Shown: positions 1 to 64,000, counted from the first letter of the stretch. The stretch: 64,000 nt of DNA from Neophaeotheca triangularis (GCA_054600435.1 BAAIJX010000046.1:62001-126000); one strand, 5' to 3'. A program made the numbers and translations. The notes: generated by a model not told the origin, from the sequence alone.

Positions 1-3000
1 CGAGAAGTGGCTGGGCTAGTGCGAGCGCTCGAGCCCGGTGTGATGTCCGCGAGAGCAGATGGCGGGTTCACCGACCCGGCGGCACTGGCTTGGCTGATCG
101 CGACGGACGGGCCGGCGTGATTGTCAGGTGACTCGTTGGATCCTCTCTCGGCAGAACGACCACGGTGATCGAAGGCTCTACCGACAACACTGCGTTCGCG
201 CACCGTCTTAAGTATGCGTCGACCGGCGCCGCCAAGGAGACCCCCGAGGGCACTGCCGCCTGGGGACTCAAGAGCCATCGGCGTCCCAGGTAGCCCCGGC
301 GATGGTGGAGGAGATTCTTGAATGGATCCTCGTTTATAGTCCGATTGCTTTACAGTCCTGACGGAAGCCGCGGTAGACATGATGGACTGCGCGCGGTCAG
401 GCATGTTAGGCCGCGGAGGTGTCGGATGCGCTGTCATGCTGTTCGGAGTTCCACTTCGAGAATGTTGACTAGTGTTTTCAAAGTAAGCCTCTGGCTGATC
501 AAGTTCGGGGCTAGCGGTCACGCTTTGAGAGAGCGGATGTTCGCCCTCTCTGGCCGCTTTCAAAGCAGTGTATATGCTTTCGTCACCTCTCAAGCTCTGA
601 CGACGGGCATCTTGGCTAATGGTACTGCTAGACGAGGCGGCAGAAGTCGGAGGAGAGTTAGGATTCGATAAGCCAGCGTTTGACTGGGTTCTTCCTCGAG
701 TACTTCTACCGGTACCGAGATTGATGAGTCGCTCGCCGAATCGCTTAACACCAGATCTGACGCGGTCAAGCACAGTCAGTGGCACAACGGCCTGATTGAG
801 ATCTTCGTTCGAGACTTCAATCTTACGATGATTGGTTTGGCGCGCGGGGTCAGTTTCTTCCAACCATTTGATCCGGTTGGGAAGGTCGGCAACTACCCAT
901 GGGTGATGCCTCACTTCCTCGAGCGTAATGCGTTTCTTGGGGTCTTTGATTAGGAGCCTTCGGAGAAGGTCAAGTAACTCATCGCTAAGGTCCTCATACG
1001 TGAGATCCAGCGGATCCCTGAAGATCCCGGGTCGGGGAAGATGTGCGCGTCCTTGCGATGCCGTTCTGGAATTGGCTGTTCCGACGACGGCTGTCGGTTG
1101 AAGCCTCTTGGTAGGGATGTAGATGTCCTCGTCGCAAATCTGCCGCATCATTACGTACTCATTATCAACGAACGGGGTCCTGGCAAAGAGCATGCAGTAG
1201 AGGGTTATCCCAAGTGCCCAAACATCAATGGCCTTTGATATTTCGGGAGCCTCTTTTTCGGCGTCGGTGATGCAAAGCTCAGGTGCATAGAAGGCGGCAG
1301 TACCAACGGTCTTTGCAAGCTCTTTGGCCTCGTTGTCGAGGTCTTTCGCGTCGTTCTCGGGCGTCCCTTCGCTATAATCATCGTGGCGAAGATTTTTGCC
1401 AAGGTACGAGACCCCAAAGTCAGAGATCTTCACACGATGGTCGTACGTTTCGAGAAGGTTGGGTGGCTTGATGTCCCTGTGGATAATTCCTTGTGCGTGT
1501 AAGTATTGTAGACCGAGCAATGTATCTCTGAATGCAATGCGAATACTTTGCACGGTCATGCAAGGCACGTACTCGAGCTCCGGGTTCAGATCGCTGTCGA
1601 AGATCTCGGCGACGGTGGAAGCCAGACTATCGCCGCTGCTTTGCTTGGTCTGACGAGGCGACATCGAGCGTTCGCTGGTGGCAAGGCTGGGAACCTCAGA
1701 CTGGTTGCCCGAACTAGAGCTGAAATCATAGGCTCCCCACATGGTACCCTCTAGTGCCGTTCCAAACAGTTCCGCGTGGGTTTTTGACATGACGGTCGGC
1801 GAGGCCGTTTCAGGCTCAGATGTCAAAGGCAGGAACTTTTCCGTTTCGGGGGACGGTACTTCACCCAGAGGCGGCAATGGGACCGGTGCTCTTGACAACC
1901 TGCGTGCTTCCCTAAGAGCAATATCGGCAGGCCCGTGAATCGACTCTACAGTCCCACTCGAAGTCCGCGACATCATGTCGTCCTCTGAAAGCTCGTCCTC
2001 AGAATCCCCTCCATTTTCCAAGCTGAAAGCGTTAATGTTCTCAGTGTACTCTCGTCTGAGCGCCCGCAAACTCCTAACCTGCCTCCTCTTTTGGCGTGCC
2101 AGCCTCTTCTTCGCTTCGGTCAAGAGGGCTTTGTCCTCCAACTCAGCTTGTGCGTCGCCACGTCTGTGCGCTTCTGTCTCGAAACGTCTTGCTTCGACTG
2201 TCGCAATCTCTTTTTGTGCTTTGGTCCGCCAGTCGATTTCCCCTCGTTCAACCCACTCAAGCACAATGTACACCTTCTTCCTCGAAGGGTCGTCAATAAC
2301 TTCAAGCAGAGCCACGACGTTGGGATGCCTCGCTTTTTTCAGCACAGCTATTTCCTTCTTCACCTTGTCCTCAGCGTTACCTAGTTTGCCGAGTCGCCTT
2401 CTCTTGGAGTAGCGTTCCACGATCTTGATAGCAACGAACTGATTGTTAATGCCACTGCTGCAGTCTCGACCCAGCTTGACCTTGCCATGAGCGCCACGGC
2501 CTAGCTCATCCACTACCTCGTAGTGGTTGATCATCTTGCGGCCGGACTGGACGTCAATTTCTACATCTGCCACGTGCGTCTCCTTCGGTGCCTGCCTTTG
2601 CGTAAAATGCAGGAACGGGCTGGCGTAAGTGGACAGATGCTGCTCATTTTGATTGTATTCTGAATGAGCACGTGCTGAGGGCGGGCTATAGAGCCCGGAC
2701 CCTGGCGTACCAGCTGGTGAGTTACCAGCTGTCCTAGACCCGGAGCCATAATTGCTGGCGAGAGCCGAGGAAAAGGTATATATCTGAGGCGCGTTGCCAG
2801 GTTGTGAATTGCGCTGCCTGAGAATGGGTGCCACGTGTGGTGGGGGGTAGACCTGATCTTGAAGTGCCGCATACGACTGGTTAGGAAAGGCTGGTCTCTG
2901 TCGAGGCTGAGAGGTTGGGGTTACAGTCTTCGAGCTATCCGTGCTCTCGAAGCTCGCGTTGGTAAGGTGCGATACATCTCGGTGAACGGGCGGCCTAGTA

Positions 3001-3335
3001 CCAGGCGTCGTGGGCGGGAAGATGTGGCCGGTAGCTGTGGTTTCGTTTCCAGCAACGCTCGCAACCGGTCTCAGAGCGGGTGAGCGTGCCGTTTCTTGCG
3101 CTTGTCGTCTGTACCCGGCGGGGTCTGAGACAAAGTAGTCGCCCATACCATGGGCTTCTCTCGGCGACGACGGTGTGACTTGGACGGGTATGAGTGGAGG
3201 GTCGGCGTTTTGTGCGTAGTCGAGAGCCTGCTCGGTTTGTCCGTCGTCCTGTCCTCCTTCTTCCTCTCCTCGACGGTTTTGTACATCACCATGTCGGCCA
3301 CCATCTTCCTTTCTGGCAGAGTCTGAAGCTGCCAT
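1..3335 (-). CDS. Ser/Thr protein kinase, CaMKK family (Sak1/Ssp1-like, Snf1/AMPK-activating); 3' end beyond left edge of window
   Basis: Absent from the ORF track because no stop lies inside the window. Reading from ATG 3335: MAASDSARK...YASPFLHFTQRQAPKETHVADVEIDVQSGRKMINHYEVVDELGRGAHGKVKLGRD...VAIKIV...IIHRDIKPPNLL...VKISDFGVS...LAKTVGTAAFYAPEL. The HRD codon (1481) is in frame with the ATG, and an in-frame stop lies upstream at 3516-3518. Confidence 0.9.
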   Translation of the reverse strand, partial: MAASDSARKEDGGRHGDVQNRRGEEEGGQDDGQTEQALDYAQNADPPLIPVQVTPSSPREAHGMGDYFVSDPAGYRRQAQETARSPALRPVASVAGNETTATGHIFPPTTPGTRPPVHRDVSHLTNASFESTDSSKTVTPTSQPRQRPAFPNQSYAALQDQVYPPPHVAPILRQRNSQPGNAPQIYTFSSALASNYGSGSRTAGNSPAGTPGSGLYSPPSARAHSEYNQNEQHLSTYASPFLHFTQRQAPKETHVADVEIDVQSGRKMINHYEVVDELGRGAHGKVKLGRDCSSGINNQFVAIKIVERYSKRRRLGKLGNAEDKVKKEIAVLKKARHPNVVALLEVIDDPSRKKVYIVLEWVERGEIDWRTKAQKEIATVEARRFETEAHRRGDAQAELEDKALLTEAKKRLARQKRRQVRSLRALRREYTENINAFSLENGGDSEDELSEDDMMSRTSSGTVESIHGPADIALREARRLSRAPVPLPPLGEVPSPETEKFLPLTSEPETASPTVMSKTHAELFGTALEGTMWGAYDFSSSSGNQSEVPSLATSERSMSPRQTKQSSGDSLASTVAEIFDSDLNPELEYVPCMTVQSIRIAFRDTLLGLQYLHAQGIIHRDIKPPNLLETYDHRVKISDFGVSYLGKNLRHDDYSEGTPENDAKDLDNEAKELAKTVGTAAFYAPELCITDAEKEAPEISKAIDVWALGITLYCMLFARTPFVDNEYVMMRQICDEDIYIPTKRLQPTAVVGTANSRTASQGRAHLPRPGIFRDPLDLTYEDLSDELLDLLRRLLIKDPKKRITLEEVRHHPWVVADLPNRIKWLEETDPARQTNHRKIEVSNEDLNQAVVPLTVLDRVRSGVKRFGERLINLGTGRSTRGRTQSNAGLSNPNSPPTSAASSSSTISQDARRQSLRGDESIYTALKAAREGEHPLSQSVTASPELDQPEAYFENTSQHSRSGTPNSMTAHPTPPRPNMPDRAQSIMSTAASVRTVKQSDYKRGSIQESPPPSPGLPGTPMALESPGGSALGGLLGGAGRRILKTVRERSVVGRAFDHRGRSAERGSNESPDNHAGPSVAISQASAAGSVNPPSALADITPGSSARTSPATS

Positions 3336-5956
3336 GCTGTGCGCTGCCGCTGGGCGCTGGTGCTGCGATGTCTTCGTGGGCGGACCAGGCAGCGTCGAGT
3401 TCGGCGGGGACTGCGGGTGAGCAGCAGGACACCCTCTCTCATCCGCACTGGGTTCGGTTTGACATTGAGTGGTGAAGTCGGGCGAAGCAATGATTGCGCG
3501 AGCAACCGGCGTATGTTACAGCAGTAGTAGAAGCCGTATCATGGTCCAGTGCCAAGAGCAGACCTTCAGTGCACGGAGAGACTAGAGTGATGGGGTGATG
3601 GGATTGGGAGACGTTTGGGCGTGTGGGGACTGAGGTGATAAGCGGGCTCGGTTGACTGACGCTTGACGCTTGTTGGGGTTTTGTTGAGTAGTGACTCGCT
3701 CGGCGTCGGTCTTTGCGCTGTGAGTCTGTGTGGGTGTCGCTTCAGCGGGGCAAGATGCTGTACCCGGGGTAGTGGCGGAGGTGGTGGTGGAAATAGTAGG
3801 AGTAGGAGTAGTAGTGGTGGTGGTGGTGGTACGGAGGTACTGCACCTTTGGGGATTATTGTGTTGAGGATTTGCTGCCTGGGCTGGGAGGAAAGCAGCAG
3901 AGCAGCAGCAAGCAGCAGCAGAAGCGACGAGGGCAAAAGTCAAAACCAGTCACCACCCGGACTAGTACTGTAGGAGGTACAGTACATTATTAGGCATGTA
4001 GTACCAAGTCACTACCTACAGTAGTAACTTATTGCTGGGAACTACCCAACCTAACCTAACCTACTCTTGTTGCCAATGCTCGCCCGATCGATAACAAACG
4101 TCGTTATCCAACATTACCTTGTTGCAGTGAGGTACAAATAGCAGATCTACATGGCACGTGCGCAGTTCAATAGACTTGTCAGTACCTACTGTGTAGTAGG
4201 AAGTACATGGTAGTAAGTTAGCTGGAAAGCGTTGAAGAGGAGAGGAGAAGAGGGGTGGCAGGTATCATCTTGTCGCTGTTGTTGTCTCGTTACATCTCTA
4301 CATGACCAACCTAACTCATTCACGACTGGGACCATTTTATGTAATAAAAGTTGGTAGTCACTGGTGTCAATAATAGTAGTACCTCCTGATGCGGGCAAGG
4401 AGCTGGGCCAATAATCCCATCCAATCCAGCGGCTACCGCGCTACAGACCAGACCTGCAACTTGGATTGTCACCTTTAATGGTACTACACAGGTAGCATCT
4501 CAGCATCAATACTTATCTCACGTAGTGGCAGAAGGCCGACGTCGGGTCTCAACAACACCTTCGTCCCACGGAGAAGAAATGCATGTTCAAACCGACGAGG
4601 CCAACAAAGCGGCCAGCATGTCGCCCGCCCAACATTCTACAGCTAGGTACTAAGGTAGGCAAACTGTTCATGCACAGCAAATATTCTCGCGTGCCTGCAG
4701 CTACCCAGACGTCTTTCATTGGCTACAGGCGAAAAGGAAATGCACGAAAATGTGCCATTTGCGGAAGCAGTCAGTCGAGCCAGGACAGTCTTTTAGGGGT
4801 ACCCCGTCTACAGCATGTGCAGTTGTTTCAGTCCTAGGCCGATCATCTGATAGCGCACTAACACTGTTAAAGGCCGGTCAATGTCTATCGCTTGGGCTTG
4901 GCGTTAAAACAGTTGGATGGTGTGCGACACCCGGATGCAAATTGTTGCTCATGCATGCAGGTGACACTCGCAATCGAGTGATCGCATCTCACGTCGCACC
5001 TCTACTCTCGCTTGCCTACAGTACCGTTGGCAGGGTTTCGATTGCTCTTTTGCACCTCGAAGGCCGCCTCGGAACGGAGCGCTGGGCGGAGGCCACTCAA
5101 AAACCGCGTTGTAGCATGTAGGCGTAGGGACGCCGCTTACCGTATGGGGAACCTGCCCTCTGGTGGCTTGGGGTGCATACAGGGCACACTACTGCTGCTT
5201 GGTACTGTGCCATAGATACCTAGGTACCGAAATGTGAGTATCTATCAGAGTGCTGAGTTCTCCGTCTCGACATGGTACTCAACGCTCATGAACTATAAAT
5301 CTTCAAGGAGTGTCAAACCGTCATGGCTGGCGCTTTGATTTCAGCGATATTGGATGGAGAGTACTAAAACGGCCATGAAGATATCGGTAACAATGATGTC
5401 TGCTATACGACATCTTCAAACCATAGCTGCCTGCTCTTAAGCTTGTACCAGTAGGGCGCCACCCACTACCTAGGTACCTATTATCTCGCAGTGACCGCGA
5501 GTGACCTAGCTGAGCCGTCGAATTTGCCCCTCCACCAACGGACGGGAGTCGACCAAGCCATGCTTTCATAAGCAGCTCAATTGAAGTCTGGTGATTCGTC
5601 CAAACGATGCGACACACTGTCCCGCGATGCGCTTCGGGCCCGGGCTTTTCCTCCCTACAGGTCGTTGTCAGCCCCCTACTAGTATACGCGACCGCTTGCG
5701 TTACGAGATAACAGCAGTCGCTTCGAGTTGCCGCGGTGGCCACGAGTGACGACGTAACTTCCGCCTCTAGACGAAGTGCCGCCTGAGGCCACGTACAAGA
5801 ATCCCGAACGCACGAGCGGACCAACATTACTGCGTATCCGTCGCGGCGATTCGCATTCTTGCATTGCCGACTGCGAAGAAAAATGGCTCGTGGAAGTTGC
5901 GCGATCCTGCCATGTCGGGGAGTGGCCTTACTGAATCCTGGCGTGTTTGAATCCAC

Positions 5957-6646
5957 TCAGCTTTCGTCGACGAGAGCGGCCTCCTCTCTGCGCTCCCTCT
6001 CCGCGTCTTCCTCCGCCTCCCGTTGTCTTACTAGCGTAGCCTCCACCAAGTCGACCCCCTCGATGCCCATAGCTTTTCCTTCAGCGTCGCCCTCTGCTCC
6101 TTCCTTGGTAGCCACCCCAACGCCATTGGCACCTTCCAAAGCTTTGACCTCCCTTTGTTTCGCGATCCTTTCCCTAACCATTCTCGCAATCGCATTGTCA
6201 GTCCTTACCCCAAGAACCTCCATCTTCCTGTCAAGATCGCGCTTCAAGTCCCAGTTGGCCTTTTTCGGCTGAAGCTTCAGCACGTCCAGCGGTTGATCCT
6301 CATGCTCTACTTCCTCAGCCTGCCTCTTTGTCTCAGCAGCGAGAGCAGCAGCTTTGCTTTCGATAGTTTCTTGAGATTCTGAAGGGTTTTCTTCGAAGCC
6401 CAGACGCGGGGCGCGCGTAGTAGAATCGTAGTTTCGGCCTGACAGGTAGCGTGAGACATCAGGTGTGCCCTCCTCTGCGGTGGGTACTTCTGTCGCTGCC
6501 TGTGGTTTTGGCGACTTTGCGACCGGCTCGCCGTCCTCGGGAAGCTCTTGGTAGGTATCCGGTTGTTTGCGCTTCAGGGATTTGAGTGAAGCCAGGCGTG
6601 CTTTGCGATCCTGAGACGCGGCGTTAAGCGTAGCGTGTGTGGACAT
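5957..6646 (-). CDS. cwf18: Pre-mRNA splicing factor Cwf18 (CCDC12 family)
   Basis: 229-aa ORF with DRKARLASLKSLKRK, YLSGRNYD and QPKKANWDLKRDL...RTDNAIARMVRERI, motifs typical of Cwf18/CCDC12. Confidence 0.85.
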   Translation of the reverse strand: MSTHATLNAASQDRKARLASLKSLKRKQPDTYQELPEDGEPVAKSPKPQAATEVPTAEEGTPDVSRYLSGRNYDSTTRAPRLGFEENPSESQETIESKAAALAAETKRQAEEVEHEDQPLDVLKLQPKKANWDLKRDLDRKMEVLGVRTDNAIARMVRERIAKQREVKALEGANGVGVATKEGAEGDAEGKAMGIEGVDLVEATLVRQREAEEDAERERREEAALVDES

Positions 6647-6872
6647 GTCGGATAATCAACAGTCGCAAGGATCAATGTGTAAATGAGGTAGAGGGTCGAA
6701 GTGAAGGCGATCTGGAAGTTGTTGGGTAGCCATCCGAAATATTATCAATTACGGAGAGCCGGATATACCTCGGTGTTGGAGCTCGAGCTCCCCTTTCTCA
6801 AGAAAAAGTTCAACGTCCTCTCCAACCTCATCCTTGACATTCACAAAACTGAACATTAACAGATGCCCGCCT

Positions 6873-9347
6873 ATGCCACGATGGTTTCTAGCCCCACGCC
6901 AGGTCACTGCTAGTACCGCTTTCCGGCCGCGCCTCACTGCTCGGCTTTCTCCATTCCAATGGCAGAGGTACACGACCGTGAAGACGCAAGGAAATGAATC
7001 GCGGGAACAAGTCTCGTCCGCTGACGAGCAGTTGCTAAGGCTGAAGTCGGGGGACGCTGCTCTGGTACGCGACCCTCAATCGCCGTCTGCGAGAGACGAT
7101 GCCCTGGACTTCATTCTGGCTGGGTACGAGGCTCAGCCGAGGAGCACAGGAAAAGCGAGGCAGCACTGGAACGAGGCAACAGCAAGACAAGCCAAAAACA
7201 CCAAGCGTACCGAGAAGATCGACGACGGGACTCCAAGCGTTGATTTAAAGTCTCCCTCAAGCGACCGAAAGACTCGAAAACAGCGAATACGCCAAAGCAC
7301 GAGTTTGAGCACCTCCCAAAGGTCAGCCCTGGCCGACCCTCACGGCAAATCAAGAACAACATCGCAAAGATTCGACCGAAAGATTGAACGACTTGTGAGC
7401 CGGCGGATACGGGCAAATGCAATTCATCCTAAGAATTTGCGTCCTAGATATGCAAGCGTCAATGTGCGGAGAGCATTGCCGTCACCATTCGCGCTTACTT
7501 TTTGGAGGACGAGGTTCGCTCCGCTTGCGCGAAAGTACGATGTTCATGTTCAAGACGATCACAAGGATCTGAAAAACAAACCTCATCGGGATGATAGGGT
7601 CGCAAGTTGGGTCGCTGCAATGAAAGCAGACCTCAACGCCGATCGAGAGCTCGTGTGCATCTCGCGCATTGGTGAGGAGACTATCCAGCCTCCCAGCAGG
7701 ATCTGGATGACACTGGCGCTGTACCTCATTCGGTATGAAATTGAGATTCTCCCGGACTTCCTCCGCTCTTCGCATGCACTGCCCTGGGCTCACGCAGAGT
7801 GTGTAGCAGACTGCTTGCAATACCTGGCCCAGCATTATGCAATGGATTCTGGAAGACACCGGCAGATGCAGGACTTGGTCAACCTTTTTGGCTTGCTAGC
7901 ACAGAGGGCCCCTGATGACCCTCTTGCGCTCTACACAAATTTCGTTCGCTTGCTAATTCCACATTGCACTCACGAGCAAGTAAGCGAGGTGTATCGCGTT
8001 ATCAAAGTGCATGGAGTTCGGGTCCATGGTAATACTTTGCTTCACCTTACGACTTTCTTCGCGAAGAACGAACATTTCGACCAGGCTCTGGATGCGCTAC
8101 TGGCTGCTCATGCTGCAGGCGCAGATCTCAAATCCGTGCCTTTCCGAAGTGCTTGCTCTACCCTTTTGAGGAAAGCAATGCGGCAACCCGGTGGCCTTCG
8201 AGTGTGTCTGCGGCTCGTTGATAATCTGGTCGGCATTGGCTTGCAGCTCAACAACCAGCTTTGCAACATCATCATGTTGAACGCGATTGAAGCCGGCGAC
8301 CTCGATACCGCTTTCTCAATTTATACATCGTTGGTTGATCATGGGCTCAAGCCCGATGCTCACACCTACGCAATCCTGCTCAAAGGTTGCAAGATGCAAA
8401 TCGACGACGCGGACACGCTCAACGACATCGTTCGCAGCGCTGTTCGCGACATAGACGTACTGCATCATCCAGTGGTTGCATCAGAAATCTTACATTGCTT
8501 GGCTCTCCACCACACCAAGCAGAATCCTGAGCAAGCATTCGCTATCGTACTTGACGCCTACGCAGAGCTCTTCAACACAACGCCTCTTGTTGAGCTAGGC
8601 GTTCCTATCCAGGCAGATCGATCCCAGGCCGCTAGAAGCAAGAAATCACCGTCGCCCCCGCCGCAAGCGATCAGCATTATGCTGAATACCTATCTCTACC
8701 ACGCAAGTCAAGTCACCGGCACCCAGGCCGCTCTCGAGCAAGTGTACGACATATACCAGCGCTACCGTGAACTCGCTCTCTCGGGTCAGGAACCATTCGC
8801 CACGCTCATTGGATCCGACTACGTAGCCAACGGTTTTATGATGGCTTTCAACCGAAATCGTCGAACGTTGATCCATTCCGCTCAAGTCATAAGGGACATG
8901 CAACAGCCTTTGCCTTCCACAAACTCGAGTCCGGAGAAACGGCTTCGACAATGCCCGCCAACGGTCATATCGTGGACCATATTCCTACACGGTTTCCGCC
9001 AACACCAGCAAATGAAGCTGGCTGCGCAGGTGCTACATTACATGCGTAGCAGGAGCATCGAGCCTGACAACGTCACTTGGAACTCGCTGATTGCTGGCTA
9101 CGCCAATGTCCAGAACTTTGAAGGCGTGTTCGATACCTTGAGACACATGGAAGCAGCGGGTGCAGTATGGGATGAATGGACGTACAGCGGACTTAGGAGG
9201 TTAAGGGATCAGTGGCGCTTGCGGGAGGAACTGGAGCAGGTGAGGCGAATGAAGAAGCTAGATTTCACGGGTGAATTGCGAGAGGGTCTTCAGCGCCGAC
9301 TGGCAGAGCCTGAGGATGAGGTTGTTCCGCATAATTTGCCAGAGTAG
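6873..9347 (+). CDS. Pentatricopeptide-repeat (PPR) protein, probably mitochondrial
   Basis: First ATG at 6873 gives an Arg-rich presequence-like N-terminus (MPRWFLAPRQ...). PPR-like repeats: LCNIIMLNAIEAGDLDTAFSIYTSLVDHGLKPDAHTYAILLKGC; VISWTIFLHGF...MRSRSIEPDNVTWNSLIAGYA. Confidence 0.85.
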   Translation: MPRWFLAPRQVTASTAFRPRLTARLSPFQWQRYTTVKTQGNESREQVSSADEQLLRLKSGDAALVRDPQSPSARDDALDFILAGYEAQPRSTGKARQHWNEATARQAKNTKRTEKIDDGTPSVDLKSPSSDRKTRKQRIRQSTSLSTSQRSALADPHGKSRTTSQRFDRKIERLVSRRIRANAIHPKNLRPRYASVNVRRALPSPFALTFWRTRFAPLARKYDVHVQDDHKDLKNKPHRDDRVASWVAAMKADLNADRELVCISRIGEETIQPPSRIWMTLALYLIRYEIEILPDFLRSSHALPWAHAECVADCLQYLAQHYAMDSGRHRQMQDLVNLFGLLAQRAPDDPLALYTNFVRLLIPHCTHEQVSEVYRVIKVHGVRVHGNTLLHLTTFFAKNEHFDQALDALLAAHAAGADLKSVPFRSACSTLLRKAMRQPGGLRVCLRLVDNLVGIGLQLNNQLCNIIMLNAIEAGDLDTAFSIYTSLVDHGLKPDAHTYAILLKGCKMQIDDADTLNDIVRSAVRDIDVLHHPVVASEILHCLALHHTKQNPEQAFAIVLDAYAELFNTTPLVELGVPIQADRSQAARSKKSPSPPPQAISIMLNTYLYHASQVTGTQAALEQVYDIYQRYRELALSGQEPFATLIGSDYVANGFMMAFNRNRRTLIHSAQVIRDMQQPLPSTNSSPEKRLRQCPPTVISWTIFLHGFRQHQQMKLAAQVLHYMRSRSIEPDNVTWNSLIAGYANVQNFEGVFDTLRHMEAAGAVWDEWTYSGLRRLRDQWRLREELEQVRRMKKLDFTGELREGLQRRLAEPEDEVVPHNLPE

Positions 9348-9990
9348 TTGGTACGAACTTGTTGCTTATACTGATCGCTGAGTTGCCCGCCTTCTTGGCC
9401 AACGGGAAGCTTCGTCCCTCGAATGCCTGTTGTGCAAGCCTACCTGAACTGCAAGAAGTTTGTCAACAGAGGTATTGTCAGCCGCACTGAACTTGTAGAA
9501 AAGTACAAAATATGCAAGGCTACCTGGATGATGAACCGCAGCTGGAGACTGAGCCACGATCACTGCCTTGAGGGCCGCTTTTCGACCGTGCTTTCTGATA
9601 CAAAAGCCATTCACCTCTCTTCTGCAAGAAGCAATCCGTGCGGCCACAATGCTGGTAGACTTGGCCTTGTCGGTGGAGGAGAAGGATCCCGACGTTGAGC
9701 GCAGACCAGCAGAGCCTGACGATAAAGTTGCTCCGCATATCTGAGCGCTCCATGGAGACTTCTTCGGAGACAACCGCGAACGACGCATCTTCACAGAATC
9801 TTGATAGAATTTATCGTTGCCATGGATTAGTACTCGTATCGCTTGCTCGCTCGCTCGCTCATAACGCGTGGGAACCGCTTTGCGCCAGAAAAGCCCTAAG
9901 ACATGCGCAAGACGATTAAATCAAGTAGGACCCAATCGCTCGAAACGCTCACAGAGCCCATGAAAATTGAACTCTTTTCTCCTTCTAGCT

Positions 9991-11574
9991 CTACCACGAG
10001 AGCACAACAGCAGACATGACCGCCGCGGCCAACGCTCCTATGCCACTTTTTCCCACGAACTGACCCTTGACTACCGAGGCAGCGACCGATGTCTGCCCAC
10101 AACAGCGGCCGTTGTACTCGACGCCATTAGCGCGCGCGGCGACTTCAAACACCGAGCCGGCTTCGGGTTCGCCGACGTTGTAGTAGTCTACGAGGAGGAA
10201 GTTGGGCGGTCGATCCCACATCTCTAGGCAGCGAGTCTACGTTAGAAAAGTTTTAGCGTATAGGAGGGAAAGGGAAACTAACCGGTGCAATCCCGGTTCA
10301 TGGCGCCGAGCATACCGCGGTCGTACCCTTGAGCGTTGGTGTTGTTCAGCTCCGATGTTGTGGGAATGAGGATGGCGCCAGTGTCGCCGCCCGTGTCGGC
10401 CCCGCCGAGACCAAAGGAGCTGAGACTGATGGCAGTATTCTTGGCACTGTCAGTTTGCATGGAATCAGAAGCGACGGAATTGGAGACTCACCAGATTATG
10501 GTTGGCCAAGTACATGTACCGTTCTCGTGCAGCTTCCTCCGGGAGATTCGGCGGTCGCTGCTGTGTGCAGGGGAAACTTTCGTTGGTGGGTGAAAAAGGC
10601 GTTTCCCACATGTGCGTGAATTCGTTCAGGATGTAAGGCACCTTTTGCTGGTTGGCTTGGTAGTCCATGAACATGACGACGCGCTTGCCGCTGATGATCA
10701 TTTCACCCAGAGTAGGCCATTGATCGCGGTGTTGGGGGATGTACTCTGGCTCGTAGAGGTACTCCCGGATGCCTGAATTCTCAATGGCAGAGGTGTAGTT
10801 GCCGACACCCAGGTACATGCTGTTTACGATAAGAACAGTAACCACGTCGTAAGGATTGGCCTCTAGCCAACGGACGATTGTCTCGAGTTCGGTCTGCCAG
10901 GGGCCTGCATTGAGAAGATCGCAGGAGCTGTGGCACATGTAGATCGTGCCATTTTCCAGCCTCGTCTCCCCTTGAATCATCCGTACCCCATCATTGAGCT
11001 GCTGTATGATACCCAACTCTTGGTTGCTAGCCGCATTGTTCTCGACGTCAAAGGCCGAGTTGTGCGCGCATACTTCGGTAATGTTGCTGTATTGGCGATT
11101 GCAAAATTCAGGGTAACCGTTGCAAGGGATGGTGTTGACGGGCGCGGTAGAGCTTGCTGTCGAACTAGCTGTTTCGGCAGAAGTGCTTGATGCTGTTGAT
11201 ATCGGGCTGCCGCCAATGACTGTCAGGCTATTTTCTTTCGATGTTCGCGTTACTCGTGTTGCCGAGAAGTCAGACCCGGAAACAAAGGAGGAAGTGGATT
11301 CGTCTATCGAGGTCTCGTTTGCAGTTGTGGTTGTTTGGGGATTCACTGTGATCTGGACCGTAGGACTGGCATAGGTGATATCCGATCCAGTGATTTGTGT
11401 AAGGGCAACGAGGTCGCCTGTAAGTGCCCTGGTTGTTTCAAAGGATCCGGTTGCGGTCGTCGCTGAGCTCCCCAGCCTACTACTACTGGATGGCGCATTG
11501 TCATCTGCGCTGTCACTCTGTGCTCTCGCACTGAGCATGTGTAAGGACAGCAGCAATAGCTGAGTGGGCAGCAT
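9991..11574 (-). CDS. Secreted, probably GPI-anchored PLC-like phosphodiesterase (PI-PLC X-domain-like); exons 11574-10492, 10439-10283, 10223-9991
   Basis: Signal peptide, Ser/Thr-rich stalk, CNGYPEFCNRQYSNITEVCAHNS, QLNDGVRMIQ, MCHSSCDLL, WPTLGEMI..GKRVVMF, WETPF, WDRPPNFLLVDYY and a hydrophobic C-terminus. Two GT-AG introns with branch sites restore the frame. Confidence 0.85.
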
Positions 11575-11804
11575 GCTCTCAAATTGCTACCTAGGGAACG
11601 CAGGAAATATATCTGAGGGAGAAATGTAAAATTCGACTGCTGAACATGGTACCAATAACGAAAGTAAAGGATATACAAATGTCCAGCTCTGAGAATGAGA
11701 ACAAGCCAAAGTTGTGAGCCATGCCTATACCTACCTGATGGGTACTGATCCGGCAGGCGATCAACACATGACGTGGGTTAGCGAATGCCTACCTGGGTAC
11801 CCAT

Positions 11805-11836
11805 GGTAGGTAGGTAGGTAGGTAGGTAGGTAGGTA
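11805..11836. repeat. (GGTA)8 microsatellite
   Basis: Eight consecutive GGTA units read directly, in the divergent intergenic region between the PLC-like and SUR7-like genes. Confidence 0.95.
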
Positions 11837-12790
11837 ACGTTAGGTACCTAGTGTTGATATGAGCCGGTAACTTCCTCGAACGATGGACCGAGTAGTACTG
11901 CCGTAGAGGCGTGGAGGCTCGGTGGACGGTAGGTAGATGAAAAGGGCAGTCGTGGTGCTTACGAGGTCACGTCGGGAGTGGGCGGAAGGGGACCGAGTCA
12001 AGTCGATCGGAGTATCGTCAAGCCGGCCGGGGGTTTGAGAAGTCTAGAACACGTTGATGAGTGTATTCTTATTTGGATTATTGTTGTTATCATGTCTATG
12101 TAGAAAAGGATGACGTGTCGCATGTTAGCTAATGTCAACAACCCGGAAAACATTCGCATCTAGCCATGGACGAGGCTGAAAGGGACGGGAAGAAATAATA
12201 ATATTATTTATTAATGGAAGGAAGGAGTGATGCAGAGATCGATTCTTTACAGTTTCACGCTACTACCCTTCCATCCCTAGCGTGGCACATGCCGGCGTCG
12301 ATCGTGGCTTTGCGCTGACGTTTTGTCGATGATGAGGTGTACCTCAGCGTAGGTCGCCGTCCTCTCCACTAGTAAGGTAACTTAACGTTATTTGTCGTCG
12401 TCCACCGTCCACCGTCCAGCACACGCAACACTACTCCCCGGCTGAGCCTTTGAAAGCCTCTTCCTTGACTAGAAATGATAATGTCGTAGTTAGGTTCCCA
12501 TCCCATTGGCTGACCTCACCGCAGCCTCTGCCTCTGCCGTCGGGTCTCTTTGTCTACTCACCCTCTGTCTCTTCTCCTCTCCCTCTTTCTTCACCCATCT
12601 CGATACCTAGCAGCCTTACCTACAGCAGCCTTACTACTACCATCCACACTCAACAGTTTCTAGAACACTCCTCTCCAGTGGTCATCACCTTCAAGTATCG
12701 CGGTGGGCACATTGTCTGCTCGTACCCTTCTGCTCCAACCCTACCATCAGGCCCACCACTTAACGCCTTGTTGAGCCGCCGTCAGAAGGC

Positions 12791-13848
12791 ATGTTTGGCC
12801 GTAAGAAGAACAGAGACCGGGATACATCGTCACTCTCATCGACCGAAGCACCACCGGCAGCAGCGTCTGGTGCCCGTCACGATTCCGACCGCACTCTCAC
12901 CAATGACCCCTACGTCTATGGCGAACCAACAAAAGCCCAAATAAAGCGGGCCACCAGAAAACGCCTTTGTTGGTCGCTCTTCACCTCCTTCCTCCTCCTC
13001 ATCTCGCTCGTGTTCGTCATCCTGGTGGAAATAGGCAGTACATATAACCAAAGTGTGTTGAGGGATATCTACTTCATCAGGTTGAACCTGTCCGACATCA
13101 TCCCTACATCCGTACCAAACGCGACCCTCATCAACAGTATCGCGCAGACAATAGGACTTCACGACTTCTATACTGTTGGGCTATGGGGATACTGCTCGGG
13201 ATTCGTGGGTCAGGGTTTCACCATGTGCTCTGACCCCAAAACACTTTGGTGGTTCAATCCCGTCGAGATCATTCAGAGTGAGCTGCTAGCTGGCGCGACG
13301 AGTAAGTCCTGATCACACCATGACATTCCAACGTCGCTGATAAGTTTGCAGTTGCTCTCCCAGCCGATGTAACGGATATTCTTGATCTGATCCGCCAGGT
13401 ATCCCATTGGATGTTCGGACTCTTCCTCGCAGGCGCTTGCTTGACGACATTGATGATATTCCTGGTCCCTCTGTCGGTGTACAGTCGCTGGCTGACACTA
13501 CCGATATCAATCTTCACCTTCCTCGCCGCTCTCTTCACCACCGTCGCCACCGTCATCGCCACCGTTATGTTCATCATCATGAAGGATACAGTCACTCAGG
13601 TGGAGCAGCTGAACATCGAGGCAAGCTTGGGCATCGAGATGTTCGTGTTCATGTGGATCGCGAGTGCGACGGCTATCCTGGCATGGCTCATCCAGCTCAG
13701 CCTGTGCTGCTGTTGTGCCAGCAGACGAGATGTCAAGAAGGGTAAGAAGAGGGGAAGCAAGAAGGCTTGGAATGGGGAGATGTCTGAAAAGAAGCAGAGA
13801 TCGGCGGGCAGATTCGGGGGCTTCGGCCGGAACAGGGAGAATGTCTAG
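12791..13848 (+). CDS. SUR7/PalI-family integral membrane protein; exons 12791-13301, 13352-13848
   Basis: TM1, then IGLHDFYTVGLWGYCSG...C (SUR7 signature), three more TM segments and a CCCC + basic tail. Intron GTAAGT...TTTGCAG joins LAGAT-IALPADV. Confidence 0.85.
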
Positions 13849-14423
13849 TTTCGTCGGCTCTTTTACATTGCATATAAGGTCTTTGGGAGCGGGTCGCATG
13901 GCGTTTGATCGGCATTGTGAGCGTTGTTGCGGTTGGGTCTTTAGATGACGCTGTCACGAGATACTCACGATTCTGGTTGGCGCAGCTGAGGAAGTGTAGA
14001 AATTGTACATACAGTATTGTCAATCTGGGTCCAGAACGCTTAAACCGCAATGTTATTATTGGCAAAGGGGCAGCGGTCATTCTCCAATGCCGATATGTCA
14101 CCGACTAAAGCCTCCCCTCTGGCGTACCCAGGTAGATCAGATGCGGTCAAAGCATCTTCACTCGACGTCAGCCCAATCTGGGCTGGAAAGCCCAATCCGG
14201 AAGGCACGCTAGGCGCGTCAGAGCTTCGTCACATCTCGAGTTGCAACCCCCCGGGCCGTCAAGTACCTTCACAAACGCACACAAATGCATCTCTACGTTT
14301 CAAAGGTACCTACCTAGGTAGTGACAACAATATCCTCTTAGGTCAGCACGATTGCTCTCGCGCATCCCGACCATCCAACCACCGCATGCACACTCGCGCT
14401 CTAATGTCACCACGTGCCCCGAG

Positions 14424-17376
14424 ATGACCACTCCCCATTGGGCCTCCAAAGTCACCCCGGCCCAGCTCTCATTCCTCGCCATCTACAACCCTTCTCTTGG
14501 TCCGACCGACGAGACCTTCCGCGATCAGGTCGTCTTCTACTACTCTCGGATTGCCAACGAGGCGCGGATCGCGACCAAAAGGGGGGAGCGCAATGGAGTT
14601 GCTAGCGAGGCCAGCATCAGGGAAGAGGAGAATGAGAAATTGAGACAGATAGGTCTGGCGCAGGGCATGGTAGACTTTGCAAGGTATGCGGACGATTCCA
14701 ATGTGCAAAGGCCTCTGGGTATATGGTGCAGGTGCGGGCGCTAACATAGGCGCAGGAGCTTCTCGGATGATGAACCAGTGGATTCAGTCGAGACGGAAAA
14801 GTCGCGCATCGTGATGCATGAGCTGGAGAAAGGTTGGTGGATTCTGGCGGTAGGTCTTGGAGGCTTCGGACACAGGGATTGAACTGACGAAATGCTAGTC
14901 TATTGATCTCACGCGGTTACCAGCGACCAGTACTACGAAGGGCAGCTCTCCCAAAGGATCAGAAACACCGGGTGCAGGACCCGAAGTTGAATACTCGTCT
15001 CGCGAAGTGAGTCCACCTGCTCTGTTGTTGCAGCAGCTTCTACAGGCGCATCATGTGTTTCTGCTGCATCAAGGCCCGTCACTGAGCGATCTTTACGTAC
15101 GTCTACCGCGAGACAAGTTCTGTGGTACGCTCGAGCGCTTCTGGACTCGGTTCGCTCGATCCTGGGATGTCTTGTTGCATGGAAACCCGGCTGTCGATGT
15201 TTTCTCCGGCTTGAAACTATCGAGTGGAGGTGAATTGGGGTTTGGAGTAGGCGAAGAGGAATGGGGCAGCGGAGAGAGAGATGTGCTGGAAGATCTCGTT
15301 CGCCGCACGCATGGTATGGTAGATCTAGTCGTGTCGAGATTCGGGGAGCCCGCACCAGCGAGGGAGTCGCTGGAGTCCCACTTTGACAATCAAGAGGCTC
15401 TGCCATGGCTAGGTGCCGGCAATGAGCCTCTTGCTTCTGACGGTGTCATCTTCGGAGGTGTTGGGGCCCTCTCGCGGTCGTCTCTTCGCAGCGTATCGCT
15501 GTGGACGAGGCAAATCTACAAGTATGGCGAGTATGCCCACGGAGTCAAGGACAACCCCAACCGAGAGCGGAGAAAGCGACGCAAGCGCAATCCACCAGAG
15601 CCGCCAAAAGAACAGAATGTCGATGACACGGATCCCCGCCGGCTTCGACAGAGGGTGCAGAACCACGAGACAGCAATGCGAGCAGACCCTTTGCCGAACA
15701 GCGAGCTCCCCAAAGACAACAGACCGCAGATGCACGATCGAGTGGCTTCACAGGACTACGCGGCCGGCGGTTCGGATTCTCGACCTGCCGCTAAGCCCAG
15801 CATACCACCGCCCATAGTATCGTCCATGGAGCAATCGTCCAACCGGGATGTCACAGATGCTGGTGAGGAGTCTGCATCCCACGCAGATACTACACCTGAT
15901 GCCTCAGGCGGAACAACCTTGGGCATTCCAGATCAGTATATGAAGTACCTGACCTTCGGATTGAGCTCTTTTGCTCAAAAGTCATCTCCCGGAGCGAGAC
16001 CGAGCGGACCGAGACGAACATCTACATCAAGCTCCAGGACTCTGAGGCCCACGAATAGTGAGGGTAGCAATAAAACTATCAAAAAGGGTGGGAACGCCAA
16101 CAACGATGGTTTGCCTGTACGGCTTACAGAGATTGATCCCATTCCGGATGGGGAGGCCTTGAAGGCAAAGATAGCAATGCAGAAGCGCCAGGAGAACAAA
16201 GGACACTTCGTCATTGGGCTCAAAGGAGACCTGGATCAAGTCCATGAGGAAGAGGATGCCAATTTGACTGAGGGCAGTCTGGCCGGCGATGACAGTGGCC
16301 ATCGCACGGTTCTGCGAACGTTGCAGGTCGAATTAGAGCCCTTGGCTAAAGCCACAGGGGAGGAAGAGGAGAATCCGGAAAGCTTCCTCGCACGCACAAG
16401 AAGCGATGACAACAAAAATTCAAGGACAGGGGCCGATAAGAGGGTCCAGCGATTGCGCGTTCTGGTATATGTGCATCGACCTTTCATCTACTGCCTACTT
16501 TTCGAACAGAGAGCACCCAGCCTAAGCTTGTCTGGATTCTACAGGGACTTGCATCGGAACCTCGTACCGATTCACAAACCGCTTGTCTCAAGTACCAGCG
16601 TGGCAAAGGTGGCGCAACGCATAGCAGCCTCGCAGGAGACGCCTTTAGAAGATACCTCTAGCATGCGATCAGCCTCTACTGCGCCCCCGCCAAAGACACC
16701 CATCCACGAGCTCTTATATGACCCCAGGACGCTCACAGTCCACACCAGCGTGCCCAACATCCCCGAACCAGGCACCCCCGCCGCCGAAGGCATCGCAACG
16801 ACCAGCAGCGGCAAGATGGAACCCCCACCCTGGACACGCATCGACGCCATGAACGTGCATTTGCAGATACTCAACACCCTGACAAGCACACAACGCTCGA
16901 AACGCGACACGGAGCGCATGAGCAAGACGAGCAGAGGTTGGTGGGTCGTCTGGATGCGCTTGCCGCCTTCAGGCGAAAGCACGTCAGAAACCGAGAATGC
17001 GGACGAGGAAGACGACAGCGACGCCAACACCTCGGTCGCGCCGCTGAATCGCCCAAGCAGTAACCTCTCCGGCACGGATACCCCGCTCCAACAACAGCAC
17101 GTTCAGCACTCGCGCTGGGAGACAAAAGTGGAAATGTCCCGCATTGCCTTTCTCGTCCGCAAGTCCAGCGAGGCCGAGACCGCCGCGAAGCCTTCTGGTG
17201 GCAGTCGAAGGGGGCTCGCGAGTGGTATGTTCGGGTCACTGTCTTTGCGGTCCAGTGCCAGCACTGAGGAGCAGACTGGAGGCGCGAGTGCGGGCTGGGG
17301 ACCTGGGGCGCTTGCTGGAGGAATTGGCATTGATGCTAGGAAGTATGTTGAGGGTTTGCTAAGTTTGAATCGCTGA
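14424..17376 (+). CDS. ccz1: Vacuolar fusion protein Ccz1 (Mon1-Ccz1 Rab7 GEF subunit); exons 14424-14683, 14756-14849, 14899-17376
   Basis: PAQLSFLAIYNPSLGPTDE, NEKLRQIGLAQGMVDFARSFS, HELEKGWWILASIDLTRL, GELGFGVGEEEWGSGERDVLE, KTSRGWWVVWMRL and C-terminal GIGIDARKYVEGLLSLNR. Both introns are canonical and frame-restoring. Confidence 0.85.
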
Positions 17377-20293
17377 GGCTGTGGGAGCAGAAATAGTATG
17401 CTCGAGTAGGTGTACAGTACAGTACTATGGTCTATACTCTATCATCCGTCGCGCATCTTAAAGATCGAATGTTGGAGGATGCCTCATGTCGAGGACCGCG
17501 GCAATGCTCGACCAGCGTGTGGTTGTGCACCTTCACAGCTCAAAGACTTGCCACACGAAAAGACTCACGAACAAGGTGGGAGCCATCGATGGAGCTGAGC
17601 ACCACGCGGGCAAGCCTAGCAGTGAAGGCTGTATCGTGACGAGGCGTTTGCCCCATTGATGCGAAGTCCGTAGCCTCACAAGCACCGCACCGCCTTAGAG
17701 AAAGGAGTCCCGCCGGCCTATCCGTCAAGTGTCTTTCATCGTCTGCGCATGATGGGTATCGCTTAAGACATTGCTTTTCGCCCATACGGCATTATCGAGG
17801 ATGCCGGAAGCACGTGATCCAGCTTTGGGGCTCGAGCCCCCGCTTTTGTCTACTCAATTCAGCTATTCATGATCAACGAGTAAAGAGAGCTTTAAAGCGA
17901 TAGTATAGCCCACCAGTACAGAGCTGTGGGTGAGACGGCTACTCCATGATGACTGTCCCCTTTCTAGCCATTTGCACTGCCTGCATACCTGGACGTTTGC
18001 TTCATTGGGTCTTGCCAGCCCTCTCAAAGGTGCTTGGCAGTGGTGGAATTAACTGTCTTGCTCTTGGGCACCTCTCGTGATGCTTTCCAAGGCTACTTCC
18101 ACATGTTGTTACACTTACCCCTAGAGCGACATCGTGAGCTTCAGCTGTAATGCTGTCTCACTAGATGACGGCAATTCGATAAAGACCATCACAGAGTTAG
18201 AGGCGTCGGTGCGAAGGCCGCATATGCGTATACATCTCATTTTATTAACGTCACTTACGCGCTTTGCCTACAACGGCCATGGGACGCTGGCTACGCTGTC
18301 TGAGACAACGTTTCCAACGGCTATCCCCAAATTCCAACATTTCGCGGTGTTACGCAAAGAGATCGAACAGGGCCTAGCCAAGAGCCCGAGCGGTTGGCAA
18401 ATTTTCCTATTTCCTAGACTGTGGAAACTGCAACACGACGTGTCGGAGTCCTTTACTACGGCTAGTGTATAGGCGCAGTACTTGGTGATCCCAGCAGACG
18501 TATGACCGCCTTGGCTTGGAGTAGGCAGTCAAGACTATGGGAGAAAAGGAGCAGGCAGTCGATAGCTGTTTAGGTATACGGCGGCCACGCAGATACCGCT
18601 CGTTAAAGTGCCTGTCGTCGCCAGTGATGATAACGTCAACGGCTGTCAAAGAGGACAAGGTAGGTAGCCACCCATGGGACAGCGTCGTTGTGGTGAATAC
18701 TCCTCCATCTTTGCTGATGTCGCTGGTACGACAGCGACTTGTTGAAAGGTCCCGTCCATTGTTCTCCTGAGCTCGACCCCGGGAGGCTTCATCCAGCCTC
18801 TAGCCTCCAATACTTCGGGTGAGGCAGTGCTTGGGCTAACGAAGATCTACCTCAACACTCGTTTGCCGAGGCTGCCTAACGCAGGCACCGTAGATCGTCA
18901 ATATATCATGATGGCCGAGCTAGAAGTTCGTATTCATTATACTGGACAATAATGAACTTCTGCGGATTTTTAATGAGAGTGTAAAGAAGAATGGCTGACG
19001 ACAGTCTTCAGGCTACGGAGACGGGTCCGGGCTTGTCAAAGCGTGGGCCGGTGCGTGTCTGACCGTTGCACGCTGGACGCTGGACAGTGGACAGGGCAGA
19101 AGTGACCGCCGATCTTCATCTTTGTGGAAGTCCACTGGATGCATCTTCTTGGTAGAATTACCCCCTTTTGAGCGACTTCAGACAGCTTGCGAATCCCTTG
19201 TAGGAGGCAGGAGGCTGAAGAGTTGGTAGCGATTCCCCATCAAGGAGAGAAGCTTCACGTCGGCGCAGAGTTTCCCAGCTCCCATGCTCCTGGCGTCGAC
19301 GGATCTTGGGCCGTTGAACCTTGTATGATACCGTATAAGGTACCTCCTATGTAACACAAGTGCAGCCAGGGGATGTTATTAGGCTGTTGGCACAATACCA
19401 TTTCATCGATCTGTGATTATTATTGCTTCTTGTCGTAGCGCACTCACCCTCTTTCCGGCAAGTACCTCGCGAACGCTCCAGGGCTGAAGCTTTCACGCGC
19501 AAGGACCTCTATCTAGGCTCTTGGGGCATGACAATACTTTCGTAGCGAGCACATGCCGTCGGACACTGGTGTGAAATAACCAGACGGCTTGCCAACGACT
19601 GTCCAGAAGCAGAAACACCAGCCAAGGTACCCTATCTTCCTAGACCTGGGCAAGATCAAAGAAGCTACCTACCCAACGTAGGTACCGTAGTATGTGATGC
19701 TACTTCCTCCTCCCTCCATGCAACCCGTCATGGGTTTCTTGCGCGGCCACTTCCCTTTCCCCTACCCACCTACCTACCTACCTCTCATATCTAGCTATCC
19801 GGGCAAGTGCTGTTCATCCTACTATGTTGCAGACTTACTGCTGCATGTAAGGGGAGCGCCGAGGAATACCTTGCAAGTACTACTAAGTATTCCTCTGCTG
19901 GTTGGTGTTGGACGCTGGTAAGAGCTTGGAACGGGACCCTTGCTTTGAGACGCTGCTCGACAATTAAACCTCGCTTCACCTCACCTCAGCCGCCCTACTT
20001 CGACCTGGGGCACTCGACTCACCTCGACGCATACCTCGTCTTCCACCTCGTCCTCGCCCCCAGGCAATCATCCGTCATACTCCAAGTCTATCACGAAGAG
20101 CACAATCGCTCGCGTGCTTTTTGACCGCATGCTTGAACGTATAACACCAGGTCTACCATCAAGGCAAGTCTAACTGCTAGCATTCCTCAAGCGGGCTACG
20201 AAGCTATACATTCCTCCCCCAACAACGCAGGCCGACAAGCTGACTGTGCCAATAGCCACGCACTTCTCCATATCCCATGGACGTCTGATCTGC

Positions 20294-23200
20294 ATGACCC
20301 CCCAACGGCCGAAAACCTCAGAGCCACCAGGGCCCAATCCCATGTCGGTCGACATGATGTGGGCCAACAACAGCCATCAGCAAAAACCCACGGCTCAGTT
20401 GTATGAATTGGATGCCGAGACGTCGCAAGTCTCGCGCATACCGAACAAAGGACATGCGACACCCTCTATCCAAACGCAGTTCAAAGTCGCGCCTCAGCAG
20501 CCACAGATGACACCTCCAGTGACTCCCGTCAGCGCCTCCAGTGACTCCGAGACCAGACCATCCGACGAGCAACTCTTCCCCAATTATCTCCGAGCGTTCC
20601 ATCCCTTCGACCCGAGCGCCAGTCTCTCCGAAGACGACTCGGCTTCAATCACGATCCGCCTTCGGCAGGGTGACTTGATACTAGTGCATTCGGTGCATGC
20701 CAATGGATGGGCAGACGGCACGGTACTTGCTACCGGCAGCAGAGGGTGGTTTCCAACGAATTACTGCGAAGCCTACGACCATCCATACGTGCGAAACTTG
20801 CTCTCTGCCATGACACAACTGTGGCATCTCCTAGGCGACAGCGAGAATGGCAGCCTATCAGCCTTTGTCCGACAGGATTACATTCGAGGCCTCATCGCAG
20901 GCGTGCGTTTTCTGCTCGAGCGGACAGACTGCCTTCACCGGAATTCCGCGTGGGTGCAACAGCTTGTGGGAGTTCGCCGGCTAAGGAAAGGGCTGCTTGC
21001 CGACCTTTCAGCAGTGGTACAGATGTCCAAGCGGCTGCAAGAGACGATAGGCGAGCCATTCGCTGGAGAGGTCGTACATGTGCTGTTGGATGAGTTGATT
21101 GCAAAGACATGCAAAATCGTCACGCGAGGCATTCGCTTCGTGGACGTCTGGACACAGGAGACAAAGGGCAGCCCGAAGCAGAGAAACAATCCTACGACAG
21201 CCAACGAACCGATGACACCCCCAGACGAGAATGTGGCCCCTGTGGCCCATTCCAAAACGTCCAACCGTCGGTCCTCCCCTGTCCATCCGGACTCTGCGAA
21301 ATGCTTCACCAACGACTCGGTGTTCCCATCTCGCAGAGACGGATCTGTAACGCCCAAGTCACCATTCATGGCAAGTGAAGGCGTGCATATTACTCAGCAA
21401 GATATTCCAAAGACAGAGTCGTCCAGCCACCGATTTGCTTTGGGGGGATTACCGGGCTCCATCTGTCATGAAAGCTTGGCGTCGGTGAAGCTCGCTCGAG
21501 CCCATGACGATCTCATTGGACATATGGGTGCATTTCTCGGCCACCACCTCCAGACACGAAGCTTTTCTGAACTGTTGTTGACGACAAATCGCTCCGTGGA
21601 GGCTTGCGAGAACGTCCTGGCCATCATCGAAAAAGTTTACGTCCGTGGCGTCTTCAACATTGAGTTAGTGGAGGCTGTGAAAGTCGACTTTAGGAACAGG
21701 CTAGAAGACCTCAAGGCTCTGGCGGATGAGATCTTAAACCGCCTCGACGCCGCCGCAGATGTTGTGATTGTACTGCCAGAACAGAACAACAAAGTGGTCG
21801 AGGTTGCCACATGCCTCATACGCACAGCTGGACAGTGTGTCGCGAAAACTCATCAATTCATCGAACAGACCGGCGACTTTGAGCTGGAGTATCCCTTGGC
21901 AATGGGCAATGTGGTCTCGAACCCGAGCGACAAGGATGCGCGACCCGGCGCTCCCAGGCGACCCAGGACGTCGGGTACAATGCTGCCGCCGCCTCCGCCT
22001 CTGGTCCCCAAGGATGGAGATGCTGCTATCGAGACACAGGACTTTGCACCTCACCATCATGTGACACAGAAGTCATGCCCAAGCAGTCCAGCCAAATCAA
22101 GCTCGTCGCAATCGGAGAAGGCTTTTTCCCATCCTCTCATCTTCCATGGAAAGCCTACGGTACGCCTCACACGAAGCGCAGACGCTGAGACGTTGGCGCT
22201 GCGAATTTCGACCCACAGCGGCGACTCGACCTTCCCGTCGCGAAAGAGTAGTTTTGGCGTGAATCACAGCAATCTCAGTGATTCTGGGTCCAGCAGACTT
22301 TCCGAAACCTCCACCCTGGCGACTACACCTGAGCAAGCAAAGGCCCCGACCGCACTCGATGAGTCCTATTTGGCCAGCTTCGGTAGCATCTCCAGCATAA
22401 GGTCGGCTGCTACGGACGTGAGCAACGACGCCGAAGCGCAACTTCTACAAAAGTCCTATGCTCACGAGCTCATCATCAACAAAGACGGTCAAGTGACCGG
22501 CGGCTCGCTCCAAGCGCTGGTAGAACAGCTGACTTTGCACGACAACGCGCCATGTCCGCAATTTCTGACGGCCTTCTACTTGACTTTCAGACAGTTCACA
22601 ACGCCACGTGACCTTGCTAGCGCTTTGATTCATCGCTTCGAGTACGTCGGAGACAGTAGGCTTGTCGGCTCGCCCGTGAGACTGCGCATTTACAACTTCT
22701 TCAAAGGCTGGCTGGAGACGTACTGGAGCCCAGAAACGGATCGCGATGCCCTTGGAGACATGAGATACTTCGCGCTGCACAAAATCAAGCCCTTTCTCCC
22801 TTCAGCAGGCGAGCGCCTGTTCGAACTAATGCGAAGGATAACGGCTTCTTACCACACAGGGACACAGACGGGACCGCTGGTATCAGGTGTCGGGAAGACA
22901 AGCATGTCTATTGGCCTGCAGCAGGAAGCACAGGTCGATGGGGCTGCCCCGAACGTTACTAGGGGACAGCTCAACAGCCTACGCATTGCCAATACCGGTG
23001 ACCACAACTGTAGTGTGGTCGACTTCGATCCCTTGGAGCTCGCACGACAGATAACACTGCTCATGTCCAAACTTTTCTGCGACATCTCAGCTGAAGAGAT
23101 GCTCAGTCTGGATTGGAGCAAGACCGGAAGCACCAAAGCAAGGAACATTCGTGGACTTTGCAAGCTCAACACGGATTTGACGCATCTGGTTGGCGACACT

Positions 23201-24004
23201 ATCCTCGCACCCGAATGTGCTAAGAAGCGTGCACTGGTCATCAAGAAATGGGTCAAGATAGCGATGTATTGCCACGACCTCCGCAACTACGACTCTTTGA
23301 TGGCCATAGCTTGTTCACTCAATTCATCAGTTGTGCAGCGCCTGCGACGCACATGGGATTTGGTTTCGAAGAAGACGAAAGCGCGTTTCGACGAGTTAAG
23401 CAGCGTCGTTGACGTTTCAAAGAATCACGCTTCTCTGCGCAAGGTGCTCGAGACTCCCGTCGCGCCTTGCCTACCGTTCCTGGGCATGTATCTTACCGAC
23501 TTGACGTTTGTGGACGCCGGAAATCCCAAGACGCGTACCATCCCTGGCTCGACCGACTCATCTGGGCAAGCTCTGCACGTGATCAATTTTGACAAGTACA
23601 TCCGCACCGCCAAGATCATAGGCCTCCTTCAACGCTTCCAGGTCCCGTACAAGCTCCAAGCAGTACCCGAAATGCAGACATGGATCGAGTCCCACCTCAA
23701 CCGCATGCGCGAAGAGCACAGCGGCATGGTGCCCAAGTTGTACAGGCGAAGCATCGTTGTCGAGCCGAAGATGGAAGCTCCGACGAGGATTTTGACTGGC
23801 GAATCGCGTAGTTTGAGCCGAGTCAGTGTAGACCGACCGAAGACCGCTGGCGAGAAACCCGATACGGTAGTGAAAGACCGTTTCGATTCTTTCTGGAAAG
23901 GGGGCAGCTTCTCGAGCCTGAAGAGCTTGGGGAGGGGCGAGCAGTTGCCACCTTTGCCTTCGGTGGCTGATGAGGTGCTGGTAGAGAAAAAAGATGCCGA
24001 GTGA
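20294..24004 (+). CDS. SH3 + REM + CDC25-type Ras guanine nucleotide exchange factor (Bud5/Cdc25-like); start codon uncertain
   Basis: SH3 (YLRAFHPFDP...QGDLILVHSVHANGWADG...RGWFPTNYC), REM (GGSLQALVEQLT, FYLTFRQFTTP) and RasGEF core (FDPLELARQITL, LRNYDSLMAI, PCLPFLGMYLTDLTFVDAGNP, INFDKY). First in-frame ATG is 20294. Confidence 0.9.
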   Translation: MTPQRPKTSEPPGPNPMSVDMMWANNSHQQKPTAQLYELDAETSQVSRIPNKGHATPSIQTQFKVAPQQPQMTPPVTPVSASSDSETRPSDEQLFPNYLRAFHPFDPSASLSEDDSASITIRLRQGDLILVHSVHANGWADGTVLATGSRGWFPTNYCEAYDHPYVRNLLSAMTQLWHLLGDSENGSLSAFVRQDYIRGLIAGVRFLLERTDCLHRNSAWVQQLVGVRRLRKGLLADLSAVVQMSKRLQETIGEPFAGEVVHVLLDELIAKTCKIVTRGIRFVDVWTQETKGSPKQRNNPTTANEPMTPPDENVAPVAHSKTSNRRSSPVHPDSAKCFTNDSVFPSRRDGSVTPKSPFMASEGVHITQQDIPKTESSSHRFALGGLPGSICHESLASVKLARAHDDLIGHMGAFLGHHLQTRSFSELLLTTNRSVEACENVLAIIEKVYVRGVFNIELVEAVKVDFRNRLEDLKALADEILNRLDAAADVVIVLPEQNNKVVEVATCLIRTAGQCVAKTHQFIEQTGDFELEYPLAMGNVVSNPSDKDARPGAPRRPRTSGTMLPPPPPLVPKDGDAAIETQDFAPHHHVTQKSCPSSPAKSSSSQSEKAFSHPLIFHGKPTVRLTRSADAETLALRISTHSGDSTFPSRKSSFGVNHSNLSDSGSSRLSETSTLATTPEQAKAPTALDESYLASFGSISSIRSAATDVSNDAEAQLLQKSYAHELIINKDGQVTGGSLQALVEQLTLHDNAPCPQFLTAFYLTFRQFTTPRDLASALIHRFEYVGDSRLVGSPVRLRIYNFFKGWLETYWSPETDRDALGDMRYFALHKIKPFLPSAGERLFELMRRITASYHTGTQTGPLVSGVGKTSMSIGLQQEAQVDGAAPNVTRGQLNSLRIANTGDHNCSVVDFDPLELARQITLLMSKLFCDISAEEMLSLDWSKTGSTKARNIRGLCKLNTDLTHLVGDTILAPECAKKRALVIKKWVKIAMYCHDLRNYDSLMAIACSLNSSVVQRLRRTWDLVSKKTKARFDELSSVVDVSKNHASLRKVLETPVAPCLPFLGMYLTDLTFVDAGNPKTRTIPGSTDSSGQALHVINFDKYIRTAKIIGLLQRFQVPYKLQAVPEMQTWIESHLNRMREEHSGMVPKLYRRSIVVEPKMEAPTRILTGESRSLSRVSVDRPKTAGEKPDTVVKDRFDSFWKGGSFSSLKSLGRGEQLPPLPSVADEVLVEKKDAE

Positions 24005-24423
24005 GGGCGTCAACAGCGGGGGGGGAGATCCTGGAGGCCACTTTTGATGGACGTCCCTGTTTCCGATGATGTTATGAGATACCCCACACCGCGCGCATTT
24101 GCGCTCTTTCGACAAGACGCGAGGAGTCTTGCTGCGTTAAGAGATTATATATACAATAATAGATGATTGACTTTGACCAGAGTCGTATCCAGTGAATGGC
24201 GTGTCAGAGTGTGAATTGTTGGCGTCAGATGGGCCCAAGGTGGCTGTGGTGGCGCTGCATGACGGAGAAGGTGGAAAACTTGGGCGATGGAAGCAGGTTT
24301 TGGGTGTTGCCTTGAATGCAGCAGTCCGCTTTCTGGACATCTGTTGGTTGCGTCGAGTCCCATAGCATTTTGCATGAATACCACCACCGAGACGGGTACT
24401 ACATACTGTACACCTAAAAAAGC

Positions 24424-26994
24424 ATGCCGGCGTCAGAGGGCGACAACAGGCCTAACCATGTTACGCCACTTTCACATGCTTGGAATTCGAGGCGGTATGA
24501 TCGACGGGAGCATGCAACGTCCCGGTCTGTTTTCCACACTAGTCCACCAGACATCTCACGTGCCCACACCTCTTCTTTTCTCACATATCCATGGACCGAC
24601 CCATCGTCGTCGCCCGAAGGTTATACGACTGCAGTCATAGACATCCCTTCTGGCGGCGGCGGCGACAGTCTCGAAGGTAACCACGAAGCTCCTCCACCCA
24701 CGGGCCTGCATGCCGACACTTTCGACTTCAGTGCCGTCCCCGGCTTCCACAACAGACTTCGATCTACCCAACGCCGACCCACCTCTGACGCTGCATTGAG
24801 CGAACCGTCTCGTGACAGCGGCCATCGCAGCCGCATGTCCATTAACCCATCCTTCGACTTCGCCGACACTCTGTTCTCGCCCTCTTCGCAAGACACACCG
24901 AATACCTCGCCCAGCATTGTCGAGACTCGGGAGGCGGCATTATCTGGTGATACGCGAAACGCAGCGCAACCAGCCGAGGAGATGGCCGGCAAGATGGAGG
25001 GACCGCTACCGGCAAACGATGGCATGGACGCTCTGCGACAGAAGATGCACGAGATCAGGCAGTTAGCGGTCTCGACAGAAGAGAAGGCTCAGAGAATGCA
25101 CTTCTTGATGACACGGGACTTTTTAGCCATGCAGGCTTCCAATGGCATTCCAGAACCAGATAAACTCGCCGTACCAGAGCCTAGCAAAACCGCACCCCCA
25201 ATCGACCCTGCCAATCCATTTAATTTACGTCTGCATGACTTGGAGCCCTCTTTCAGCCCCATACCCCTGACGGTGGACGAGGATGCCGAGGCAGATGAGA
25301 GCATGGATGAGGACAACAGACCGCCGATGCTTGGATGTGTACACTACACAAGGAACGTCAAGGTGCAGTGCTTCGACTGCCATCGGTGGTATCCCTGCCG
25401 ACATTGCCATGACTCCTCGCCGGATCTGCCCTTTGAACATGTCTTGAACAGGAAAAAGACGCAGCATATGCTTTGCATGCTCTGCCGGACTCCACAACCT
25501 GCTTCTGAGATATGTATCAACTGTGGAGAGTTCTCCGCATGGTACTACTGCCCCAAATGCAAGCTCTGGGACAATGACAGTAACAAAAGCATATATCACT
25601 GTGATGACTGTGGCATATGCAGGCGAGGCGAGGGGCTGGGCAAAGATTTTGTGCATTGCAAACGTTGCAATGTGTGCATATCCATTTCGACTGAATCGTC
25701 ACATCCATGCGTTGAAAGGGCTACAGAAGGCGACTGTCCACTATGCCTGCTCAACCTTTTCCATTCGGCAACCAACGTAGTCAGCATGCCTTGTGGCCAC
25801 TATATGCATTCGGCGTGCTACAAGGATCTGATGGCGGTTACTTATCGCTGCCCTGTCTGTAGCAAAAGCGCAGTCAACATGGAACTCCAATGGCGGAAAC
25901 TCGACGACGAAATCCGGGCCCAGCCAATGCCAGAGAGCGATGAGGAACTGAGCAATCTCCTCCCCCACATCGAAGCTCCTCCCACTGCTGAGCCTTCTAA
26001 CCCTCAAAACGATATCGTGGCTGCACCAGCGGTGCCTGCTCGTCCACGCACCGTCTGGGCGGGTTGCAATGACTGCGGTGGCCGTGAAGAGACCCCTTTC
26101 CACTGGCTTGGCCTCAAATGCCAAATATGCGGTGGCTACAATACGAACCAAGTCGCACCTATTGACGGGCGAGAGACCAAAGCCGAGCGCCTCATACGCC
26201 AGCAGCAGCACCAACATCACCGCCACCATGATTTCGCGGGCACGGCAGTCATGCGCGATGCAGGCATAGGTATGCCTGTTGCAGAAGAACGCGCCGACAG
26301 CGCCTATAGCGTACCGGCCAGTCCAGCGCAGATACCTGCCCCAGCGACAGCGCCGCACTCGCCAACGTCACCCGGACGCAGGTATTTCGTACAAGAAGAA
26401 GCACCAAGACGGCCCAGTTTCACCGCGAGCAACTTCCGCGCACCTAGTATGCCAAACTTACCGCATCTGCCTACGCTACGCGACTTGCCAAACCTACCCA
26501 ACCTCGAACACATGCGGGAGAATATGCGCCAGAACTTCCCCAACATGCCGAATATGCCGAATATGCCCAACATGCCGAATCTTGAACTTCCGCGATTTAA
26601 TCCTTACGAGATGGTGCAAGCTTTGAGCCGCAGTCTGAGTCCCATGCGGTACTACCTCGAAGGTCTGGATGTCAGGGACGAGGACATGTCGGAAGAGCGT
26701 TTGCGGCAACGATGGAGGGCCGCGGCGGACGTCAATCTTAGTCCTATGAGCGCGGCTAGTGCGCCTGCTGCCCCTGGGAGAGCTTTGGGTAATCCGTTTG
26801 AAGGGGTTGCGGATGATGATGAAGTGGAATCGCTTGTATTAGAGGATGAAGAGGAGGAGGAGAATGATGATGATGGCAGCAGTAGTGGCGAGGAAACTGA
26901 ATCCGATGCTGAGCCGGATGAAGATGAAATGGATCAGGACGACGAGAGACCTCGCAAACGAGGTTTTGACTTGGAGTTTTATGGGCACAGGTAG
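24424..26994 (+). CDS. CHY zinc finger / CTCHY / RING / zinc-ribbon protein (Pirh2/RCHY1-like E3 ligase)
   Basis: GCVHYTRNVKVQCFDCHRWYPCRHCHD, YYCPKCKLWD, YHCDDCGICRRG, CPLC...MPCGHYMHSAC...CPVC, CNDC...FHWLGLKCQICGGYNT, acidic tail. Confidence 0.9.
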   Translation: MPASEGDNRPNHVTPLSHAWNSRRYDRREHATSRSVFHTSPPDISRAHTSSFLTYPWTDPSSSPEGYTTAVIDIPSGGGGDSLEGNHEAPPPTGLHADTFDFSAVPGFHNRLRSTQRRPTSDAALSEPSRDSGHRSRMSINPSFDFADTLFSPSSQDTPNTSPSIVETREAALSGDTRNAAQPAEEMAGKMEGPLPANDGMDALRQKMHEIRQLAVSTEEKAQRMHFLMTRDFLAMQASNGIPEPDKLAVPEPSKTAPPIDPANPFNLRLHDLEPSFSPIPLTVDEDAEADESMDEDNRPPMLGCVHYTRNVKVQCFDCHRWYPCRHCHDSSPDLPFEHVLNRKKTQHMLCMLCRTPQPASEICINCGEFSAWYYCPKCKLWDNDSNKSIYHCDDCGICRRGEGLGKDFVHCKRCNVCISISTESSHPCVERATEGDCPLCLLNLFHSATNVVSMPCGHYMHSACYKDLMAVTYRCPVCSKSAVNMELQWRKLDDEIRAQPMPESDEELSNLLPHIEAPPTAEPSNPQNDIVAAPAVPARPRTVWAGCNDCGGREETPFHWLGLKCQICGGYNTNQVAPIDGRETKAERLIRQQQHQHHRHHDFAGTAVMRDAGIGMPVAEERADSAYSVPASPAQIPAPATAPHSPTSPGRRYFVQEEAPRRPSFTASNFRAPSMPNLPHLPTLRDLPNLPNLEHMRENMRQNFPNMPNMPNMPNMPNLELPRFNPYEMVQALSRSLSPMRYYLEGLDVRDEDMSEERLRQRWRAAADVNLSPMSAASAPAAPGRALGNPFEGVADDDEVESLVLEDEEEEENDDDGSSSGEETESDAEPDEDEMDQDDERPRKRGFDLEFYGHR

Positions 26995-27355
26995 GCGAGC
27001 ATTTGTCAGGCGTTGGGCATTTGGATGGATGGATGGATGCATGAGATTGGCATTGGGAAGGGTGCATTGTGTTAATAGATACCTGAGTTCGGAAATGTTT
27101 ATAACGGGAGATTCCAGATGTTGTTGTCCACCTTTCACTCCTTATCACGTGTACTAAGGCTGTCCTTTGTGCGCCAAAAAGGTGCTGGACCCTGATGATG
27201 TTACTTTTGTGGGCACCATGCGCATGCGTTACCCATTACAGCCGCAGGGTCTTGAGGGGCTAAAGCAGGAACAATCTTGTTCGAGTTCAACCCGTCCAAC
27301 ATCACCGCCTCTTTTCATCCTCTTCCTCGCTGCCATTGGTACAGTATACACAACC

Positions 27356-28601
27356 ATGGCATCCTCAACAGCTACAACAACGACGGCCTCGCCCCCAGAC
27401 TCCCGCCCAAACGCCGCCCGCACACTCACCCAAAAGACGGAAGCAGAGCAAGCGTCGCACTCGGTAGTCGAAACCGACGACCACGACCGCTTCTTCTGGA
27501 CATACACAGAAGAACCGCACCGCACGCGACGTCAGGCCATCATCAAAGCCCACCCGGAAGTGCTCAAGCTCTGCGGCCCCGAGCCATTGACGATACCGCT
27601 CGTTCTGGCCGTCGTCGGCTTGCAGATAGGATGCGCGTACTTGCTGCGGGACACGTCGATGCTGTCCTGGAAGTTCCTCTTGACGGCGTATGTGGTCGGA
27701 GCGACTGCGAATCAGAATTTATTCCTGGCTATTCATGAGATTTCGCACAATCTTGCGTTCAAATCGCCTCTGGCTAATAGGCTGTTTGCTGTGGTTGCGA
27801 ATTTGCCCATTGGCATTCCCTATTCGGCCTCGTTCAGGGTAGGATTGCTCTGCAGACCCCGTCAACGACAACTTGCAAAGTGCTAACACTCATTCACAAC
27901 AGCCGTACCACCTAACCCACCACAAATCTCTCGGCGTCGACGGCCTAGACACTGATCTGCCCACCGCCCTGGAAGCCCTCTTCCTCGACAGCATAGCGGG
28001 CAAAGCCTTCTTCTGCACTTTCCAGATTCTCTTCTACGCCCTGCGACCAATGATGGTGTACAAACTCCCCTTGACCAAGATCCATGCCTTCAACGTCGCC
28101 GTGCAATTGGCCTTTGACTACTTCCTCGTCACAAACTTCGGGGGCAAGAGCTTGGGATATTTCATCCTGTCATCTTTCCTAGCTGGCAGCTTGCACCCTT
28201 GCGCAGGACACTTCATCGCAGAACACTACGTCTTCTCGCAACACCAGCAGATGCGAGGCGAGAAGAGCAGCAAGGAAATCGAGGCCAAGAACGCGCCACC
28301 CCCTGAGACGTACTCCTACTACGGCGTCCTGAACCTCCTAACCTACAACGTCGGTCTGCACAACGAACACCACGACTTCCCAGCCGTGCCGTGGTCGAGA
28401 TTGTGGAAACTCAACGAGATCGCCAGGGAGTTCTACGAGGATCTGCCCTGCCATTACAGCTGGACCGGGGTGATTTGGCAATTCATACTCGATGCCGAGG
28501 TGGGGCTATGGTGCAGAGTCAAGAGGGCTGAGGGCGGGAGGAAAGTTGGGGCGGGCGAGAGCACGCATGCGCAGGTTGGTGGGGGGTTGAAAGTGAAATA
28601 A
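27356..28601 (+). CDS. des1: Sphingolipid delta-4 desaturase (dihydroceramide desaturase); exons 27356-27838, 27903-28601
   Basis: FFWTYTEEPHRTRRQAIIKAHPEV N-terminal motif; His boxes HEISH, HLTHH and HNEHHDFP. The intron joins SASFR-PYHLTHH. Confidence 0.93.
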
Positions 28602-29048
28602 GTAGGTCTGTAGATGCCTCTGGGTGAGGAATGGATACTTAAGCTTTCCATGGGCTTTTACCTACGACCCAATTCGCCGAAATGTGTGTGCTCTGATAAA
28701 GCCTGGCTGCCTCTTACCGACCGTTCTCTACGGCTGTTCCGTCTGGATGTCTGTCCACATTGGCGACTCTACTGTTAGCATCCCGCCCAAGGCGCTGCTG
28801 CTTTATTCCGACTTTTCATTCTTCGAGGTTCCCGGCGGAAGGTAGCATGGAAGTAGTACTGCATCATTAGTTCGACGGCGGCGTCCGTTTGCTAACTGGA
28901 GAGCACTGCGCAATGAAAACGCATTATAGGACGCGAGAGGCCAAGGAAGAAACCAGCACAGACGAGTGGCATACTGAAACCTATTTGCCTCGTCTTCTCG
29001 CTACTGCATTCACACAATAACTACATTGCTCATTACAGCCCTCAAATC

Positions 29049-31013
29049 TTATAACAGATACCTGTACTCCGGATTCATATCCCCCAACTCCGTCTTTTCC
29101 GTCTCCGTCATGCCGAGATCCGTAGGCATTTTATCGCGCTTCCTATTGGCAGTCCAGCACGCGAAACCATAAATGCAGCTGGAAAGGATGGCCAGGATCG
29201 TAAAAGCGATGCAGATGCTGTAGCCCGGGAGGTAGCCCGGGGCGTCGACCTCGCGGAATGCGAAAGTGGAGATGATGCCGCCGATGTTGCCTGCGTGGTT
29301 TTGTAGTGTTAGTGCTGATCGTGGCTGGGTGGGTTTGGGGTGGTTGAGGGGGTTTTTGCTGGGACTTACCGAAACCGACTTGCCACGCTGAGCCCACTGA
29401 GCGTCGGTGGTGGCCGCCGAGGTTCATGTTGAACCAGCAAACTATAATGGGCATGGCTGTATAGGTTCCCTGAAAACAAGTGCAGGTTAGGTCGGCTGAC
29501 TTCCGTTGACTGGGGCACTGGGAAATCCTTACCATCGTTACCAAGAACAGAGCCGCGTACTGGAGTTCCGTGTTTTCTTGTACGGAGATGAGGATGGCAA
29601 ATCCAGCGATTGCAATGCAGACACATCCGACCGCAAAAGCGAACCGATGCTTGAACCAGTCTGAGAAGGTGGCGACGATCATTGCCCAGCCAAAAGCAAC
29701 CACCCATGGTGGCACACTATGGAGCTGCGTCTGGATAGGGGAGTAACCGTATGTTTGGATAATACCCTGGGAGAGATACATCGATTAGTGGCTGCGCCCA
29801 GACGCTCGGCGACGATGAATATCTTACCGGAGCGAAGTAAGCATAGCTGTAAGCCGGTACTACGAGCCCAAAGTACATGAAGCCGGCAACGACGACCTTG
29901 TAGTCCTTGAAGACATTGCCGATGTCGCGGAGAGTTATCTTGCGCTCACGTGCGGAGCTGCCTTGATCGGCCCGGAGTCGAGCGGAGACGTAGTGGCGTT
30001 CTTCTGGCGACAGCCACTTGGACTCTTCAGGGAAATCAGGGAGCGTGAAGAAGAAGATGAAGGATACGAGGACAGTGAGACCGCCTTCGAGGATGAAGCT
30101 TGAGGTGTTTTTTTAGCCCATAGTTCGTCCGGTGGCTTTTGGGCTGTACTCACATCCACCTCCAACCAGCGTAGTTGTTGGGCCCAAGACCATCCATTTT
30201 GCCAATCGCAGCAGCTAGCAGTCCGCCAAAAGCTCCTGCGAGTGTCGTGCTGCTGAAGAAGAAAGTATAGCGCTTTTGCGCTTCGTGGCGGCGGTACCAC
30301 ATTCCTGTCGACGCCTTTAGTGCCTGCAATGGAACTTGCCGCTTTGAGGGTTCTTACCGATTAGGTAGAAGCAGCCGGGAAACATCCCAGCTTCGAAGAC
30401 ACCAAGGAAGAATCGAGTGGCCAACAGACCACCGTAGTTTTGGACTAAACCTTGCAGCAAGGTGACCAAACAAAAGAGAAACATATTGCAAGAGAGCCAG
30501 ACATGAGGCTTGAACTTTTTGAGTAGAATGTTGCTGGGAATCTGTAGCAGATCATCAGTGTCTCTTCGTCTCGTATCGAAGACGTCTAAAACACTGACCT
30601 CGAATAGAACGTACGGCACGAAAAAAATGACCAACGCGGTGTTGTATCTGTTATCGCGGTTCAGGTCTAGCTCCTCCCTCAAGCCAAAGATTCTTTGGGA
30701 TACCCGGTCAGTTTCAAAACACATCAGAGACCAAGGTAGTAGGTACCTACGCAGCATTGGCAATATTGACCCGGTCCAGGAAAGCCAGCAAGTAGAGGAT
30801 GCAGAGACATGGAATGATATGGAAATCTATCCTCGTCACCAGCTTGCGCTCTGTTGTGCTTGCCGGGCATTGTACAGGCAAGTCCTCGTCGTAACCCTGT
30901 TCAGTGGGATAGTCGAGGTCTTTGCTCTCGCCTGGGTAATTTTGAGGGTATTGCGCTTCTTGCAGGGAATCGGAGGGGGAAGTAGTGGCCTTATCTCGGC
31001 GGAGAAAGCCCAT
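29049..31013 (-). CDS. MFS transporter, anion:cation symporter (Dal5/Tna1-like) family; exons 31013-30751, 30692-30599, 30541-30358, 30304-30154, 30098-29828, 29766-29533, 29469-29369, 29290-29049
   Basis: ERKLVTRIDFHIIPCLCILYLLAFLDRVNIANA, FFVPYVLFEIPSN, RFFLGVFEAGMFPG, GMWYRRHEAQKR, GWRWIFILEG, FGNIGGII and C-terminal PEYRYLL. All seven introns are GT-AG and keep frame. Substrate cannot be determined from sequence. Confidence 0.9.
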
Positions 31014-32430
31014 GATGGCGGCGCGTAGTTGTGGATCTGGTGTGTAATTCTTGCCTCCACGCGCGCAGAAGGGATAGTGGAGGGGGCCCGATATTTTGTT
31101 GGAGGTGGTGTGTGAGGATCAGAAGGAGAAAGGGTTCGGAGCGGGAGAGGGTAAAGGAAAGGAAGCAACGGGACATACAGTATGTACATATCCGACGGCT
31201 CATCTGCCTGCAGAGAGACTACCCATCTACATACCTACCTACTACTACCTTACCCTGTCATCGACACGCAACAGAAGTGTTAAGGTACCTACCTAAGGCA
31301 GCTACCTACCTTAGCGTTTCTACCAGGTGCCCCGACGTCGGGAGCGAAGATCCACCGGTTTAAGAGTGATCTGTCCCCCGGGAATCTCTGCGAGTCATGG
31401 GTGCTTCATTTGTGCGGGGCAGTGTGTGGGAGGGGGTTTGTGCTTTACGGTGATGTGGGGAGGACATCTTCGCCGGCGGATAAGGTATAAGTGTAATAAA
31501 ATACAATACCTCCACATACCTGTAGATCCGCAAGTGCGCTGCACTACAATAACACAACACGTTGTCTTGTCTTCCTGAGATATGCCTGCACTTGTCAGAC
31601 GACATGAGAGTACGCGAGCTTGAATCGATCGGCTTGACACCCTTTGCCCATTGTCTGTCATGTAGATCGCCCTCGACATCTTGTTTCTAGGTACAACCGC
31701 ACATGGTTGTTGCTAGAAGCCTTCTCCACGCTCGCCAACACTTGGCCCTGCGCGCCCTACCACTTACCAAGCTCAACAAGGACACGTTTGGCGAAGAAGC
31801 ATGTCTAGCCTCGCAAGCTGGGCGCTTAGCCGCGGTTGTGCTGCTCTTGCATTGACGAAATCACAGACAGACGTATTCGAGGAGACTATTCAAGAGGCTG
31901 AGTAAGGTAGGCCATCTTCTGCTTGTACTTAACGGAGGTCGGCCGAGCGGACAGTAGCACCTGTGTCATTAAGCTGGCAGAGCTTGGACGGGGCAGCCTC
32001 TATACATCAAAGGTCTTACGCCGAACCATGTCAGTACTCAAGCCCGGAACAGTTGTGCCGCGCCATGTTTCACCACTTCAAGGGCGGCGCCGTGGACTCT
32101 TTCATATCTAAACCAAGCTTGAGGCAGGCATGTTCCGCATGCAGACCAACCGCATTTTCTCGTAGAAGTACAGCCCCGCTCGCAGAACGGTGTCGAGAAA
32201 TCTACATCGAGTGAACACCGCCTTGAGTCGCCATTCACCTGATGCATCGAACATACCACAGGCGTCTCGGTCCCTCTAGCGAGCGGGCAATGAGCACCTT
32301 CACATTGTCTACGCCTCATCGTTAGCCAAATAGATCTAGCCAAATTACGTACTCACTGGAAGCCTTGAGCTGACGAAACGTCATTCACAACGCCAGCAGA
32401 ACAATCATGTTGCCATCACCGCAGCTACGC

Positions 32431-33255
32431 CTACCACATGTAGATTCTACTCTCGGAGTAGACATCCGACATAGCCACAGCCAACACAGACGCCTAGCAA
32501 ACCAGTCAGCATTTGAATTTTACCAAGCTTTTGATATTGTCGAAACTCACCAACCCCAAATTCACGCCCTCCGCAACCCTCACCTCCCATATCGGCGGCG
32601 TGACCTGAAAAGAGCTCAAGAACCCACCCATGCCACCCGCAGGCATATTCGTACACTCAGCACGAAGAAAAGGCTCCCCAGCAGCCTCAACGCCATCGCC
32701 CTTTACAACTCTCGCCTCCTGCACCCTCTGCCAAACATCACTGCCCCTGATCCTCACAACTGTCTGCTCCACATTTCCCGCAACGTCCCTCGGTGCCCCG
32801 GGCAAAACAGCCTCGAGAGTCATGTGCGAATGATACCACTCATATCGAATAGTCATGACAACCTTGTCCTCGGCATCGAGAACCTCCCAAGCCTTCTTCT
32901 GGCTCATCCAATTCCGCCGTACATCGAAAAGCGGCGTGCCATCGCGGTCCTGGAAATTTCGTCTTTTCCCTTGCTTACCGGACTCGATTACGAACAGGGG
33001 CAGGCCATCGGCCGCGTTTTCCGTAATGGTGAAGCCCCGGCCGGACTTCTTGAACCAGCGGTACATTTTCTGCTCCACTTGCAGCGTGGTTGGGCCGGGG
33101 CGGACAAGATCTTCGCAGAAGGGGAAGCGGAGCTCGATGCTTGGAGCGATTGGAACTGGGCCTGCGGGTTGCGGGTTCATGAGCTGGTTTTCTGTTGATG
33201 GGGGCCCAACGAAGGTGTTGTCGGACTCGACTACAGGATTTTCCGCTTTCGACAT
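32431..33255 (-). CDS. LURP-one-related / Tubby C-terminal-like (scramblase-fold) protein; exons 33255-32551, 32493-32431
   Basis: SGRGFTIT...GLPLFVI, RRNFQDRDGTPLFDVRR, and WEVRVAEGVNLGL spliced to the hydrophobic terminal helix ASVLAVAMSD, which is the typical LOR/Tub_2 pattern. Confidence 0.7.
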
Positions 33256-33546
33256 GGCGGATTAGTGGTGTCTCGTTGTCTCGGGAGAGTCTACCTTTGT
33301 TGTTGTCAATTTTGTTTACTCGATATCAATGCTTGCGTGCGCGTGAGCTCGATCAATACTTACTTGTTTCTCTAAGACTAGCATTACGCTCTTGCCACAG
33401 CAAGTCAAAAGAAAGTCCGGAATTACACTCACAAAGACTTGACGGACGTGATGATTACTTAAAAAGGCCACCTAGGTAACTACCTTAATTACTTACATTC
33501 ACTTGGGCACCCTTAGTTCCCGTTGTGGACGGATGACCTGAGCAGG

Positions 33547-33582
33547 GCTGAGGCTGAGGCTGAGGCTGAGGCTGAGGCTGAG
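33547..33582. repeat. (GCTGAG)6 hexanucleotide repeat
   Basis: Six tandem GCTGAG units in the divergent intergenic region between the LURP-like gene and CRM1. Confidence 0.95.
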
Positions 33583-34141
33583 CTCGGCTGTCCGCTTGGC
33601 AACCGTCTCCCTCAGCATGGAAGTGGCAGCAGACAACACCCACTGCTTGACCATACCTTACTATACGAGACTCATACTTGCACTCCCACCTTCAAGAGAC
33701 CACATACGCTCCTTAGGAGTCTTCAGTGACCTGCCCACGCGCGTCACGTATCTTTGCTCCCACCTGTTTTTCCCCCCCCCAGTAAGTGAGCTTTTTGCAC
33801 GTGTTACTGTTGCTGCCTCAACATTACTGTATCGCGGGCATTTCTCCACTTCCGCCTGAACAACGCTCTCCCGCGCCGCCACACTAGACCACCAAACTCT
33901 TTCCCTCACCGACCTCACTCTGCACCACTTCCCACTATACCAGTCCCTTCCATTCACTTCTAGCCTTTTCGCTGACCTGCCTAGACATTGTCAGCAGCGG
34001 ACAGAGCCTTCTAACCCGCCGTCACCGCATGCAGAAAGGCTGAGGGCAGCTTCACACGGTCTGCGCGCGTCAAGCTCGGCTCGGTCTTCACCCAGACTGC
34101 TCGCGTTGCCAGACCCTCCACCCTACCACACTTCCGCCACC

Positions 34142-37100
34142 ATGTCGATGAGTATTGAAGAGCTCGATACTACTGTCCGCGCCTTCTACGAGGGTCGCGG
34201 CGACCAGCAGAAGCAGGCCCAAGCCACCCTCAACCAGTTCAAAGAGAACCCGGACGCCTGGTTGCTGGTGGATAAGATCCTTCAGGATGCACAATACCCT
34301 CAGACCAAGTACCTGGGTCTGCAGGTGCTGGACAATGTCATCATGACCCGGTGGAAGGTGTTGCCGCGCGATCAGTGCCAGGGCATCAGGAACTTCGTCG
34401 TCAACTTCATCATCCAAAACAGCAGCACACCCGAGAGCCTGAAGAACGAGCGCGCCCTGCTCAACAAGCTCAACCTCGTGCTTGTCAGCATCCTCAAGCA
34501 AGAGTGGCCCCACAACTGGCCGACCTTCATCAACGAGATAATATCCAGTTGCCGGAGCAGTCTGCCCATTTGCGAGAACAACATGGCTATCCTACGTCTG
34601 CTCTCCGAAGAGGTCTTTGACTTCTCCGCTGATCAGATGACATCCACAAAGACTCGCCAGCTCAAACAGAGTATGTGCGACGAATTCACCAGCATCTATA
34701 ACCTCTGCTCGGAGATTCTGCGCACCGCGGATCAAGTGAGCTTGATCAAAGCTACATTGGAGACTCTATTGCGCTTCCTGAACTGGATCCCCCTCGGTTA
34801 CATCTTTGAGACTCCCCCAAGCGGCCAGTCGCTCATCGAAACCCTGCGCAGCCGCTTCCTGGAGACACCCGAATTCCGCAACATCACCCTCAAATGCCTT
34901 ACCGAGATCGCTGGACTGCAGACTGAGCAGAACTTTGGGGACAAGCTCGTTTCCATGTTCACCGAGACCTTGTCCACCATCTCCAACATCATCCCGCTGC
35001 AACTCGACCTGAAGCACACATACGCATCCTCGAACAGCAGGGACCAGGAGTTTGTACAAAATCTCGCTTTGTTCCTCTGCAGCTTTTTCAGCAACCACCT
35101 TAGCGTCGTCGAGAACCTACCGAACAACCAGTACCTCCTCCATGGCCACTTTTACCTCATCCGCATATCGCAGATTGACGATCGCGAAATCTTCAAGATC
35201 TGTCTCGAGTACTGGACTAAGCTTGTGTGCGAGCTGTACGATGAGATGCAACAGCTCCCCATCACCGACATCAACCCTCTGGTCAACCTTGGCGTTGGAA
35301 TGCAAAACGGTGGTGCGCAAAATCCTCAAAACGTGGCCAACTACCCACTTCGCAAGCACAAGTACTCTGATGTTCTCACCAACTTGAGGCAGGTGATGAT
35401 TGAGAAGATGGTCAAGCCTGAGGAGGTGCTCGTTGTCGAGAACGACGAGGGCGAGATTGTGCGCGAGTTTGTTAAGGAATCCGACACCATCCAGCTCTAC
35501 AAAACCACCAGGGAGTGTCTCGTCTTCCTCACCCATCTCGATGTCATGGACACCGAGTCTATCATGTCCGAGAAGCTTCAGAGGCAAGTCGATGGATCCG
35601 AATGGAGCTGGGCCAACTGCAACACGCTGTGCTGGGCCATTGGTTCTATTTCCGGCGCCATGAACGAGGAGACTGAGAAGCGTTTCCTTGTCACCGTTAT
35701 TAAGGACCTGCTTGGCTTGACGGAAATGAAGCGCGGCAAGGACAACAAAGCTGTGGTGGCGTCGAACATAATGTACATCGTCGGCCAGTATCCACGCTTT
35801 TTGAAGGCTCATTGGAAGTTCCTCAAGACGGTCGTGAACAAGCTTTTCGAGTTCATGCACGAGACCCACGAGGGCGTTCAGGACATGGCTTGCGACACCT
35901 TCATCAAGATCGCGAACAAATGCAAGAGGCACTTTGTCATCCAGCAACCGGGCGAGAGCGGCGCTTTCATTGATGAGATTGTCAGCACTATGCGCAAAAT
36001 CACATGCGATCTCACCCCCCAACAAGTGCACACCTTCTACGAGGCGTGCGGTTACATGATCAGCGCTCAAGGTCAGAAGGGACCTCAGGAGCGTCTCATT
36101 GCTGAATTGATGAGCCTGCCGAACGCTGCTTGGGACCAAATCATCCAGATGGCCCATGTAGACCCCAACACTCTACAAGACCCGGAGACCATCAAGATCG
36201 TGGGCAACATCATGAAGACCAACGTTGCGGCTTGCAGCAGCATTGGAAGCTACTTTTACCCCCAAATTGGTCGTATCTACATGGACATGCTCACAATGTA
36301 CCGCGCCTCGTCGCAGCTCATCGACGAGTCTGTGCAAAGGGACGGCAACATTGCGACCAAAATGCCTAAAGTCAGAGGTTTGCGTACGATCAAGAAGGAA
36401 ATCCTTAAACTCATCACCACCTACGTTGACAAGGCCGACGATTTGGAGATGATTCACCAAACGCTTGTGCCGCAGCTGCTGGAAGCTATATTGCTCGACT
36501 ACAAAAGGAACGTGCCCGATGCGCGTGAGGCCGAGGTGTTGGGTGTGATCACCGTCCTCATTTCCAAGCTCCAGGTACGTTGGACGCGCCATACCAGCCC
36601 GCACTCGGTGCGCACCACACCAAAGATCATCGCTTACCCCAGATTGCTAACACGTTTTTAGGCTATGATGACCGAACAGGTCCCCGCCATTCTCGACAAC
36701 GTCTTCGAGTGCACACTCGACATGATCAACAAGGACTTCAGCGAGTACCCGGAGCACCGCGTGGAGTTTTTCAAGCTCCTTCGCGCTGTCAACCTTCGCT
36801 GTTTCCCGGCGCTTCTCAAGCTGGACCAGAAGCACTTCAAGCTCGTGATTGACTCTTGCATGTGGGCCAGCAAGCACGACAACCGCGCCGTTGAAGGTGA
36901 AGGACTGAACATGTGCATCGAGCTCATTTCGAACATGGCGGAGACGGACGCCTCGACCTGCGCTGCCTTCTTCAGCTCGTTCTACACAACCATCCTGCAA
37001 GACGTTTTCTTCGTGCTCACAGACTCCGACCACAAGGCTGGCTTCAAGTACCAGTCCATGCTGCTCGCCCGCATGTTCTGGCTGGTAGGTACGGACAAGA

Positions 37101-37450
37101 TTCAAGGACCCATTTACAGTCCCGACCAAGCCGCACAAGGCACCCCCAACAAACAGTTCCTCTCGAACTTCGTCGCGAACCTGCTGTCCAACGCCTTCCC
37201 GAACCTGCAAGCTGCACAGATCACCTCTTTCATCGCGAACCTCTTCGACAACACCGAGGACCTGCTGAAGTTCAAGCTTATTTTGCGTGACTTCTTGATT
37301 CAGCTCAAGGAGTTCGCGGGTGACAATGCCGAGCTCTTCCAAGAAGACCGCGAGCGTGCCGCCCAAGAAGCCAAGACGCAAGAACGCGAGCGCGCGATGA
37401 AGGTTGGCGGCCTGCTCAAGCCTTCCGAAATCGAGGACGACGACTTGTGA
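34142..37450 (+). CDS. crm1: Exportin-1 / CRM1 (Xpo1, KapK); exons 34142-36574, 36662-37450
   Basis: LNKLNLVLVSILKQEWPHNWP, LRLLSEEVFDF, LCWAIGSISGAM, KRGKDNKAVVASNIMYIVGQYPRFLKAHWKFLKTVVNKLFEFMHE, EYPEHRVEFF, GGLLKPSE. One canonical intron at 36575-36661. Confidence 0.97.
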
Positions 37451-38296
37451 CTGGCTGAAGAGGTACCTTTGAGTCAGGGTGGGGATCGACAGGGCGAGCG
37501 TGAAGACCTCAGCTGGACCGGCTGGGGAATCTAGAAAACCACGTTCATCGGTCTCCTCCTCAGCTCTCTCAGAAATCTTCAAGGATTTGTCCCACAGGCA
37601 AGACGATAAGTGCATGAAAACGTATGATACCATTTAACCACACCCCTTCTTGCTGGGGGACGCCCGCTGCAGGGCGAAGACGGACACCGGGGCCTGCGCA
37701 GCCCCCTCGTTGGACGTATTGGCACATTGACATGCTCTTTCGGGAATACCTTTGCTGATTCGAGATGCCAAATCTACAGAACGGGGTGTGATGCGTGTTC
37801 TTTACAGAATGGAAACAAAATGGCGGCGGGCGGAGCAAAATGTGTGCTGTCACGGCGAAACGAGAGCAAAACAGCGACTTGATGTGATATCTGGCGTGGG
37901 CGGCGACATTACTACAGCATGGCGGTCTACTTCTCTTTTCTTCTACGTACATACCTGCTCTCTTCACAGAGTACGGCGTGAGTCTGTCTGTCGGGCTCGC
38001 AAACGCCATGGGAAGGTGAAGGAGTGGATTCTGGCATGGTACGAGCGGCGTGTCGGGGGGGTATCAGCTCTGACTACTGGGTGTTGTTGTGGCGACACAC
38101 GCAATATATGTAGTCGACGTATCTTCTCGCATGCTGCTGCTTTCCCTTTCCTTGACTTCATATTGTCCATTGCGCTGTAGCGTTCGCCAAGTACAAGGTA
38201 AGAGCGTCTCAAGCCGCCATTTCGCTCATCGACGCACTTAGGTCTCTACAGTTGTTTAGTCCTTCTGGCAAAGTCTGCTTCTCCTTTCCTCACCCT

Positions 38297-39281
38297 TCAC
38301 ATGTTTGCCACGTTCAGGCCAGCGTCTGTGGACGTATCAGTACCGATCCCGATCCTCATCGTCGTCGAAGTAGTGAGCTCACCTATCTGGACGTTCTGCC
38401 CCGTCATACTAGTGTTCTTCGCCAACATGATATACGCATCCGCGCAATCACTAAGATCGGTCTGCAACCCCAAAGTATTAGCAACGCCCGACCATAACCC
38501 GCAAAGGCCCAAATGACAAGTCATCACTCACCTCCCTCTTCAAAACCGCCCTCTCCTTCAAAACCTTAATCCTCTCGTCCCCATAAACGTTCCCCCAATC
38601 CGTCAACAACAACCCCGGCAAAACCGCATTAACCCTCACCTTCTCCCCCTGCGAATTTGCCAAACACTTCATCAAATGCAACTGCGCCGCCTTGGTGACC
38701 GAATACGCCATGCTGGACCCCCCCAGACTGACGCCGGCAATACTCGAAGTAATCAAAAACACGCCGCCCTCGGCATTCTCGCGGAAAATCGGCATCGCGG
38801 CCTTGAGCAACGCGTGCATGCCTTTGACATTAACGGCCCAGCATTTATCCCACTCGGCCTCGCTCATGGCGTCCAGGTCGTCGAAGGCGGTGAATTTCGT
38901 CCACCCAGCATTGCCGACGACGATGTCCAGGTGGCCGAAGGCCGAGTGGGCTTTTTCGACGCAGTTGGCGCAGTCGGAGAGGTTTCCGCAGTCGCCTTGG
39001 ATCACGAGCGTCTGGGTTTGGTAGCTTTGTTGCAGCTTTCGGGCCAGCTCTTCGGCGGCTTGCGCGTTCGAGGCGTAGTTGATGGCGATCTTGCTGCCTT
39101 GGGCGGCGAACTTTTCGGCTATGGCTGCCCCTAGGCCTCTGTGGGTTTGAATTAAGCGGGCGTTTGAAGTATAGGGGGTGTAGTAGTTGGTTGTTTGGGG
39201 CTTGTGTGTGCTAGGTGGTTGTTGTGCTTACCTCGAACCGCCCGTGATGAGCACGCTTCTCCCTTTTAAATCGTAGACCAT
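38297..39281 (-). CDS. Short-chain dehydrogenase/reductase; exons 39281-39232, 39138-38532, 38461-38383, 38325-38297
   Basis: Spliced TGGSRGLG cofactor motif, GNAG, SS..G, YSVTK (YxxxK), VRVNAVLPG and MTGQNVQIDAG. Confidence 0.9.
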
Positions 39282-39513
39282 CTTCTTAAAATGCCAAGTC
39301 TTTGCTGCGACTTACTAGAGCTCTTGATTGCAAGTATTCGTTACTAGGCGATGCTTCTTGTCGTAGTGATTGGTAGTCAACAATACAGAACCATCAAAAT
39401 ACCCCGCTAGATCGGCTTCGAACATTATATATCCTCGGTACACGACCGTTGTCTACACAGTCGAACAACCGATAATCCTACCCCTACAACAACGAAGAAT
39501 TATATCCCGCCCA

Positions 39514-42500
39514 CTAAGAGAAATTGAAATCTCCGCCAAAGTCATCCATCCCTCCCATGTCAAGACCCGCAAAAATGTCCTCTTCCTGGTTTGGATCTTG
39601 ACTCTGCTGCTGACCGCCTGCATTCTCCGCCCCATTCCCACCAACAAGACTGGCCGAAGCGTCCATTTGCTGAGGAGGATCCGTCATGTCAAAAGACAAG
39701 TCACCAAATATGTTCTGTTCCTGTTGGTTCATCTGCACGGAACCCGCGTCGGCCGTCATATTGGCGAAATCTTGCCCGGATACATTGTCGAGATCCATCA
39801 TATTGGCGACGTCCTGGCTGCTAAAGTCGGGTGCTTCTGATGTCTGCATCATTGCGTCGCCTTCTGGGTTCGTCGGCGCGCTCGTGCCTACATTCGCCGC
39901 ATTGACGTCGGCGTTGGTGAGCCCGAGGTCTTGCATCATTTGATCGGTGCTCTGTCCGGCGATTGCCATGGGCATGGCCATCTGCGGCATCTGGGGCGGA
40001 GCTAGCTGGGCTTCTACCCGACGGCTCAGACGCACGAGTGCTTGGGCTTGCTCGACAGGCTTGCTCAAGACGCGGGCAAGATCCAGCATCTCGAGACGTA
40101 TGGCATCGCGCAGGTTTAGCCTCACCCCCGAGCTGGACAGTGGGTTGTTGCTGTACGCATCCGGTTGCGATGGGCTCTCTAGTACAGGGGCGGAGACGAT
40201 CGAAATGCAAACATCCAGTGCTATCGACCCACTGCCCATTGCGGTCTGTTCACTCAGCTCGGTGACTAAAGCTCTCAGGACCGTGGCGGCGCCCAGGGCC
40301 CTACTTGCAACGCTAATCATCCCATGAGAATATTCCGGTGGGGCATTGACGCCGCTGGCACTTGCCCAGAGGGTCAGGTCTCGAACATGGCTTCTGACGC
40401 ACTGCGCTAATCCGCCGTGGGGTGTAGAGGCCCAAGATTCCAGTTCGGCTCTCGTACAGCTCAGTGCGCGCTGTTGTGAGGTGTGGGGTTTTAGCAGAGC
40501 CATCAAGCCTTCTGCTGGCTCTTTCTTTTCAGGTCGACGTCGAGCGAGCTCCCCCAGCGAGCGGTAAAGGGGCTTGCCGACTATGCCCAGCACCGCCTTG
40601 TGCATTGCCAGTGTTTCTTGAGAACTGCTTGACGGTTTCAACAACTTGTCCAAAATCTGTAGCAAGATGTCCGCATCAGCGTGGTCTTCCAAAGAATGTT
40701 CGACAAGCCAGCTCAGGCCACCAATCAACGATGGAAGTAGGAACGGCTCAAGCAAGAACTCCAAACCGCCCTTCAGAGTACTGATAGCGAGCATTTTTGA
40801 CTTGCAAGCTTCAACACTTTGATCGAACAGAGTCGGCACCAACATGTAGAAGGCCTGCGGCGGACACTGCGACATAACCTCGTCTCCTATACCCGCTGTT
40901 TCGCCGTGCTCATCGGTGGAGTACAGGCCTTCGATCCACTTCGCCAGCTGCTTGTTCTGTTCATCCGTCAGGGCATCCTTTGGTATGCTAGAAGTGCCAT
41001 TGTCCAGGACTTGCGCCACGAAGCCATCGCTCCCCGTCAGTCCAATGTCTTCTTTTCTTAAGTCATAGCGATGCGTGACAACGGATATGAGTAGCAACAC
41101 AGACGCGAACTCCTCGTATGGTGGTTGGAATTCGCTCTGGTCCTGATCGTGCACCCACTCATTCAGCAAATTGCAAAGCGGTAGGAGAAAGCTCGCGGGT
41201 TGCGCGTACTGCACCAGGACATCTAGGTTGGCTGGTTTGCGAATCAATGCGTGGCAGACCGCTTTCAGCGACATTGTGTCCTTGTTCGAATACATGTTGT
41301 TGATAGATTCAACGACACATGTTGCAATCGCGCCACAGTTGCCCTGCATGCCGTCCAGGTCTTCTATCAGGGATTCCAGCTTTGTCGTATTATTGTTGCA
41401 TTGCGCAAGTAGCCCCTCTTTCGTTAGCCTTGTGACTCGAGGCAATGCCAGTGGTGGTTCGCCTAGTACAGCAGAGATGGCAGGCTCGCTGATGAGCTGA
41501 TGTAGATGGCATGCCTGCAGAAACTCCAGTCTCGTCAACTGCAATTGGTCTTTGACCCCGGTGCTATCGCGGGTCATTGGTGGGACCGGGTTCATGTTGA
41601 TTGCGGTAAAAGCCATCTGGATGCAGTTTTCGACCGTGAAAGGAGGAATCATCGATCCAGACAAGCCAACAAAGAATAATGGCAGCTTGTTGCATATGAA
41701 GGACCTGACCAGCTTCACTTGCGGGCGAGATTCGTGTCGCAGCATGCTATTGGCAAGATTGTCGAAGGATGCTATCAATAGGTCGACGATTAGAGACTGG
41801 AGATCTCCCGAGTACCTCGCTTGCAAATATCCAAGCAGGGCCATGTCGTCTGTCTGCGGCCTGGCGCATAGACAAGCATTCAACCAGACGTAAAGTCCAG
41901 CGCGGGAGTTGGTTACGGGGAGGTCCGCAATTGCATTCTGCACGTGTTGTGCCGTGAAGACGGGCAAACCGTCTTCGCCAGTCTCCACAAAAGGGGGACA
42001 TCGTGTGACTGCTGATAACTGCGGTGTAAGCTGCGACTGCACGGCGTTCAGGACGTTCATAGAGAAGTTTTCCGTTCGTGTCACAATAGAGGCTCTCGTC
42101 TTCTTCCACCATGATGCCTCCTGCACCTTGCGAAATGCAGGATCGTAGAATACGACGAGGGTTAATCGGCCCAGGGCCTCGTAGGTGGCGACTGTCGCTG
42201 AATCAACGGTATGGAGAGGCCCAAATTCGACCTGCCTAGAGCTTTCTCGGTCGGCCACGCTCTGTAGCCATTTTCCGAGCGCAGAAACGGCCTGTGAATT
42301 TCGCCAGTGTTGACTTTCGACAGAGGAATTTCTGTGAGCTGACGCCAGGACATTGAAGACCAATTCCTCAAGACTCGGTAGACCAGCGATCTTGGACTCT
42401 ACGGGCTTCTCATCGCCTGTATTTACGTATGGCGATTGTTTGAGCAGCGCAAGGAGGAGATTGCGCGGGCCAGTCAGGTTGTGCCTCAGGAGCAGCTCAA

Positions 42501-42726
42501 CATACGAAGCAATACGGGGACTCGGCCCGGAGGTATTGGAAGATCCGAGTCCGATAATGGCTTTTGCTACACCTGAGCCGTGAAGAGGGTACTTTTCAGC
42601 CAGCTGTTTGAGGGCCTGGGTTAGCTCTGCGGCATCGATCGAGCGGTGAAGGCAATTCCCAAAGAAGGTCCTCCAGATGGATACGGTATCCTCCGCCTGG
42701 GCTCGAGCAGCTTCAGGTCCTCCCAT
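39514..42726 (-). CDS. med5: Mediator of RNA polymerase II transcription subunit 5 (Med5/Nut1); alternative upstream in-frame ATG at 42864
   Basis: SRAGLYVWLNACLCARP, LIVDLLIASFD, RSFICNKLP, DQDQSEFQPPYEEFASVLL, GIGDEVMSQCPPQAFYMLVPTLFDQS, LKGGLEFLLEPFLLPSL, low-complexity acidic C-terminus. Confidence 0.85.
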   Translation of the reverse strand: MGGPEAARAQAEDTVSIWRTFFGNCLHRSIDAAELTQALKQLAEKYPLHGSGVAKAIIGLGSSNTSGPSPRIASYVELLLRHNLTGPRNLLLALLKQSPYVNTGDEKPVESKIAGLPSLEELVFNVLASAHRNSSVESQHWRNSQAVSALGKWLQSVADRESSRQVEFGPLHTVDSATVATYEALGRLTLVVFYDPAFRKVQEASWWKKTRASIVTRTENFSMNVLNAVQSQLTPQLSAVTRCPPFVETGEDGLPVFTAQHVQNAIADLPVTNSRAGLYVWLNACLCARPQTDDMALLGYLQARYSGDLQSLIVDLLIASFDNLANSMLRHESRPQVKLVRSFICNKLPLFFVGLSGSMIPPFTVENCIQMAFTAINMNPVPPMTRDSTGVKDQLQLTRLEFLQACHLHQLISEPAISAVLGEPPLALPRVTRLTKEGLLAQCNNNTTKLESLIEDLDGMQGNCGAIATCVVESINNMYSNKDTMSLKAVCHALIRKPANLDVLVQYAQPASFLLPLCNLLNEWVHDQDQSEFQPPYEEFASVLLLISVVTHRYDLRKEDIGLTGSDGFVAQVLDNGTSSIPKDALTDEQNKQLAKWIEGLYSTDEHGETAGIGDEVMSQCPPQAFYMLVPTLFDQSVEACKSKMLAISTLKGGLEFLLEPFLLPSLIGGLSWLVEHSLEDHADADILLQILDKLLKPSSSSQETLAMHKAVLGIVGKPLYRSLGELARRRPEKKEPAEGLMALLKPHTSQQRALSCTRAELESWASTPHGGLAQCVRSHVRDLTLWASASGVNAPPEYSHGMISVASRALGAATVLRALVTELSEQTAMGSGSIALDVCISIVSAPVLESPSQPDAYSNNPLSSSGVRLNLRDAIRLEMLDLARVLSKPVEQAQALVRLSRRVEAQLAPPQMPQMAMPMAIAGQSTDQMMQDLGLTNADVNAANVGTSAPTNPEGDAMMQTSEAPDFSSQDVANMMDLDNVSGQDFANMTADAGSVQMNQQEQNIFGDLSFDMTDPPQQMDASASLVGGNGAENAGGQQQSQDPNQEEDIFAGLDMGGMDDFGGDFNFS

Positions 42727-43379
42727 GTCAGATGACAGCCAGCGTCTGAAAATTTGCGTTGAAAACGATGATAGTCCAAGACGGTCCAAGGAGGCAGTGG
42801 TTAAGAAGGGCTCAAGGCATTCTGGGTATAGATGCTGTGGGCCTGTTTGGATGATCAGCGACATGCTTCAACGTGCCATTCACTTCGACAACTCACGTAT
42901 AGCGCCTTTAAGCTATTCTATCATACAGCTGGGTTTATCTCGTCGTGCTTGTCAATTCTACGTGAGTACCTAGTTGGAGGTATTGAGTTCAAGAGTTAGA
43001 AGGCGATGCAGCTGGACGATCGCTTGGCGCCTCCCTCCATTCAATGTCCTCGATGCGAGCCCGGGCCGAGACGTTCCCGAGTCTTGGAGATGTCACATCT
43101 ACCTTACAGGTACCTCCTGCAACTGATCGTTTACCAAAAAACGTTAGATACGCTTGTTGTTCCCGTCTTGCAAAATGATAGTGACTTGCCCATCCATGGT
43201 AGGCTTCATTGTGACTCGTGTTGCGCAATGATAATTGTCTTAACAGGAATGTCGGCTACTGCGGATAACCTCTATCAGGCCGCGAATACGTCTAATCTAT
43301 GTCCAGACAATGCCAAACGACCACCAAACACAACGCTCGAGACCAAAAGGAGAGCCACCTCGATCTATCCCGTCCTTCA

Positions 43380-45149
43380 CTAAATCACACTAGCCTCCAA
43401 CCCCAACCGCCTTCTAATCTGTAAGTACATCTCATAAACCCTCAACTTGCCCGCAACCCTCGCATACTTCGCTAGCGCCAGCAGGTAATCAGCCGCATTG
43501 CTAGGCCAGAGCAAACTGCCGCGAATTCCCTCCACACTTTCCTCGAAAACACTCCTGGCCGCATACCGCGCCAGAATCATAAAAGTCCTAACCGGCCCCT
43601 GTCTAGTCTGCAGATTCTCGTCTAAACTGCGAGTCAAGTCGTTAGTTTTGAGGATCAAGAGGATGACTCGCGGCACGCGGCTGAGCAAGCCGACGAGCTG
43701 CTCGATGAGGCCGTCGCCGAGGGCGTTGGTGATGTTTTCTTTCTCCGCTTCGGAGCGGTTGCTGGTGACGCCCGAGCCGGCCGGGTTACGGAGGGTGCTG
43801 TAGTCGCGGCCGGTGATGGCGGAGGCGAAGAGGGGGAATTCTTCGTCCGTGATGCCGGCGATGGTGTGGGCGTAGTGACGCATTGCTGGTTCGTCAGATT
43901 CAATTACCGCCAGCCAGAGGTGGGCGTAGGCGCGGCGCAGGTGCGCGGGGATGTCGCGGTAGAGGCCGTGATCGTAAAGGATGATGTCGAAGTTCTGAGG
44001 GTGCGGTGGGGAGTCGGGGGTTTTGAGGCGAACGGCGAGGTTGCCTCCGTGCGGGTCGCAGTGGAGGGGTGCGTTGTGGCCGAAAATCATTTCGTTGAAA
44101 ATGCGACTCAAGGCTGCCGAGACCTCGTCGCGGTCGATGTTGTGGCTGTCGAGGTATTCAAGGTCGTCTGGCCGGGCGCCCGTGATGTATTGCATTACCA
44201 AGATACGTCGCTCGGCCCAGAGGACGTCGGGGATGACGAGGGGAGTGTTGGGGACCGAGGAGAAGTAGGCTTTGCAGTGCATCGCGTTGCGGCCTTCTTC
44301 TCGAAAGTCGAGTTCTTTGGGAAGGGAGACTTCCATTTCTTCCGATAGCCAGGTGAGATCGTACTCTGGGAAGAAGTATTTTAGTGTGCGGAAGCTGAAG
44401 CGTGTGAGGGCGAGGTCCAAACGGGCCCAGTAATCTAATGCTGGATGTTGGACTTTGACAGCCACCTTCTCGCCCGTGGCTTTCATCGTTGCAATATGCA
44501 CTTGTGCCAAAGATGCCGCGCCTACGGGTTTGGCTTCAAAAGTTTCAAAGTAGTCCTCCAACGTTTTGCCCGTGTCCTGCTTGACCATCTCCTCTATGCT
44601 GGTGTAACTCGATACCGGACACTGATCTTGCAGAGGTATAAAAGTGTCGCACCATTCCGACGGCAGTAGATAGTTCAAGCTACTCAGATGCTGACCCAGC
44701 TTGATGAATATACTCCCGTTCTTCTCCATGGCAAGCAAAGTACGCTCGGCGCATCGCTTGTGACAAGCCGAAAGAAGAGCGTCATACTTGGGATCCTCGT
44801 GCTTTTTCAACGTCTTGAGATAGTCACGCACGCATAGTCCCAAAGTCACCACAACCCGCCCACTACGCTCCGCCGAAACGTATGCAAATCTAGCCTGCTC
44901 GCTGAAGGCCAGTGCACCCGCTCCCGCAACGAAGATGGTGGTCGTTGCAATGGCGACCTTCCGCCGTTCGCGGATGTATCGCGTACCATTCCGCCATGCT
45001 CTTTTCCCTGCTTGTGATTGAAAATACTGCGACGTCGAGAAGTTGGCTGTGGGTCTAGGACCTTGAGACTTGAGGCATTCGCGGCAGATCCAGGGCCTGG
45101 CGGATTGGGTGAAGGTGGAGAGGGTGCTCCACGTTGATAGCCTGATCAT
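43380..45149 (-). CDS. ABC1/UbiB atypical kinase, mitochondrial (ADCK1/Mcp2-like)
   Basis: Presequence-like N-terminus, NGSIFIKLGQHL, GAASLAQVH, VAVKVQHP, ELDFREEGRN, HCDPHGGNL, LYDHGLY. Confidence 0.9.
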   Translation of the reverse strand: MIRLSTWSTLSTFTQSARPWICRECLKSQGPRPTANFSTSQYFQSQAGKRAWRNGTRYIRERRKVAIATTTIFVAGAGALAFSEQARFAYVSAERSGRVVVTLGLCVRDYLKTLKKHEDPKYDALLSACHKRCAERTLLAMEKNGSIFIKLGQHLSSLNYLLPSEWCDTFIPLQDQCPVSSYTSIEEMVKQDTGKTLEDYFETFEAKPVGAASLAQVHIATMKATGEKVAVKVQHPALDYWARLDLALTRFSFRTLKYFFPEYDLTWLSEEMEVSLPKELDFREEGRNAMHCKAYFSSVPNTPLVIPDVLWAERRILVMQYITGARPDDLEYLDSHNIDRDEVSAALSRIFNEMIFGHNAPLHCDPHGGNLAVRLKTPDSPPHPQNFDIILYDHGLYRDIPAHLRRAYAHLWLAVIESDEPAMRHYAHTIAGITDEEFPLFASAITGRDYSTLRNPAGSGVTSNRSEAEKENITNALGDGLIEQLVGLLSRVPRVILLILKTNDLTRSLDENLQTRQGPVRTFMILARYAARSVFEESVEGIRGSLLWPSNAADYLLALAKYARVAGKLRVYEMYLQIRRRLGLEASVI

Positions 45150-45479
45150 CTCATTGTCGTAAGCGATGCTAGTCCTTGGTCAAGGTCCAGTCTGTACCCT
45201 AAAAACCCGATCGTACTTAGCGAATGTGAGAAGCAGCTGGATGATTTGTTCAGAGATGGTCGTCCGTTATCTACGCATCAACTTTCCAAATGCGCCGTCT
45301 CGGCCCGGCGATACAACACCTTCGATCTAATCTAATCTGACCAAAGTCCGAAAAGGGCAAGGGTGTCGCGTCTCGTCCAACGACACATGTGCTAGCTGGC
45401 AAGTTGAGCCCCGAGAACATACCAAGGGCCGTATACAATTGCAACCACGCATCGCAACACCACGTCCAATACCCCCAAC

Positions 45480-46273
45480 ATGTGGTCGCTAATACCCTGG
45501 CTGGGCCTGGCGCTCCTGTTCAACCAAGCGCAAGCCCTCCACTTCTACATCGACGGTCCCACGCAAAAGTGCTTCTTCGAGGAGCTACCAAAGGACACAA
45601 TGGTAGTCGGTACGGGCAGCCATATAAATCCTCGCATACCGAGCCACAAAATACTAACACTACCTCCCAGGCCACTTCGGCGCCAAACAATGGAACGCCC
45701 AAAGCCGCCAATACGTCGAAAACCGCGACATGGTGCGGCCCTCCCCTTTCCGGAACCCTTAGCTTTAAAACCAGACTAATTCCTCCCTTCTAGGGCATCT
45801 ATATCACCGTCGACGAAGTCTTCGACAACGACCACAGAGTCGTAAACCAAAACTCACCCTCATCGAACGGAAAATTCACCTTCACAGCCGCCGACAGCGG
45901 GGATCACCGACTCTGCTTCACGCCGACCGGAATTGCCCACAGCCTAGGCCAACTGCTGTCGGGAAGCTCGGTCGGCGGGATCCAACTGTCCCTCGACCTC
46001 GTCATCGGCGCGACTTCGGAGCTCGAAAGCAGCGACAAGGACAAGATGGGGGAGGTTGTGGCCAAGGTTCGGGATTTGAATGCGCGCTTGCAGGATGTGA
46101 AGCGTGAGCAGGTGCATCAGAGGGAGCGGGAGATGGAGTTTAGGGACCAGAGCGAGCATACTAATGGGAGGGTTGTGAGGTGGACGCTGTTGCAGTTGGT
46201 GGTGCTGGGGGTGACTTGTGCGTGGCAGTTGAGCCATCTGAGGGCGTTTTTCATCAAGCAGAAACTCACGTAG
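45480..46273 (+). CDS. p24 / emp24-gp25L GOLD-domain cargo receptor (Erp1-like); exons 45480-45609, 45671-45732, 45794-46273
   Basis: Signal peptide, ALHFYI...KCFFEELPKDT, GKFTFTAADSGDHRLCF, coiled coil REREMEFRDQSE, TM segment, and FFIKQKLT tail (KxKxx ER-retrieval signal). Confidence 0.9.
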
Positions 46274-46818
46274 TTTCTTTTGGGATAAGAGGGGATACGG
46301 CGGGGTTTGTGCTGCGCAGCGGGGTTCAGGTAGGATTGTATGAATGATGGGAGTTTGCTGAGATACCGATTCGCGTCAGACACTGGTTGTTGCCGTGACT
46401 TGTGCGTCAGGAGCTGCTAATGCTACTCATGGCCGTGGGAAATGCTGTGTTGGTAGATGACATCGTGAACTTGGGCTCTATCGCGGCGCTCGATGTTTGG
46501 TCGCAGACATGGTGTCAAGATCAGTTCTAGGCATTGGCCTCCACGTCTACTATTCAAAATGTACATCACGAAGGGTAAAAGCATAGCGTTTCTCTCGCGA
46601 GAGCAGGACGTATCTACATTATAAAAGCGGGCGTACCCTTCATGGACCATATCGAGAAGGCCCAGCCCAGTACCCCCAAACACCAGCGCTCATCAAAAGC
46701 TCAACCCAAGCGGCAAAACCGCCAAAATCCCGTGAGAACAGAAAACCCACCCCCCTAAATCACCTCTGTTGTACGTGATGTTCAACCGACAAACCGTCCC
46801 TCCTCTCTCACTCCAGCT

Positions 46819-49473
46819 CTACCCAAGCATCCAAGCAAGCAACCCCCCAGCCCCAACAGCATCAACAACCACAACCGCAGTCGCCATCCCCCAAGCGACC
46901 CAGCTAACCTCGCCCCTCACAACCACACCTCCCGGACCCATAGCCTTACCCCCAATGCCACCAACTCTACCCTTCTCCCTCAGCAAGCTACCGAATCCGA
47001 TGACCGCGAAGAGCAAACAGCTGCCGACGGCGAAAACGACGCCAGCGTCCACTTCTGCGGCGTATTTGTGTTTGCCCGTTGAGACGAGGATGTAGGCGAC
47101 GAAGAGGAGGCAGAGGGAGGCGATGAGGCAGACGGCGGTGAAGTGTGGGAGGAAGGGGGACGAGGAGTAGGCGTGTGGTTTGGAGCGGGAGCGGAGGTAG
47201 GGTTGGGAGGCGTGGGTGGGGAGGCTGCCGTAGGTGTTGTTGGCGAAGGGTTGGCGGGGTGCAGAATGCTTGCTGCGACGGGGAGTGGTGGATGTTTCGT
47301 CGTCGGAGCTTGTGGGGGATGCATCCGTGGGAGTGCGTGGCAGGAGGCCTTCTTCTTCCGGAGCGGAGTGGTTGAGCTTTTTCGGACGGCGCGTGAAGAG
47401 GCTTGCAAGTGGCTCGAAGATCTTGTCGAAGACGGTGCGTTCGTTCGGGTCTACGTAGATGACGTAGGCGTCGCCTTGGTCGGAGTCTTCAGGGTTGTCG
47501 TATTCGTTCCAGTACTGCTGCTGCTGTTGATGCGCGTGCTCTTGCGGGGCATGTGCTCGAGTGCGCTTTTTGCGAAAAGAGCGTAGTTGGGGTGCTTCAA
47601 TCTCGGTGTTGATGGACGATTGAGTGCCCTCGACTGCCGTGGTGCTGTCTGTGACACCTACGGCTGAGCTGGGTGAAGAGGAGACTCGTGCTGGGGAACT
47701 GGTGTTGGAGGTTCTTTTCGTAGCAATCGATGGCGGCAGTTTGCGAATGTCGCGGTGGAGAAGTGACATCCAGAAGGGAGGCGAAACGTGTTTAGGCTCG
47801 TGAGCGGCGTAAACAGCGTGGTATTCGAGAGAGAAGCCGGGAACGCGCTCCACGAGATGGCTGCGGTTTAGGGCGTGGAGCAGAGAGGAAGCTCCCCGGC
47901 CTTCGTAGCGGACGAGCAGAACAGCGAACGGGAAAGATATGGATGATTGTGCGTTGGCATCCTGGTCGGCCTTGCGAATTCTTATGTTAGTGTCGAGTGT
48001 CGCAAGTGTTGTGTGTTCTTGGTTGTTCCCGAGGCCGACGAAGCGTGATCGGTTGCTACCAATCACAGCTAAAGGTTGTGTTTGCTTGTCATCATTAATT
48101 TGCTCGCGTAACGACAGCAAGTCTTTCCTTTTCGCTATGGATATCTCGGAGTTTCGTCGACCGTCCAGCTCGGATGACGGATCGAAAAAGGTTTCCAGGT
48201 GCTTCCTTTTCATGCCTGCCTTTTTCACCTGCCCACTCGGCTCTTGCAATGAAACAACAGGATCGTCTTCATCGCTCGAGTGAATGCATACCTTTGCTCT
48301 CTGACGCGTGGTTCCAGGTACAGTCTCTCGTTGGTGCACGGTCAAAGCACTCTGCTCACGTACGAAATCGTCAACGTCGTCCGCAATGAGCAAGGAATAG
48401 TCGCTTGTGTGTGGAGCTAGACCACCGGAGCTTTCTTTGCGTTGTATGCCCGGGCTGGATGGGTTAGACGATTGCATGCGCTTGTTAGCAATAAAGTAGC
48501 GGCTGTACTGCAGCATCGGTATCTGCAACTCGACGACGTTCTCTGGGTGAACCAGGTAGCTCGCAAACGCCCCATTTTCTCCGAGGGGGACCGTAGACAT
48601 GGCAGTGTCGAAATCCACATTCGACCCTCCTTCCAAAGCGGCAGTCAAATCATTCACGGCCGGGAGAGTAGAAGATGACACTCCGTTTTCGTTGGGGGTC
48701 ACTTTTGGGAGGCCACCTTCGTACAGAGAGCGAATGCTACTCAGCGTCTCGGAGTAGTCATTGAGTAGCGGTCCTAGATCGGTCTTGGTGAAACTCTTGG
48801 GTTGGTCCAATATATCCGCCCGCACCCGCCCTTCTAGCCTGGCCGAGCCACTCCATTTCTTGTACTTCTTCAACAGTTTCCTAAAGCCCGTCCTCTGAGC
48901 GCTGATGAAGCGCGCAAGACTCTTGATCTCATCACCAGCCTTCAACAAATCATTCTCAAGCTTTCCGTAGCGCTCCAATCGTTTCACAGGTACCCTCTTG
49001 CCAGGCGGTGTGTTCTTGCTCGAGAGCTGATGGAGCTGCTTCCTCGCATGTTCTGCAGACTCATCAGCGTCGGCGCCCACGCAATGCAGACCTGGCCAAA
49101 CCTACCGATTCTTCTCTGTATCTCCCCGGCCTTGCTCCTAACGAAGAGGTCTACTCGGAGGTGCTGTTCTTCAAAGATGTTGTATAGCGCATCCTCGACT
49201 TCCTGCAATTTGTCGTCTCCGCTACCGGGTATGGATACGCTCTTGCCTTTGCCCGGGGTGGTGTTTTCTTTGATAAAGTATTTGATCTCGTCGTAGTCGA
49301 TATTGTCTAAAGGTTCAGAAGGTCAGAGGTAGTCCCAATGGCACGCTTACCGACAGCGTAGAGAAGCCGAGGTGGGGTGGAGGCAGAGAAGGAAAGGCGC
49401 ATTGATGTATAAGGTACGTACGATGGCTCCACGCGGGGATGGACCGCTGCCTCAACGTCTTGCCGTACTTCAT
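46819..49473 (-). CDS. SPX-domain protein with divergent VTC-like central domain and C-terminal TM segments; exons 49473-49422, 49306-49106, 49052-46819
   Basis: Spliced MKYGKTLRQRSIPAWSHHNIDYDEIKYFIK and TGFRKLLKKYKK (SPX); YLVHPENVVELQI, RSRFVG, ATLDTNI, FPFAVL, SHLVERVPGFSLEYHA, PFWM...DIRK (VTC-like); three hydrophobic segments at the end. Confidence 0.8.
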
Positions 49474-52140
49474 CTCATGCAGGCAATCAATCAATCAATG
49501 CCTCAGGCGACTACCCGCGGTGAAAATCTCGAGAGCAAGAAGAAGTGGCAGTAGAGGTGGGAGTGAAAGTCGAGGCTGATGAAAGTGAAGCTGGAGAACA
49601 GGTTTTGATAACGACGGCAATGATGTCTTGGAGCTTTAACGTTATCTACCAGCCGAAAGTGTGATGTCGGCCGTCTGCTGCTTAAGGCACCTTGTCTGTG
49701 TTGCAAGAGTGTCGCCAGTTGGCGCTGATTGGCTGGACCACGGCGTGTCGACGATTGCTATGAGGATATCTCAAGAGTCTCAAGGTGTCTCCACTGCTAC
49801 GGGGTAGGGGGTGGAGCGGAGGGACGAGGAGCGAGTCGTCGTTGTCGTCGTCGCGATTTTGGGGGCGAGCGTGCATCAAATTATCAATCAAATTACAGGT
49901 TACTTTCATAGATTATTGATTATTGAGAGTCCGGCGGGCGGGGCTTGGCCTAGCCATAACTGTCCTAGTACATCGGCCGATGCCGAGTGCAACCTACCCG
50001 AGCTACCTTAGTCAGGGGAAGCTCGCGGCTTTATCAGTATCTAGGTACTCCTAGTAGCCGCTATGTACATGTACACCCGACCAGTACTACTCCTGGAAGC
50101 TGTTCAGGTAGTGTGTACAAAAGATGCCTGCTGCGTCCCGAGTACCATCTCCATCTACTGCCTAGGTATACGCATCGAGCATGACCGTCACGTTCAAACC
50201 TCGCCATAGATCCCGTCTCTTCTTTCGCTTCCATCATTACCTAAGTACCTATCCCCTGTGGTTTTCTCCCAGCCCTATGGATATTGACTATGGCCCCCGG
50301 CCCCAATTACCACCCATGAGTGCACGGTGGAGGCACTACTGCTTGACCTGCAGACACTGGAAGTCACAAGGGCTCACCATTGTCTCGACTCAGCCAAGGG
50401 TCCCGGCCAGGCACTTCCACCTCGTTTTACTCGAATCCATCACTGCATATTCTTTTACCTCGACATGATGCACGCACTGCGACACTTGCAAAGATCCACT
50501 GCCAGTGACATTCCAATATCAACTGCATGACTGCGTCTCAACGCACAACCCTACGCATTAATTGTTCATGTCGGAGCCCGGTCGCCTGATCGGAAAGACG
50601 CTGGCTCACCTCATCTTGCCTTGTACCTAGGTACAGGTGGTAGGTACATCAATGCCGTGTGATGGTTCCAGCCTCCGGCACTCAGCCTGCGAGTAAGCGA
50701 GCCAGCTTGCGAAAATCCGTACCGCACGCGACACCACATATTTTCGAGAACAAAGAAAAAGGGGGGAAAAGAAAAGCAAAAGCTCGCTCGATCGCGAAGC
50801 ATCCGAATACTGCAACCGCCACTTGCTTGTTCACCTGGCTCCCAAATGCTTGAGCTTCGTCCTGCCTTGCCACTTCCACCCGCCCCTAATCAACCCTTGA
50901 TAAGAAGTTAGATGCAGGATATGAGCGCATGACGCGGCGTCCTTCACCAACACCATACCACCATCGTGAAAATTCTTACAGAAGCCCTACTGCCGCTGCA
51001 CGGAATCGTAATTTTCGGAATACTGTAGCCGTCACGCTTGCGACTCGCAGTGGTAGGTAGCCCATTCTTCGACTTTGACACGCTGCACGCAACACCGACC
51101 CGCACCATATATTGTTGCAACCCTAGCTGCCCGAGTTCCACACGCCAACCTATGGTCTATCTGGATTCTGATTTCCATCGACCAACACCCTATCGTTCGC
51201 TGTCAAAGCACAAGCTACATTAGCTCAGCATATCTGTGCACTGACTCGGCTCTGCCAGCTTCCAGAACGCCGGCTTCCTAGAGCATACATTGGATGAAAA
51301 TCATAAACGGTTCGCTTGAAGGCTCCGCTCACCCTCACGGCCAGCGTTTGTCTTGACTTCGGCGCTGTAGTTACGCCTGAGCCGCACTACTTTCTATCAT
51401 CCCTATCAGCGGTCTTCTAAGCCAGCCAGCCCCAGATTAGAGGGCTACGATTTATCGTCTACATCAGATGTCCTGCTGGTCGTTTTGGCGGCCTATCAGA
51501 GACTTTGAAATCACGCGAATCACATCCTCGAAGTGCGTCTTGTACTAGATACCGTGTCAAACATGCAAAGCAAATTTCGACGAGACGTGCTCGTTTACTC
51601 CGCACAGAGAGTCCAAAGCGTATACAGCATTACCTTCGCAGTGCAGTTTGATATCTCTGTTGTAGATATGGTACCTAATCGGACTAGTTAGAAGGTCAAT
51701 GCGCGCAGCGGCTTTTTACGTTGCACCTTTGAGGTCAGCTTCGACATCAGTGAACTACCTACCTACATCCTATAACGTTAAGCGTCATGTTGGAGAAACG
51801 TTCAAAGTTGACGTCTCCGTTGCTATCGAGATGCTGTGCCCGGCTGCGGAGGGACATGAGGTCGACTTTACCTCTTGATAGTGGAGACTCAACCACGTGA
51901 GAGATGGGTCACCATGACGTACGGCTCATGGTCCCATCACGGTGACGCTTCCAACGCGAGAGACGGCGGGGGACGCGGGTAGACGTGGCAGAACAGGCAC
52001 AGGTGAAGGGAGGGACAGGCCCCTAGCCTACATAGTAGGTAGGCGAGCCATAGCAAGCGCTTTCATCTTTTTTCTCTTTTCCTACAATCACCCTTTCCGA
52101 CAATTCTACAGAACCGCGATTCCGACAAGCCTAACTCAAT

Positions 52141-53166
52141 ATGACCGACAAATCCCAATTCGAGTCTGGTAAGCATGTACAAACCCTCAAAACGCCCTTG
52201 GTCGATTTCTGACCCAACCGCACTGCAGGCTATGCCATTCCAACTCAACCCGAAATGTTCGGCAAGCCGCCAGGCAAGGAGGCCGACCTTAAAGAAACAC
52301 CCGTAGACGAGCAGGTACCTACCGAAGACGGTGGCTACCAGAAATACAAAGCCGCAGGCAAGCTGGAGGGGAAGAAGGCCATCATCACAGGCGGCGACTC
52401 GGGCATTGGGCGCGCAGTAGCCATCCTCTTCGCCATGGAGGGCGCCGACAGCTTCATCGCTTACTTGCAAGAAGAAGAGGAGGATGCGCAGGAGACGAAG
52501 CGCCGCGTCGAGGCCCACGGAAGGAAGTGCTACCTTATGGCTACGGATATCAGGTCCAAGGATAATTGCAAAAAGGTTGTCGACGAGGCTTTGAGCAAGA
52601 TGGGTGGCATCAACATTCTGATCAACAATGCCGCGACGCAAATGACGACGAACAGCATTCTGGACCTGCCGGAGGAGCAGTGGGAGAACACCTTCCAGAC
52701 CAACATCCACCGTAAGTCGAAACCACGAACCCAAAAGCTCCAAGCCATCAAAAGCTAACCTAACCCCCCTCCAGCTTACTACTACATGGCCAAATATTGC
52801 CTCCCTCACTTCAAAAGCGGCGACACCATAATCAACAACGCCTCCGTAAACGCCTACGTCGGCCGCAGCGACCTCCTCGACTACACGACGACCAAAGGCG
52901 CCGTAGTGTCCTTTACCTACGCCCTGTCCAACCAGTTTGTCGCCAAAGGTATCCGCGTAAACGCCGTTGCTCCTGGTCCCGTGTACGCGCCTCTTGTCCC
53001 CATGAGCATGAACAAGGAGCTGCAGCAGCAGTTCAGCGCGCCCATGGGCCGACCGGGACAGCCTAGCGAGATTGGAACTTGTTTTGTCTTCCTGGCCAGC
53101 ACAGATTCTAGCCAGTTGAGCGGGCAAGTTTTGCATGCGAATGGTGGCGTTATTGTGCATGGTTGA
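52141..53166 (+). CDS. Short-chain dehydrogenase/reductase (YghA / stress-induced oxidoreductase type); exons 52141-52168, 52229-52711, 52775-53166
   Basis: YKAAGKLEGKKAIITGGDSGIGRAVAILFAMEGAD, INNAA, LLDYTTTKGA (YxxxK), GIRVNAVAPGP, PMGRPGQPSE, GQVLHANGG. Confidence 0.92.
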
Positions 53167-54893
53167 TTTGGCGAAGAAGAAGAAGGAGAAGAAGAAGAAT
53201 GTGCTCATGTGAGAAGTGGGTGTAGCGCCAACTGTGACGATTCCCGGACGTGCCTGTCATGGACCCTTTTCTTACGATAGATGTGTAACGATATTACAAT
53301 ATCGCACTACCCATTGCCCCAGGCTGTCTAGTGCAAACATTACGTCCTCCCAAAAGCAGGCTTTTCGCCAGTACCCTCCAAACACGCCTCCCTCCCTATC
53401 ACGTCCCCATCTCAATTCAACACATGCCACGCGCAGCCACCCTAGCTTGCCTTTTCGTGAAGCTCAAGAGCACCCACCCGTGCAACCTTAACCTCCCCCC
53501 CACCACTCACAGACGCGATGGTCACGCCTCCAAAATCTCCCCTCTCGCTCCCTCATCAAGCTCAGAGCCCTCGCACCAGCACCTCGTAACCCGGAAAACC
53601 GCGCCCCACAAGCAGAAAGCAGACAATACGCTTCTTGGCCCGTTACTGCGCGGCTGCGAGACTGCGGAACGTCGCACCGTAACACCTTGCAACGCTCGGT
53701 CGCACTAGACATGGCTCGGCCCCAGGCAACTCATCCACCCAATGGACTCTCCGGTCAGTCTGTCGTCGCAACTCACAGGGCTTCCAGATCACATTCCCGA
53801 AAGGGCGCATGGGGCACAAGTACAGGCAAGACAGTGGGTGCTTCTTTCCCGCTTCCCGACGACGGTGGTTGTCGGCGCACAGGCAGATTTGCCAGCCCTG
53901 CTAGCTGCGTGCGCTGCCGGGCTTCGTGGCGGACGTACGGCTCGCGCTATCTGTGCCTCCCCCTCTCGCCCATGGTGGCCCGGGAGCAACTGCATCGGGC
54001 GGCTTGCAGGTGGTCTCTGTCCTTGCTCGTTGCCTTTTGCCAACCGCTGCTGGGATTCGAGAGTCCTTTCCCAGCTCTCCGACTCTGTCCAGCGGTTCTA
54101 CGCGCGCGTGCACGAGGCTAGTTTGCAACGGCGGGTGGATCGCTCAGGCACGGGTTCGCGTACGCTGCGTCGCGCTGGTACGCCGACTAGTTCACGTAAT
54201 GTTGGCTTTCGGGAAAAAGCGAGCGAGCGAGCTGGTCAGGTGTGTACAGACTCCGCCCTTGTGCCTTTTTGTTCGCGAAGAGGTCAATCGAGCGGCTTGC
54301 GTGCTCTTCTGGCACAGAGGTCCCTCCGGTGCTCCTGGCACACCAAGATGACGACAGGCGGCTACGATGCCGGAATGCGGCCAGCCCATCTTCCCATCAA
54401 GCCATCGCCGTCATCCCACTAGACAACCATCGTTCATGCACCGTCCGTCTCAAACGAGCCCTCGACCACCTCCTTCCAACTCCTCGCCTCGGCACCCGAA
54501 GCCAGAGCAACTGGGCAGTGCCACAAATCCCCCCGTAACTAGCCTTACGCTACCAAACCGTACGCCACGCCTCTCGCGCCACGCGCACCCACACAGGGCG
54601 CACAAAAACGTAGGCAACCTCACGGCGAAAAGGACGAGAGCGGTGCAGAAAGCGCAAAACCTGGAAACCCGCCTCGCAGGGCTGGACCAGAGGGTCGGCC
54701 AGCCATGGCTGAAGGAATTGGAGGGTCCAAAAAAAAAAGGCATAAGAAGAGGCGTCTGTCGGATTCCAGCCTCGAAAGCTTTTATTCCTCGTAAGCTCCA
54801 CAGCCGCTCCCCCATTGACTCGGAACTTTTCACCTTCAAACTAGACTAAAGAGCGCCATTGACTCGGCTCGACTAGGCTGAGACACCCAAACC

Positions 54894-55358
54894 ATGAAAC
54901 TAAGCAGCCTCCTCTTCCTCGTCTCCGGCCTAAGCGGCCTGGGCCTCGCGGCTCCCGTCCCGGCATCGGGCAACTCGGCCGAACTGGACGCAGGCATGGG
55001 CGACGGCTTCGAAAGCGTCAACAAGAAGTGCTTCAGCACCTGCGTTGGCAATTGCTGGGTTTCCGGGTTTGCCGGGTAAGAAAATGCCATCGTCCGCCTT
55101 GCGTCTTATGTTGCTGCTGTTGGTTTGAAGCGTTAGATGATATGGTTCCGCCCGTTGGGTTGTTGTTGTTTGCTTTTTCCCGTATCCATGCGATGATTGC
55201 TGATTGATTGCCGGTATAGGAGCTGTCCAGCGCAATGCAAGCGGAAGTGCGGAGGGAAGACTTGGCGGAATGGGTTGGGGGGCTCGTCGAGCTCGGGCGG
55301 CGGCGCCGGCGTCGTGCCTAGAGATGAGGAAATCGAGGAGGGAGGAGGTAGTGCTTGA
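54894..55358 (+). CDS. Small secreted cysteine-rich peptide precursor, 106 aa; exons 54894-55075, 55220-55358
   Basis: Good start context (ACCATG) and signal peptide MKLSSLLFLVSGLSGLGLA-AP. A GTAAGA...CTGAT...TAG intron (55076-55219) joins in frame to give NKK-CFSTCVGNCWVSGFAGSCPAQCKRKC-GGKTWRNGLGGSSSSGGGAGVVPR-DEEIEEGGGSA*. Completion of the symmetric Cys pattern across the intron supports the model. Confidence 0.8.
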
Positions 55359-55749
55359 GGCTGGGATGGTCGCTACGATGATCAGAGACTGATTGGATGG
55401 ATGTCCGAGACGGCGCTCGGGAGTTCGACAGCCAGGCAGAACCTGTCCTATTTCCTTTCTTATACCCCCCTTGCAAGCTACCGTGGACTGCACTCTTTTG
55501 TCCACGAAGCTCGAATGCACACGCGAAGCGCGGGAATTCAGGTGCAACTTTTTGCTTGGATGTACTGTGTTACATTATCGCTTGACGATTACTACTGGGT
55601 GTTAGAGCTATTCAGTTGGATAAGGGCGTCCCGTTTTACCACCCTCGTCCACTCAGGCGTATTTTCGGCCGTGATATCGTGCAAAGAATTGGGTATAGTG
55701 CCAGAGATGTAAGAAGCAAAAAAGGTACCAGGCAAGCTTCCAACGGCGT

Positions 55750-56184
55750 TCACAGCGCTATGCCGTATTGCTCGTTTGCGAGCCACTGCTTCGTCGAGTG
55801 CGGTGATGTCGAAATTTCCGCTTGCGTTCCGGACTCCGTTCTGGCCAGGCCATTCTCGTCGCCCTTGCTATAGCTAGCCAGCGCCGCAAAGGCGACCGCG
55901 CACAGCCATGCTGGAATGAGGAAAGCCTGAGACCGGGAAGTATTAGCTATCACAACTTGATCACAGAATGGCAAGTTTGGGATTCTGCTCACATCGTCGA
56001 GGCCGAAATTCCCACCTATTTTTTTCCACCTTAAGCTCATACGAATCGCAACAAAGACCGTGCTCAGAAACAGCATCATCACTGCGAGCGCGGGGAGCCA
56101 TGTCCTTGTCTCTGGGTCTTCATAGTTTGGTTCGGGCCATTGTGCAATGACACTTTCTGGTATACTTGCAATGTTGCCTGGCAT
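55750..56184 (-). pseudogene. Truncated PTH11-like (rhodopsin-domain) integral membrane protein, about 122 aa; exons 56184-55993, 55926-55750
   Basis: IPESVIAQWPEPNYEDPETR, TM1 ending ..AIR, GNFGLDD|AFLIPAW (typical intron position after GLDD) and TM2, followed by a polar tail and a stop. TM3-7 are absent and there is no room for them before the neighbouring gene. Confidence 0.6.
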
Positions 56185-58597
56185 TGTCCTCGAAAACGTA
56201 GCGTTGGGACCATGTGTTTTGGAGATTAGAGAAGTCCGGGGGTGTCCGTAAAGTATATCAAAAAGGTGCCGTCGGCCAGTGCACGCAGGTGGCACCTGTC
56301 TTTGGTTTTAGTTTCTTCAAGGGCGTCCCGTGATCGAACAACAAAATTTAACGGCCTACGGATGCGATTCTAGGGAGTGAAGGAGAGACGAGAGAGCTCT
56401 TTGCGGAGCCAGTATGGTAGTAATGCCATATAGAAGCCGGGTTATTGGAATAGAAGAGCAGCGCGGAATTGCGTACGTCCAATGTCTTGTTATTGCATTG
56501 CCGTCTTCCGCGAAAGGGTCGGCCGAGGGGCCACGAGGGTAATCCAATTTTGTAAGCGAATCAGAAAGGGTCATAAGGCTTCCGTGAGGTGCTTTGCAGG
56601 TTTTTGGAAGTAGAAGCCGTTGCACTACTCGACGAAGAAGTAGTCGGTGAATGATTTTCGGATCTTCACACTACTGAACCTTATACCTCTCATGTCTTGC
56701 AGTAGTGCAAAGGGCCGCGAACCGTTGTCGCTAGGCTGCAATTGAAGCATGGATCACTCAATAGTATTGATGATAATATGGCATGCAGCATGCTCGATAG
56801 CCGGCTATCTTTGGTCGCCAACCCATTGTCTGCAAACCGTTCGTTGACCGGAGAGTTACAGAGATGCGTCTTAGCAACGTAGGGTCTCAAGGACTGGCAA
56901 TGGTGCGAGTGGTGTGGTCGCAGCAGTCGATGATATGTGCTTTTCTTTGACGAAGCTGGAATCTGTACGAGTCAAGACTGCAAAGTCGAATACCAAATGG
57001 GACGATCAATGTTGCCGATTGGAAAGAATCACTGCATCTTTCGGATTCTTTCCCACCCAACAGCTGCAGGAAAAGGTAACAAGTATTGGATCGAGTCAGT
57101 AGGGGCGGGCCAGAGTTTACGTGATAGCCGCTGTGGAGAAGTACGGAGTGAACTTTATCCTGCTCACGTGCTGCCACTCAAGTGGTGAAGGCCATGGCCA
57201 ACATTCGTAGAATAACAACAATCTGCTGTGTGCTCAGGTGTGTGGATTTCTCTACAAGAATGGCATCAGTCAGTCCCAATCTTCAGTCTCTGCAAATTTG
57301 CGATTGGGTCTATTAATAAGGGGCTTCATCCGCTGTCTTCTGTATGGGCGGAATTTCGTTTTCAGGACTCAGCAAGCTGCAATAACATTAGGTCCAGAAG
57401 GGAAATGGCGAACTTGGACCGACCCGTCATCTCGATGGCGGCGGTAAAGGCGTGAAGCGCGCCCTCCCTCCCGCCAGAAGACTTCCAAGGTTGCGTACTA
57501 CCATTCTTTCGGCTGGAAGTCCATGTTACTCCTTGCGATCTAGAAGCCGGCGAACAGTGCACTAGACGGGCTTCCTGCAGGTGCAAGCCCTGCCGACATC
57601 AACCATGTACACTCATACAAGCAATTCCCTGGCGATGCGTGTCCGAGGGTATTGTAGGTAGGTATTCATCACGTCCACGGGTGCCAGTTTCGCAAGAAGC
57701 CGCAAGACGAGTGCCAGGATACAGCTCGTGCATTACGTCCCCCAGTATTTGCCGTCCCCTGGTTCGACTGTACGCAAATCATCTGTAGTGCATGGAGTGG
57801 CTTCGTCTTGACCTGAGATTCTGCTCTCAGAGCGGTATCTCGAGTCTCGAAGGAAGCTGTACCTTGAGTCAAGCAAAAGTAGCAATTGCTTTGTCCCAGT
57901 GTTCTATGCCGCGGACGGACAGCACATGGTGAGAGCACTCTCGGTAGTCTTGGTTTTAGACTGGCGGTCTGCTGTATGTCAGCCGATCATGGGTGGTTAC
58001 TAGTAGTCACGTCTACCTCGTACTTGTTAGAGGTGTCCTGCCATGTCCATTGTTTCCTCTTGGTGCCTTCAAGTTCAAGCCTCAGGTTTGCTTTTTTGAT
58101 GCCTGAGCTCGGCCGAGTTGCTGTTTGTGAGCTGTCTGTTCAGATTTGCAGACAATGGAAAGTTAAGCAAGAGGAGCGCCCTGTCTTTCGAGCAATTAGG
58201 CAGGAGGCAGCGAGGCAGAGAAGTAAGGTAGGTACTGCTCACAATCCGGATGACTTTGGTAGACGCGATGAATTCGACCTTTGGTGCCGGTGTAGAGTGC
58301 AAAACATGTCAAGGCAAGACCTTCCGACATCGCCCGCCTTTATACGAGGTATCCGTGGATAAGTACTGTACTGTAGGTGCCTTACACGCCAAGTCCACGT
58401 GCTTTGGCAAGCTAAGCTACTGTACTGTACCGAGGCTCGGTATACGGTAAAACAGAGAGAGACGTCACGAGTAAGTACCTTATGTATTAAACCAAAGGGC
58501 CTCCCTTTTTGTATCATCTTCCGTCTCCTCTCGGAAAGACTTCCTACTCTGCTGCCGATTCCCTCGATAACATTACATCCCCTCCACCACCTTCAAC

Positions 58598-60772
58598 ATG
58601 TCCACACCACCGCAATGGGTCAAGCAACTCAAGCCCAACGGCCCGCAAGGGAGTGAGCTGCTCGCGCTCGAACGCTCAAAGTCCAAGATACCCGTGGAAA
58701 AGCTGTCCGAGTTTATACATACAAAGGAGGGTGTCGACCGCAAGCACCGCATTCTGAAGATCCTACAATCGGAGAAGGTTTTTGATAAGAGCCAGAACTA
58801 CTTTGCTGGCCGGGTTGATCGCTTCGAGACTGCGCTTGCTAGAGCCAAGAAGCTACGACAGCTCGAAGTCAAGCATGGCTGGACACGCGACGACAAGCAG
58901 TGCGCCAACGAGCTCATCTCCGAGCCTGGCCCTTACGGCCTTCACGAGAGCATGTACCTCATCACGCTGAGAGATCAAGGCAACGCCGAGCAGCACGACA
59001 AGTTCCTGAAGCCTGCATCCGAGTACAAAGCCATTGGCTGCTACGCTCAGACCGAGTTGGGTCACGGCAGCAATGTGCGTGGTCTCGAGACTACCGCGAC
59101 CTGGAACCCTGATGACAAGACCTTCACCATCCATTCGCCAACCCTCACCGCTTCCAAATGGTGGATTGGCTCTCTCGGCCGTACAGCCAACCACGCTGTT
59201 GTCATGGCTCAGCTCGTCATTGAGGGCAAGCCATACGGGCCGCATCCATTCGTTGTGCAGATTCGTGACATGAAGACGCACGAACCCCTTGAGAACGTGC
59301 ACGTCGGCGACATTGGACCAAAGTAAGTTTCCGGACTGCATGAGTACTTTTTCCAAGGACTCTACTAACAGCATACTTCAAGGTTCGGCTATAACACCAT
59401 GGACAACGGTTACCTGCTTTTCAACAAGGTCAAGATCCCTCACATCAACATGCTTGCCCGCTTCTCTTCGGTCGACCCCAAGACCAACAAGTACATCCGA
59501 CCAGCCTCGGCCTCTCTCGTCTACGGCACCCTCACATGGGTGCGCTCGACCATTGTCATGCAAGCAGGCAGCGTCCTTGCTCGCGGTGTGACAATCGCAA
59601 CGCGTTACGCCGCTGTGCGCCGCCAGTTCCAGGACCGTGACGCCCCTGAATGGGAGAAGGGCGAGAACCAAGTCCTCAACTACACCACTGTGCAGATCCG
59701 CCTGCTCACCCTCCTCGCAACGACCTTTGCTCTGCATTTCACTGGCCGCGGCATGATGCAGCTCTACGAAGCCAACCAGAAGAAGATGTCGGCCAACGCA
59801 GACGCAGGCAAGACCTCCTCCAGCGGGCGCGGAGCAGGCCCTGAGGAGACTCACTCCGGCTCTGACCTCTTGGCCGACCTCCACGCGACCTCTTGCGGTC
59901 TAAAGTCCCTCGCCTCCTCTACCGCCGTCGACGGCCTTGAAGTCTGCCGCCGCGCTTGCGGAGGCCACGGCTACTCTTCCTTCGCCGGTATCGGCAGCTG
60001 GTACGCCGACTACCTTCCGACGGCAACCTGGGAGGGCGACAATTACATGCTCACGCAGCAAGTCGCCCGCTACCTGCTCAAATCTGCGCGCTCAGTGCTT
60101 CAAAACCCCGACCCGGCAGCCGCAACCAACGACACAACCTCCATCCTCGCCACCTTCCTGTCCCGTCAGGACCAAGGCGCGGCCTTTGACGTCCTCGGCT
60201 CCGACGCCGACCTCGTCGCCGCCTTCGCCTGGCGCTCGTCCTTCCTCACCTTCGAAGCTCTCAAGCACCGCGACGAGCAGAAGAAGCCGTGGAACGACCT
60301 CCTCGTCGACTTCTACCGCTTGTCGCGCGCACACAGCCAATACATGGTGGTCAAGAACTTCTACGAAACCCTCTCCTCCCCCTCGCTCTCCTCGGACCTC
60401 GACCCAGAAACCCTCGAGCTCATGCACAAGCTCTTCCGCCTCTACGCCCTCCACACTCTCGAGTCGGAAGCCAGCGAATTCTACACCTCGTCAGCCGTAA
60501 CGGTGCGCCAGATCCAGCTCGCGCGCACTTCGGCCGTCATGAGACTCCTCAAGGAAATCCGCCCTCACGCCGTCAGGTTGGTGGACAGCTGGGACTTTCC
60601 CGATTGGCAGCTCGACAGCAGTCTGGGACGTTTCGATGGCAAGGTTTACGAGGACATGTTTTACAGGGCTAGTGAGCTCAACCCGCTCAACAAGGTTACC
60701 GTTGACCCGTACCCGGAGAGCGAGACGCTTTTTAGGCGGAATGAGGCGGGCAGTATGAAGCCCAAGTTGTAG
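58598..60772 (+). CDS. pox1: Peroxisomal acyl-CoA oxidase (Pox1/AoxA); exons 58598-59322, 59383-60772
   Basis: IGCYAQTELGHGSNVRGLETTAT, KWWIGSLG, GDIGPKFGYNTMDNG (across the intron), RYAAVRRQF, CRRACGGHGY, TWEGDN, and PTS1-like C-terminus KPKL. Confidence 0.95.
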
Positions 60773-61482
60773 GCGCGGTTGGTTGAGGCTTATATGGGGG
60801 CGGGAGATATCGGCGTTTAAATTGGTGGGTTAGAGATTTGTCCATCTGCAATGCATGGTGGTTATTCGAGTGTATCTTTAGCATTTCTACTATTCCCCAT
60901 TTTCAGTCTTCGTTCCATCGCCTATGTGTGTGCACTTCTACCTTGTGTTTGGGGGTGCAGCATCGACTGATACCGCGTCAGATGTTCTGACGACATGGGT
61001 GGGCCACAGGCGAACATCCAGCGATGCCACGACGCAGTCTACCGTTGTGTTCCTGGGTCGCTCACTTATAGCTCATCTCCGCGAATGTCGAGCTCATGGA
61101 CGTCTAGAGGCTCTGGCAGTACTGGTGCGCAGCTGGCGCAACCACTGGAAAAACCCCAACTCTAACCCTACGGAACAATCACGAAAAGAGGCGAAACGTC
61201 TAATGGGGTGTCTAGAAAGCTGCGAGCCCTATGTAATAATCATGATGATCTTGAGACTGGACGGAAGAGGAGATGGTAGTTGAGAGCGGAGACATCGATT
61301 TTTGGTATCGAGCTAGCAAAAGAAAAAGAAAAAGAAAAAGAAAACGACGACGAGAACGAGACAGCAACAAGGTAAAGAAAACCCACCAACGCCGGAGAAC
61401 AGGAACGGGAGACTCACCGGTGGCAGCACACTTACCCCAACGCCGTTCGCACTTACCTCGAAACCCAACCCAACCCCACCCC

Positions 61483-61959
61483 CTAAACTCCACCCATCCC
61501 AACATCCCCATCCCCATCCCTCGCACTCCCCGACCCATTTCCCCTCCCCATCTCCCTCATCAAGACCCCAGCAGCCCCGCCGACCCCCTCCCCCCCAGCC
61601 TCAGCAATCCTCCAAACCCTCGCAGCAGCCCTGTCGACCTCGGCCTCCGGGGCCCCAGCCTCGACGGCCGCGACCAGTTCCGCGGCCGCCGCGACGCCCG
61701 GGTCGTCGCTCTTGGCTTGCGCGATCAAGTCGTACGCCGGTTGCGTCTCGGTCTCGTCGAGGCCGAGCTCCGAGAAGTTCAGGAGGGTGCGGACGACGGG
61801 GACGAGGTCGGCTTCCGGGCGGCCGAGGGCGATGAGGTGGATGAAGGTTGCGGCTGCGTGGAGGGGGGTTTGGGTGGGGGGTTCGGTGGGGTTTTGGGGT
61901 TGAGTGGTGGGGGTTGGGGTGGAGGTGGAGGTGGGTTGGGGTTGGTGGTTGGGAGGCAT
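61483..61959 (-). CDS. Hypothetical protein, 158 aa
   Basis: ATG in AAAATG context; Pro/Thr/Gln-rich N-terminus followed by an amphipathic Ala/Glu-rich helical region; C/G-ending codons like neighbouring genes. No family recognised. Confidence 0.5.
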   Translation of the reverse strand: MPPNHQPQPTSTSTPTPTTQPQNPTEPPTQTPLHAAATFIHLIALGRPEADLVPVVRTLLNFSELGLDETETQPAYDLIAQAKSDDPGVAAAAELVAAVEAGAPEAEVDRAAARVWRIAEAGGEGVGGAAGVLMREMGRGNGSGSARDGDGDVGMGGV

Positions 61960-63515
61960 TTTCGGCTGGGTGGTCTTGAGTCTGTTGGGGTTTGGATCGA
62001 GAGGAATGAGTGATGTGTGAGAGCTTGTTGTGTTGTGTTGTGTCGTGTCGTGGAAGTGAGTTTAGTGAAATAGACCTGCTAAGTCACCAAATCCACCAAA
62101 ATTGCTGTGCCGTGAGGAAGAACAGAAGGCTACTGTCTAGGAGCGGGCACATCTCAAATTTATCTTCGAGGGACTGCTTTGTCGATTGGGAAGCTTTGTT
62201 GAACCGAAGAAAGCGGCTTTGTGACGGTGAAAAGGGGGTTCAAAGATGGGTACTGACAATGGCATTGTTGGGCAAGGTTCCTTCACGCTGGTACAAAGGC
62301 TTTGCTTCCAGGTATCTAGCTCGATGATATCAGTGATGGAGTGTTCTCATATACAGATTGATCTTACATCCTTGTCGAAGCGAGAAAGCGCATTGTGGCG
62401 ACGTAGAAAAGGTTGAAAGGCAGACGACCGAGCAGCTGACAATGGCATTGTTGACCAAGTACCTTCGCACCAGTGTCCTCAAAAATTACCCAAAGAACTC
62501 CGTATTTGTTGAATCGGTTGGGCTCGGATACAACCTACTCCCGGCGCATTTCGCTGTGCACCCAGATCTTGCCTATACATCCAAAGGAGGCCATCGGCAT
62601 CTGCAAGCATAGTCAGCGTACCTAATCTTGCCCAGACAAACGAGAATCCGCAGTCGTTACATACTAGGAACGTCGTCTCAAATCCAGCTGCATCTCAACA
62701 AATTCGAGGAAGAGATGAAAGATTGAGCTTCTATCACAACAGCATACCGCAAGCTACAGACGTCGAGGCAAACTCACGAGAATACGACTGACCAACAGCC
62801 CCCCTACCTCGCGCGTCTGACAGGACAACAAGCAAGCAAACAGTTTCCCCCCTACTCTCACTCATCCATACAAACCCTAAGACTGACCGCACTGGGGGAA
62901 CCCGCCGAGTTCCACCACTCAAACCACTCTTCTTCAACGGACGGAACGAGGACAGCGAGAAGCGGTTCCGTGCGAGCCGTCTTTCGATCGAAACCCCCTC
63001 GATTAGCCCCATAGCAAGAATGACCCAGCTAACACTGACCGCCGCTCTCCCATTCCACTTTTCTCTTTATCCACCCATTCATGTTCTATCCTTCACGCTG
63101 ACGCTCAAAAGCGCCCCCGTCTCGACCCCGGTACAGGGGAAGAGCTCTGTTGATACGCATTGTTGTAGTAGATGAAGTCGCCCTCTTGTAGCAAGCCACC
63201 AGTCCCCAATTGCACCGGCGAAGGATAAGGGTTGGTTATGCACACGGGGCTGGTAGCGCGGGTGGGAGCTGTTTGAAACGAAATAAAGAAAGATGTGTTA
63301 GTTTTGCTGAGCGATGGGATATGATAGCCATTTTTGAGGCCTAGTTGGTTGACGACGACGCACCATTCGAAGTGTTTGTTGCTCGCCTATTGGCGAGGAC
63401 CGAAAGAGCGAGACTGACATCTAGATTCAATTTCGACATTTGCTTGCGCTTGTTCATGCTCATGTCGGTGGGTCGAGCTGGCCTTTTTAGTTGGTGAGTA
63501 TTTGGTGTGGTGCGT

Positions 63516-64000
63516 TCATTTGCCTTCGTCGCCGCCTTGGGAGAGGTTCGGGCCTCCTTGGTGGGAAGGACCCCCACCACCTTGGTACCCACCCTGCTGC
63601 TGCTGTTGCTGCATATTCATTGGCATGGCGTTCTGACCTCTGGGTGTGTACCCTTGGTTCGACATTTGCCTCTGCTGCATGTGGTAAGGATGTGGTTGAG
63701 GCATTCCCTGGTGGTTTGGGCTTGGCCCTCCAAAATTCCCTTGAATGCCCCCCATGGGCGGCATACCAGGGCCCCCTTGGTGCTGCTGCTGCTGCTGGGG
63801 CTGGTAGCCTTGGTGTGAGCCTTGGTGCGACATAGGGTGTGGACGAGGAGAGTTCGCGTAAGGCGTGTTACCTGGCTGCATGTGTTGACCTGTGCCGCCT
63901 TGGAAGTGGGGCTGCGGATGTTGCGGCATGGGAGAATACTGTGCTTGTTGCTGAGGCATCGGGCCTCCCATGTAGCCGCCCGACGGTTGCTGAACCATCA
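63516..64000 (-). CDS. 3' end of a gene with a Gln/Pro/Gly/Met-rich low-complexity C-terminus, possibly Pbp1/ataxin-2; 5' part beyond right edge
   Basis: Open frame to the window edge: SPRPHPMSHQGSHQG, YTPRGQ, poly-Q, ending GGDEGK*. Coding status is likely. The Pbp1 identity rests on composition and a recalled SP..PM.HQGS.QG motif only. Confidence 0.55.
   Translation of the reverse strand, partial: MVQQPSGGYMGGPMPQQQAQYSPMPQHPQPHFQGGTGQHMQPGNTPYANSPRPHPMSHQGSHQGYQPQQQQQHQGGPGMPPMGGIQGNFGGPSPNHQGMPQPHPYHMQQRQMSNQGYTPRGQNAMPMNMQQQQQQGGYQGGGGPSHQGGPNLSQGGDEGK

Follow-up and report, generated by a model that had tools for sequence, protein, structure and literature searches.

Among small disulfide-rich peptides, the six-cysteine (6C) alpha-hairpinins are a published plant class defined by the motif C1X3C2X3C3X4-20C4X3C5X3C6, for which a 2024 survey predicted 1069 peptides in plant transcriptomes, with an eight-residue loop between the two cysteine triads in 51 of the 1057 that have exactly six cysteines (PMC11591084). 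According to the available part of the same survey, Nigellin-1.1 (PDB 2NB2) has been solved as a helix–loop–helix structure with disulfides between the helices, a six-cysteine Capsicum peptide (CC-AMP1-like) is active against bacteria, and the activities reported for alpha-hairpinins comprise antifungal and antibacterial action, trypsin inhibition and ribosome inactivation (PMC11591084). Other plant proteins come close in parts of this pattern. The pollen protein Ole e 6, which is of unknown function, combines six cysteines and a pair of antiparallel helices with a C-terminal tail that lacks structure (PMC8198727); the N-terminal part of the GASA/snakin peptides is given as CX3CX3CX8CX3C in the available part of PMC9856046.

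In fungi, the closest described system is that of the Hairpin Loop Peptides (HLPs), published in June 2026 by Zhu, Knoll, Wang and Pelosi (PMC13357843), i.e. hundreds of secreted peptides of approximately 85 aa from Pezizomycotina, where they are abundant, Agaricomycotina and some insects. In the published models, three nested disulfides between six mirror-symmetric cysteines hold two helices together, and an antimicrobial role has been proposed for these peptides (PMC13357843). The accessible portions of that paper describe them as very hydrophobic, with 0–2 charged residues, a pI of 5.5–6 and a mature chain of approximately 62 aa, with a GP that directly follows the signal peptide and, in most cases, a PTP-like C-terminus; a spacing of C-x3-C-x6-C-(~20)-C-x6-C-x3-C was read by eye from the sequences in its supplement. 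Several Pezizomycotina HLPs in this supplement had been deposited as ‘zygote-specific protein’, a naming that hints at developmental expression, which the antimicrobial reading of HLPs, in the parts of the paper available, leaves unaddressed.

The locus compared with these systems here lies at 54894..55358 on the plus strand of a window of 64,000 nt—i.e. the whole stretch of DNA analysed—from Neophaeotheca triangularis (GCA_054600435.1 BAAIJX010000046.1:62001-126000). A neighbouring acyl-CoA oxidase fragment is approximately 70% identical to Pezizomycotina proteins, and the host is therefore a filamentous ascomycete. A first-pass annotation had pointed to a hidden two-exon gene at this position, with a symmetric six-cysteine cationic core between acidic flanks. 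Its description of the sequence agrees base for base with the window, and the translations of the open reading frames fit on both sides of the interrupted codon GG|G. The gene is laid out as follows:

54894..54950 (+): signal-peptide-like N-terminus, codons 1–19 (from translation and hydropathy)
54951..55028 (+): acidic N-terminal segment, residues 20–45, a possible propeptide (from charge and pI)
55029..55075 (+): first half of the core, with the first CxxxCxxxC triad (Cys 46, 50, 54) and part of the loop, to the end of exon 1 (from translation)
55076..55219 (+): putative intron of 144 nt (GTAAGA, CTGAT, TATAG; GC 0.47)
55220..55268 (+): second half of the core, with the second CxxxCxxxC triad (Cys 63, 67, 71), K-R-K and a T-W-R end (residue 77; from translation)
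55269..55322 (+): Gly/Ser-rich linker, residues 78–95, with a V-V-P-R end (from composition)
55323..55358 (+): acidic C-terminal tail, residues 96–106, and the stop codon TGA at 55356–55358 (from translation and charge)

The start codon, ATG 54894, has an A at −3 and is the earliest in-frame start downstream of the preceding stop. Exon 1 (54894–55075) opens a reading frame of 61 aa with three cysteines which, if read on without splicing, ends at a TAA (55077–79) placed directly after the donor G, this G (55076) being base three of codon 61. The proposed intron, which interrupts the loop codon GG|G, begins with the donor GTAAGA (GT at 55076–77), has a branch-like CTGAT at 55200–04, 16 nt upstream of the acceptor, and ends with an acceptor of the pyrimidine/TAG type (TATAG, AG at 55218–19). 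Exon 2 runs from 55220 to 55358, and joining the exons by these coordinates gives a frame of 321 nt, i.e. 106 codons plus TGA, which would encode a precursor of 106 aa. The spliced product contains exactly six cysteines, at positions 46, 50, 54, 63, 67 and 71, with gaps of 3, 3, 8, 3 and 3 residues and no adjacent pair. Among 190 open GT..AG models starting from ATG 54894, the 25 longest were viewed; the six-cysteine motif was absent from these 25, and, of the introns viewed, 55076–55219 is the one whose donor is good and which also has a branch motif and an acceptor of the pyrimidine/TAG type.

The cysteine motif of the fungal peptide is identical to that of the plant 6C alpha-hairpinins, with its eight-residue loop inside the published X4-20 range, and the alpha-hairpinin connection drawn in the first-pass annotation is thus borne out at the level of the motif (PMC11591084, available part). 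As in that class, no CC pair adjoins the motif and there are not three or more additional cysteines, and the core is likewise short; the start of the fungal precursor is signal-peptide-like by hand criteria, where the published pipeline uses SignalP. Unlike the modular or vicilin-type precursors that the survey presents for plants, the fungal one comprises a single module, in which an acidic segment precedes the core and a Gly/Ser linker and an acidic tail follow it, and its loop is split by the putative intron. Searches with the exon halves matched the fungal gene to no plant protein or any other beyond its own alleles, and a plant origin or relatedness is not apparent; the 6C family being defined by its motif, this bears on descent and not on design. 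What had been put forward as a candidate new family turns out to carry a motif, CX3CX3C-X4-20-CX3CX3C, that already names a plant class, and fungal hairpin peptides in the form of the HLPs were in print by 2026.

The remaining plant families resemble the fungal peptide less closely. The four-cysteine alpha-hairpinins (EcAMP1; trypsin inhibitors such as BWI-2c) carry CX3C pairs on two helices, as proposed here, with four cysteines in place of six. Ole e 6 (PDB 1SS3) has the CX3CX3C spacing and is an acidic plant pollen protein, whereas the fungal core is cationic; neither exon half gave a match in Pfam, which presumably includes an Ole e 6 model, at E ≤ 10, nor any match to a PDB chain, in searches with short halves of low power. 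GASA/snakin peptides have in common with the fungal peptide the first four spacings, including X8, in a comparison confined to the motif, yet belong to a plant family with twelve cysteines instead of six (PMC9856046, as far as available). Likewise, CBM18/hevein was considered and set aside, since its consensus, while ending in CX3CX3C, has eight cysteines with a CC pair and no Pfam match was obtained here.

The differences from the fungal HLPs concern the spacing, the charge and the termini. Both motifs are symmetric, but the HLP spacing of 3, 6, ~20, 6, 3 contrasts with 3, 3, 8, 3, 3 in the fungal peptide, and the near-uncharged hydrophobic HLP chain contrasts with a core of 32 aa that has five K/R, a pI of 9.18 and a GRAVY of −0.13. 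In place of the GP start and the PTP-like end, the fungal chain starts with A-P-V-P, has a 26-aa acidic segment before its first cysteine and ends in G-G-S-A; and whereas its precursor is acidic on both sides of the core, HLPs have no acidic flanks in the accessible part of PMC13357843.

The charge layout of the precursor differs between its segments. The N-terminus has a lysine at position 2 followed by a hydrophobic stretch (residues 3–19, mean Kyte–Doolittle hydropathy 1.82), and the −3/−1 rule, applied by hand, places the likely signal cut after G-L-A, at A19|A20; the product is probably secreted. The following 26 residues (20–45), from A-P-V-P to K-K (44–45), have a pI of 4.32 with four D/E and two K/R. 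The core (46–77) contains no D/E and has a charge of +5. It is followed by the linker (78–95), with a G+S fraction of 0.61 and PR at 94–95, and by the tail (96–106), which has five D/E and no K/R. Over the whole chain past the signal peptide there are eight K/R and nine D/E. The gaps between the cysteines and these charge counts confirm the symmetric cationic core between acidic flanks that had been described.

How such a precursor might be processed is a separate question. Kex2 prefers to cut at KR or RR, and a Kex2-type release of the core had been suggested; the core boundaries, however, are KK (44–45) and PR (94–95), and the sole KR pair (68–69) lies within the core, between Cys 67 and Cys 71, so that the Kex2 model is weak. 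The two X-Pro pairs in A-P-V-P are of the type that is trimmed by dipeptidyl aminopeptidases. The segment of residues 20–45 may be removed, and the acidic flanks in general may either be cleaved off or persist as disordered tails.

An important question is whether the second triad belongs to the same gene as the first or has come to lie downstream of it by chance. When the 64-kb window is translated in all six frames (approximately 128,000 positions), CxxxCxxxC turns up five times, and two of these occurrences are the two halves of the core, which lie 195 nt apart on the same strand and come to share a frame once the intron is removed. The remaining three put the background at approximately 2e-5 per position, and at this rate a second triad in any frame within 100 codons downstream would be expected by chance in approximately 0.7% of cases. 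GC content drops in the intron (0.47) as compared with the exons (0.63 and 0.65), and the GC3 of the spliced coding sequence, at 0.74, falls within the range of three adjacent Pfam-supported genes (0.63–0.79). With these three neighbouring genes as the reference, the synonymous-codon score of the spliced sequence is +18.2, a value that 2.7% of 2000 random windows reach or exceed; when the frame is shifted, the score falls to −19.5 and −9.8. This codon signal comes from exon 1, which scores +21.2 in frame over 57 codons, with a GC3 of 0.80; exon 2 scores −2.4, which is the top of its three frames, yet not discriminating. An open reading frame of 205 aa on the opposite strand (54930–55547) spans the whole peptide gene and was considered as a competing gene, but it shows no codon bias (score −3.0 over 204 codons, GC3 0.55), was rejected as the real gene and would seem to be a side effect of the high GC content.

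Differences between strains add a further view of the locus. In strain X2, which carries the same organism label, contigs cover 54600–55700 except for 55270–55285 and show at least 17 differences from the window, 13 of the listed ones being non-coding (five in the 5′ flank, five in the intron and three in the 3′ flank). Three further differences affect signal-peptide codons (L3 synonymous, V10F and G17S) and one, P21A, lies just past the predicted signal cut; within the covered part, no change in codons 22–106 is among the differences listed. For exon 2, this invariance rests on the contig that begins at 55286, which has six differences, three of them listed and the remaining three assumed to lie beyond 55436. 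The intron differences all fall at 55085–55108, with donor, branch and acceptor unaltered. A further allele, represented by the 61-aa open reading frame P0001 (95% identical), differs in exon 1 solely at residues 10, 17 and 21. The mature-coding part has one change in approximately 248 covered bases where approximately five would be expected from a non-coding divergence of approximately 2% (Poisson P ~ 0.04), which is a modest sign of constraint. Together with the GC drop in the intron and the codon bias of exon 1, this pattern supports a real gene; the splice signals agree as well with the two-exon structure put forward in the first-pass annotation, as judged from these sequence properties.

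Two side observations concern the assemblies themselves. The X2 assembly breaks at 55270–55285, precisely where the GC-rich sequence for the Gly/Ser linker lies, and this break could reflect a length polymorphism of the linker or merely an assembly gap. In runs X3 and X9, which have other organism labels, short contigs with a depth of 2.4–3.1 are identical to the window at 54823–54973 and 55563–55700, and the same or a near-identical fungus seems to be a minor component of these other samples. Among ten sequencing runs, no RNA run was found to cover the locus, and the contigs of the four runs compared (X2, X3, X5 and X9) show no exon junction.

Relatives were sought with one half of the core at a time, and the shortness of these queries limits the reach of all searches. 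In a word-index protein search, exon 1 gave a single match, P0001, and this 61-aa first exon is also all that ORF callers report of the gene; exon 2, compared with longer proteins in the same kind of search, matched none of 4619 candidates, which means that the spliced protein is not in the searched protein collection under any annotation. With phmmer, exon 1 had three matches at E ≤ 0.001 among 1.84 billion cluster representatives, with lengths of 61, 844 and 3354 aa. The 844-aa protein (P0002) was rejected as a relative, being a tandem-repeat junk translation, and the match to the 3354-aa protein (P0003) is confined to low-complexity query residues 20–46. In JGI metagenome contigs, 593 stretches fitting the pattern for exon 1 and 598 for the 53-aa exon-2 reading frame included no relative of either. 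No Pfam family was returned for the halves, whether the threshold was E ≤ 0.01 or E ≤ 10, in a split query of little power; among PDB sequences, exon 2 gave chance-level rows (E 0.36 and 1.6) and a 26-aa piece of exon 1 none. In the ESM Atlas there was no usable match for exon 2, and the best for exon 1 (0.78, a 102-aa ascomycete cluster auto-named ‘Pathogenicity protein family’) was discarded, its score being within the level of shuffled sequences. Altogether, the word index, phmmer and metagenome scans with half-core queries found no homologues past alleles of approximately 95% identity, and with matches limited to such near-identical alleles, conservation of the cysteine pattern across species cannot be demonstrated. 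A literature search of limited coverage found no paper on a fungal peptide with a 3,3,n,3,3 motif.

Structure prediction speaks mainly to the first half of the core. Each half was run alone as a single sequence. For the 40-aa mature piece of exon 1, AF2 predicts a helix at precursor residues 37–59, which spans Cys 46, 50 and 54, with a mean pLDDT of 66.6; for the 45-aa piece of exon 2, no helix appeared at a pLDDT of 58.5, a low-confidence result that is uninformative rather than negative. By the i/i+4/i+8 geometry of the cysteines and by analogy with the solved plant peptide of the same motif, a hairpin with nested disulfides is the most likely fold. The 106-aa chain would then be a secretory precursor from which the signal peptide is removed first, and residues 46–77 would fold as a helix–loop–helix hairpin with the two CxxxCxxxC triads facing each other and three nested disulfides (46–71, 50–67 and 54–63). 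The acidic N-terminal segment on one side, and the Gly/Ser linker with the acidic tail on the other, would form flexible flanks, perhaps cleaved. By analogy with the alpha-hairpinins—and it is on account of this analogy that such a role is proposed—the product may act outside of the cell as a peptide of defence or competition, i.e. as an antimicrobial or a protease inhibitor.

The reading that we favour, and to which we give about even chances on the sequence properties assembled here, is that of a real, lineage-restricted gene with two exons that has so far gone unannotated and encodes a secreted cationic six-cysteine peptide of 6C alpha-hairpinin design, with a probable role in defence or competition. 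A bolder version is conceivable, though doubtful: the product may be the first fungal cationic 6C alpha-hairpinin-type peptide, independent of both the plant peptides and the HLPs, made as a charge-neutralized precursor whose acidic ends are cut to free a 32-residue antimicrobial hairpin with three disulfides. It would then be the seed of a fast-evolving Pezizomycotina family that gene callers miss because the intron splits the loop.

Several other explanations have to be weighed against the favoured one. A real secreted disulfide-rich peptide need not be antimicrobial and could instead be an effector acting on a host or partner, a signalling peptide or, if left unprocessed, an 87-aa protein whose small stapled domain is flanked by disordered tails. 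This we regard as rather unlikely, but it draws on the same gene-level evidence as the favoured reading, and sites at the flanks that are not canonical dibasic KR or RR would suit a chain that stays whole. Moreover, lineage restriction and missing homologues, as found for this gene, are typical of fast-evolving secreted proteins; the housekeeping character of the neighbourhood, with no effector cluster around the gene, speaks against an effector. A precedent is provided by Ole e 6 with its six cysteines, two helices and long unstructured tail (PMC8198727, accessible part). That the peptide is instead a divergent and shortened member of the HLP family of Zhu et al. (2026) seems very improbable. 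The two do share the fungal kingdom, a signal peptide that is putative in the present case, six mirror-symmetric cysteines and a proposed three-disulfide helical hairpin, and in both there is, by eye and maybe by chance, an aromatic residue after the third cysteine and a G-F in the loop (PMC13357843, available part). Against this stand the differences in spacing, charge and pI, GP start and PTP-like end; moreover, phmmer brought up no HLP (none of its three matches had the HLP size of 80–90 aa, with an exon-1 query representing half of the core), and four pentapeptides of the core are all missing from the HLP supplement of PMC13357843 in the form available.

A more basic objection is that there may be no functional gene at all, but a chance reading frame whose start happens to resemble a signal peptide and whose second triad is fortuitous, or else a decaying relic. 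Protein and metagenome searches without homologues would fit such an origin, as would the missing codon-usage signal in exon 2 and the fact that long spurious reading frames—the antisense one of 205 aa is an example—are common in a window of 54% GC. We nevertheless consider it distinctly unlikely: a triad as rare as this one (five in approximately 128,000 positions) would have to be joined in frame by a canonical low-GC intron, the codon bias of exon 1 is strong (+21.2 over 57 codons, GC3 0.80), and the listed strain differences avoid the mature coding part. If, on the other hand, the intron were retained, the product would be the 61-aa chain that ends at TAA 55077–79, with one helix and three cysteines, and the downstream triad would be non-coding. 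The 61-aa frame is indeed self-standing and reported by ORF callers (P0001), and the coding statistics of exon 2 are weak. Yet an odd number of cysteines would be strange for a secreted peptide, the stop codon coincides with a consensus-like donor, branch and acceptor are kept between strains while the interior of the intron varies, and the second triad is in frame, all of which makes this alternative highly unlikely.

The genomic surroundings are those of ordinary housekeeping genes, with an ABC1 kinase, a VTC/SPX protein and the acyl-CoA oxidase. On the downstream side, a convergent open frame of 185 aa (55750–56307, minus strand) has hydrophobic segments and no Pfam match, and it may resemble the exon that encodes the N-terminus of PTH11/rhodopsin-like multi-pass membrane proteins in fungi. 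Upstream, a 397-aa open frame (52063–53256, minus strand), with no Pfam family at E ≤ 0.01, is divergent from the peptide gene, and the 1.6-kb gap between the two would be a shared promoter region.

Overall, the gain is incremental. The fold class and the motif have been published before, as has the notion that fungi make three-disulfide hairpin peptides. The new element would be that a fungus carries the plant-type six-cysteine motif, within a precursor of another format, with acidic flanks and an intron-split loop. Its small size makes the core amenable to synthesis and testing. If true, the locus would also be a concrete case of short, intron-split secreted peptides that escape annotation; and, provided that the peptide is expressed and takes the proposed fold, fungi too would possess the six-cysteine alpha-hairpinin design hitherto reported from plants.
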